Positions 1 to 64,000 are shown, numbered from the stretch's first letter. The stretch: 64,000 bases of DNA from GCF_055900595.2 NZ_CM148325.1, one strand, 5' to 3'. Notes: generated by a model not told the origin, from the letters alone. Made by a program: numbers and translations.

Positions 1-37
1 GGCAACCCACTAAGTTGTCCGTCTTTTTTTATTCATT

Positions 38-75
38 GCGAATTATTTAATCATATTTATTGCATATAAATTCAC
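38..75 (+). promoter_or_regulatory. putative ArgR operator (ARG-box-like) in artJ promoter
   Basis: AT-rich region upstream of artJ with TTGCATATAAATTCAC resembling the ARG box TGAAT-w4-ATTCA; artJ is a known ArgR target; alignment imperfect. Confidence 0.3.
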
Positions 76-145
76 TTAATGGCATTGTTATCTCATGCCG
101 CAGACACGGCCAAAAATCATAAGATTGACAGACGGGAGTTCCATC

Positions 146-877
146 ATGAAAAAGTTAGTTCTTGCCGCTTTACTTTCATCCTGTGCATTCGGCGCTTCTG
201 CCGCAGAGAAAATCAATTTCGGCGTATCAGCGACCTATCCTCCCTTTGAATCTATAGGTGCTAATAATGAGATTGTCGGCTTTGATATCGACCTGGCAAA
301 AGCGTTATGCAAACAGATGCAGGCAGAATGTACTTTTACCAATCACGCTTTCGACAGCCTCATCCCGTCACTGAAATTCAGAAAATATGACGCCGTTATC
401 TCCGGTATGGATATCACGCCGGAGCGTAGCAAGCAGGTATCATTTACCACGCCCTACTACGAAAACTCAGCTGTTGTGATTGCCAAAAAAGATACCTACA
501 AAACGTTTGCCGACCTGAAAGGCAAACGCATTGGGATGGAAAACGGTACAACGCACCAGAAATATATTCAGGATCAACACCCGGAAGTAAAAACTGTCTC
601 CTATGACAGTTATCAAAATGCCTTTATCGACCTGAAAAATGGTCGTATTGATGGGGTATTTGGTGACACAGCGGTGGTTAATGAATGGCTGAAAACCAAT
701 CCACAACTGGGCGTTGCAACAGAGAAAGTAACCGACCCGCAGTACTTCGGCACCGGTCTGGGCATCGCTGTACGTCCGGATAATAAAGCCCTGCTGGAAA
801 AACTGAATAACGCACTGGCAGCGATTAAAGCAGATGGTACGTATCAGAAAATCAATGACCAGTGGTTCCCGCAGTAA
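146..877 (+). CDS. artJ: arginine ABC transporter periplasmic binding protein ArtJ
   Basis: ATG at 146 inside ORF 95..877; 243 aa with N-terminal signal peptide MKKLVLAALLSSCAFGASA; recognised from memory. Confidence 0.93.
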   Translation: MKKLVLAALLSSCAFGASAAEKINFGVSATYPPFESIGANNEIVGFDIDLAKALCKQMQAECTFTNHAFDSLIPSLKFRKYDAVISGMDITPERSKQVSFTTPYYENSAVVIAKKDTYKTFADLKGKRIGMENGTTHQKYIQDQHPEVKTVSYDSYQNAFIDLKNGRIDGVFGDTAVVNEWLKTNPQLGVATEKVTDPQYFGTGLGIAVRPDNKALLEKLNNALAAIKADGTYQKINDQWFPQ

Positions 878-903
878 TCGGGACTGATGACAAAAGTAAG
901 ATT

Positions 904-1003
904 GCCTGATGCGCTACGCTTATCAGGCCTACATTTACCCTGCAATGCATTGATTTAGCACGATTTTGTAGGCCAGATAAGGCGCTCACGCCGCATCCGA
1001 CAT
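904..1003. repeat. REP (repetitive extragenic palindromic) element pair
   Basis: GCCTGATGCGCTACGCTTATCAGGCCTACA and inverted GTAGGCCAGATAAGGCGCTCACGCCGCATCCGACATG, typical E. coli REP units. Confidence 0.8.
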
Positions 1004-1031
1004 GAACAACGCGCACCTTATCAGCAATCTG

Positions 1032-1053
1032 AAGCCGCAGCCGCGGCTTTTTT
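1032..1053 (+). terminator. rho-independent terminator after artJ (overlaps rlmC stop)
   Basis: stem AAGCCGC/GCGGCTT followed by TTTTTT. Confidence 0.7.
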
Positions 1054-2179
1054 ATTGCTTCACCAACAGTGTCAGCACTTCATAGTGCGCGGTGTGCGGG
1101 AACATATCAAAAAGCTGTACCCGTTCAATACGATAACCTGACAGTTCGCGGATATCTTTGGCCATCGTTTGGGCGTTACAGCTGGAGTAGATGATAAAAC
1201 GCGGTGCCATCGTTGAAAGATAATCACACAGCGGTTTACCAATGCCGCGGCGCGGCGGGTTAACCAGCACCAGCTCCGGCACCTCCCCCTGAGCGGTGGC
1301 AAACTGAGTGGAGTCCAGCGCCTGAAATTGCAAACGCGTTAAGCCCAGTTCAGCAGCTGACTGCTTCGCACAGGCAATGGCCTCTGGCGCAATTTCGATC
1401 CCGGTTAACTGCATGTCAGGCGTCGCGCAGTGTAAACCAAAGCCCCCCACGCCACAGAACAGATCCCACATATGTTTAACCGGCAACTGTTGTACCCAGC
1501 CGCGCGCAGTAGCGTACAGCTGGCTGGCTACCGCCGGATTAGTCTGGAAGAAACTTTGCGGACGGATCCACAGCGGCACATCGTTAAAACGCTCCGCCAG
1601 CGCCTGTTGTTCGGTCAGGTAAATCTCCGTTTCCCCTTCCATAATCGCCATATGTATCGGCTGAATGTTGACGGTAATAACTTTCAGCTGCGGCAGTTGT
1701 TCCTGTAACCACGGCAGCGCCTTACGCAGTTGTGCCAGCTTGGTTTCGGAACGCAGTACAAAGCGCAGCATCATGCCACCATCGCTCTGGCTTTCAGTCA
1801 GCAGAATGTATTTCAGTTCGCCACGCTTACGCGCCACATTGTAGGGGGTTAGCCCCGCACGGGCGATAAACGGTTTTAGCGACGCAAAAACGGGCGCAAA
1901 TGAGGCAGGATAAAGCGGGCAATCGCAAAGGTCTTCTGGTGTGCCGTCGCGATGCAGCATACCGAGCAGTGGTTTTTCAACGCTACCACTCACCACCATT
2001 TTGGCTTTATTACGAAACCCTTGCTCCGGGCCTGACACCGGCGCGCACCATTCCTCAACCGAAAAGTCGGCGAGCAGATTTTTAAGATCGGCGGTTTTAG
2101 CGGAGAGTTGCTCTGGAATCAGCTGCGTTATCCACTGACAGGAACGACAGCGACCCGCGTCGTAAAGTGCGCACTGCAT
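1052..2179 (-). CDS. rlmC: 23S rRNA (uracil747-C5)-methyltransferase RlmC
   Basis: 375 aa ORF; N-terminal Cys cluster (CxxxxCxxC), SAM-dependent methyltransferase fold; length matches RlmC/RumB. Confidence 0.92.
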
Positions 2180-2219
2180 ACATTGACCTTCACATCATCA
2201 GGGGCGACGATTATACACA

Positions 2220-2708
2220 TTATTGCAACTGGAAGAACCGCCGACTGGTTGAGGGAACGAACAGTAGCAACAGGATGAGCATATCCGGCAACTTCTGCAG
2301 CATCAGGCTATGGAAGATTTCACGTTTTGATTCACCGGGAATGCTGAACAGCTCCGGATAACCATACCCCAGCGAAGCCGCCCACAAATAACTGGCGGCC
2401 GTGATTTGTGTCAACAGATACAGCCAGCGCGCCCAGCGACGCCCTTTCACCAGTGAAAACGCACACCAGATCTCAATGAAAACCAGCACCAGGCTGCTTA
2501 AAAAGACCAGTGTTAAACTCCAGGTTTGTACACTGCGATGAATGAACTCGCCAATACCGCGCACGCCCAGCGTATTGAAAATCATCAGCACGTCGAGGCC
2601 ACGGATCATAATAATGGCGAGCGCCGCCACCTGCACCAGCGCAGGCACATTCAGGCGAGCATGAGATGAAGATGTTTTCTTAAAAAATCCCAACGTTTCG
2701 TCTTCCAT
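2220..2708 (-). CDS. ybjO: inner membrane protein YbjO (DUF2593)
   Basis: 162 aa hydrophobic ORF in the expected position between rlmC and potI. Confidence 0.85.
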   Translation of the reverse strand: MEDETLGFFKKTSSSHARLNVPALVQVAALAIIMIRGLDVLMIFNTLGVRGIGEFIHRSVQTWSLTLVFLSSLVLVFIEIWCAFSLVKGRRWARWLYLLTQITAASYLWAASLGYGYPELFSIPGESKREIFHSLMLQKLPDMLILLLLFVPSTSRRFFQLQ

Positions 2709-2767
2709 GAAAACAATGCCGCGACATGCGCGGCATTATGTAGCCAGGTTGGCAAATTTTAGTGTCT

Positions 2768-3613
2768 TCAGCCACGTCTTGCACGCTGGATGTCGCGTAT
2801 CCGCTGTTTTTCTGCGCGCGCCATCAGATACCAGGCGATAAATCCGACAATTCCGACCGCGCCGAGGATCAATGTTGCCAGGGCGTTGATTTCCGGATTT
2901 ACCCCCATCCGCACGCTGGAGAAGACCAGCATCGGTAACGTGGTGGCTCCTGGCCCGGAAACAAAGCTGGCAATCACCAGATCGTCGAGCGACAGAGTAA
3001 AAGCCAGTAACCAGCCAGAAATGATCGCGGGCATGATCATCGGTAGCGTAATGACGAAAAACACTTTCAGTGGCGTCGCACCAAGATCCATCGCTGCTTC
3101 TTCTATCGAGCTATCCAGTTCCCGCAGACGCGACGAAATAACGACTGCCACATAAGCCGTACAGAAAGTGACATGCGCCAGCCAGATGGTGAGCATGCCT
3201 CGCTCCGCAGGCCAGCCGATGGCATGTGCAAGTGCGACGAATAACAACAACAGCGACAAGCCTGTGATGACATCTGGCATTACCAGCGGCGCGGTGATCA
3301 TAAAGGCAAAACCATTTGATCCGCGAAACCTGCCAAAACGCACCAGCACTACCGCCGCAATCGTCCCGAGGATCGCCGCTGCCGTTGCCGCACAGGCTGC
3401 AATTGTCAGGCTTAAACCAACCGCGCTCATCATCGCGTCATCACGCAGTAATTCGCCATACCAGCGCGTTGACCAACCCGCCCATACCGTCACCAACTTC
3501 GAGCTGTTGAATGAATAGATCACCAGCATCAGCATTGGCGCGTAGAGAAAGGTGAAGCCCAGCAGCAAAATCACAATCCGCCAGGGCGAACGAACCACCG
3601 GTAAATTATTCAT
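2768..3613 (-). CDS. potI: putrescine ABC transporter permease PotI
   Basis: 281 aa from ATG at 3613 (MNNLPVV...); ATG overlaps potH stop (ATGA); ABC permease signature. Confidence 0.92.
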   Translation of the reverse strand: MNNLPVVRSPWRIVILLLGFTFLYAPMLMLVIYSFNSSKLVTVWAGWSTRWYGELLRDDAMMSAVGLSLTIAACAATAAAILGTIAAVVLVRFGRFRGSNGFAFMITAPLVMPDVITGLSLLLLFVALAHAIGWPAERGMLTIWLAHVTFCTAYVAVVISSRLRELDSSIEEAAMDLGATPLKVFFVITLPMIMPAIISGWLLAFTLSLDDLVIASFVSGPGATTLPMLVFSSVRMGVNPEINALATLILGAVGIVGFIAWYLMARAEKQRIRDIQRARRG

Positions 3614-4563
3614 CCGTGTTCTCCCACGCTTTTTTGCTGATGCTTGTGGAACCACATTATCGGCACAATTAGCAGCAGCAACATGATGATCGCTACCGCC
3701 GAGGCCACCGGCCAGTCGCGGTTATTGAAAAACTCCTGCCACAGCACGCGCCCGATCATGATGCTGTCCGGGCCACCGAGCAGTTCAGGGATCACAAACT
3801 CGCCCACAGCCGGGATAAACACCAGCATCGATCCGGCAATAATCCCGCCTTTGGTCAGCGGCACGATCACAGTAAAGAACGTTTTCAGCGGTCGTGCACC
3901 GAGATCCAGTGCCGCTTCCACCAGCGAATAATCAATACGAATCAACGCGGTATAAATCGGCAGCACCATAAACGGTACATAGGCATAAACAATGCCGATA
4001 TAAACAGCCAGGTTTGTATGCAGAATGGTCAGCGGCTGGTCGATAACTCCCAGCCACAGCAGAAAGTTATTCAGCACGCCGTTATTTTTTAATATTCCCA
4101 TCCAGGCATAGACGCGGATCAGAAACGAGGTCCACGACGGCAGGATCACCAGCAGCAATAAGATATTGCGGGTCGAAGGCTTACTGTGCGCCACCGCCCA
4201 CGCCAGCGGATAGCCGATCAGTAAACAACAAATTGTCGAAATCGCCGCTACCTGTAACGACTGGAGATATGCATCGAAATAGAGCGGATCGTCAGTCAGT
4301 TGCAGGAAATTACCAAGATTGAGGGTGATGGAAAGTTGCCCGTCAGCCCACTCCATCAGTTCGGTATAAGGTGGAATAGCGCGCGCCATCTCCGCCAGAC
4401 TTATTTTAAAGACGATCAGAAATGGCAGCAGAAACAGTAAGATCAACCAGATATACGGCAACGCAATGACCAGTTTGCGCCCATGCTTCATTTGCAGCTG
4501 CGACAACCACAGCTTAAATCCGCCCGGCGGTTTCGACTGGGCAGCAGGTTCAAGTGTACTCAT
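3610..4563 (-). CDS. potH: putrescine ABC transporter permease PotH
   Basis: 317 aa ORF, multi-TM ABC permease, operon position. Confidence 0.93.
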   Translation of the reverse strand: MSTLEPAAQSKPPGGFKLWLSQLQMKHGRKLVIALPYIWLILLFLLPFLIVFKISLAEMARAIPPYTELMEWADGQLSITLNLGNFLQLTDDPLYFDAYLQSLQVAAISTICCLLIGYPLAWAVAHSKPSTRNILLLLVILPSWTSFLIRVYAWMGILKNNGVLNNFLLWLGVIDQPLTILHTNLAVYIGIVYAYVPFMVLPIYTALIRIDYSLVEAALDLGARPLKTFFTVIVPLTKGGIIAGSMLVFIPAVGEFVIPELLGGPDSIMIGRVLWQEFFNNRDWPVASAVAIIMLLLLIVPIMWFHKHQQKSVGEHG

Positions 4564-4572
4564 CTTTGCTCC

Positions 4573-5706
4573 TTAAACCGTCAACACCACACAGCTGTCC
4601 ACTTCCCAGCACAAACGCACTTCGTCGCCCCAGGTCGGTAACCCTTTGCGATAACGATGGGCGTTTTGTAGCTGGGCGCTAATCATTTGCCCGCTTTTTA
4701 GACGAACGTGATACACCGAAAGATCGCCGAGATAGGCAATGTGCATCACCTCCCCTACCGCGAAGTTACAACCATTGGCGGGCGGTGCTTCGCAAAGCAT
4801 GATTTTTTCCGGCCGCAGCGCCACATGCACCGGCACGTTATCGACCACCGAAGCATCTACATCAACTTTCAGTGGATGCACCAGCCCCGGCGAATAAAGC
4901 ACCAGACCATCTTCCTGACGCTCTTTGAGTACACCTTCAAAGACGTTTACCGAACCGATAAATTCAGCACTGTAGCGCGTGGTCGGATGCTCGTAGATCT
5001 CTTCCGGCTCGCCAATCTGGACAAATTTCCCACGATTCATAATGGCGATACGCCCCGCCATCGTCATCGCCTCTTCCTGATCGTGAGTAACCATCACGCA
5101 GGTCACACCGACACGTTCCAGAATATCCACCACTTCAAGCTGCATCCGGTCACGCAGTTTTTTATCCAGCGCGCCCATCGGCTCGTCGAGCAGTAATAGT
5201 TTCGGACGTTTGGCGAGGCTTCGGGCCAGCGCCACACGCTGTCGCTGACCGCCGGAAAGCTGATGCGGTTTGCGTTTGGCGAACTCCTGCATATGCACCA
5301 GCCCAAGCATCTCATTGACCCGGCTGGCAATTTCCGCTTTCGGCAATTTGTCCTGTTTCAGGCCAAAAGCGATGTTCTGTTCCACGGTCATATGCGGAAA
5401 CAGCGCGTAAGACTGAAACATCATATTGATAGGGCGCAGGTAAGGCGGTACCTGTGATAAATCGACGCCATCGAGCATAATCTGCCCGGCAGAAGGTTGT
5501 TCGAAACCTGCCAGCATACGCAGCAGCGTGGACTTGCCACAGCCGGATGCGCCCAGCAGCGCGAAGATTTCGCCTTTATAGATGGTCAGGCTGACATCAT
5601 CGACCGCATGCTGACCATCGTAAGATTTAGTCAGATTACGGATTTCTAATAGCGGCGTCAGCGCCTTACGGGTTTTCGCCTGGGGGCGAGGGATAGCGTC
5701 ATTCAC
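4573..5706 (-). CDS. potG: putrescine ABC transporter ATP-binding protein PotG
   Basis: GTG start at 5706 (plus-strand CAC at 5704..5706) gives 377 aa beginning (M)NDAIPRPQAK; Walker A GASGCGKST, LSGGQRQR signature. Confidence 0.9.
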   Translation of the reverse strand: MNDAIPRPQAKTRKALTPLLEIRNLTKSYDGQHAVDDVSLTIYKGEIFALLGASGCGKSTLLRMLAGFEQPSAGQIMLDGVDLSQVPPYLRPINMMFQSYALFPHMTVEQNIAFGLKQDKLPKAEIASRVNEMLGLVHMQEFAKRKPHQLSGGQRQRVALARSLAKRPKLLLLDEPMGALDKKLRDRMQLEVVDILERVGVTCVMVTHDQEEAMTMAGRIAIMNRGKFVQIGEPEEIYEHPTTRYSAEFIGSVNVFEGVLKERQEDGLVLYSPGLVHPLKVDVDASVVDNVPVHVALRPEKIMLCEAPPANGCNFAVGEVMHIAYLGDLSVYHVRLKSGQMISAQLQNAHRYRKGLPTWGDEVRLCWEVDSCVVLTV

Positions 5707-5800
5707 GGCTGCTCTCCGGCATTGAATGTGTGCAAGCGCACCCTGATGGTGCGAATTGCCGGCGGGTGTGGTGCGCCCGTCCGGCATCTACGGCTGCGGA

Positions 5801-6913
5801 TTATTTTCCGCTCTTCACTTTGGTCCACGCGCGGGTGCGCACACGGTCGATTTTCGGATCCTGCACTTTCAGAGTGAACAGCTTCGCACGGACATCCGCA
5901 GGCGGGTAAATACCGGGGTTATCACGCACTTCCGCGCTTACCAGCGGCGTAGCTTCTTTGTTCGCGTTGGCATAGAACACATGGTCAGAGATATGCGCTA
6001 CGACATCCGGACGCAGCAGGTAATTCAGGAACTGATAAGCTTCGTCTTTATTTTTGGCATCCGCAGGCATGGCAAATACATCAAAGAATGCCATCGCCCC
6101 TTCTTTCGGAATCGAGAACGAGACATTCACGCCATTCTTTGCTTCCTTCGCGCGGTTTGACGCCTGCCAGACATCGCCCGCCCAGCCAATAGCGACGCAG
6201 ATATCGCCGTTTGCCAGGTCGTTAATGTATTGAGATGAATGGAAATAACGAATGTTCGGGCGCAGCTTTAACAGCAGATCGGTTGCCGGTCCGGTGTAAT
6301 CATCTGCTTTAGTGCTGTTGGGATCTTTACCGAGATAATTCAGCACGGTAGCAAACACTTCTTCCGGTGCATCAAGGAAAGAGACGCCGCAGCTTTTCAG
6401 TTTTTCCAGATTTTCAGGTTTGAGGATCAAGTCCCAGCTATCGACGGGCGCGTTTTCACCCAGTACAGCTTTGACTTTATCGACGTTATAGCCAATCCCG
6501 GTCGTCGCCCACATATAGGGCATAGCAAATTTATTATCCGGGTCATGTTTAGCGACCAGCTTCAGCAGTTCCGGGTCGAGATTCTTCCACTCCGGCAATT
6601 TGTTTTTATCCAGTGGCTGGAAAACTCCCGCTGTCAGCTGGCGTTCAAGAAAGCTTGCTGACGGCACCACCAGGTCAAACCCGGTGCTCCCCGCCATTAA
6701 TTTTCCTTCCAGTACTTCGTTGGAATCGAAAACATCGTAAACGACTTAAATACCGGTTTCTTTTTCAAAATTGGCCACCGTATCCGGGGCGATATAATCA
6801 GACCAGTTATAGATGTGGAGTGTTTTTTGTTCAGCCGCGAGCGTGCCGACAGAGACGGCCATCAGAGCACCCGCAACCAGACCCGATAGCCATTTTTTAT
6901 TTAAGGCGGTCAT
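5801..6913 (-). pseudogene. potF: putrescine-binding periplasmic protein PotF, interrupted by in-frame TAA stop at codon 56
   Basis: ATG at 6913 ([11 protein letters not shown]... signal peptide) and stop at 5801 span the 370-codon length expected for PotF, but plus-strand TTA at 6746..6748 is an in-frame TAA (...FEKETGI*VVYDVF...); ORF track splits the gene into 6746..7063 and 5801..6697 in the same frame. Confidence 0.85.
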
Positions 6914-6972
6914 ATCTCTTTCCTTCTGAAAGTTCGTTAACAAACGAACAAAAGTTGTCACACTGAAAGATA

Positions 6973-6988
6973 TGCAATATTCGTGCAT
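6973..6988 (-). promoter_or_regulatory. putative sigma54-like -24/-12 element upstream of potF
   Basis: minus-strand ATGCACGAATATTGCA resembles TGGCAC-N5-TTGCA but has TG instead of GG at -24; low confidence. Confidence 0.2.
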
Positions 6989-7263
6989 ATTTTTTATCGG
7001 CTCGGTGTAAGAAAAGAGAACTCTCTCCCGGCCAGCACTGCTCGCTATATAAAAGCATCGCAAGAATAACTTTAGCCAGGGTTTGAGACTATAGCTCGAT
7101 TTAAAAAACGGTATTTAACAAATTTTTATGCGTATTTGCTCTATGTGATAAAGCCAAATCGGCACAAGAGAAGTGAAATAATCTTTAAGAAGAGGTTAAA
7201 AACAGCAGATAATTTTGCAGCACGCAGTCACTGCGGCAGCGACTGCGTACTCTAAAGGAGTTA

Positions 7264-7740
7264 TCAGTGGAGGAAATAGTTTTCGGTAACGTTGTTTTGC
7301 CCTTCATCGTCAGTCGGTAACAGCAGTTGATGGGCATTAGCTTCAAGAATGACCATCGAAATCTGCTCTTCGCTCTGACGCACGAACCATGCAAACTGCT
7401 CATAGGTTACGCCCTGCATAACGGATAAAGACTGGCAAACCACCAGCTTTGGCAGATTATCATCCTGCATATCAAGAAATGCTTTCACGGTCAGCGAACT
7501 GGCATTGATGGCTGATAAATCCGCCGCCAGCGGTAACACGGCTGAAGGTCGGACTTCCGCCATGGCAGAAAACAGGATCGTGTTATCGATCAGATCGATT
7601 TTGGCATCAAAGACACCGTCGAAATTCTGCATATGGGGCAGATGCAGAGCCTGACAGTTATCACATTCAAAAAAACTCATCCCCAGGTCATCGAGCCATT
7701 GACGCAACGTATCCAGACCAGGAACGACCAGCGATGTCAT
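7264..7740 (-). CDS. ybjN: YbjN family protein (putative sensory transduction regulator)
   Basis: 158 aa from ATG at 7740 (MTSLVVPGLD...). Confidence 0.9.
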   Translation of the reverse strand: MTSLVVPGLDTLRQWLDDLGMSFFECDNCQALHLPHMQNFDGVFDAKIDLIDNTILFSAMAEVRPSAVLPLAADLSAINASSLTVKAFLDMQDDNLPKLVVCQSLSVMQGVTYEQFAWFVRQSEEQISMVILEANAHQLLLPTDDEGQNNVTENYFLH

Positions 7741-7827
7741 AATTTTGTACAACCTCTTTCGATAAAAAGACCGGCACAGCTTACGCAAAAAGCGCAGGCA
7801 AAACCATGATCAGTAATGTGATTGCGA

Positions 7828-8730
7828 CTAACCACCCGTTTTCAGGCAATATTCGGTCGTAGCGTGGCGTTCGATCCAGCGGATCATTTTACCCGCGATG
7901 TCGATACCGGTGGTTTTTTCTATTCCTTCCAGCCCCGGCGACGCATTCACCTCCATCACCAATGGCCCGCGATTAGCACGCAGAATATCCACACCAGCAA
8001 CGTCCAGCGCCATCGTTCGCGCGGCTTTTATCGCGATTTCACGCTCCTGTGGTGTGATACTGGCGACGCTTGCCGCGCCTCCACGATGCAAATTGGAACG
8101 AAAATCGCCCTCTTTCGCCCGCCGTTCAATCGCAGCGACCACTTCATCGCCAACAACCAGACAGCGGATATCGCACCCTTGCGCCTCTTTGATATATTCC
8201 TGCACCAAAATATGCGCGTTCAGACCGCGGAAAGCGTCAATCACGCTTTCCGCCGCCTGACGCGTCTCCGCCAGCACGACACCAATTCCCTGCGTACCTT
8301 CAACCAGCTTAACCACCAGCGGCGCACCACCGACCATGTCGATTAAATCGCTGGTATCATCCGGCGAATGCGTAATGCCCGTGACAGGCAGGTCGATGCC
8401 CTGACGCGCCAACAGCTGCATGGAACGCAACTTGTCACGCGCCCGGGCAATGGCGACCGACTCATTGAGCGGATAGCTCCCCAGCATTTCAAACTGACGT
8501 AGCGCCGCCGTCCCATAAAAGGTAATGGCGGTGCCAATACGCGGGATCACAGCGTCAAAATGGGGTAACTTGCGGCCTTTGTAGTGAATAGAAGACGCCG
8601 CAGGATTTATGTTCATGTAGCAAGAAAGCGGATCAAGAATTTCAACCAGGTGACCACGCTGTATAGCGGCTTCACGCAGCCGCTTACACGAATAGAGCGT
8701 TCCATCCCGGGACAATATGGCAATTTTCAC
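7828..8730 (-). CDS. rimK: ribosomal protein S6 glutamate ligase RimK
   Basis: 300 aa, ATP-grasp fold; start codon GTG at 8730. Confidence 0.92.
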
Positions 8731-8790
8731 CCTGCACCTCTCTGTCAGACCTGGTCAAAAGCCCGCGTATCATACATCGGCGTGGCGGTT

Positions 8791-9513
8791 TTAGCGCGTA
8801 GCCCAACCCTGTTTGTGCAAATAATCCAGTATAAATGGGCGGCTTTCTTTAATGATTGTTCGGCGGATATGATCGCTCCAGGTATCCCGGCGATTATTGC
8901 TGCCACGGGTGAGGTAATATTCCGCCAGCTGCTCGTCATACTGCGCCAGTGCGTCTTTATCCAGCGGTTGATAGCTGTTTTCATGCACCAAAATGGAAGC
9001 CGGTAAACGCGGCTTAAGATCTGGATTATCCGCAGGCCAGCCAAGGCACAGCCCAAACAGCGGCAGAACATGCTGCGGTAATTTCAGCAGTTCCGTCACC
9101 GCTTCAATATTATTGCGCAGGCCGCCAATATATACCCCGCCCAATCCCAGCGATTCCGCTGCGGTTAACGCATTCTGCGCCATCATTGCCGTATCAACGA
9201 CACCGAGCAACAGTTGTTCCGCCAGGCCAAGTTGTGCATCCGGACAGATCTGTAAATGGCGGTTAAAGTCGGCACAGAACACCCAAAACTCCGCCGCTTT
9301 CGCTACGTGTTTTTGCCCGCCGGTCAGCGTCACCAGTTCATCACGTAACGCTTTGTCGGTAATGCGAATAATGCTACTGCACTGCAAAAAACTGGAACTG
9401 GACGTCGCACGGGCGCTGTTAATAATCGCCTCACGCTGCGCTTCGGAAATGGGTTCATCAGTGAAATGGCGAATGGAGCGATGGCCACAAATAAGTTCAA
9501 TGGTTGGCGTCAT
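8791..9513 (-). CDS. nfsA: NADPH-dependent oxygen-insensitive nitroreductase NfsA
   Basis: 240 aa, MTPTIELICGHRSIRHFTDEPI... recognised. Confidence 0.94.
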   Translation of the reverse strand: MTPTIELICGHRSIRHFTDEPISEAQREAIINSARATSSSSFLQCSSIIRITDKALRDELVTLTGGQKHVAKAAEFWVFCADFNRHLQICPDAQLGLAEQLLLGVVDTAMMAQNALTAAESLGLGGVYIGGLRNNIEAVTELLKLPQHVLPLFGLCLGWPADNPDLKPRLPASILVHENSYQPLDKDALAQYDEQLAEYYLTRGSNNRRDTWSDHIRRTIIKESRPFILDYLHKQGWATR

Positions 9514-9784
9514 TATCTTTTTCTCTTTCTGAACGTGAATATTGCGGTGGACGGTTCATCAACTGTGGTGCTATACGTTTTGCCACCTGAAGAGTAACCA
9601 CCACCGCAGCGGGAAGCATGAGCAAAACACCGAGAAAAATCATCAGAATCTGCCCCTCTGGCCAAGAAAATGGCTCAGGCAGCGACAGGACGTCGCTTAC
9701 CGACAGTAGCGCCACCGTCAGCAACATCATCCCGATAAATTCCAGTATCACCACGCTTTTAGGCAATTTACCGATCGCGCGCAT
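9497..9784 (-). CDS. ybjC: small membrane protein YbjC
   Basis: 95 aa hydrophobic ORF overlapping nfsA start; first gene of ybjC-nfsA-rimK-ybjN operon. Confidence 0.85.
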   Translation of the reverse strand: MRAIGKLPKSVVILEFIGMMLLTVALLSVSDVLSLPEPFSWPEGQILMIFLGVLLMLPAAVVVTLQVAKRIAPQLMNRPPQYSRSEREKDNDANH

Positions 9785-9943
9785 ACGCTTCCCTCAGCAA
9801 AGTAAGCCCTCAGTCTAAAACTTTTCACTGTATTGTGTTTAACAGTTATAGCTTTTAGCAATTAATGCAACAGGTTAAACCTACTTTCAGCGAATACATT
9901 TTGGCGTGATCATTACCGGCATAAACCGATGAGGAGAGAAACA

Positions 9944-10201
9944 ATGCAAACCGTTATTTTTGGTCGTCCGGGTTGCCCTTACTGTGTGCGTGCAAAAGAT
10001 CTGGCTGAGAAGTTGAGCAATGAACGCGATGATTTTCAGTATCAGTATGTAGATATTCGTGCGGAAGGGATCACTAAAGAAGATCTACAACAAAAGGCAG
10101 GTAAACCCGTAGAAACCGTGCCGCAGATTTTTGTCGATCAGCAACATATCGGCGGCTATACCGATTTTGCTGCATGGGTGAAAGAGAATCTGGACGCCTG
10201 A
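9944..10201 (+). CDS. grxA: glutaredoxin 1
   Basis: 85 aa from ATG at 9944; CPYC active site motif. Confidence 0.93.
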   Translation: MQTVIFGRPGCPYCVRAKDLAEKLSNERDDFQYQYVDIRAEGITKEDLQQKAGKPVETVPQIFVDQQHIGGYTDFAAWVKENLDA

Positions 10202-10210
10202 GCGTCTGAC

Positions 10211-10243
10211 AAGCCCTCGTGTTGAGGGCTTAATTAATTTTTT
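10211..10243. terminator. bidirectional hairpin terminator between grxA and ybjM
   Basis: stem AAGCCCTC/GAGGGCTT followed by T-run; lies between convergent stops. Confidence 0.7.
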
Positions 10244-10608
10244 CTGTGCTGTGATTTAAACAAACTGCTGATAAATAAGAAACACAGTGCCCCCAACGCA
10301 CACCAGAACACCGCACTTAATAACCATGCCAGCTCTTGCCAGAATGAGCGCGTTGGTGAAAAAAACAGCCGCATTATGAGCATCGAACAGGGTGCCGCCA
10401 GCATTGCGCCAAACAGAGGTTTCAGGACTTCTCTACGCTGTGAAAAGAAGCTGGCAACCGCTCCAGGAAGAATGAAAAACAGCAAACCAATTTCAGGATG
10501 CCCGGCAGCCCGAAAAGCGCCTTTCATGTGCGTCGCCAGAAAAAGGCACACCACAATGAAGAGGACAAAACAGCAGATTGCCCCCGCCCAACGTTGTTTA
10601 TGTTTCAC
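10234..10608 (-). CDS. ybjM: inner membrane protein YbjM
   Basis: 124 aa hydrophobic ORF in expected position. Confidence 0.85.
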   Translation of the reverse strand: MKHKQRWAGAICCFVLFIVVCLFLATHMKGAFRAAGHPEIGLLFFILPGAVASFFSQRREVLKPLFGAMLAAPCSMLIMRLFFSPTRSFWQELAWLLSAVFWCALGALCFLFISSLFKSQHRKN

Positions 10609-10877
10609 TCGTTCCTCCTGACACTGCGTCTATCGAACACATTTTTCGCCAGTGTGGCGTTCAGTAAGATAAAGCCGCTTCGCATTCCATGCTAATATAG
10701 GCCAACGCAATTCATATAGCCGTTGATACCTAATGTGATTACACTAGTAAAATATATTGTTACTTTACTATCGTTTAGGTGCGCTGAATGAATCTGCGCC
10801 CTGAATTCTGGTAAAAAACATTATCGTAAATTACCATTTCTTTCAACAGCTTACTAGTAAACAAGAAGTTAGCCTCC

Positions 10878-12563
10878 GTGAATATAAACGTCGCCGAATT
10901 GTTAAATGGGAATTACATTCTGTTATTATTTGTGGTCCTCGCGCTTGGGCTATGTCTCGGGAAATTACGACTTGGTTCGATCCAACTGGGTAATTCCATT
11001 GGCGTTTTAGTCGTATCGCTGTTATTAGGCCAACAACATTTCAGCATTAACACCGACGCGCTTAATCTTGGCTTTATGCTGTTTATTTTCTGCGTCGGGG
11101 TCGAAGCCGGACCGAACTTTTTTTCCATTTTTTTTCGCGATGGGAAAAATTACCTAATGTTAGCACTGGTGATGGTTGGCAGTGCGCTGGTGATCGCCTT
11201 AGGGTTAGGTAAGCTGTTTGGCTGGGATATTGGCCTGACGGCCGGTATGTTAGCAGGCTCTATGACGTCGACACCGGTTCTGGTCGGTGCTGGCGATACA
11301 CTGCGTCATTCCGGCATGGAAAGCAGGCAGCTCTCACTGGCACTGGATAATCTGAGCCTCGGATATGCCTTAACCTATTTAATCGGTCTGGTGAGTTTGA
11401 TTGTTGGTGCGCGTTACTTGCCGAAATTGCAGCATCAGGACTTACAGACCAGCGCCCAGCAAATCGCCCGCGAACGTGGCCTGGACACTGATGCCAACCG
11501 TAAAGTTTATTTACCGGTGATCCGCGCCTACCGCGTCGGCCCGGAGCTGGTGGCCTGGACCGACGGCAAAAATCTGCGTGAGCTGGGCATTTATCGACAA
11601 ACCGGCTGCTACATTGAACGTATTCGACGTAACGGGATTCTGGCAAATCCAGACGGTGATGCCGTGCTACAAATGGGCGATGAAATAGCGTTGGTAGGCT
11701 ACCCCGACGCCCACGCTCGACTCGATCCCAGTTTCCGTAATGGCAAAGAAGTTTTCGATCGTGACCTTCTCGACATGCGTATCGTTACCGAAGAAGTGGT
11801 CGTTAAAAACCATAACGCTGTAGGCAAACGTCTCGCACAACTGAAGTTGACCGATCACGGTTGCTTCCTTAACCGCGTTATTCGTAGCCAGATTGAGATG
11901 CCGATAGATGACAACGTCGTGCTTAACAAAGGTGACGTTTTACAAGTCAGCGGCGATGCCCGCCGCGTAAAAACCATCGCCGATCGCATCGGCTTTATCT
12001 CGATTCACAGCCAGGTCACTGACTTGCTGGCATTCTGCGCCTTCTTTGTTATTGGGCTGATGATCGGGATGATCACATTCCAGTTCAGCACATTCAGTTT
12101 CGGCATGGGGAACGCTGCCGGGTTGTTATTCGCCGGAATTATGCTGGGCTTTATGCGTGCTAACCACCCGACCTTCGGTTACATTCCGCAGGGTGCATTA
12201 AGCATGGTGAAAGAGTTCGGCTTGATGGTGTTTATGGCAGGCGTTGGTCTGAGCGCCGGTAGCGGTATTAATAACGGTCTGGGCGCGATTGGCGGTCAGA
12301 TGTTGATTGCCGGATTGATTGTCAGTCTGGTGCCAGTGGTTATCTGCTTCCTGTTCGGTGCTTATGTATTGCGAATGAACCGCGCACTGTTGTTCGGCGC
12401 AATGATGGGTGCGCGTACCTGTGCACCGGCAATGGAGATCATCAGCGATACAGCCCGCAGTAACATCCCGGCGCTGGGCTATGCGGGCACCTACGCAATC
12501 GCCAACGTTCTGCTAACGCTGGCTGGGACAATCATCGTCATGGTATGGCCAGGGTTAGGATAA
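10878..12563 (+). CDS. ybjL: putative transporter YbjL (AAE family, TrkA-C domains)
   Basis: 561 aa, GTG start at 10878, multi-TM with central soluble domains. Confidence 0.9.
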
Positions 12564-12605
12564 AACTGAAGTTGCCCTGAAAATGAAATTTTTTTGCACA
12601 ACCGC

Positions 12606-12634
12606 AGAACTTTTCCTCAGGGCATCAGTCTTAA
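12606..12634 (+). promoter_or_regulatory. sigmaE-type promoter of rybB
   Basis: GAACTT at 12607..12612, 16-nt spacer, TCTTA at 12629..12633, about 6 nt before the sRNA 5' end. Confidence 0.6.
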
Positions 12635-12639
12635 TTAGT

Positions 12640-12718
12640 GCCACTGCTTTTCTTTGATGTCCCCATTTTGTGGAGCCCATCAACCCCGCCATTTCGGTTC
12701 AAGGTTGGTGGGTTTTTT
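12640..12718 (+). ncRNA. rybB: RybB small RNA (sigmaE-dependent, Hfq-binding, OMP mRNA repressor)
   Basis: GCCACTGCTTTTCTTTGATGTCCCC... ending in hairpin CCCATCAACC/GGTTGGTGGG plus TTTTTT; matches remembered RybB sequence and its ybjL-rcdA intergenic location. Confidence 0.85.
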
Positions 12719-12737
12719 GTTATCTAAAATTTATCTA

Positions 12738-13274
12738 CTACCCGGCAACCCTCTCAACCATCCTCAAAATCTCCTCGCGCGATAGCGGCTTACGGTCGGT
12801 GACAAAATGCAGCGTCATCCCCTCAATAAACGCATCAAGCGCGCGGGCGGTTCCGGGTTCAAACCATTGTTCGAGCGTTTGCTGACTGCGCTGCATCCAG
12901 TTTTGCATTACCGTTTTTAATAGCGGTTTTCGGCTAGCCAGCGCGTAGAGCTGGTACATCAGCTCCATGTTATCCGGCGTTGCAACCTGTGAGCTGTAGA
13001 TCATATCGGTGATAGCCTGGCATGCGCCCGGAGCATCACTAACATCGCTAAAAAATGCCTGATATTGCCGGGACATGATCTCAGTAAAACTGCTGAACGC
13101 CTCCAGCAACAACTCATCAATTCCTGAAAAATAGTAGGTCATCGACCCCAACGGTACCCCGGCAAGGGTAGCAATTTTGCGGTGCGTAACGGCATGTATT
13201 CCGTAAAGTTTCACCGCCTCCAGCGTGGCCTGGATAATTTTTTCTCGCCGTTGCGGATCGTTAGCGCGACGCAT
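12738..13274 (-). CDS. rcdA: TetR-family transcriptional regulator RcdA (YbjK)
   Basis: 178 aa from ATG at 13274; N-terminal TetR HTH. Confidence 0.9.
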
Positions 13275-13357
13275 GTCATTTCCTCTCTCTGCAATTGTGT
13301 ACAAATGTACACAACCTTGCTAATGTTGTCTTCCCTCTTCTTATTTTGACGTGATCT

Positions 13358-14566
13358 ATGACCGTAAATTCTTCACGTAATGCATTGAAACGCCGAACCT
13401 GGGCGCTGTTTATGTTCTTCTTTTTGCCGGGCCTGTTAATGGCGTCCTGGGCAACTCGTACACCTGCTATCCGCGATATTCTTTCTGTTTCGATCGCTGA
13501 AATGGGCGGAGTCCTCTTTGGTCTGTCGATCGGTTCAATGAGCGGTATTCTCTGCTCGGCGTGGTTAGTGAAACGCTTTGGGACGCGGAATGTCATCCAG
13601 GTCACGATGTCCTGCGCATTGATCGGGATGATGATATTAAGTCTGGCACTCTGGCTGACATCGCCCCTGCTCTTTGCCGTTGGTCTCGGCGTCTTTGGGG
13701 CAAGTTTTGGTTCTGCGGAAGTGGCGATAAACGTTGAAGGTGCTGCCGTTGAGCGAGAAATGAATAAGACGGTTTTGCCGATGATGCACGGTTTTTATAG
13801 CCTGGGCACGCTGGCAGGCGCTGGTGTCGGGATGGCACTGACGGCCTTTGGCGTTCCGGCAACGGTGCACATTTTATTGGCGGCGCTGGTAGGCATCGCG
13901 CCTATTTATATCGCCATTCAGGCAATCCCTGACGGTACGGGCAAAAATGCTGCCGATGGCACCCAGCATGGTGAAAAAGGCGTACCTTTTTATCGGGATA
14001 TCCAGTTGCTGCTGATTGGTGTTGTGGTACTGGCGATGGCCTTTGCCGAAGGTTCTGCCAACGACTGGTTACCCTTATTAATGGTTGACGGTCACGGTTT
14101 TAGCCCTACTTCCGGCTCGCTGATTTATGCCGGTTTTACCCTGGGGATGACTGTTGGACGCTTTACCGGCGGTTGGTTCATCGACCGTTATAGTCGCGTT
14201 GCCGTGGTTCGGGCCAGTGCACTGATGGGAGCGTTGGGTATTGGGCTGATTATTTTTGTCGATAGCGCCTGGGTCGCTGGGGTGTCTGTTGTACTTTGGG
14301 GACTGGGGGCCTCGCTGGGCTTCCCGCTGACCATTTCTGCCGCCAGCGATACCGGCCCCGATGCACCGACCCGCGTCAGCGTAGTGGCGACGACCGGTTA
14401 TCTGGCTTTCCTCGTCGGGCCGCCGCTGCTGGGCTATCTCGGCGAACATTATGGATTACGTAGTGCAATGCTGGTTGTACTGGCGCTGGTTATTCTTGCG
14501 GCTATTGTCGCGAAAGCCGTCGCCAAACCCAATACCAAAACGCAGACGGCGATGGAGAATAGTTGA
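13358..14566 (+). CDS. ybjJ: MFS transporter YbjJ
   Basis: 402 aa, 12-TM-like hydrophobic profile. Confidence 0.9.
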
Positions 14567-15381
14567 TGAGCATTAAATTAATTGCGGTTGACATGGATGG
14601 TACTTTCTTAAGCGATCAAAAAACCTATAACCGTGAGCGGTTTATGGCTCAGTATCAGCAGATGAAAGCACAAGGCATTCGCTTTGTGGTCGCCAGCGGG
14701 AATCAATATTATCAGTTAATCTCTTTCTTCCCTGAAATTGCTAATGAAATTGCCTTTGTGGCTGAAAACGGCGGTTGGGTTGTAAGCGAAGGCAAAGATG
14801 TTTTTAATGGCGAGCTGTCGAAGGATGCGTTTGCTACTGTGGTGGAACATTTACTGACGCGCCCAGAAGTGGAAATTATTGCCTGCGGAAAAAATAGCGC
14901 CTATACCCTCAAAAAATATGACGATGCCATGAAAACGGTGGCGGAAATGTATTATCACCGTCTGGAATACGTCGATAACTTTGATAATTTAGAAGATATC
15001 TTCTTTAAGTTTGGCCTGAATCTTTCCGATGAACTGATTCCACAAGTGCAAAAAGCATTACATGAGACCATCGGCGATATTATGGTGCCGGTCCACACCG
15101 GCAACGGCAGCATCGATCTGATTATCCCCGGCGTACATAAAGCGAATGGCCTGCGCCAACTTCAGAAATTATGGGGAATAGACGACAGCGAAGTGGTGGT
15201 CTTCGGCGATGGTGGTAACGATATTGAGATGCTGCGTCAGGCAGGCTTTAGTTTTGCGATGGAAAATGCTGGCAGCGCGGTCGTCGCAGCGGCAAAATAC
15301 CGGGCAGGCTCCAATAATCATGAAGGTGTACTGGATGTGATCGATAAAGTTCTTAAACACGAAGCGCCTTTTGATCAATAA
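14566..15381 (+). CDS. ybjI: HAD-family (Cof-type) phosphatase YbjI
   Basis: 271 aa from ATG at 14566, overlapping ybjJ TGA by 1 nt; DMDGTF HAD motif I; paralog of YbiV. Confidence 0.88.
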   Translation: MSIKLIAVDMDGTFLSDQKTYNRERFMAQYQQMKAQGIRFVVASGNQYYQLISFFPEIANEIAFVAENGGWVVSEGKDVFNGELSKDAFATVVEHLLTRPEVEIIACGKNSAYTLKKYDDAMKTVAEMYYHRLEYVDNFDNLEDIFFKFGLNLSDELIPQVQKALHETIGDIMVPVHTGNGSIDLIIPGVHKANGLRQLQKLWGIDDSEVVVFGDGGNDIEMLRQAGFSFAMENAGSAVVAAAKYRAGSNNHEGVLDVIDKVLKHEAPFDQ

Positions 15382-15466
15382 AAACGGTAGCACGCCCGGC
15401 AACACAAAGCCTGAATGAAGGCTGCATAATTCGCAGAAATTAACCCGCTGCATTATTTCAGGCGAA

Positions 15467-15751
15467 ATGATTATGAGAAATTGTCTACTGTTGGGCGCGC
15501 TTTTAATGGGCTTTACTGGTGTGGCGATGGCGCAAAGTGTCACCGTCGATGTGCCGAGTGGATACAAAGTGGTTGTGGTCCCTGATTCAGTCAGCGTTCC
15601 ACAAGCAGTCAGCGTCGCGACTGTGCCGCAAACCGTCTATGTGGCTCCTGCGCCAGCTCCGGCTTACCGCCCGCATCCGTATGTTCGCCATCTTGCCAGC
15701 GTAGGTGAAGGGATGGTTATCGAACACCAGATTGATGACCATCACCATTAA
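15467..15751 (+). CDS. ybjH: uncharacterised secreted protein YbjH
   Basis: 94 aa with signal peptide, V/P-rich repeats and C-terminal HHH. Confidence 0.8.
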   Translation: MIMRNCLLLGALLMGFTGVAMAQSVTVDVPSGYKVVVVPDSVSVPQAVSVATVPQTVYVAPAPAPAYRPHPYVRHLASVGEGMVIEHQIDDHHH

Positions 15752-15755
15752 TTTG

Positions 15756-15793
15756 AAAATGCCTGATTGCTTTGCGCAACCAGGCATTTTTTT
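15756..15793. terminator. bidirectional terminator between ybjH and mdfA
   Basis: stem AATGCCTG/CAGGCATT followed by TTTTTTT. Confidence 0.75.
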
Positions 15794-17024
15794 ACCCTTC
15801 GTGCGAATTACCCATCTGTTTATCTTTTAAAAAGATAACCATCAGCAGCAGCCACAAAATCCCGTTGGCAAGGTTGAAGAGATTAAACAGGCCATTTCCC
15901 CCATTCAGCCAGGCATGTTTGCTGATTTCAATACCGACGGTAAAAATAAGCATTTGCAACATTCCCATCGCCGCAGAAACCGTACCTTTACTCATATCGC
16001 TGGCAAACAGGGTCAATCGCACCAGTCCCGCATTCGCCAGGCCAATACCGAAAGCATAAATACTTAACCCGGCGGTCATCCACAAATACGCGTGCGATGA
16101 GATAACCGTTGCCGCAGCAGCGACCAACAGGCCAATCATAATCGGCCAGCCGCCCATAATAATCAATGAACGTACGGTGCGGCGCGAGGTCAGACGCGCT
16201 AGCAGCAAGTTACCCGCAATTAATGCCCCGAAAATAGGCACTTGCAGCAAGCCATATTCATAACTGCTCAACTGCTCGCCGGTAATGATGATAATCGGCG
16301 ACTGGGCGATCCACGCCAGCAACGGCAGGCTAACGAATCCCAGCGCCAGTGCCCCTGCCACAAAGCGACCGTTCTTCAGCACCAGCTTATAGTCACGACC
16401 GAGTTCTTTCAGCGACAGTTTCTCGCCTATACGCGTGGCGGTTTCAGGCATGGCTCGTTGCAGACCGAAAAAGGAGATCGCTGCCAATGAGGCAAACAAG
16501 ACGAACATCCCTTCCCAGGGCAGCACATGGATCCACGCCGCGCCCACCAGCGGACCAAGTAGCGGAGCAATCAGCGCCACGTTCGCCATCAGCGCGGTGA
16601 TCTTGATACAAACCGCCTCTTCGAAGGACTCCTGAATTGCGGCGTAACCCACAGCGCCAATGAAACAGAGGCTTATGCCCTGCAAGAAGCGCAACAGCGT
16701 GAATTGTTCAATGTTTTGCGCCAGTAATATCGCCAGACAAGTGATGATAAACCACACTACCCCCGCCAGCATCACCGGACGGCGACCAATACGATCCGAC
16801 AGTGGTCCCAGCAGCCACTGTAAAAACATCCCGCCCGCCAGATACGCGGTCATCGAAGTAGGAACCCAATCAATGCCCGCCTGATACTGCTCCACCACGG
16901 CCAACATGCCGGGTTGAATCATATCGTTGCCGATATAGGTTGAAAATTCGTAAAGCACCAGACAGAGAGGGAAAAGTAACGCCTGACGTCCAAGCCTGGC
17001 ACCGGAAGCTAATCTATTTTGCAT
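15792..17024 (-). CDS. mdfA: multidrug efflux MFS transporter MdfA (Cmr)
   Basis: 410 aa from ATG at 17024 ([20 protein letters not shown]...). Confidence 0.93.
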
Positions 17025-17309
17025 GCAATTTCTTCGCCAATAATAATCGCGCAAAGTTTAATAAAAGCGCAGCTAACGAGAAAGCGAATTTTGTAGCTGA
17101 AACTTCGGTTAAGCACATTCTTACATTATTGCGAGTATAGCTACGCTTTCTTTAAGTTTTATTTAACCTATGCTCGTTACAATCAGCCACCGTAAACAGG
17201 GCCGCTTGAGGGAAATAAGACGATGCCGCTTTACCCAGTTTAACCTGCACTTTATTCTCAACGACTTGCCTGTATTGGCTCCCTTTTAATCACTTTGCGT
17301 CGGGAAGTT

Positions 17310-17906
17310 ATGCTGGAAAATTTGAATCTCTCTCTATTCTCTCTTATTAACGCGACGCCAGACTCTGCGCCGTGGATGATCTCGTTGGCGATTTTTATTG
17401 CTAAAGATTTGATTACCGTGGTGCCGCTGCTGGCCGCAGTACTTTGGTTGTGGGGGCTTACAGCACAACGGCAACTGGTGATAAAAATCGCAATCGCGCT
17501 AGTCGTCAGCCTGTTAGTGTCCTGGACGATGGGGCATCTTTTCCCACACGACCGACCCTTTGTCGAGAATATCGGCTATAACTTCCTGCATCATGCGGCG
17601 GATGACTCATTCCCGAGCGATCATGGTACGGTAATTTTCACCTTTGCACTGGCATTTTTATGCTGGCATCGCCTGTGGTCCGGTTCCCTTTTAATGGTAC
17701 TGGCTGTTGTCATTGCCTGGTCGCGCGTTTATCTTGGCGTGCACTGGCCGCTGGATATGCTCGGTGGATTGCTGGCAGGTATGATTGGCTGCCTTAGCGC
17801 TCAGATTATCTGGCAAGCGATAGGGCATAAACTCTATCAACGTCTGCAATCATGGTATCGCTTCTGTTTTGCATTACCGATCCGCAAAGGCTGGGTGCGT
17901 GACTGA
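17310..17906 (+). CDS. ybjG: undecaprenyl-diphosphate phosphatase YbjG (PAP2 family)
   Basis: 198 aa from ATG at 17310; PAP2 motifs (PSDHG, SRVYLGVHWPLD). Confidence 0.9.
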   Translation: MLENLNLSLFSLINATPDSAPWMISLAIFIAKDLITVVPLLAAVLWLWGLTAQRQLVIKIAIALVVSLLVSWTMGHLFPHDRPFVENIGYNFLHHAADDSFPSDHGTVIFTFALAFLCWHRLWSGSLLMVLAVVIAWSRVYLGVHWPLDMLGGLLAGMIGCLSAQIIWQAIGHKLYQRLQSWYRFCFALPIRKGWVRD

Positions 17907-17963
17907 TCTCTGCTAAAAAGTGTAGTATTGAGCGGCTCGCTTCAATAACTATTCAGAGGGATT

Positions 17964-18722
17964 ATGGAAACACGTCGCGAAGAGCGTATCGGGCAACTGC
18001 TGCAAGAATTAAAACGCAGCGATAAGTTACATCTTAAAGACGCCGCCGCCCTGCTTGGGGTTTCGGAGATGACGATTCGTCGCGATCTGAACAACCACAG
18101 CGCCCCCGTCGTTTTGCTTGGCGGCTATATTGTTCTGGAACCGCGCAGCGCCAGCCATTATCTGTTAAGCGATCAAAAATCCCGTCTGGTAGAGGAAAAA
18201 CGCCGGGCGGCAAAACTGGCTGCGACGCTGGTAGAACCCGATCAGACCCTCTTTTTTGACTGTGGCACCACCACACCGTGGATTATTGAAGCGATTGATA
18301 ATGAAATCCCTTTTACCGCCATTTGTTATTCGCTAAATACCTTTCTGGCACTGAAAGAGAAACCTCATTGCCGCGCGTTTCTTTGCGGTGGTGAATTTCA
18401 CGCCAGCAACGCCATTTTCAAACCCATCGATTTTCAGCAAACGCTGAATAATTTTTGCCCGGATATCGCTTTTTATTCCGCGGCGGGGGTGCATGTCAGT
18501 AAGGGCGCTACCTGTTTTAATCTTGAAGAGTTGCCGGTAAAACACTGGGCCATGTCGATGGCGCAAAAGCATGTGCTGGTTGTCGACCACAGTAAATTTG
18601 GCAAGGTGCGTCCGGCACGCATGGGTGACCTGAAACGCTTTGATATTGTAGTGAGCGATTGTTGCCCGGAAGATGAGTATGTGAAGTACGCGCAGACGCA
18701 GCGTATTAAGTTGATGTATTAA
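17964..18722 (+). CDS. deoR: deoxyribose operon repressor DeoR
   Basis: 252 aa, N-terminal HTH, DeoR family. Confidence 0.93.
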   Translation: METRREERIGQLLQELKRSDKLHLKDAAALLGVSEMTIRRDLNNHSAPVVLLGGYIVLEPRSASHYLLSDQKSRLVEEKRRAAKLAATLVEPDQTLFFDCGTTTPWIIEAIDNEIPFTAICYSLNTFLALKEKPHCRAFLCGGEFHASNAIFKPIDFQQTLNNFCPDIAFYSAAGVHVSKGATCFNLEELPVKHWAMSMAQKHVLVVDHSKFGKVRPARMGDLKRFDIVVSDCCPEDEYVKYAQTQRIKLMY

Positions 18723-18729
18723 CAACGAA

Positions 18730-18760
18730 TAACCGGATGACGTTTCGCGCCATCCGGTTA
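18730..18760. terminator. hairpin between convergent deoR and dacC
   Basis: 10-bp stem TAACCGGATG/CATCCGGTTA; no strong T-run. Confidence 0.5.
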
Positions 18761-18768
18761 TCAGAAGA

Positions 18769-19971
18769 TTAAGAGAACCAGCTGCCGAACCACTGATGGA
18801 ATTTCATCATCACGAAATCCCACATCCGACCAAAGAATCCACCCTCTTCCACATTTTCCATCACGATCAGCGGGCGCTGTTCAATGGATTTACCGTTAAG
18901 CTGGAAATCAATGGTGCCGACAACCTGACCTTTTTTCAGCGGTGCGGTAAGCTGCGGTTCCGTTAACGTATAACTCGCTTTCAGGTTTTTCAGCTGCCCA
19001 CGCGGTATGGTCACGGATCCCGCTTCGCCTGCCCCGAGATTCACTTCGCTCTTATCACCAAACCAGACGCGCTGAGTCACAAAGGTGGCATCAGGTTTAA
19101 TTGGCGTCACGGTTTCAAAGAAGCGGAAACCCCAGGTCAATAATTTCTCAGACTCATTAAAACGGATACGGTCAGTTTTCGCCCCCAGCACTACGGAGAT
19201 TAAACGCATATCGCCCTGGGTAGCAGAAGCAACCAGATTATATCCCGCGCCTGCCGTGGTTCCTGTCTTCATGCCATCAACATTCAGATTGCTGCTCCAC
19301 AGCAGACGGTTACGGTTAGGCTGACGAATTTTGTTGAAGGTGAACTCTTTCTCTTTATGAATGGCGTACTCTTCTGGCACATCGTGAATCAGTGCTTTAC
19401 CCAGCAATGCCATATCGCGTGCGGTACTGAACTGCCCCGGCGCATCCAGACCGTGCACCGTCTGGAAGGTCGTGTTGGTCAGCCCCAGTTTTTTGGCATA
19501 ACCATTCATCAAACCAATAAATGACTCCTGGCTCCCGGCAACGTAATCAGCCAGCGCAATACAGGCGTCATTACCGGACTGGATAATCACGCCTTTGTTC
19601 AAGTCTGCCACCGAAACCTGATCGCCTGGTTTGAGGAACATTACCGACGAACCACGCAGTGCCGGGTTTCCCGTCGCCCAGGCATCTTTACCGACCGTCA
19701 CCATATCGGTGAGTTTAATCTTATCGGCCTTAAGCGCCTGCCCAACCACATAGCTGGTCATGATTTTAGTCAGGCTCGCGGGGTCCAGTTTCTCATCCGC
19801 ATTGCCTTCTGCCAGCACTTTACCGCTGGCGTAATCCATTAAAATCCATGCACGCGCATCCACGCTCGGCGCTTCAACGGTTTGTTCCGCCGCGAATGCC
19901 GTTGGGGCAAAAAGGAATAAAAATGCAGAACCCGCTGCAAGACCACGAAGGAGAGAGGAGTATTGCGTCAT
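18769..19971 (-). CDS. dacC: D-alanyl-D-alanine carboxypeptidase DacC (PBP6)
   Basis: 400 aa from ATG at 19971; signal peptide, SxxK (ASLTK) and KTG motifs. Confidence 0.93.
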
Positions 19972-20217
19972 AAATGCCACCCGAGTATCCATTCAAAAAA
20001 AATACGTTATATCGCCGTATGATAAGTTCGGTGATTAATAACGCACACACAAACTTAAAGAAACCGTAAGTTGGTAAAGTTTTTAAAGTTTATGCAATAT
20101 CCTGCCGCTTCGCTGCTTCTGCCGTCATTTTTTTGCCAGCTGTTGCTTAAAAGTTAACTTTACTTCACCATCAAAGTCCTGTTCAGCCTGTGGCTGCCTG
20201 TCGGAAAAGGGGTAAGT

Positions 20218-20844
20218 ATGATTACGCTGTGGGGTCGGAATAATTCAACCAACGTAAAAAAAGTATTGCTGACGCTCGAAGAACTGGAACTACCTTATGA
20301 GCAAATTCTCGCGGGCCGTGAGTTTGGGGTAAACCACGATGCTGATTTTCTGGCGATGAACCCTAACGGGCTGGTGCCGTTGTTGCGTGACGACGAAAGT
20401 GATCTCATTCTTTGGGAATCAAACGCCATTGTCCGCTATCTGGCGGCACAGTATGGGCAAAACCTCCTGTGGATCGACTCACCGGCACGCCGTGCAGAAG
20501 CGGAAAAATGGATGGACTGGGCAAACCAGACGCTCAGTAATGCCCACCGCGGGATCCTGATGGGATTAGTCAGAACACCACCGGAAGAGCGCGATCAGGC
20601 CGCCATTGATGCCAGTTGCAAAGAGTGTGACGCCCTGTTTGCCCTGCTCGATGCGGAACTGGCAAAAGTAAAATGGTTCTCTGGCGACGAGTTTGGTGTG
20701 GGCGATATCGCCATCGCACCGTTCATCTACAATTTATTTAACGTTGGCCTGACCTGGACACCGCGTCCAAATCTGCAACGCTGGTATCAGCAACTCACTG
20801 AACGCCCCGCAGTGCGCAAAGTGGTGATGATCCCCGTTAGCTAA
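20218..20844 (+). CDS. gstB: glutathione S-transferase GstB (YliJ)
   Basis: 208 aa GST fold. Confidence 0.9.
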
Positions 20845-21956
20845 TTGCGTGGGCTAACTTTAAGTAATTCCCCACTGGACTCGTCGGTGAGAACGTATAA
20901 ATAACCGTCGGGTCCAGTACGAACATCACGAATTCGCTGCCCTCTGTCCGTTAAAATACGGCCATCTTCTGTCACTTTGTCGCCGTTGACGCTCATCACA
21001 ATGACATCTTTATCTTTCAGCGCGCCAATAAATAATTTTTGCTGCCACTGGGGGAATTTATCGCTGTTATAGAAGGCCATGCCGCTCACGGCGGGCGAAT
21101 CTTTCCAGTAAAAAATAGGTTGCTCGGTCCCGGCGACGATCTCCCCTTTCGCTTCCGGTATTTTAAAGCCTGAATAATTGATTCCCCAGGTTGCCAGCGG
21201 CCAGACGTAGTTTTTGCCTTTTTGCGGGATATTAATTTCATCACCACCGCGTGGGCCATGTTCATTCAGCCACAGTGCATTACTCCACGGATTCATCGCC
21301 ATTCCTTGCGGGTTACGAATACCATAAGACCAGATCTCGGCGCGTGCATCGGATCTCCTGGCAAAAGGATTATCATCCGGGATCTCGCCCTGGTCAGTAA
21401 GACGCACCAGTTTGCCCTGTAATTTATCCAGATCCTGCGCCGTCGGGCGCTGATTGTTTTCGCCCAGAGCAATAAAAAGATAACCTTTACCGTCGAATAC
21501 CAGCCGCCCACCAAAATGGTTGCCGGTAGACAGTTTTGGCATCTGGCGAAAAATGGTGCGGAAGTCGGTCACTTTTGAAAGATCATCACTTAAACGACCA
21601 TACCCCACGGCAGTTCCGGCTTTGCCATCATCGCCAACTTCGGAATAGCTTAACCAGATGCGGCGCGACTGGGCAAAATCAGGTGCTAAAGCCACATCCA
21701 TTAAGCCGCCCTGCCCGTGCGCCCAAACTTCCGGCACTCCGGAAAGCGGCGCAGATAATCCTTTTCCTGCTTGCCAGCGACGCAACTCACCGCCGCGCAG
21801 GGTGATTAACATGCCGTGATTATCGGGTAAAAAGGCCAGCGCCCAGGGGTGATCGAGTTTGTCTTGCAGTACTTCGACATTTACCGTTGCAGGAGCTGCC
21901 CAGAGAGCAGAAGAAAGACAGATAAGGGGCACAAGGAAAAAGGATTGTCTCTGCAT
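20841..21956 (-). CDS. yliI: PQQ-dependent aldose sugar dehydrogenase YliI
   Basis: 371 aa with signal peptide; stop codon shares CTAA tetranucleotide with gstB stop. Confidence 0.9.
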
Positions 21957-22036
21957 AACGCCTCCAGATTGACTCTGGCTTAAAGCGTAGTCAGTGAAGG
22001 CGATAACAAATTCATTTTTACAAAAACTTAAATATG

Positions 22037-22061
22037 AAGGGGGAGACGCTTTCTCCCCCTT
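22037..22061 (-). terminator. hairpin immediately downstream of bssR
   Basis: stem AAGGGGGAGA/TCTCCCCCTT adjacent to bssR stop. Confidence 0.5.
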
Positions 22062-22066
22062 TGTTT

Positions 22067-22450
22067 TCAGGCCTTCTCAAGCATGGCATGTTTCTGCAGG
22101 CTCTGGATACTCAGCGTTAAGCTCATCAGACAATTTTCAAGCTTATCGGCGTTGACGGTAATAACAGTCGGGCAATCATGGTGCCCACTCATCAAACATA
22201 CTGCGGCTGTCGCTAATGCTTCTTCAGCATGATGAAGAGCACTCCACTCTTCCTGATCCAGATGAAGATTCAACCGCAGCGATTTATCGTGCAGTTCGCG
22301 ATTCAGTTTAAAAAAGTTATCTCGTAGATGATTGCTTTCGCTGACGGACATGTATCCTTTTGCCTTCCTCAGTTGCACGTATGCAGCGAGGTCAACGCGT
22401 GCGTCGATCAACCGGTTCAGCAGATCGATTCGCTGTCTGTCAACGAACAT
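22067..22450 (-). CDS. bssR: biofilm regulator BssR (YliH)
   Basis: 127 aa from ATG at 22450 (MFVDRQRIDLLNRLID...). Confidence 0.88.
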   Translation of the reverse strand: MFVDRQRIDLLNRLIDARVDLAAYVQLRKAKGYMSVSESNHLRDNFFKLNRELHDKSLRLNLHLDQEEWSALHHAEEALATAAVCLMSGHHDCPTVITVNADKLENCLMSLTLSIQSLQKHAMLEKA

Positions 22451-22662
22451 ACTTCGATCCTCCTCTTTCCAGCCTTGTTGCAATTAAATAGTATGGCTAT
22501 TTATTGAGCAAAATGCTGTCCAGGATCAATTCTTCACGCCGAATTAACAAAATTTACATTTCCTTCGCCTCCGCCAGCGAATGAGATTGCGATACAAATT
22601 TTATCCAGAACTCTGTAGAATCCCTGCCCTGACCTTTCCTGTAACTGAATATTTTTTAAGCT

Positions 22663-35569: not shown

Positions 35570-36318
35570 TGGCGGAACTCAGCGATCAGGAGATGCTGCG
35601 CTACAACCGGCAAATCATTCTGCGCGGTTTTGATTTTGACGGTCAGGAGGCGCTAAAAGATTCTCGTGTGCTGATCGTCGGCCTCGGTGGACTCGGCTGT
35701 GCAGCTTCGCAGTATCTGGCAAGCGCCGGTGTCGGCAACCTGACACTGCTCGACTTCGACACGGTTTCGCTCTCGAATCTGCAACGCCAGACTCTGCACA
35801 GTGATGCCACGGTCGGGCAACCGAAGGTGGAATCCGCCCGTGACGCCCTGACGCGGATCAACCCACATATTGCGATTACACCCGTCAATGCACTGCTAGA
35901 TGACGCAGAACTTGCAGCATTGATTGCTGAACACGATCTGGTGCTCGACTGTACGGATAACGTTGCGGTACGCAATCAACTGAACGCAGGCTGTTTTGCC
36001 GCAAAGGTGCCGCTGGTTTCCGGGGCGGCAATTCGTATGGAAGGGCAAATCACGGTCTTCACTTATCAGGACGGCGAGCCTTGCTACCGCTGCCTTAGCC
36101 GTTTGTTTGGCGAAAATGCGTTAACCTGCGTAGAAGCAGGCGTGATGGCACCGTTGATCGGGGTGATTGGTTCGTTGCAGGCAATGGAGGCGATCAAACT
36201 GCTGGCAGGTTATGGCAAACCTGCCAGCGGCAAAATCATCATGTACGATGCGATGACTTGCCAGTTTCGCGAAATGAAACTGATGCGTAATCCGGGGTGC
36301 GAGGTGTGCGGGCAGTAA
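35569..36318 (+). CDS. moeB: molybdopterin-synthase adenylyltransferase MoeB
   Basis: 249 aa; ThiF/MoeB Rossmann GLGGLG motif and C-terminal CxxC pairs; start overlaps moeA stop. Confidence 0.94.
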   Translation: MAELSDQEMLRYNRQIILRGFDFDGQEALKDSRVLIVGLGGLGCAASQYLASAGVGNLTLLDFDTVSLSNLQRQTLHSDATVGQPKVESARDALTRINPHIAITPVNALLDDAELAALIAEHDLVLDCTDNVAVRNQLNAGCFAAKVPLVSGAAIRMEGQITVFTYQDGEPCYRCLSRLFGENALTCVEAGVMAPLIGVIGSLQAMEAIKLLAGYGKPASGKIIMYDAMTCQFREMKLMRNPGCEVCGQ

Positions 36319-36331
36319 TTGCCAGCCCCAG

Positions 36332-36411
36332 GCCTGATAAGTCGCGGCAAGCGTCGCATCAGGCATTTGCTCCAGACGCCAGATGCGGCGTGAACGCCTT
36401 ATCTGGCCTAC
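36332..36411. repeat. REP element cluster
   Basis: GCCTGATAAGTCGCGGCAAGCGTCGCATCAGGC and GCCAGATGCGGCGTGAACGCCTTATCTGGCCTAC. Confidence 0.8.
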
Positions 36412-36496
36412 GGTTCGGGCGCAGATTTCCAGGCGCGGCAAGCGTTGGTGCACTCCACCATGTCATCAGCAATTGATGAGGATGCAGAACGTCCGG

Positions 36497-37159
36497 TTAA
36501 ATCGACGTTCTGCCAAAAGCCCCCTGCCAGTCCTGCTCAAACTTCGCCACGGCGGCATCAACTGCCGGATAGCTAATCATCTGCTGCGCCACATCCAGTG
36601 GCAGCGTGATTGATTCACATCCTGCCAGTAAGCAATCCAGCGCCTGACGCGGGGTTTTAAAACTCGCGGCTAACACTTTCGCCTGCGGCGCATGCATTTT
36701 CAATAACTGGTGTAAATCGGTCACAGTTTGAATACCGCTACCGCCCTGAGCATCAATTCGGTTGACGTAAGGTGCAACGTACTCCGCACCTGCCAGCGCC
36801 GACAGCAGCCCTTGTGCCGCGCCATACACTGCCGTACCCAGCGTCGGAATACCTTCTGCTTTTAACATTTTAATAGCAGCCAGCCCCTCGGCAGTCACCG
36901 GAACTTTCACCACGATATCTGCAATAATAGAACGCAGTTGACGTGCATCATTCACCATCCCTTCGGCAGTGGTAGCCATTACCTGGGCAAACAGACGCCC
37001 CTGACCGCCCATCGCTTCGTGAAGCTCCGGAAGTACCACCTCCAGCGGTTTTTTACCCGCGGCGATAATACTTGGGTTAGTGGTCACACCCGCCAGCGGA
37101 AAAATACGTGACAGTGTCTTCACCGCAACAACGTCTGAAGTATCCAGATACAGTTCCAT
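36497..37159 (-). CDS. fsaA: fructose-6-phosphate aldolase 1
   Basis: 220 aa from ATG at 37159 ([14 protein letters not shown]...), transaldolase-like. Confidence 0.92.
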
Positions 37160-37289
37160 AACCATCCTCAAAATGTACTTTTTGTCTGAATGTAGACTAT
37201 CACGGGAAAACTCTCTGAACAGTTGACGCACATCAATCTAACTTTCATTCGAAAGTATTTTAATGTTTGAACGAAACAGAGAGGCAACT

Positions 37290-38189
37290 ATGATTTTCAA
37301 TATTCAGCGCTACTCGACCCATGACGGCCCCGGTATCCGCACGGTCGTTTTTCTTAAAGGCTGTTCACTGGGCTGCCGCTGGTGTCAGAACCCGGAAAGC
37401 CGCGCCCGCACGCAGGATCTGCTGTATGACGCACGTCTGTGCCTGGAAGGCTGCGAGCTGTGCGCTAAGGCCGCGCCGGAAGCGATTGAGCGCGCGCTGA
37501 ATGGTTTGCTTATTCATCGGGAAAAGTTAACCCCGGAGCATCTGACGGCGTTAACCGACTGCTGCCCGACACAGGCGTTAACCGTGTGTGGTGAAGTGAA
37601 AAGCGTTGAGGAGATCATGGCGACCGTTCTGCGCGACAAACCGTTTTACGATCGCAGCGGCGGCGGCTTAACGCTTTCCGGTGGTGAGCCGTTTATGCAG
37701 CCGGAAATGGCGATGGGGCTACTGCAAACCAGCCACGAAGCCGGTATTCATACTGCGGTAGAAACCTGTCTGCATGTGCCGTGGAAATACATCGCCCCTT
37801 CTCTGCCGTATATCGATCTGTTTCTTGCCGATTTAAAACACGTTGCCGACGTGCCGTTTAAACAGTGGACCGACGGTAACGCCGCCAGAGTGCTGGATAA
37901 CCTGAAAAAACTCGCAGCGGCGGGGAAAAAAATCATCATCCGCGTGCCGTTGATACAGGGCTTTAATGCCGATGAAACCTCTGTGAAAGCCATTACCGAT
38001 TTTGCCGCCGACGAGCTGCACGTCGGCGAAATTCATTTCCTGCCCTACCACACGTTGGGCATCAACAAATATCACTTACTTAATCTGCCCTATGACGCCC
38101 CGGAAAAACCGCTTGATGCGCCAGAACTGCTCGACTTTGCCCTGCAGTATGCCTGCCAGAAAGGGTTAACCGCGACCTTACGAGGATAA
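37290..38189 (+). CDS. ybiY: glycyl-radical enzyme activating protein YbiY (PflE)
   Basis: 299 aa from ATG at 37290; radical SAM CxxxCxxC (CSLGCRWC) plus extra Cys-rich ferredoxin-like insert. Confidence 0.9.
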
Positions 38190-38194
38190 CAACC

Positions 38195-40627
38195 ATGACC
38201 ACACTGAAACTGGACACGCTCAGCGACCGCATTAAAGCGCACAAAAATGCGCTGGTGAATATTGTGAAACCGCCGGTCTGTACCGAGCGCGCGCAGCACT
38301 ATACCGAGATGTATCAACAACATCTCGATAAGCCGATCCCGGTACGTCGCGCGCTGGCGCTGGCCCATCACCTGGCGAATCGCACCATCTGGATCAAACA
38401 CGATGAGTTGATCATCGGCAACCAGGCCAGCGAAGTTCGCGCCGCGCCGATCTTCCCGGAATATACCGTCTCCTGGATCGAAAAAGAGATTGATGATCTG
38501 GCGGATCGTCCGGGTGCAGGTTTTGCGGTGAGCGAAGAGAACAAACGCGTTCTGCATGAAGTGTGCCCTTGGTGGCGCGGTCAGACGGTACAGGATCGCT
38601 GCTATGGCATGTTTACCGATGAGCAAAAAGGCCTGCTGGCGACCGGTATCATTAAAGCGGAAGGTAATATGACCTCCGGCGATGCGCACCTGGCGGTCAA
38701 TTTCCCACTGTTGCTGGAAAAAGGGCTTGATGGTCTGCGCGAGAAAGTGGCGGAGCGCCGCATGCGTATTAACCTGACCGTGCTGGAAGATCTGCACGGC
38801 GAGCAGTTCCTGAAAGCGATTGATATCGTGTTGGTGGCGGTCAGTGAACATATTGAACGTTTCGCTGCCCTGGCGCGTGAAATGGCCGCTACCGAACCCC
38901 GCGAAAGCCGTCGCGATGAACTGCTGGCGATGGCCGAAAACTGCGACCTTATCGCCCACCAGCCGCCGCAGACTTTCTGGCAGGCGCTGCAACTGTGCTA
39001 CTTCATCCAGTTGATTTTGCAGATCGAATCCAACGGACACTCGGTATCGTTTGGTCGTATGGACCAGTATCTCTACCCGTACTATCGCCGTGATGTTGAA
39101 CTGAACCAGACACTGGATCGTGAACACGCCATCGAGATGCTGCATAGCTGCTGGTTAAAATTGCTGGAAGTGAACAAGATCCGCTCCGGCTCACACTCAA
39201 AAGCCTCTGCGGGAAGTCCGCTGTATCAGAACGTCACCATTGGCGGGCAAAATCTGGTTGATGGTCAACCAATGGACGCGGTGAATCCACTCTCTTACGC
39301 GATCCTCGAATCCTGCGGTCGCCTGCGTTCGACGCAGCCTAACCTCAGCGTGCGCTACCACGCGGGAATGAGTAACGATTTCCTCGATGCCTGTGTGCAG
39401 GTGATCCGCTGCGGCTTCGGGATGCCGGCGTTCAACAACGACGAAATTGTCATCCCGGAATTTATTAAACTCGGTATTGAACCGCAGGACGCTTACGACT
39501 ACGCAGCGATTGGTTGTATCGAAACCGCCGTCGGTGGCAAATGGGGCTATCGCTGCACCGGGATGAGCTTTATCAACTTCGCCCGCGTGATGCTGGCGGC
39601 GCTGGAAGGCGGTCGTGATGCCACCAGCGGCAAAGTGTTCCTGCCACAAGAAAAAGCGTTGTCAGCGGGTAACTTCAACAACTTCGATGAAGTGATGGAC
39701 GCGTGGGACACGCAAATCCGTTACTACACCCGTAAATCAATCGAAATCGAATATGTCGTCGACACCATGCTGGAAGAGAACGTGCACGATATTCTCTGCT
39801 CGGCGCTGGTGGATGACTGCATTGAGCGAGCGAAAAGTATCAAGCAAGGCGGCGCGAAATATGACTGGGTATCGGGCCTGCAGGTCGGCATTGCTAACCT
39901 CGGCAACAGCCTGGCGGCAGTGAAGAAACTGGTGTTTGAACAGGGCGCGATTGGTCAGCAACAACTGGCTGCCGCACTGGCGGATGACTTCGACGGCCTG
40001 ACGCACGAGCAGCTGCGTCAGCGGCTGATTAACGGCGCGCCGAAGTACGGCAACGACGATGATACTGTCGATACGCTGCTGGCTCGCGCTTATCAGACCT
40101 ATATCGACGAACTGAAGCAGTACCATAATCCGCGCTACGGTCGTGGTCCGATTGGCGGCAACTATTACGCAGGTACGTCGTCTATCTCCGCTAACGTACC
40201 GTTTGGCGCGCAGACTATGGCAACGCCGGACGGGCGTAAAGCCCACACCCCGCTGGCAGAAGGCGCAAGCCCGGCTTCCGGTACTGATCATCTTGGCCCT
40301 ACTGCGGTCATTGGCTCGGTGGGTAAACTGCCTACGGCAGCGATTCTCGGCGGCGTGTTGCTCAACCAGAAACTGAATCCGGCAACGCTGGAGAACGAAT
40401 CTGACAAGCAGAAACTGATGATCCTGCTACGTACCTTCTTTGAGGTGCATAAAGGCTGGCATATTCAGTACAACATCGTTTCCCGCGAAACGCTGCTGGA
40501 AGCGAAAAAACATCCGGATCAGTACCGCGATCTGGTGGTGCGCGTAGCGGGTTATTCCGCCTTCTTCACTGCGCTCTCTCCAGACGCACAGGACGATATC
40601 ATCGCCCGTACTGAACATATGCTGTAA
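38195..40627 (+). CDS. ybiW: glycyl radical enzyme YbiW (PflF, pyruvate formate-lyase-like)
   Basis: 810 aa; C-terminal glycyl radical motif RVAGYSA; immediately downstream of its activase. Confidence 0.92.
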
Positions 40628-40772
40628 TCTCCTTCGCCCGGCGGCGTCGTCGCCGGGCCAAATCATTCACATCATCAATTCCGCTCTCACTTTCATTCGA
40701 AATATAATTTGTGCTCTGCGTCACATTGTTATTACACTGTTACGGTTTCATTTTCGAGCCAGGAGCACACCT

Positions 40773-41588
40773 ATGAGCGTAAAAGTTATCGTCACAGACA
40801 TGGACGGTACTTTTCTTAACGACGCCAAAACGTACAACCAACCACGTTTTATGGCGCAGTATCAGGAACTTAAAAAGCGCGGCATTGAGTTCGTTGTCGC
40901 CAGCGGTAATCAGTATTACCAGCTTATTTCGTTCTTTCCTGAGCTAAAGGATGAGATCTCTTTTGTCGCGGAAAACGGCGCACTGGTTTACGAACATGGC
41001 AAGCAACTGTTCCACGGCGAACTGACCCGACATGAATCAAGAGTTGTCATTGGTGAACTGCTGAAAGACAAGCAGCTCAATTTTGTTGCCTGCGGTTTGC
41101 AAAGCGCGTATGTCAGTGAGAATGCGCCAGAAGCATTCGTCGCGCTAATGGCAAAACACTACCATCGTCTGAAACCTGTGAAAGATTACCAGGATATTGA
41201 TGATGTACTGTTCAAGTTTTCGCTCAACCTGCCTGACGAACAAATCCCGTTAGTGATCGACAAACTGCATATTACGCTCGATGGCATTATGAAGCCGGTT
41301 ACCAGTGGTTTTGGCTTTATCGACCTGATTATTCCTGGCCTGCATAAAGCGAATGGTATTTCGCGGTTACTGAAACGCTGGGATCTGTCACCGCAAAATG
41401 TGGTAGCGATTGGCGACAGCGGTAACGATGCGGAGATGCTGAAAATGGCGCGTTATTCCTTTGCGATGGGCAATGCTGCGGAAAACATTAAACAAATCTC
41501 CCGTTACGCTACCGATGATAATAATCATGAAGGCGCGCTGAATGTGATTCAGGCGGTGCTGGATAACACCGCTCCTTTCAATAAGTAA
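40773..41588 (+). CDS. ybiV: HAD-family sugar phosphatase YbiV (SupH)
   Basis: 271 aa; DMDGTF motif; clear paralog of YbjI. Confidence 0.92.
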
Positions 41589-41739
41589 CCTTTTCCCGGC
41601 CGGAGCAATCGTTCCGGCATCTCTCTTTTTTGCTCACTTTGTGCACTTACTCAAGATTTTCATCTTGCGTTAACTTATTTTTAACTTAAAGTATCAATCA
41701 TAACTATTTTTACTTTCGAACGAAAGTTGTGAGGTTGAT

Positions 41740-42999
41740 ATGACTTTTACCTATGAGACACTGCCAACAGATGCGAAAACGGCTATCCGTAAGATGAAAG
41801 CGGAGCTGCGACAACAGATCGGCGATTTACAACAGGTCTTCGATAAACTCTCTGCAAAAATCGAAGCACGTGTAGCAGAAATAGACGCCCTCAAAGGGCA
41901 AGGATTACCGGTTTGGCCGGAAGTCCCATATAGCGACGTTGCAGCAGGTACAGTGAGTGAAGCCACGCGCAATGAAATTAAACGTCGCGGCTGTGCAGTA
42001 ATTAAAGGCCATTTCCCCCGCGAACAGGCACTGGCATGGGATCGCGCAATGCTTGACTATCTTGATGCCAATCATTTTGATGATGTTTATAAAGGTCCCG
42101 GCGACAGCTTCTTTGGATCGCTGGAGGCATCTCGTCCTGAAATCTACCCTATTTACTGGTCGCAGGCACAAATGCAGGCGCGACAAAGTGACAATATGGC
42201 GGCGGTGCAATCTTTCCTTAACCGCCTGTGGAAGTCTGAAAGCAACGGCAGGCAGTGGTTTGATCCCGATATTAGCGTGATCTATCCGGACAGGATCCGC
42301 CGCCGCCCACCAGGCACGACGTCTAAAGGTCTGGGTGCACACACTGATTCTGGGGCGCTGGAACGTTGGTTATTACCCGCTTATCAGCGTGTTTTTGCCC
42401 ATGTTTTCAACGGTAATGTCGACGATTACGATCCGTGGGATGCTGCATACCGTACTGATGTTGAAGAGTACACGGTGGATAACACCACAAAATGTTCGGT
42501 GTTCCGCACTTTTCAAGGCTGGACGGCGCTTTCCGATATGTTACCAGGACAGGGATTATTGCATGTGGTGCCAATCCCGGAAGCGATGGCGTATGTTTTA
42601 TTGCGCCCACTGCTGGATGACGTACCGGACGATGAGTTGTGTGGGGTCGCTCCTGGCAAAGTTCTGCCCATTTCAGAGAAATGGCATCCACTACTGATTA
42701 AAGCACTCACTTCCATTCCAGCTATTACAGCGGGGGATTCCGTCTGGTGGCACTGCGACGTGATCCACTCCGTCGCACCGGTAAATAATCAACAAGGCTG
42801 GGGGAATGTGATGTATATCCCTGCCGCGCCGATGTGTGAGAAAAACCGGGCTTATGCGCATAACGTTAGGAAAGCACTGGAAAAAGGGGCATCACCGGGC
42901 GATTTCCCTCGAGAAGATTATGAAGCAAACTGGGATGGCCGATTTACGCTGGATGATCTGAACAATCACGGTAAGCGCGCGCTGGGCATGGATGTTTGA
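41740..42999 (+). CDS. ybiU: DUF1479 family protein YbiU
   Basis: 419 aa ORF in the expected position; exact start not verified. Confidence 0.85.
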   Translation: MTFTYETLPTDAKTAIRKMKAELRQQIGDLQQVFDKLSAKIEARVAEIDALKGQGLPVWPEVPYSDVAAGTVSEATRNEIKRRGCAVIKGHFPREQALAWDRAMLDYLDANHFDDVYKGPGDSFFGSLEASRPEIYPIYWSQAQMQARQSDNMAAVQSFLNRLWKSESNGRQWFDPDISVIYPDRIRRRPPGTTSKGLGAHTDSGALERWLLPAYQRVFAHVFNGNVDDYDPWDAAYRTDVEEYTVDNTTKCSVFRTFQGWTALSDMLPGQGLLHVVPIPEAMAYVLLRPLLDDVPDDELCGVAPGKVLPISEKWHPLLIKALTSIPAITAGDSVWWHCDVIHSVAPVNNQQGWGNVMYIPAAPMCEKNRAYAHNVRKALEKGASPGDFPREDYEANWDGRFTLDDLNNHGKRALGMDV

Positions 43000-43089
43000 G
43001 AGGTGATGGATTAGTAGAAGTGAATTGATGTGAGGTTAAGAAAGCAGGTTCGGTGTTGCTCAGATTGCTGACAAAGTGCGCTTTGTTCA

Positions 43090-43187
43090 TGCCGGATGCG
43101 GCGTGACTGTCTTATCCGACCTACAAAATCATGCAAATTCAATATATTGCGATACACTGTCAGGCCTGATAAGCGTAGCGCATCAGG
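43090..43187. repeat. REP element cluster
   Basis: GCCGGATGCGGCGTGACTGTCTTATCCGACCTAC and TCAGGCCTGATAAGCGTAGCGCATCAGGC. Confidence 0.8.
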
Positions 43188-43248
43188 CAATTTTGCATTT
43201 GTCATCAGTTTCAGTAGCCCTGACCCTATCAGGGCTACTGATAATAAC

Positions 43249-44841
43249 TTACTCGATCCCTTTACTACGCAGGTAATCTTCGTAATTACCGCTAAAGTCG
43301 ATCACGCGTTCCGGGGTGATTTCCAGAATTCGGGTCGCCAGGGAGCTTACAAACTCACGGTCGTGAGAAACAAAGATCAGCGTGCCCTGATACAGTTCCA
43401 GCGCCATGTTCAGCGACTCAATGGATTCCATATCAAGGTGGTTGGTCGGTTCGTCCATGATCAGAATGTTCGGCTTCTGCATCATTAACTTACCAAACAG
43501 CATCCGCCCTTTTTCTCCACCGGAAAGCACTTTCGCTGGCTTTTTGATGTCGTCCTGGCTGAACAGCAAACGACCGAGAATGCTGCGTACCGCCTGCTCG
43601 TCATCGCCTTCCTGCTTCCACTGACTCATCCATTCGAATACGGTCAGATCATTTTCGAACTCATATTCGTGGTCCTGAGCATAGTAACCAATGCGCGCGT
43701 TTTCAGACCATTTTACGGTGCCACTGTCCGGTTGCAGATCGCCCACCAACGTTTTCAGCAGCGTTGATTTACCGACGCCGTTGGTACCCAATACCGCCAG
43801 TTTTTCGCCCACTTCCAGCAGCAGGTTGAGATTTTTAAACAGGGGACCGTTATCAAACCCTTTGGTCAGACCTTCCACTTCCAGCGCGTTACGGAACAGT
43901 TTCTTATCCTGTTCAAAACGGATGAACGGGTTCTGACGGCTGGAGGCTTTCACCTCTTCAAGTTTGATTTTATCAATCTGGCGTGCGCGCGAAGTTGCCT
44001 GGCGAGATTTCGAGGCGTTGGCACTAAAGCGGCTAACGAAAGATTGCAACTCAGCAATCTGCGCTTTCTTCTTGGCGTTATCAGCCAGCAGACGTTCACG
44101 CGCCTGAGTCGCCGCCGTCATGTACTCATCGTAGTTGCCCGGATAAACGCGCAGTTCACCGTAATCCAGATCCGCCATGTGGGTACAAACCATGTTAAGG
44201 AAGTGACGGTCGTGCGAGATGATGATCATGGTGCTGTCACGCTCGTTCAGCACCTGTTCCAGCCAACGAATGGTGTCGATGTCGAGGTTGTTGGTCGGTT
44301 CGTCGAGCAGGAGAATGTCCGGATCAGCAAACAGCGCCTGCGCCAGCAGCACACGCAGCTTCCAGCCAGGAGCAACTTCACTCATCGGGCCGTAGTGCTG
44401 TTCCACTGGAATTCCCACGCCAAGCAACAGTTCACCGGCGCGAGCTTCCGCAGAGTAACCGTCCATTTCGCCGTATTTCACTTCCAGATCGGCCACTTTA
44501 TAGCCGTCTTCTTCACTCATTTCCGGCAAAGCATAGATACGGTCGCGCTCCTGCTTCACTTCCCACAACTCTTTATGCCCCATGATCACCGTATCCAGCA
44601 CGGTGAACTCTTCAAAGGCAAACTGATCCTGACGCAATTTACCAATGCGCTCGTTGGGATCGAGGGAAACGTTACCCAGCGTCGGCTCTAAGTCGCCGCC
44701 GAGGATCTTCATAAAGGTGGATTTACCACTACCGTTCGCGCCAATCAGGCCGTAACGGTTGCCGCCGCCAAATTTGACGGAAATGTTTTCAAACAACGGC
44801 TTACTGCCGAACTGCATGGTGACGTTACTGGAAACTAACAC
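43249..44841 (-). CDS. ybiT: ABC-F family ATPase YbiT
   Basis: 530 aa with two ABC cassettes ([18 protein letters not shown]). Confidence 0.93.
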
Positions 44842-45059
44842 AGGCGTATCCTGAAAAGAGATATGACAAACCGCGTATTATGCCATAAGTCTGAAAGAAG
44901 ATCCCGTCCCCCGCTTAAGGTCTACACTCTTCCCAAAGGCAAAAAATGTGATTTCGTACACATCTGATTTCACTGTGAGCTGGAATGAACTTATAATGCG
45001 CTTCCAATACTCTAATATTCTCAACCCAATGGCCTGCCAGGCACAAAATCTCGCTTAAC

Positions 45060-45980
45060 ATGAATATGAAATTGAAAACATTATTCGCAGCGGCCTTCGC
45101 TGTTGTCGGCTTTTGCAGTACCGCCTCTGCGGTAACTTATCCTCTGCCAACCGACGGGAGTCGCCTGGTTGGTCAGAATCAGGTGATCACCATTCCTGAA
45201 GGTAACACTCAGCCGCTGGAGTATTTTGCCGCCGAGTACCAAATGGGTCTTTCCAACATGATGGAAGCTAACCCGGGTGTGGATACCTTCCTGCCGAAAG
45301 GCGGTACTGTACTGAACATTCCGCAGCAGCTGATCCTGCCGGATACCGTTCATGAAGGCATTGTCATTAACAGCGCAGAGATGCGTCTCTATTACTATCC
45401 GAAAGGCAGCAACACCGTTATCGTGCTGCCCATCGGCATTGGTCAGTTAGGCAAAGACACGCCTATCAACTGGACCACCAAAGTTGAGCGTAAAAAAGCA
45501 GGCCCTACCTGGACGCCGACCGCCAAAATGCACGCAGAGTACCGCGCTGCGGGCGAACCGCTTCCGGCTGTCGTTCCGGCAGGTCCGGATAACCCGATGG
45601 GGCTGTATGCACTCTACATCGGTCGCCTGTACGCTATCCATGGCACCAACGCCAACTTCGGTATCGGCCTGCGTGTAAGTCATGGTTGTGTGCGTCTGCG
45701 TAACGAAGACATCAAATTCCTGTTCGAGAAAGTGCCGGTCGGTACTCGCGTACAGTTTATTGATGAGCCGGTAAAAGCGACCACCGAGCCAGACGGCAGC
45801 CGTTATATTGAAGTCCATAACCCGCTGTCTACCACCGAAGCCCAGTTTGAAGGTCAGGAAATTGTGCCAATTACCCTGACCAAGAGCGTGCAGACAGTAA
45901 CTGGTCAGCCTGATGTGGATCAGGTCGTGCTGGATGAAGCGATCAAAAATCGTTCCGGGATGCCGGTTCGTCTGAATTAA
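45060..45980 (+). CDS. ldtB: L,D-transpeptidase LdtB (YbiS)
   Basis: 306 aa; signal peptide; YkuD catalytic SHGCVRL. Confidence 0.93.
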
Positions 45981-45998
45981 TCTTCAAAACTTAAATTA

Positions 45999-46027
45999 AA
46001 AGGCGGACTCATAATCCGCCTTTTTTA
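45999..46027. terminator. bidirectional rho-independent terminator between ldtB and ybiR
   Basis: stem AGGCGGA/TCCGCCT flanked by A-run and T-run. Confidence 0.75.
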
Positions 46028-46038
46028 TTTGCCAGCAC

Positions 46039-47157
46039 CTAGCTGGCCGGGAACATAACTAACAAAACGTATCCCACCAGCGCCGCCCACAACAGCATCG
46101 GTATCGAATAAAGATGAAAACGCCACCAGATACGGCGATCGTTCGCCATCCGTAATGCAATCAAATTTGCCAGCGATCCGGGTAATAAACCAAAGCCACC
46201 GACGTTTACCGCCCATGCCAGTAATAAAGACGGTGGCACATAATTGAGGAGCAAAATCGTGCTCGGCACATTACTGATCACCTGCGATAAACCAATTGCC
46301 GTTAACCATAATCCGGGTTCGGATAAATGGCTCACATTGCTCAACACGCCCTGCAAAGCTGGCAGTTGGGTCAGCAAATGGACGTCGATAAACATCGCCA
46401 TAAATACCAGCAGCAGCGTCCAGTCCACGCTGATCACCACGCGACGAGCCAGCAGCGCAAAGCCCGCCGCTACAATCACCAGTCCCCACAGCTCTTGTTT
46501 TAACTCCAGCGCCGTCAGAAAGACGATATACAGCCCCAGACAACTCCACACCAGCCGCGGTTTCCACTCAGGTGTTTGCGCCCCCGTATGATATTGCAGC
46601 GCCTTTCCAGGGAAACAACACCAGCACAGTAGCAGGAGTGTCAGCATCATTGCGCCAGCCAGCGGTGCCATTTGGGCAATAAACCCGGCAAACGAAAGAC
46701 CAGAACGACCCCAGATAAGAATATTTTGCGGGTTGCCAATCGGCGTCAGTAGCGAACCCGCATTGACTGCTAGCGCCTCAAAAATAATCAGTCGATTAAC
46801 CGGGATCTCACACAGTCTTTTTAGTGTGATTGTCAGCGGAACAACAATAAACAGCGCGACATCGTTGGTCAGAAATGTTGAAAGCAACGCCGCCGCCAGC
46901 ACCATAAACATTGCCAGCCGACGCTCAGTAGCAAAGCGGCGCACCATTTTGCGCCCCAGCACATCAAAATAACCGCTTAACTCCACACCTTTGGTCAGCA
47001 GCATCAGGCCACTGAGGGTGATGATAGTGTGCCAGTCGATAGCAGCAAGCCAGGATTTCGGTGCAAAGGGAACGAAAAAACTTAATCCGATGCCAACAAG
47101 AATTAATAACTGAAAAAAACGATCGCCTTGCAGCGTGCGTAAAAAAGGCAGGCTCAT
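46039..47157 (-). CDS. ybiR: inner membrane transporter YbiR (ArsB/NhaD superfamily)
   Basis: 372 aa polytopic membrane protein; start overlaps mntR stop. Confidence 0.9.
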
Positions 47158-47621
47158 TTGGCACCGTGTTTCTGGGTAAACAAACGAAAGGCATCCAGCG
47201 TCTCTTCACTGACATGGTGCTCCATGCCTTCCGCGTCGCGACGAGCGATTTCCGGGCTGACGCCCAACACCAACAAGAAATTTTCGACTATCTGATGTCG
47301 CTCGCGGCTTTCCTGCGCCAGTTTCTCTCCTTCTGCCGTTAAAAACACGCCACGCCAGGGGATCATTTCAATCAGCCCCATGGTTGCCAGTCGTTTGAGC
47401 ATTTTAGCCACCGTCGGTTGCGAAACGCCCAGACGAGCAGCCATGTCCACCTGACGAGCTTCCCCCACTTCCCTGATCAAGTCAGAAATCAGCTCAACGT
47501 AATCATCAATAAGCTCGCGCCGGTGTGCCTCTCTGACCTGGCGGAACCCTTCAACGTGCTCTTCCACATTCACTAACTGCGTCACTTTTTTTGCTGTTGG
47601 CGTACCTGCGCGACGACTCAT
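47154..47621 (-). CDS. mntR: manganese-responsive transcriptional regulator MntR
   Basis: 155 aa DtxR-family regulator. Confidence 0.93.
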
Positions 47622-47730
47622 TGTGCTTCCTCATTATGGTGACGCATACATAGCGTTCTCATTTCGTGTGCACATTGTAAACCAGAGTTGCGAAGGTACA
47701 AAAAATTAACGTTTTAGCAATAGCTATATA

Positions 47731-47746
47731 ATATAGCCTGTGCTAT
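47731..47746. promoter_or_regulatory. putative MntR operator upstream of mntS
   Basis: palindrome TATAGC-CTGT-GCTATA resembling the ATAGC-N4-GCTAT core of MntR boxes, about 60 bp upstream of the mntS ATG. Confidence 0.45.
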
Positions 47747-47806
47747 ATCTGTATGTAATGCAATCATCTCTCAAGGATCGACGGGATTAGCAAGTCAGGA
47801 GGTCTT

Positions 47807-47935
47807 ATGAATGAGTTCAAGAGGTGTATGCGCGTGTTTAGTCATTCTCCCTTTAAAGTACGGTTAATGCTGCTCTCTATGTTGTGCGATATGGTCAACA
47901 ACAAACCGCAGCAAGATAAACCTTCCGATAAATAG
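47807..47935 (+). CDS. mntS: small protein MntS (manganese homeostasis, formerly rybA locus)
   Basis: 42-aa ORF MNEFKRCMRVFSHSPFKVRLMLLSMLCDMVNNKPQQDKPSDK with AGGAGG RBS; below the ORF-track length cutoff, found by eye. Confidence 0.85.
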   Translation: MNEFKRCMRVFSHSPFKVRLMLLSMLCDMVNNKPQQDKPSDK

Positions 47936-48206
47936 CGGCGTCGCGGTACGCCGCTTCACTCCTGCTTTTATGCAGGAACAACGCGTTTTGCTCTGAAAAA
48001 CCCCACTTTTTGTCGGATTTGCAATCCCCTTCGCAAAAGATTTGTTCGTCAGTAGTTGACCTGAACGGCTGCTCGCTCTATCTTCTTGCAGCCCTGCGTA
48101 TATTGCGGCTCGCGGATGCGGACCCCTTTCCCCTCTTCACGCACTCTTGCAGGTATTGACCCTTGACGCCAGGGTAAGCACATGGCGTTTGTTACGATAG
48201 TGGCAT

Positions 48207-49790
48207 ATGAATTTAACCCTCAAAGAATCGCTTGTTACCCGTAGCCGGGTATTTAGCCCGTGGACTGCGTTCTACTTTTTACAGTCGCTATTAATTAACC
48301 TCGGCTTAGGTTACCCCTTCAGTTTGCTATACACCGCCGCATTTACGGCTATTTTGCTTTTGCTATGGCGAACATTGCCTCGCGTGCAAAAAGTTCTGCT
48401 CGGCGTCAGTTCACTGGTCGCCGCTTGTTATTTCCCTTTTGCACAGGCCTACGGCGCGCCTAACTTCAATACCTTGCTGGCATTGCATTCCACCAATATG
48501 GAAGAGTCGACCGAAATCCTGACGATTTTTCCGTGGTACAGCTACCTGGTCGGCTTATTTATTTTTGCGCTCGGCGTAATAGCAATCAGGCGGAAAAAAG
48601 AGAGCGAAAAAGCGCGCTGGAATACCTTCGACAGTCTGTGTCTGGTATTCAGTGTGGCGACATTTTTTGTTGCTCCCGTGCAAAATCTGGCCTGGGGCGG
48701 CGTATTTAAACTGAAAGATACTGGCTATCCGGTATTTCGTTTTGCTAAGGATGTCATCGTCAATAATAACGAGGTGATTGAAGAGCAAGAACGGATGGCA
48801 AAACTTTCCGGAATGAAAGATACCTGGACGGTCACTGCCGTTAAGCCGAAGTATCAGACCTATGTGGTGGTGATCGGTGAAAGTGCGCGTCGCGATGCCC
48901 TCGGTGCCTTTGGCGGTCACTGGGATAATACCCCGTTTGCCAGCAGCGTTAACGGTTTGCTTTTTGCTGACTACATTGCTGCCAGTGGCTCCACACAGAA
49001 ATCGCTTGGCTTAACACTCAATCGCGTAGTCGATGGCAAACCACAGTTTCAGGATAACTTTGTCACCCTGGCAAATCGCGCGGGCTTTCAGACCTGGTGG
49101 TTTTCCAATCAGGGCCAAATCGGCGAATACGATACCGCCATCGCCAGCATCGCCAAACGGGCAGATGAAGTGTATTTCCTGAAAGACGGTAATTTTGAAG
49201 CAGATAAAAACACGAAAGACGAAGCGTTACTGGATATGACCGCGCAGGTGCTGGCGCAAGAACACTCGCAACCGCAACTGATTGTTTTACATCTGATGGG
49301 CTCACATCCACAGGCCTGCGACCGGACACAAGGCAAATACGCAACCTTTGTGCAATCGAAAGAAACGTCATGCTATCTCTATACCATGACACAAACGGAC
49401 GATTTGTTGCGTAAGCTGTACGACCAGTTACGCAATAGCGGCAGCAGCTTCTCGCTGGTTTACTTTGCGGACCACGGTCTGGCCTTTAAAGAACGCGGCA
49501 AAGACGTGCAATACCTTGCCCATGATGATAAGTATCAGCAAAATTTCCAGGTGCCTTTTATGGTCATTTCGAGCGACGATAAAGCGCATCGGGTGATTAA
49601 AGCCCGCCGTTCAGCCAATGACTTTTTAGGCTTTTTCTCGCAGTGGACGGGAATTAAAGCGAAGGAAATTAACATCAAATACCCGTTTATATCTGAGAAG
49701 AAAGCCGGGCCGATATACATCACCAACTTCCAGTTACAGAAGGTAGATTACAACCATCTCGGAACCGATATTTTCGACCCGAAACCTTAA
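48207..49790 (+). CDS. opgE: phosphoethanolamine transferase OpgE (YbiP)
   Basis: 527 aa; N-terminal TM helices plus sulfatase-like domain. Confidence 0.92.
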   Translation: MNLTLKESLVTRSRVFSPWTAFYFLQSLLINLGLGYPFSLLYTAAFTAILLLLWRTLPRVQKVLLGVSSLVAACYFPFAQAYGAPNFNTLLALHSTNMEESTEILTIFPWYSYLVGLFIFALGVIAIRRKKESEKARWNTFDSLCLVFSVATFFVAPVQNLAWGGVFKLKDTGYPVFRFAKDVIVNNNEVIEEQERMAKLSGMKDTWTVTAVKPKYQTYVVVIGESARRDALGAFGGHWDNTPFASSVNGLLFADYIAASGSTQKSLGLTLNRVVDGKPQFQDNFVTLANRAGFQTWWFSNQGQIGEYDTAIASIAKRADEVYFLKDGNFEADKNTKDEALLDMTAQVLAQEHSQPQLIVLHLMGSHPQACDRTQGKYATFVQSKETSCYLYTMTQTDDLLRKLYDQLRNSGSSFSLVYFADHGLAFKERGKDVQYLAHDDKYQQNFQVPFMVISSDDKAHRVIKARRSANDFLGFFSQWTGIKAKEINIKYPFISEKKAGPIYITNFQLQKVDYNHLGTDIFDPKP

Positions 49791-49795
49791 AAACA

Positions 49796-49824
49796 AAAAT
49801 CCGCCCCGTGAGGCGGATTTTTTA
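49796..49824. terminator. bidirectional rho-independent terminator between opgE and ompX
   Basis: stem AATCCGCC/GGCGGATT flanked by A-run and T-run. Confidence 0.8.
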
Positions 49825-49838
49825 TATCACCGAAGTGA

Positions 49839-50354
49839 TTAGAAGCGGTAACCAACACCGGCAATCCAGGTGCCTACGTCAACGCTACGAATACGGCTCT
49901 GCTCGTAAGAGAAGTCCAGAGCAACGTTTTCCATCGGGTTAAACTGCAGACCTGCACCGTAGGAGAAACCGTAGTCGCTGGTGTCGTGTTTGTAGGTCGG
50001 GTATTCAGTGGTCTGGAATTTACCATAACCCACACCCACTACACCATAGATGCTTGCCCAGTCGTTAATGCGGTAAGCCGGACCAGCAGTGATGCCGTAG
50101 TACTGGTTTTTGTTGTAGTCACCAGAGCTTGCAGTACGGCTTTTCTCGGTGTAAGTGAAAGAACCGATCACACCCAGCGGGCTGTTGTCTTCTTCATAGC
50201 GGTATTTCAGGTTGAAACCGCCCATTTTGTTCATTTGGCCCTGAGCGTCGCTCTGTGCGTAACCGCCAGTTACGGTAGAAGTCGCAGCTACGGAAGTACC
50301 TGCGGTGAAAGCCAGAACTGCGGCCAGTGCTGAAAGACATGCAATTTTTTTCAT
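49839..50354 (-). CDS. ompX: outer membrane protein X
   Basis: 171 aa from ATG at 50354; signal peptide, 8-strand beta-barrel pattern ending in F. Confidence 0.95.
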   Translation of the reverse strand: MKKIACLSALAAVLAFTAGTSVAATSTVTGGYAQSDAQGQMNKMGGFNLKYRYEEDNSPLGVIGSFTYTEKSRTASSGDYNKNQYYGITAGPAYRINDWASIYGVVGVGYGKFQTTEYPTYKHDTSDYGFSYGAGLQFNPMENVALDFSYEQSRIRSVDVGTWIAGVGYRF

Positions 50355-50706
50355 AACCACCTCAAATGTGATTCAAATAAGTCCTAAGTTTTAAATATAT
50401 CAAAAATTAATGGGAAACTCTTCGCGATTTGTGATGTCTAACGGGCCATTTCATGTAACAGAACGTTTCCATAAACCGCTATCCATCTAAAATTAAATCA
50501 CTTTTTCAGAGAACTGCATAAGTATTACGCATGTTTTCCCTGTCATTCATCCAGATTATTCCTAATCACCAGACTAATGATTCCATCAATCCTGGCGCAT
50601 TTTAGTCAAAACGGGGGAAAATTTTTTCAACAAATGCTCAACCAGCATTGGGTATATCCAGTACACTCCACGCTTTACTTAGGTTTAGATATTTGTGGGA
50701 GAAAGG

Positions 50707-51594
50707 ATGCCTGGTTCATTACGTAAAATGCTGGTCTGGTTACCAATAGTCATATTGCTCGTTGCCATGGCGTCTATTCAGGGTGGAGCCTCGTTAGCTA
50801 AGTCACTTTTTCCTCTGGTGGGCGCACCGGGTGTCACTGCGCTGCGTCTGGCATTAGGAACGCTGATCCTCATCGCGTTCTTTAAGCCATGGCGACTGCG
50901 CTTTGCCAAAGAGCAGCGGTTACCGCTGTTGTTTTACGGCGTTTCGCTGGGTGGGATGAATTATCTTTTTTATCTTTCTATTCAGACAGTACCGCTGGGT
51001 ATTGCGGTGGCGCTGGAGTTCACCGGACCACTGGCGGTGGCGCTGTTCTCTTCTCGTCGCCCGGTAGATTTCATCTGGGTTGTGCTGGCGGTTCTTGGTC
51101 TGTGGTTCCTGCTACCGCTGGGGCAAGACGTTTCCCATGTCGATTTAACCGGCTGTGCGCTGGCACTGGGAGCAGGGGCTTGTTGGGCTATTTACATTTT
51201 AAGTGGGCAACGCGCAGGAGCGGAACATGGCCCTGCGACGGTGGCAATTGGTTCGTTGATTGCAGCGTTAATTTTCGTGCCAATTGGAGCGCTTCAGGCT
51301 GGTGAAGCACTCTGGCACTGGTCGGTTATTCCATTGGGTCTGGCGGTCGCTATTCTCTCGACCGCTCTGCCTTATTCGCTGGAAATGATTGCCCTCACCC
51401 GTTTGCCAACGCGGACATTTGGTACGCTGATGAGCATGGAACCGGCGCTGGCTGCCGTTTCCGGGATGATTTTCCTCGGAGAAACATTGACACCCATACA
51501 GCTGCTGGCGCTCGGCGCTATCATCGCCGCTTCAATGGGTTCTACGCTGACAGTACGCAAAGAGAGCAAAATAAAAGAATTAGACATTAATTAA
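50707..51594 (+). CDS. rhtA: threonine/homoserine exporter RhtA (YbiF)
   Basis: 295 aa from ATG at 50707 (MPGSLRKMLVWL...), DMT/EamA family. Confidence 0.92.
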   Translation: MPGSLRKMLVWLPIVILLVAMASIQGGASLAKSLFPLVGAPGVTALRLALGTLILIAFFKPWRLRFAKEQRLPLLFYGVSLGGMNYLFYLSIQTVPLGIAVALEFTGPLAVALFSSRRPVDFIWVVLAVLGLWFLLPLGQDVSHVDLTGCALALGAGACWAIYILSGQRAGAEHGPATVAIGSLIAALIFVPIGALQAGEALWHWSVIPLGLAVAILSTALPYSLEMIALTRLPTRTFGTLMSMEPALAAVSGMIFLGETLTPIQLLALGAIIAASMGSTLTVRKESKIKELDIN

Positions 51595-51602
51595 ATTTAC
51601 AT

Positions 51603-51632
51603 TTCTGCATGGTTATGCATAACCATGCAGAA
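51603..51632. repeat. perfect 30-bp inverted repeat (likely rhtA terminator hairpin or protein site)
   Basis: TTCTGCATGGTTATG/CATAACCATGCAGAA, perfectly self-complementary, 9 bp after rhtA stop. Confidence 0.6.
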
Positions 51633-51748
51633 TTTCTCGCTACTTTTCCTCCACACCGTCTTTATATATCGAATTATGCAAAAGCATATTTATTCCGAAA
51701 ATTCCTGGCGAGCCAATAAATAAGAATTGTTCTTATCAATATATCTAA

Positions 51749-52396
<648 letters not shown>

Positions 52397-52436
52397 ATCC
52401 ATCGCTGATGGTGGAGAACTTTAGTACCCGATAAAA

Positions 52437-52467
52437 GCGGCTTCCTGACAGGAGGCCGTTTTGTTTT
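52437..52467 (+). terminator. rho-independent terminator of dps
   Basis: stem GCGGCTTCCTG/CAGGAGGCCG followed by TTTTGTTTT. Confidence 0.75.
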
Positions 52468-52626
52468 GCAGCCCACCTCAACGCACTTATTTAGTGCATC
52501 CATCTGCTATCTCCAGCTGATTAAGTAAATTTTTTGTATCCACATCATCACACAATCGTTACATAAAGATTGTTTTTTCATCAGGTTTTACGCTAAATAA
52601 TCACTGTGTTGAGTGCACAATTTTAG

Positions 52627-52657
52627 CGCACCAGTTTGGTGCCCCAGAATGGTGCAT
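52627..52657. promoter_or_regulatory. tandem NtrC binding sites of the glnH promoter
   Basis: GCACCAGTTTGGTGC and CCCCAGAATGGTGCA match TGCACCA-N3-TGGTGCA. Confidence 0.7.
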
Positions 52658-52729
52658 CTTCAGGGTATTGCCCTATAAATCGTGCATTACGTTTTTGCCG
52701 CATCTCGATAAATCAATGAGTTGCAAAAC

Positions 52730-52745
52730 TGGCACGATTTTTTCA
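52730..52745 (+). promoter_or_regulatory. sigma54 promoter glnHp2 (-24/-12)
   Basis: TGGCACGATTTTTTCA, about 55 bp upstream of glnH ATG, downstream of the NtrC sites. Confidence 0.7.
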
Positions 52746-52784
52746 TATATGTGAATGTCACGCAGGGGATCGTCCCGTGGATAG

Positions 52785-53546
<762 letters not shown>

Positions 53547-53560
53547 TAATGCTACGCCTG

Positions 53561-53630
53561 TAAAGCGCACTGGCAGTTCCCTCTCCCCTCTGGGGAGAGG
53601 ATTAGGGTGAGGGGCGCAAACCCGCTCCGG
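53561..53630. repeat. GC-rich intergenic repeat (BoxC-like) between glnH and glnP
   Basis: CCCTCTCCCCTCTGGGGAGAGG...AGGGTGAGGGGCGCAAACCCGCTCCGGGGCC, self-complementary; resembles E. coli BoxC from memory. Confidence 0.5.
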
Positions 53631-53684
53631 GGCCATTAATTACCCTGAATTTGATTATTTACACCACGGTAACAGGAACAACAT

Positions 53685-54344
53685 ATGCAGTTTGACTGGA
53701 GTGCCATCTGGCCTGCCATTCCGCTTCTGATTGAAGGTGCCAAAATGACCCTGTGGATTTCGGTCCTCGGTCTAGCTGGCGGCCTGGTGATCGGATTGCT
53801 GGCAGGTTTTGCACGCACCTTCGGTGGTTGGATATCCAACCACGTCGCGCTGGTCTTTATTGAAGTGATCCGCGGCACACCTATCGTCGTCCAGGTGATG
53901 TTTATCTACTTCGCCCTGCCGATGGCGTTTAACGACTTACGCATCGACCCATTTACTGCGGCGGTGGTCACCATCATGATCAACTCCGGCGCATACATTG
54001 CGGAAATCACGCGTGGTGCGGTGCTGTCTATCCACAAAGGTTTCCGTGAAGCAGGACTGGCTCTCGGCCTTTCACGTTGGGAAACCATTCGCTACGTCAT
54101 TTTACCGCTGGCACTGCGCCGTATGCTGCCGCCGCTGGGTAACCAGTGGATCATCAGCATTAAAGATACCTCGCTGTTTATTGTTATCGGCGTGGCGGAA
54201 CTGACCCGTCAGGGGCAAGAAATTATTGCCGGTAACTTCCGCGCCCTTGAGATCTGGAGCGCCGTGGCGGTGTTCTATCTGATTATTACCCTGGTGCTGA
54301 GCTTTATTCTGCGTCGTCTGGAAAGAAGGATGAAAATCCTGTGA
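53685..54344 (+). CDS. glnP: glutamine ABC transporter permease GlnP
   Basis: 219 aa permease. Confidence 0.94.
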
Positions 54345-55063
54345 TTGAATTTAAAAACGTCTCCAAGCATTTTGGTCCAACCCAGGTGCTGCACAATATC
54401 GATTTGAACATTGCCCAGGGCGAAGTCGTGGTGATTATCGGGCCGTCCGGTTCCGGTAAATCGACCCTGCTGCGCTGCATCAACAAACTGGAAGAAATCA
54501 CCTCCGGCGATCTGATTGTCGATGGCCTGAAGGTTAACGATCCGAAAGTTGACGAGCGCCTGATTCGCCAGGAAGCGGGTATGGTGTTCCAGCAGTTTTA
54601 CCTCTTCCCGCATCTGACGGCGCTGGAAAACGTGATGTTTGGTCCACTACGCGTGCGTGGCGCGAACAAAGAAGAGGCGGAAAAACTGGCGCGTGAGCTG
54701 CTGGCGAAAGTCGGTCTGGCAGAACGTGCACATCACTACCCTTCCGAACTTTCTGGTGGTCAACAGCAGCGTGTGGCGATCGCCCGCGCGCTGGCGGTGA
54801 AGCCGAAAATGATGCTGTTTGATGAACCGACTTCCGCTCTTGACCCGGAACTGCGCCATGAAGTGCTGAAGGTTATGCAGGATCTGGCTGAAGAAGGGAT
54901 GACGATGGTGATCGTGACACACGAAATCGGTTTTGCCGAGAAAGTCGCTTCGCGCCTGATCTTTATCGACAAAGGCCGGATTGCGGAAGATGGCGATCCG
55001 CAGGTGTTGATCAAGAACCCACCGAGCCAGCGCTTGCAGGAATTTTTGCAGCACGTCTCTTAA
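54341..55063 (+). CDS. glnQ: glutamine ABC transporter ATP-binding protein GlnQ
   Basis: 240 aa; Walker [18 protein letters not shown]; start overlaps glnP stop. Confidence 0.95.
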
Positions 55064-55070
55064 CTTCTCA

Positions 55071-55096
55071 GCCTCCCTTTCTTCCGAAAGGGAGGC
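55071..55096 (+). terminator. hairpin downstream of glnQ
   Basis: stem CCTCCCTTT/AAAGGGAGG; no clear T-run. Confidence 0.4.
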
Positions 55097-55179
55097 ACAC
55101 CAGATTCCTCTCATTTAAAATCGCCCCTCCCCCAGCATCTATACTTATCTTTTTGCTCTGTTTTCTCACTGGAGGAGTC

Positions 55180-57405
55180 ATGCGGTGGATCCTGTTCATC
55201 CTCTTCTGCCTGCTGGGCGCACCTGCCCACGCGGTATCCATACCCGGCGTTACAACCACAACGACAACGGACTCAACGACTGAACCGGCCCCGGAACCGG
55301 ATATCGAACAAAAAAAAGCGGCCTATGGCGCACTGGCGGATGTGCTGGATAATGACACCTCGCGTAAAGAGTTGATCGACCAGTTGCGCACCGTCGCCGC
55401 GACGCCCCCTGCGGAACCCGTACCGAAGATCGTGCCGCCGACGCTGGTTGAAGAGCAAACCGTGCTGCAAAAAGTCACCGAAGTCAGCCGCCATTATGGT
55501 GAAGCCCTTTCCGCCCGCTTCGGACAACTTTATCGCAATATCACCGGCTCCCCGCATAAGCCGTTTAATCCACAAACCTTCAGCAATGCGCTGACCCATT
55601 TTTCAATGTTAGCGGTATTAGTGTTTGGTTTTTACTGGCTGATTCGCCTGTGCGCGCTGCCGCTGTATCGCAAAATGGGCCAGTGGGCACGGCAAAAAAA
55701 TCGTGAGCGCAGTAACTGGTTGCAGCTTCCGGCGATGATTATCGGGGCGTTTATTATCGACCTGCTGTTACTGGCACTGACATTATTTGTCGGTCAGGTT
55801 TTAAGCGACAACCTGAATGCGGGCAGTCGCACCATCGCTTTCCAACAAAGTTTGTTTCTCAACGCCTTTGCCCTGATTGAATTTTTCAAAGCCGTACTAC
55901 GCCTGATTTTTTGCCCCAACGTGGCGGAGCTGCGCCCGTTTACGATTCAGGACGAAAGCGCCCGTTACTGGAGTCGTCGCCTGAGCTGGTTAAGCAGCCT
56001 GATTGGGTATGGTCTGATTGTGGCTGTGCCGATTATCTCTAATCAGGTGAATGTGCAAATCGGTGCGCTAGCGAACGTCATCATTATGCTGTGCATGACC
56101 GTCTGGGCGCTGTACCTGATCTTTCGTAATAAAAAAGAGATTACGCAGCATTTGCTCAACTTCGCGGAACACTCGCTGGCCTTTTTCAGCCTGTTTATTC
56201 GCGCTTTTGCGCTGGTGTGGCACTGGTTGGCAAGCGCCTATTTTATCGTGCTGTTTTTCTTTTCGTTGTTCGATCCGGGCAACAGCCTGAAATTTATGAT
56301 GGGTGCAACGGTACGCAGCCTGGCGATTATTGGTATCGCCGCGTTTGTTTCCGGTATGTTTTCCCGCTGGCTGGCGAAAACCATCACTCTCTCGCCACAT
56401 ACTCAGCGTAACTATCCGGAGCTGCAAAAACGGTTGAACGGCTGGCTTTCGGCGGCGCTGAAAACGGCGCGTATTCTGACAGTCTGCGTGGCGGTAATGT
56501 TGCTGTTGAGCGCATGGGGATTGTTCGATTTCTGGAACTGGCTGCAAAACGGCGCGGGGCAGAGAACCGTAGATATCCTGATCCGTATCGCACTCATTCT
56601 TTTCTTCTCGGCGGTTGGCTGGACGGTGCTCGCCAGTTTGATCGAAAACCGGCTGGCTTCGGATATTCATGGCCGCCCGCTACCCAGCGCCCGTACGCGT
56701 ACCCTGCTGACGCTGTTCCGTAACGCGCTGGCGGTGATTATCAGTACCATCACCATCATGATTGTGTTGTCGGAAATCGGCGTTAATATCGCGCCATTGC
56801 TGGCAGGTGCCGGGGCATTAGGTCTGGCTATCTCGTTTGGTTCGCAAACGCTGGTGAAAGATATTATCACCGGGGTATTTATTCAGTTTGAAAACGGCAT
56901 GAACACTGGAGATTTGGTGACTATCGGGCCGTTGACCGGCACTGTGGAACGGATGTCGATTCGCTCCGTGGGCGTACGCCAGGATACCGGGGCGTATCAC
57001 ATCATTCCGTGGTCTTCGATTACCACCTTTGCTAACTTTGTCCGCGGCATTGGTTCGGTAGTGGCAAATTATGATGTTGATCGCCATGAAGATGCTGATA
57101 AAGCCAATCAGGCACTGAAAGATGCGGTAGCGGAATTAATGGAAAACGAAGAAATTCGCGGGTTGATTATCGGTGAACCGAACTTTGCCGGGATTGTCGG
57201 CTTAAGCAATACCGCATTTACACTGCGTGTTTCGTTCACCACGCTGCCACTCAAACAATGGACGGTCCGCTTTGCCCTCGACAGCCAGGTGAAAAAACAT
57301 TTCGACCTGGCGGGCGTTCGCGCGCCAGTGCAGACTTATCAGGTGCTGCCTGCTCCGGGCGCGACCCCGGCTGAACCGTTGCCGCCGGGGGAACCAACGC
57401 TTTAA
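55180..57405 (+). CDS. ybiO: mechanosensitive channel YbiO (MscS family)
   Basis: 741 aa from ATG at 55180 ([18 protein letters not shown] signal peptide); multiple TM helices and C-terminal MscS domain. Confidence 0.9.
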
Positions 57406-58328
57406 CGCTGGCGATTGACAAAACGGCGGCGCTGCTCGTCGTTCATAAAGGTCCAGGCAATAAAGCGGCTCTGCTTTTGCCCCTGGGCCATCTCTTTTTT
57501 GACCACTTTCACCGCGCCCACGTCCGTCAGAGCACGATACAACGGCGGTAAGTTTTCGCCACGAGATACCAGCGAGGTAAACCACATCACCTGCTTCGCG
57601 AAGCCTTTGCTCTCTTCAATCATCTTTTTGATAAAAGCCACTTCACCGCCTTCACACCACAACTCCTGTTGCTGACCACCAAAGTTCAATGCATCGTCTT
57701 TGTTCAGCCCCAGATTACGCCGTTTACGCTCACTACCCGCCCGTGCCGCAGCGGCGGAATCGTGGAATGGCGGGTTACACAAGGTCGCGTCGTATTGCTC
57801 GTTTTTGTGGATAATACCGTTAAAAATCGCCCCGCTCTCTTTTTGCCGACGCAGACGAATGGCGCGATTAAGCCCCGGATTAGCGCTGATGATCGCCTGC
57901 GCGCTGCTTAACGCCTGGCTGCTGGTTTCACTACCGGTAAAACGCCAGCCGTATTCATGTACGCCAATCAGCGGATAAATACAGTTCGCACCAACGCCGA
58001 TATCCAGAATGCTGGCATTAGCTGGAATTGTTCCGCTTGCTTCTGCCAGTAAATCGGCAAGGTGATGAATATAATCCGCCCGGCCCGGTACTGGCGGGCA
58101 GAGAAAACCGTCGGGGATATCCCAGTTCGCTACGGCGTAAAAATGGGCCAGCAACGCCTTATTGAGCGCCTTCACCGCCAGCGGATTGGCAAAGTCTACG
58201 CTTTGCTCCCCGGCGGGTGTAAGCGTGAGGAATTGCCTGAGTTCAGGATTCACCTGACAAAGCGTGGCGAGATCGTAGCGGCTGTGATGACGGTTGCGCG
58301 GATGCAACCCCGGTTTCTGGGCGGACAT
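57402..58328 (-). CDS. rlmF: 23S rRNA (adenine1618-N6)-methyltransferase RlmF (YbiN)
   Basis: 308 aa from ATG at 58328; NPPF motif; stop shares TTAA with ybiO stop. Confidence 0.9.
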
Positions 58329-58602
58329 AGCATTCTCCTTTAAGCAGCGGCGTAAGATACCCGCATAACGCGACAGGGTAAATATCTGGCTGCGTTTATC
58401 ATTCTCCAAACCTTAACATGACTATGGTTTATGGCTATTCACCATAAAAATCAGCATCATTCATGTCATTGATTTGTCTTATTTTGTAAAAATATATCGT
58501 TCAAAAAATAAGCACATCTCTGTCAATTTTTTGCGTCATTTGCATCGCGCAGGCGACCTACACTTATCAGGCACTACCCGTTGTATTTATGAGGATGTCA
58601 TT

Positions 58603-58863
58603 ATGAAAAAGTGCCTCACACTACTGATTGCCACCGTCCTGAGCGGGCTCTCTCTCACGGCTTATGCCGCGCAACCAATGAGTAACCTGGACAGCGGTCA
58701 GCTACGGCCCGCCGGTACCGTTTCGGCAACTGGCGCATCAAACCTAAGCGATCTGGAGGATAAACTGGCAGAAAAAGCGCGCGAACAAGGCGCGAAAGGT
58801 TATGTCATTAATTCCGCAGGCGGAAATGACCAGATGTTCGGTACTGCAACCATCTACAAATAA
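58603..58863 (+). CDS. mcbA: DUF1471 (YhcN family) secreted protein McbA (YbiM)
   Basis: 86 aa from ATG at 58603 with signal peptide; adjacent to rlmF as expected. Confidence 0.85.
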   Translation: MKKCLTLLIATVLSGLSLTAYAAQPMSNLDSGQLRPAGTVSATGASNLSDLEDKLAEKAREQGAKGYVINSAGGNDQMFGTATIYK

Positions 58864-58997
58864 CCCCACCAACGTAACTGCATTCGCCTCTGGATGCAGT
58901 TTTCGCCTGTTTTGTAATCAAAAAACATCAAATATGAACTTAATGTAAATAAATGTATTTCTTTTTCGCGCAATGGGTGATAGAAAATCGCGCTAAG

Positions 58998-59025
58998 TGA
59001 TAATGCTTATCAAAATTATTATCAC
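58998..59025. promoter_or_regulatory. Fur box in fiu promoter
   Basis: GTGATAATGCTTATCAAAATTATTATCAC resembles GATAATGATAATCATTATC; about 100 bp upstream of fiu ATG. Confidence 0.7.
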
Positions 59026-59127
59026 TTGCACGAACACTATCACGGGATTAACAGTGGCATCGCATCCGCAGAGAGGCTTTCTCGTGACAGTGAAAATTTC
59101 AACATATAAGAAAAAGTCACCTGCAAA

Positions 59128-61410
59128 ATGGAAAACAATCGCAATTTCCCTGCCAGACAATTTCATTCGCTCACGTTCTTTGCCGGTCTTTGTATTGGCA
59201 TCACGCCTGTGGCACAGGCACTCGCCGCCGAAGGGCAAGCTAACGCGGATGACACGCTGGTTGTCGAAGCATCAACGCCTTCGCTTTACGCGCCACAACA
59301 ATCTGCCGATCCGAAATTCTCGCGTCCGGTAGCAGATACTACCCGCACGATGACGGTGATTTCTGAACAAGTGATTAAAGATCAGGGTGCAACCAACCTT
59401 ACCGATGCGCTCAAAAACGTCCCCGGCGTGGGTGCATTTTTTGCTGGTGAGAACGGTAACTCCACCACTGGCGACGCCATTTATATGCGCGGTGCCGATA
59501 CTTCTAACAGTATTTATATTGATGGGATTCGCGATATCGGCAGCGTCTCGCGCGACACTTTCAATACAGAGCAGGTCGAAGTAATTAAAGGGCCGTCCGG
59601 CACCGACTACGGGCGCAGCGCGCCGACGGGCTCGATCAATATGATCAGCAAGCAGCCGCGCAATGATTCAGGCATTGACGCTTCCGCCAGTATTGGCAGC
59701 GCCTGGTTCCGCCGCGGCACGCTGGACGTCAATCAGGTCATTGGTGATACCACCGCGGTGCGCCTGAATGTGATGGGTGAAAAAACGCACGATGCCGGAC
59801 GCGACAAAGTTAAAAATGAGCGTTACGGCATCGCCCCTTCTGTCGCTTTTGGCCTTGGCACAGCGAATCGTTTGTATCTTAATTATCTGCATGTCACCCA
59901 GCACAACACGCCAGACGGCGGCATTCCGACCATCGGTTTGCCGGGCTATTCTGCCCCATCGGCGGGAACGGCGGCCCTGAATCATTCCGGAAAAGTTGAT
60001 ACGCATAACTTTTACGGCACGGATTCCGATTACGACGATTCGACCACCGACACCGCTACCATGCGTTTTGAGCACGACATCAACGATAACACCACCATTC
60101 GCAACACTACCCGTTGGTCGCGCGTGAAGCAGGATTACCTGATGACGGCGATTATGGGCGGGGCGTCGAATATTACCCAGCCCACCAGCGATGTGAATAG
60201 CTGGACCTGGTCACGCACGGCGAATACCAAGGATGTGAGTAATAAAATTCTCACCAACCAGACCAACCTGACCTCGACGTTCTATACCGGTTCTATCGGT
60301 CATGATGTCAGTACTGGCGTGGAATTTACCCGTGAAACGCAGACTAACTATGGCGTTAATCCGGTGACGTTACCTGCGGTGAATATTTATCATCCTGACA
60401 GCAGCATTCATCCTGGCGGCCTGACGCGTAACGGCGCAAACGCCAATGGTCAGACGGATACCTTCGCAATTTATGCCTTCGATACGCTGCAAATCACCCG
60501 TGATTTTGAGCTGAACGGCGGGATCCGTCTGGATAATTATCATACTGAATATGACAGTGCCACCGCCTGCGGCGGCAGTGGCCGAGGTGCCGTTACCTGC
60601 CCAGCTGGCGTGGCGAAAGGTTCTCCGGTCACCACTGTTGACACCGCCAAGTCTGGCAATCTGGTGAACTGGAAAGCCGGGGCGCTGTATCACCTGACGG
60701 AAAACGGCAATGTCTATATTAACTATGCCGTTTCCCAGCAGCCTCCGGGCGGCAACAACTTCGCCCTTGCGCAGTCTGGCAGCGGTAACAGTGCCAACCG
60801 CACCGATTTTAAACCGCAAAAAGCCAACACCAGCGAGATTGGCACCAAATGGCAGGTTCTGGATAAACGCCTGTTGCTCACCGCCGCGCTGTTCCGTACT
60901 GATATCGAAAATGAAGTTGAGCAAAATGATGACGGAACTTACTCGCAATACGGTAAGAAACGCGTCGAAGGCTATGAGATATCCGTGGCCGGGAATATCA
61001 CTCCCGCGTGGCAGGTGATTGGCGGCTATACCCAGCAAAAAGCAACCATCAAAAACGGCAAAGATGTTGCCCAGGATGGTTCCTCATCGCTGCCGTATAC
61101 CCCGGAGCACGCCTTTACCTTATGGAGCCAGTATCAGGCAACCGATGATATCTCTGTTGGCGCGGGCGCTCGCTATATCGGCAGTATGCATAAAGGTTCA
61201 GACGGCGCGGTGGGAACGCCAGCATTTACCGAGGGTTATTGGGTCGCCGATGCCAAACTGGGGTATCGGGTTAATCGCAATCTCGACCTCCAGCTAAACG
61301 TCTACAACCTGTTTGATACCGATTACGTCGCCTCAATCAACAAGAGCGGCTACCGTTATCACCCGGGCGAGCCAAGAACCTTCCTGCTTACCGCCAATAT
61401 GCATTTCTGA
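59128..61410 (+). CDS. fiu: TonB-dependent catecholate siderophore receptor Fiu
   Basis: 760 aa; signal peptide, TonB box DTLVVEA, C-terminal F. Confidence 0.95.
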   Translation: MENNRNFPARQFHSLTFFAGLCIGITPVAQALAAEGQANADDTLVVEASTPSLYAPQQSADPKFSRPVADTTRTMTVISEQVIKDQGATNLTDALKNVPGVGAFFAGENGNSTTGDAIYMRGADTSNSIYIDGIRDIGSVSRDTFNTEQVEVIKGPSGTDYGRSAPTGSINMISKQPRNDSGIDASASIGSAWFRRGTLDVNQVIGDTTAVRLNVMGEKTHDAGRDKVKNERYGIAPSVAFGLGTANRLYLNYLHVTQHNTPDGGIPTIGLPGYSAPSAGTAALNHSGKVDTHNFYGTDSDYDDSTTDTATMRFEHDINDNTTIRNTTRWSRVKQDYLMTAIMGGASNITQPTSDVNSWTWSRTANTKDVSNKILTNQTNLTSTFYTGSIGHDVSTGVEFTRETQTNYGVNPVTLPAVNIYHPDSSIHPGGLTRNGANANGQTDTFAIYAFDTLQITRDFELNGGIRLDNYHTEYDSATACGGSGRGAVTCPAGVAKGSPVTTVDTAKSGNLVNWKAGALYHLTENGNVYINYAVSQQPPGGNNFALAQSGSGNSANRTDFKPQKANTSEIGTKWQVLDKRLLLTAALFRTDIENEVEQNDDGTYSQYGKKRVEGYEISVAGNITPAWQVIGGYTQQKATIKNGKDVAQDGSSSLPYTPEHAFTLWSQYQATDDISVGAGARYIGSMHKGSDGAVGTPAFTEGYWVADAKLGYRVNRNLDLQLNVYNLFDTDYVASINKSGYRYHPGEPRTFLLTANMHF

Positions 61411-61460
61411 TTCAGATGTGGGGCGCAGGGCTCACTAATGTTGATGGCGAGAACAGGACT

Positions 61461-61560
61461 GCCTGATGCGCTGCGCTTATCAGGCCTACAAGGTTGTGCA
61501 ATGCATTGAATTCACATCATTTGGTAGGCCGGATAAGGCGTTCACGCCGCATCCGGCATG
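61461..61560. repeat. REP element cluster
   Basis: GCCTGATGCGCTGCGCTTATCAGGCCTACA and GGTAGGCCGGATAAGGCGTTCACGCCGCATCCGGCATG. Confidence 0.8.
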
Positions 61561-61622
61561 AACAAAGCACCTGCTGTTAAAAATCGGTGTAGGGTAAAAG
61601 CCCCACTTTTTGGAGAACTTGT

Positions 61623-62300
61623 ATGATGTACCACATTCCCTGCGTGTTATCGCCACAGGACGTCGCGCGGTTTCGTGAACAACTGGAACAAGCCGAATGG
61701 GTTGATGGACGCGTCACCACCGGCGCACAAGGTGCGCAAGTTAAGAATAATCAACAGGTAGACACCCACAGCGCGTTATACGCCGCCCTGCAAAATGAGG
61801 TGCTGAACGCGGTTAACCAACATGCATTGTTCTTTGCCGCTGCCTTGCCGCGTACCCTTTCCACGCCGCTGTTTAATCGTTATCAGAACAATGAAACTTA
61901 CGGTTTTCATGTGGATGGCGCAGTACGCAGTCACCCACAAAACGGCTGGATGCGCACTGACCTTTCTGCCACGCTGTTTTTAAGCGATCCACAAAGCTAC
62001 GACGGCGGCGAACTGGTCGTTAATGACACCTTCGGGCAACATCGGGTAAAACTTCCGGCAGGCGATCTGGTGTTGTATCCCTCCAGCAGCCTGCATTGCG
62101 TGACGCCCGTAACCCGCGGCGTACGAGTGGCATCATTTATGTGGATCCAGTCGATGATCCGCGATGATAAAAAGCGCGCCATGCTGTTCGATCTGGACAA
62201 CAATATTCAGTCGCTGAAAAGCCGCTATGGTGAAAGTGAAGAGATCCTGTCGCTGCTCAATCTTTATCATAATCTGCTGCGGGAATGGTCGGAGATCTGA
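61623..62300 (+). CDS. ybiX: PKHD-type Fe(II)/2-oxoglutarate-dependent hydroxylase YbiX
   Basis: 225 aa; HxD...H motif (HVDGAV ... SLHCV). Confidence 0.9.
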
Positions 62301-62373
62301 CGCTTGAACTGCCCGAGTTCGTCCCTATATTAGCTACACTTAACTGTACAAGCATTGATATGGGGAGGACGAT

Positions 62374-62640
62374 ATGGCATCCGGTTGGGCTAACGATGAC
62401 GCCGTCAACGAACAGATCAACAGTACAATTGAAGATGCGATTGCTCGTGCCCGGGGTGAAATTCCGCGTGGCGAGAGCCTGTATGAATGTGAAGAGTGCG
62501 GCGCCCCCATCCCGCAGGCCCGTCGGGAAGCCATTCCTGGCGTGCGCTTATGCATTCACTGCCAACAGGAGAAAGATTTACAAAAACCAGCTTATACAGG
62601 ATATAATCGCAGAGGTTCGAAAGACAGCCAGTTACGTTAA
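62374..62640 (+). CDS. ybiI: DksA/TraR-family C4 zinc-finger protein YbiI
   Basis: 88 aa; CxxC-N17-CxxC (CEECGAPIP...CIHC). Confidence 0.9.
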   Translation: MASGWANDDAVNEQINSTIEDAIARARGEIPRGESLYECEECGAPIPQARREAIPGVRLCIHCQQEKDLQKPAYTGYNRRGSKDSQLR

Positions 62641-62904
62641 CTGCAACTGGCGGGATGTATAGTGAGTATAATTTGTATTTTGCGTGGCATTCCGTGCCTT
62701 TAACGCTGCCGTGACTGCCACGCTGCATAAAACAAGTCCATAAGTACAACAAATAAATGGTTTATCAGTATGTTAGATATCAATCAATTTATTTGAATAA
62801 GGCGGTCAATTCTCTTCGATTTTATCTCTCGTAAAAAAACGTGATACTCATCACATCGACGAAACAACGTCACTTAAACAAAAATCACCTGCGAGAGATT
62901 AATT

Positions 62905-63165
62905 ATGAAAACTATCAATGCTGTTGTTGCTGCTATGGCTCTTTCAACTCTGTCATTTGGCGTGTTTGCCGCGGAACCGGTAACGGCATCCCAGGCACAG
63001 AACATGAATAAAATCGGCGTGGTTTCTGCCGATGGCGCATCCACCCTCGATGCCCTGGAAGCGAAACTGGCTGAGAAAGCTGCGGCTGCTGGTGCCAGCG
63101 GATACAGCATCACTTCTGCCACCAACAACAATAAATTAAGCGGAACTGCGGTTATCTATAAGTAA
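62905..63165 (+). CDS. ybiJ: DUF1471 (YhcN family) secreted protein YbiJ
   Basis: 86 aa with signal peptide; paralog of McbA. Confidence 0.88.
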   Translation: MKTINAVVAAMALSTLSFGVFAAEPVTASQAQNMNKIGVVSADGASTLDALEAKLAEKAAAAGASGYSITSATNNNKLSGTAVIYK

Positions 63166-63167
63166 TT

Positions 63168-63205
63168 CGTAGGCCGGATAAGGCGTTCACGCTACGTCCA
63201 GCACA
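63168..63205. repeat. REP-like element
   Basis: GTAGGCCGGATAAGGCGTTCACGCTACGTCCAGCAC. Confidence 0.6.
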
Positions 63206-63276
63206 AGTATTTCCCTGTCTGTTTGCCGACAGACGCATATGCTCTAACCCTCATTGATCCTATGTTACCCTTATTT

Positions 63277-63306
63277 GCCCGTCCGTCACTGGACGGGCTT
63301 TTTTTT
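63277..63306. terminator. bidirectional rho-independent terminator between ybiJ and ybiC
   Basis: stem GCCCGTCC/GGACGGGC followed by TTTTTTTT; overlaps ybiC stop. Confidence 0.8.
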
Positions 63307-64000
63307 AGCTGGCTAACTGCTGACAGAAAGCCTGCAACACCTCTTCCGGCATACCAATCTGCCGTGCCGCATCACAAATGGCCTGCCAGCTTCCCGCATC
63401 CAATGGAATCCCCTGCTCCTGCCGTTCGCGACGCGTGTTAACTTCCCACTCGCCCGGTAGCAAAATCGGCTTATCGTCATCATGCGGCGAGGCTTTCACC
63501 CACTCGGCAAAGGCTTCGGTCTGCGCGCTACAATCCGGCGCGCCGAACAGTTCCGGGTTGATGATGATAGTGGTCATGCAGTTAAGAATGGCATCGGGAC
63601 TGGTTTGTAACGTTTCCTGATGCGTCGTTTTACCGCCGGAAAGCGCCCCACCAAGAATTTCACACATCGCTGCAAGGGCGTAGCCTTTATGTTCGGCAAA
63701 GGTCAACAGCGAACCCAACGGCGACTCCTGCATTACCGCCGGATTGGTCGTCGGCATGCCGTTAACGTCAATCAGGCAACCTGGCGGCACGGGGACGCCT
63801 TTATGCCAGGCGACGCGAGTTTTCCCAAATGCGATGGCGCTGGTGGCGTAATCGAGCAACAGCGGGAAATTATCTTTACGTGGGAAAACCACACAGAACG
63901 GGTTGGTGCCAAAGCGGCTGTCGCGGCCGTGGAACGGCGCGACCATTGGAATACCCACCACGCTAACAAAGTGGATAGAGACAAACCCCGCCGCTGCACA
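63305..64000 (-). CDS. ybiC: hydroxycarboxylate dehydrogenase YbiC (Ldh2/Mdh family), 3' portion; 5' end beyond window
   Basis: reading frame open from window end to stop at 63305; C-terminal ...QAFCQQLAS; only about 231 codons of an expected roughly 361 are in the window. Confidence 0.85.
   Translation of the reverse strand, partial: CAAAGFVSIHFVSVVGIPMVAPFHGRDSRFGTNPFCVVFPRKDNFPLLLDYATSAIAFGKTRVAWHKGVPVPPGCLIDVNGMPTTNPAVMQESPLGSLLTFAEHKGYALAAMCEILGGALSGGKTTHQETLQTSPDAILNCMTTIIINPELFGAPDCSAQTEAFAEWVKASPHDDDKPILLPGEWEVNTRRERQEQGIPLDAGSWQAICDAARQIGMPEEVLQAFCQQLAS

What the first reader, a model, noticed from the sequence alone, without database searches (positions are those of the whole stretch)
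58603..63165. Fur-regulated fiu-ybiX-ybiI cluster bracketed by two DUF1471 paralogs
A Fur box (58998..59025) precedes fiu (TonB-dependent receptor), followed on the same strand by ybiX (Fe/2OG-type hydroxylase) and ybiI (DksA-like C4 zinc finger). Small secreted DUF1471 paralogs flank the cluster: mcbA upstream and ybiJ downstream, both 86 aa with a shared ...LAEKA...G..GY.I.SA...GTA.IYK C-terminal pattern. The arrangement suggests a local duplication framing an iron-responsive module.
Basis: partly seen in the sequence, partly recalled or inferred. Interest (0 to 1): 0.3.

Follow-up and report, generated by a model that had tools for sequence, protein, structure and literature searches.

The report
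Known Fur-controlled fiu-ybiX-ybiI operon, E. coli

Summary
The Fur box is the best in the 64 kb: 15/19 matches, plus a phased cluster never seen in 200 simulations.

Published ChIP-exo and delta-fur RNA-seq already show one Fur peak upstream of fiu. Derepression falls along the cluster: fiu, then ybiX, ybiI and ybiJ. mcbA does not respond.

In 80 related loci the receptor-hydroxylase pair is conserved from Escherichia to Betaproteobacteria. ybiI and the two DUF1471 genes occur only in Enterobacteriaceae proper.

McbA and YbiJ are true paralogs (47% identity), but BhsA is equally close to both. Bootstrap trees cannot show that the two are direct duplicates, so local duplication is plausible but unproven. 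They are not an iron-responsive frame.

New detail: a hairpin with a T-run between fiu and ybiX is conserved across Enterobacterales with differing stem sequences. In this strain a ~163-bp BIME sits inside its loop, as in about 10% of E. coli genomes.

Verdict: already known, low interest.

The parts
58603..58863 (+). mcbA (ybiM): 86-aa secreted DUF1471 protein
   Evidence: ORF; RefSeq annotation; PF07338 E=2e-19; 98% identical to K-12 McbA
58876..58914 (+). Terminator-like hairpin after mcbA (AACTGCATTC...GGATGCAGTT followed by TTTTCGCCTGTTTTG)
   Evidence: RNA fold of 58861-58925, -15.2 kcal/mol.
58977..59004 (+). Sigma-70-like promoter candidate for fiu (GTGATA-16-GATAAT); the -10 hexamer lies inside the Fur box
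   Evidence: Consensus scan, 9/12. The transcription start was not mapped here
58993..59029 (.). Fur box array (GTGATAATGCTTATCAAAATTATTATCAC)
   Evidence: 15/19 at 58999 plus phased sites at 58993, 59005 and 59011; simulation control; conserved in Enterobacterales loci. It overlaps the published ChIP-exo peak if that peak is given in U00096.2 coordinates
59128..61410 (+). fiu: TonB-dependent catecholate siderophore receptor (760 aa; TonB-box-like DTLVV at residue 42)
61418..61611 (+). Split attenuator or terminator hairpin: arms GTGGGGC (61418-61424) and GCCCCAC (61600-61606) followed by T5. In K-12 the arms are 4 nt apart
   Evidence: K-12 spacer sequence; fold of the window spacer pairs the two arms around the insert; a hairpin is present in every Enterobacterales spacer folded, with different stem sequences
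61437..61599 (.). BIME insertion absent from K-12: REP at 61461-61489 and an inverted REP at 61524-61557
   Evidence: blastn against K-12; exact REP strings; sub-threshold Rfam naRNA4 (REP-derived) hit; 555 of 5426 E. coli genomes carry the long spacer; also present in E. whittamii and Escherichia sp. MOD1-EC7003
61623..62300 (+). ybiX: PKHD-type Fe(II)/2-oxoglutarate hydroxylase (H96, D98, H158, R168), homolog of PiuC and CciO
62304..62340 (+). Promoter-like elements in the ybiX-ybiI spacer (TTGAAC-16-TATATT; a second -10-like TACACT at 62335-62340)
   Evidence: Consensus scan; elements conserved across genera in the spacer alignment; genomic SELEX places sigma-S and other holoenzyme binding in this spacer (PMC5493296)
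62374..62640 (+). ybiI: 88-aa TraR/DksA-type C4 zinc-finger protein (C39, C42, C60, C63)
   Evidence: PDB 2KGO is YbiI; TraR matches at E=2e-11
62627..62651 (+). Hairpin overlapping the ybiI stop codon, with no T-run
62905..63165 (+). ybiJ: 86-aa secreted DUF1471 protein
63169..63306 (+). ybiJ 3' region: one REP (63169-63192; K-12 has about 64 bp more here, probably a second REP), the equivalent of the K-12 sRNA ZbiJ (about 63210-63306), and a strong terminator (63277-63298 plus T8)

Best explanation
This is the chromosomal mcbA / fiu-ybiX-ybiI / ybiJ region of E. coli.

With iron present, Fur-Fe(II) occupies an array of overlapping Fur boxes that covers the -10 region of the fiu promoter. In low iron the promoter is derepressed. 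Transcription then runs fiu, ybiX, ybiI and, weakly, ybiJ, losing strength at each junction. The first step-down is at a conserved GC-rich hairpin with a T-run between fiu and ybiX. ybiI also has its own Fur-independent promoter.

Fiu imports ferric catecholates and catechol-drug conjugates across the outer membrane. YbiX is a cytoplasmic Fe(II)/2OG hydroxylase that acts with the receptor. The pairing is ancient and has been shown genetically elsewhere, but the substrate is unknown. YbiI is a TraR-like zinc-finger protein added to the operon only in Enterobacteriaceae, and it probably acts on RNA polymerase.

mcbA and ybiJ are old DUF1471 paralogs. They have sat on either side of fiu since the ancestor of Enterobacteriaceae proper, but they are not part of the Fur regulon proper.

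Shown here: the anatomy, the Fur box statistics, the synteny and the hairpin conservation. Taken from the literature: Fur binding, delta-fur expression and the receptor-hydroxylase dependence. Inferred: the attenuator role of the hairpin, the role of YbiI and the duplication history.
For: Genes and domains.

Fur box: best in the window, with a phased cluster absent from 200 simulations, and conserved upstream of fiu in Enterobacterales.

Published data: one ChIP-exo peak upstream of fiu. In MG1655 delta-fur the expression values are about 1760 (fiu), 380 (ybiX), 185 (ybiI) and 75 (ybiJ), and mcbA is unchanged (PMC10164565 supplements). All three genes are in the Fur-1 iModulon.

Synteny: a TonB-dependent receptor lies upstream of the YbiX homolog on the same strand, immediately adjacent in all but two loci, in 79 of 80 loci, from Escherichia to Betaproteobacteria and Aliarcobacter.

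Functional link: CciT strictly requires CciO in Caulobacter (PMC12004947). Deleting ybiX in a cirA-deleted E. coli raises the cefiderocol MIC, and an IS insertion in the fiu-ybiX spacer was selected in that study (bioRxiv 10.1101/2025.02.14.638246).

Hairpin: present in every Enterobacterales fiu-ybiX spacer folded, with different stem sequences in Escherichia, Klebsiella and Tatumella.

ybiI promoter.

YbiI resembles TraR, and over-expression is reported to rescue delta-dksA auxotrophy (PMC2613031, data not shown).
Against: No transcript ends or starts were mapped for this strain. All expression and ChIP data come from other E. coli strains, most of which probably have the short 41-nt spacer. 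The hairpin with T5 could terminate most transcripts, leaving ybiX dependent on a minor read-through fraction. The effect of the 163-bp BIME on that read-through is unknown. The published MG1655 transcription unit stops at ybiX rather than ybiI. YbiI lacks a strict DxxDxA tip motif.
Confidence: 0.85

Rival explanations
1. One reading: mcbA and ybiJ are the two products of one local duplication at this locus. This could be a tandem pair later split by arrival of the fiu-ybiX cassette, or a duplication across it.
For: The two genes have the same strand and the same length (86 aa), align without gaps at 47% identity, and are each other's nominal best paralog. Both positions are occupied across Enterobacteriaceae proper: ybiJ in all 34 loci that extend far enough, and an mcbA-type gene in 29 of 35. 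Neither gene accompanies fiu-ybiX in Pantoea, Rouxiella, Serratia or Tatumella, so the cassette and the DUF1471 genes have separate histories. The family is known to expand by tandem duplication, for example yjfN-bsmA (PMC4092069).
Against: BhsA, encoded about 330 kb away, is as close to each as they are to one another (70.1, 70.9 and 71.6 bits). NJ bootstrap support for McbA+YbiJ as sisters is 28-49%, against 12-36% for each alternative. Only 56-73 alignment columns are available. Salmonella keeps ybiJ but lacks mcbA.
Confidence: 0.45
2. ybiX and ybiI are separate transcription units, each with its own promoter and Fur site, rather than members of a fiu operon.
For: A terminator-like hairpin with T5 lies between fiu and ybiX. 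There is a conserved promoter-like site and SELEX RNA polymerase binding in the ybiX-ybiI spacer. A 13/19 Fur-like site lies at 62256, 118 nt upstream of ybiI. ybiI basal expression is higher than ybiX in wild type.
Against: There is only one Fur ChIP-exo peak, upstream of fiu. The 62256 site lies in ybiX codons and loses matches through synonymous changes in other genera. No promoter-like site was found in the fiu-ybiX spacer. In K-12 only a 41-nt spacer with an RBS separates the genes. The authors of the cefiderocol study propose that an IS insertion in that spacer lowers ybiX expression by distancing it from the promoter, though they did not measure it. The fold-change gradient fits read-through.
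Confidence: 0.12
3. The DUF1471 genes are functional partners of Fiu, for example periplasmic proteins with an RcsF-like fold that bind the barrel. On this view the bracket is kept by selection, not by history.
For: The bracket is conserved in 29 of 35 Enterobacteriaceae loci. ybiJ is mildly Fur-responsive. DUF1471 resembles RcsF in structure, and RcsF binds outer-membrane barrels (bioRxiv 10.1101/2025.02.11.637708).
Against: mcbA does not respond to Fur, and the literature reports it as controlled by McbR/YncC. The upstream copy has been lost repeatedly: in Salmonella, in some Klebsiella and Pseudocitrobacter, and in one of the Kluyvera loci. fiu-ybiX works without either gene in all other lineages. 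The reported ybiJ phenotypes are envelope and stress related, not iron related.
Confidence: 0.07

Closest known systems
E. coli K-12 fiu-ybiX(-ybiI) Fur-regulated operon (b0805-b0803) with neighbours mcbA (b0806) and ybiJ (b0802)
   Same: Same genes, order and strands. DNA identity is 95.6-97.2%. The Fur box is the same and the proteins are 96-99% identical.
   Different: This strain has a ~163-bp BIME in the fiu-ybiX spacer (212 nt against 41 nt). It also lacks about 64 bp that K-12 has downstream of ybiJ, probably a second REP copy, which changes the end of the small ORF ybiE.
PiuA-PiuC (Pseudomonas, Acinetobacter) and CciT-CciO (Caulobacter): a TonB-dependent receptor paired with a 2OG/Fe(II) dioxygenase
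   Same: A Fur-regulated receptor sits next to a PKHD-type hydroxylase. YbiX matches PiuC structures at E=3e-69. The pair is co-conserved across Proteobacteria.
   Different: Those systems have no ybiI and no DUF1471 neighbours. In about half of the non-enterobacterial loci fetched here, the gene after the hydroxylase is instead an FMN-dependent alpha-hydroxyacid dehydrogenase, TonB or ExbB.
TraR (F plasmid) and DksA: regulators that bind the RNA polymerase secondary channel
   Same: YbiI has the CxxC-N17-CxxC zinc finger and aligns with TraR over residues 11-77. It is reported to rescue delta-dksA auxotrophy when over-expressed.
   Different: It is chromosomal and iron-regulated. Its N-terminal tip reads GWANDDA rather than DxxDxA. 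It has three extra residues in the helix and an invariant 13-residue tail, GYNRRGSKDSQLR, that TraR lacks.
DUF1471 / YhcN / BhsA-McbA family (PF07338)
   Same: Both flanking proteins are typical single-domain members of about 86 aa with Sec signal peptides.
   Different: Nothing unusual. McbA is the faster-evolving of the two: mean within-clade distance is 0.59 for McbA against 0.26 for YbiJ.

Membership tests
Fur-repressed promoter | Match to the 19-bp Fur consensus, or an array of GATAAT-like hexamers | tested here: met
   15/19 plus three overlapping sites at 13/19 or better in 6-bp phase. Expected 0.13 sites at 15/19 or better per window, and the cluster never occurred in 200 simulations.
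Fur-repressed promoter | Operator overlaps the core promoter | tested here: inconclusive
   The only + strand promoter-like site upstream of fiu has its -10 hexamer (GATAAT, 58999-59004) inside the Fur box. No transcription start was mapped.
Fur-repressed promoter | Fur binding in vivo and derepression in a fur mutant | not testable with these tools
   Published for nine other E. coli strains: a ChIP-exo peak upstream of fiu and log2FC of 5.2-10.0 (PMC10164565). Not measured in this strain.
TonB-dependent receptor (Fiu ortholog) | N-terminal plug domain plus 22-strand barrel domain | tested here: met
   PF07715 E=2.5e-22 and PF00593 E=8e-56. RefSeq names it catecholate siderophore receptor Fiu.
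PKHD-type Fe(II)/2OG hydroxylase (YbiX/PiuC) | 2OG-Fe(II) oxygenase fold with an HxD...H iron triad, plus the PKHD C-terminal domain | tested here: met
   PF13640 and PF18331. H96-x-D98, H158 and R168 are present and conserved in the alignment to 3DKQ.
PKHD-type Fe(II)/2OG hydroxylase (YbiX/PiuC) | Encoded directly downstream of a Fiu/PiuA-type receptor | tested here: met
   79 of 80 loci, on the same strand.
DksA/TraR secondary-channel regulators | C4 zinc finger (CxxC-N17-CxxC) | tested here: met
   C39, C42, C60 and C63; PF01258 E=2.5e-12.
DksA/TraR secondary-channel regulators | Acidic DxxDxA motif at the helix tip that reaches the active site | tested here: not met
   The YbiI tip is the invariant MASGWANDDAV. 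Only a D8-x-A10 half-motif is possible, and MAFFT does not align it to TraR D3/D6/A8.
DksA/TraR secondary-channel regulators | Binds RNA polymerase and changes initiation at rRNA and amino-acid promoters | not testable with these tools
   The only evidence is a 'data not shown' statement that over-expression rescues delta-dksA auxotrophy (PMC2613031).
DUF1471 (YhcN/BhsA/McbA) | Single domain of about 55 residues following a Sec signal peptide | tested here: met
   PF07338, residues 34-86 in both proteins. The signal peptides end AYA|A and VFA|A (read from the sequence).
Direct local duplicates (McbA/YbiJ as sister paralogs) | The two are each other's closest relatives, to the exclusion of distant paralogs | tested here: inconclusive
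   BhsA is equidistant from both. The sister grouping has 28-49% bootstrap support.
BIME/REP element | Pair of inverted REP palindromes, many copies per genome, intergenic | tested here: met
   REPs at 61461-61489 and 61524-61557 in opposite orientation. A median of 39 matching places per E. coli genome. 82% identical to the K-12 ybiO-glnQ REP region.

The most novel reading that the evidence does not exclude
The bracket is functional rather than historical. On this reading McbA and YbiJ, whose DUF1471 fold resembles the barrel-binding sensor RcsF, are periplasmic partners of the Fiu barrel. That would explain why the two genes have stayed on either side of fiu throughout Enterobacteriaceae and why ybiJ rises in fur mutants. 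Two further open readings from the same locus: YbiI may be an iron-starvation-induced, TraR-like modulator of RNA polymerase; and the BIME nested in the fiu-ybiX hairpin may change the Fiu:YbiX ratio, and so catechol-drug uptake, in about 10% of strains.
Probability: 0.08. Interest if true: 0.5.

Novelty: already known. Interest (0 to 1): 0.15.

Why it matters
Fiu and YbiX matter in practice because they influence uptake of catechol-siderophore antibiotics such as cefiderocol. The biochemical role of the hydroxylase and of YbiI is still unknown. Nothing in the finding as stated goes beyond current annotation and published Fur-regulon data.

Two details here may be useful to people working on this operon. 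First, the internal hairpin between fiu and ybiX is conserved with differing stem sequences. Second, a BIME is nested in that hairpin's loop in about one E. coli genome in ten. This is a natural variant at the same spacer where a selected IS insertion was associated with cefiderocol resistance.

Tried and rejected
- **A second Fur site for ybiI.** The 13/19 match at 62256 lies in ybiX codons. It degrades through synonymous changes in other genera, and no ChIP-exo peak is reported there. I treat it as chance.
- **Resolving the duplication by phylogeny.** A first run with Biopython bootstrapping timed out. A faster NJ bootstrap on three column sets left the McbA/YbiJ/BhsA trio unresolved.
- **Homolog search with McbA.** It returned only McbA orthologs (Escherichia, Citrobacter, Leclercia, Huaxiibacter), so the paralogs had to be taken from K-12 loci.
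- **Rfam.** Only sub-threshold REP-derived hits, and no riboswitch or sRNA family in 57000-64000.
- **Literature on PiuC structures.** The new PDB entries 9GHL and 9QN0-4 have no paper in the library. A search for a mapped fiu transcription start found nothing usable.
- **The other 15/19 Fur-like site (27395).** It lies inside a 246-aa ORF and lacks the phased cluster, so I did not pursue it.
- **Sensitive DUF1471 search.** A profile HMM search of all 80 loci found no hidden copies outside Enterobacteriaceae proper.

Full report
**What is there**

The window is Escherichia coli chromosome. The 6.5 kb around the finding matches 5,416 of 5,426 complete E. coli genomes over at least 80% of its length, and 14 records at 99% identity or better. 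ORF listing and the RefSeq annotation of a 99.9%-identical genome agree on five + strand genes:
- mcbA, 58603-58863
- fiu, 59128-61410
- ybiX, 61623-62300
- ybiI, 62374-62640
- ybiJ, 62905-63165

They are flanked by rlmF and ybiO on the left and hcxB on the right.
- DUF1471 (PF07338) for McbA and YbiJ
- Plug plus TonB-dependent barrel for Fiu
- 2OG-FeII_Oxy_3 plus PKHD_C for YbiX
- zf-dksA_traR for YbiI

YbiX carries H96-x-D98, H158 and R168. YbiI carries C39, C42, C60 and C63. The coordinates and descriptions in the finding are correct.

**The Fur box**

Scoring every 19-mer of the window against GATAATGATAATCATTATC puts 58999 at 15/19, tied for best of the 64 kb. Overlapping sites at 58993, 59005 and 59011 lie in the 6-bp register typical of Fur hexamer arrays. 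Markov simulations of the window give a mean of 0.13 sites at 15/19 or better. None of 200 simulations had four sites at 13/19 or better within 25 nt.

The only + strand promoter-like site upstream of fiu (GTGATA-16-GATAAT, 58977-59004) has its -10 hexamer inside the box. An equivalent site was the best, or tied for best, match in the locus for 41 of the 42 Enterobacterales loci with an intact, scorable fiu, about 50-190 nt upstream of the ATG depending on which start codon the ORF call picked. Several betaproteobacterial loci also have 14-15/19 sites upstream of the receptor.

**Regulation and transcription units (from the literature)**

- There is one Fur ChIP-exo peak, upstream of fiu.
- The transcription units are listed as fiu-ybiX in MG1655 and fiu,ybiX,ybiI in W3110 and W.
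- Delta-fur log2 fold changes in MG1655 are fiu 5.47, ybiX 5.21, ybiI 3.04, ybiJ 1.24 (p=3e-6) and mcbA 0.40 (not significant).
- In W3110 they are 10.0, 7.1, 5.3 and 3.1 for fiu, ybiX, ybiI and ybiJ.

If the MG1655 peak (840869-840893) is given in U00096.2 coordinates, it falls on GTGATAATGCTTATCAA, the left part of the box. That coordinate mapping is my inference. fiu, ybiX and ybiI are all in the Fur-1 iModulon.

In delta-fur MG1655 the expression values step down by roughly 4.6-, 2.1- and 2.5-fold along fiu, ybiX, ybiI and ybiJ. That is what read-through from a single promoter with partial termination at each junction would give.

ybiI also has its own input:
- Genomic SELEX places sigma-S, and more weakly other holoenzymes, in the ybiX-ybiI spacer (PMC5493296).
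- A TTGAAC-16-TATATT site lies there.
- The spacer elements are conserved across genera.

mcbA is insulated from fiu by a terminator-like hairpin at 58876-58914.

**The hairpin between fiu and ybiX, and the BIME**

In K-12 the 41-nt fiu-ybiX spacer reads GTGGGGC-GCAG-GCCCCAC-TTTTT-GGAG. This is a terminator-like hairpin immediately before the ybiX ribosome-binding site.

Folding the same spacer from 22 Enterobacterales loci gives a GC-rich hairpin in every one. A T-rich tail follows in most, but it is weak or absent in some, for example Citrobacter. The stem sequences differ:
- GTGGGGC/GCCCCAC in Escherichia, Citrobacter and Kluyvera
- CGGGGCG/CGCCCCG in Klebsiella and Raoultella
- unrelated stems in Tatumella

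The structure, not the sequence, is therefore what is kept. I infer that it is a partial terminator or a 3'-end stabiliser that sets the Fiu:YbiX ratio.

In the window the spacer is 212 nt. A ~163-bp BIME sits inside the loop of that hairpin, with REPs at 61461-61489 and, inverted, at 61524-61557. The predicted fold still pairs the two separated arms. The long spacer is present in 555 of 5,426 E. coli genomes. This is a lower bound because of the BLAST piece limit. It is also present in E. whittamii and in Escherichia sp. MOD1-EC7003.

An experimentally selected IS insertion in this same spacer accompanied high cefiderocol MICs. In a cirA-deleted background, deleting ybiX raised the MIC (bioRxiv 10.1101/2025.02.14.638246). 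Whether the natural BIME changes ybiX or ybiI expression is untested.

**How old are the parts?**

Eighty loci encoding YbiX relatives were fetched.
- **Receptor-hydroxylase pair.** A TonB-dependent receptor lies upstream on the same strand in 79 of 80 loci, immediately adjacent in all but two. These run from Escherichia through Pantoea, Rouxiella, Serratia and Tatumella to Betaproteobacteria, an alphaproteobacterium and Aliarcobacter. This agrees with the published co-conservation of PiuA-PiuC and CciT-CciO, and with the strict requirement of CciT for CciO (PMC12004947, PMC12004943).
- **ybiI.** It is found only in Escherichia, Citrobacter, Leclercia, Silvania, Pseudocitrobacter, Klebsiella and Raoultella, plus Enterobacter according to the homolog search. 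It is absent from Kluyvera and from everything more distant.
- **ybiJ.** A downstream DUF1471 gene is present in all 34 Enterobacteriaceae loci that extend far enough.
- **mcbA.** An upstream DUF1471 gene with the McbA signature LRPxGTVSxSGA is present in 29 of 35 Enterobacteriaceae loci.
- **Outside Enterobacteriaceae proper.** Neither DUF1471 gene is found, even with a profile HMM.

So the core module is ancient. ybiI and the DUF1471 neighbours are later, lineage-specific context.

**Is the bracket a local duplication?**

McbA and YbiJ are significantly similar: 47% identity, no gaps, E=1e-15. Against all K-12 DUF1471 paralogs, however, McbA-YbiJ (70.9 bits), McbA-BhsA (70.1) and YbiJ-BhsA (71.6) are indistinguishable. 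This matches the 47% McbA-YcfR identity noted by Eletsky et al. (PMC4092069).

NJ trees with 300 bootstraps on 24 sequences gave the following:
- the McbA clade is recovered in 79-98% of replicates
- the YbiJ clade is recovered in 88-96%
- the three together are recovered in 60-78%
- McbA+YbiJ as sisters are recovered in only 28-49%, with both alternatives at 12-36%

Position, strand, length and the family's known habit of tandem duplication make a local origin plausible, and I put it near 45%. The sequences are too short to prove it. McbA evolves faster than YbiJ: mean within-clade distance is 0.59 against 0.26.

**YbiI**

The closest solved relative other than YbiI itself (2KGO) is TraR of the F plasmid, at E=2e-11. 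Across 14 orthologs the N-terminus MASGWANDDAV and a C-terminal tail GYNRRGSKDSQLR are almost invariant. TraR has no such tail, and the strict DxxDxA tip motif is not present. Blankschien et al. state that over-expressed YbiI rescues delta-dksA auxotrophy, as data not shown (PMC2613031). A TraR-like action on RNA polymerase during iron starvation is therefore a reasonable but untested mechanism.

**Verdict**

The duplication idea remains open. The notion that the DUF1471 pair frames the iron module functionally is not supported. The locus is already known and its interest is low. The conserved hairpin with a nested BIME is a small new detail worth a note.

Noticed in passing
window 61418-61611: A ~163-bp BIME (two inverted REPs) is inserted inside the loop of the conserved hairpin with T-run that separates fiu and ybiX. 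K-12 has the bare 41-nt hairpin spacer. The long allele occurs in at least 555 of 5426 E. coli genomes and in E. whittamii and Escherichia sp. MOD1-EC7003.
   Followed up: partly
L054, L056, L057, L059, L061, L063, L064, L067, L068, L070, L071, L073, L075, L077, L082, L084, L086 (gene starting 0-8 nt after, or overlapping, the YbiX homolog, about position 6650-7850 of each locus): In 17 of 35 non-enterobacterial loci the gene immediately after the PKHD hydroxylase is an FMN-dependent alpha-hydroxyacid dehydrogenase (PF01070, E down to 1e-123). This suggests a receptor-hydroxylase-FMN dehydrogenase triad in Betaproteobacteria. Other loci have TonB or ExbB there, and Tatumella has a D-Ala-D-Ala-ligase-like ATP-grasp gene.
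   Followed up: partly
window 63166-63306: Downstream of ybiJ the window has one REP, where K-12 has about 64 bp more, probably a second copy. As a result the K-12 small ORF ybiE (19 aa, opposite strand) loses its stop codon here and reads 28 aa. The region equivalent to the K-12 3'-UTR sRNA ZbiJ, with its strong terminator (63277-63298 plus T8), is present.
   Followed up: partly
window 57001-64000: This stretch is only 95.6-97.2% identical to K-12, lowest over ybiX-ybiJ. Only 14 of about 5,470 matching records reach 99% or better, so the strain or this segment belongs to a sparsely sampled lineage.
   Followed up: no
window 27395-27413: A second 15/19 match to the Fur consensus (GATAATATTTATTATCATC) lies inside a 246-aa minus-strand ORF (27057-27797). 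It lacks the phased cluster seen at fiu.
   Followed up: partly
window 62374-62640 and YbiI orthologs in L008-L051: YbiI orthologs keep an almost invariant N-terminus (MASGWANDDAV) and an invariant 13-residue C-terminal tail (GYNRRGSKDSQLR) that TraR lacks. The tail has no assigned function.
   Followed up: partly
L020 5937-6000 and L030 5921-6000 (Pseudocitrobacter): In Pseudocitrobacter the fiu-ybiX hairpin position is occupied by REP-like palindromes (GCGCTGCGCTT...AAGCGCAGCGC). This looks like independent REP colonisation of the same spacer.
   Followed up: no
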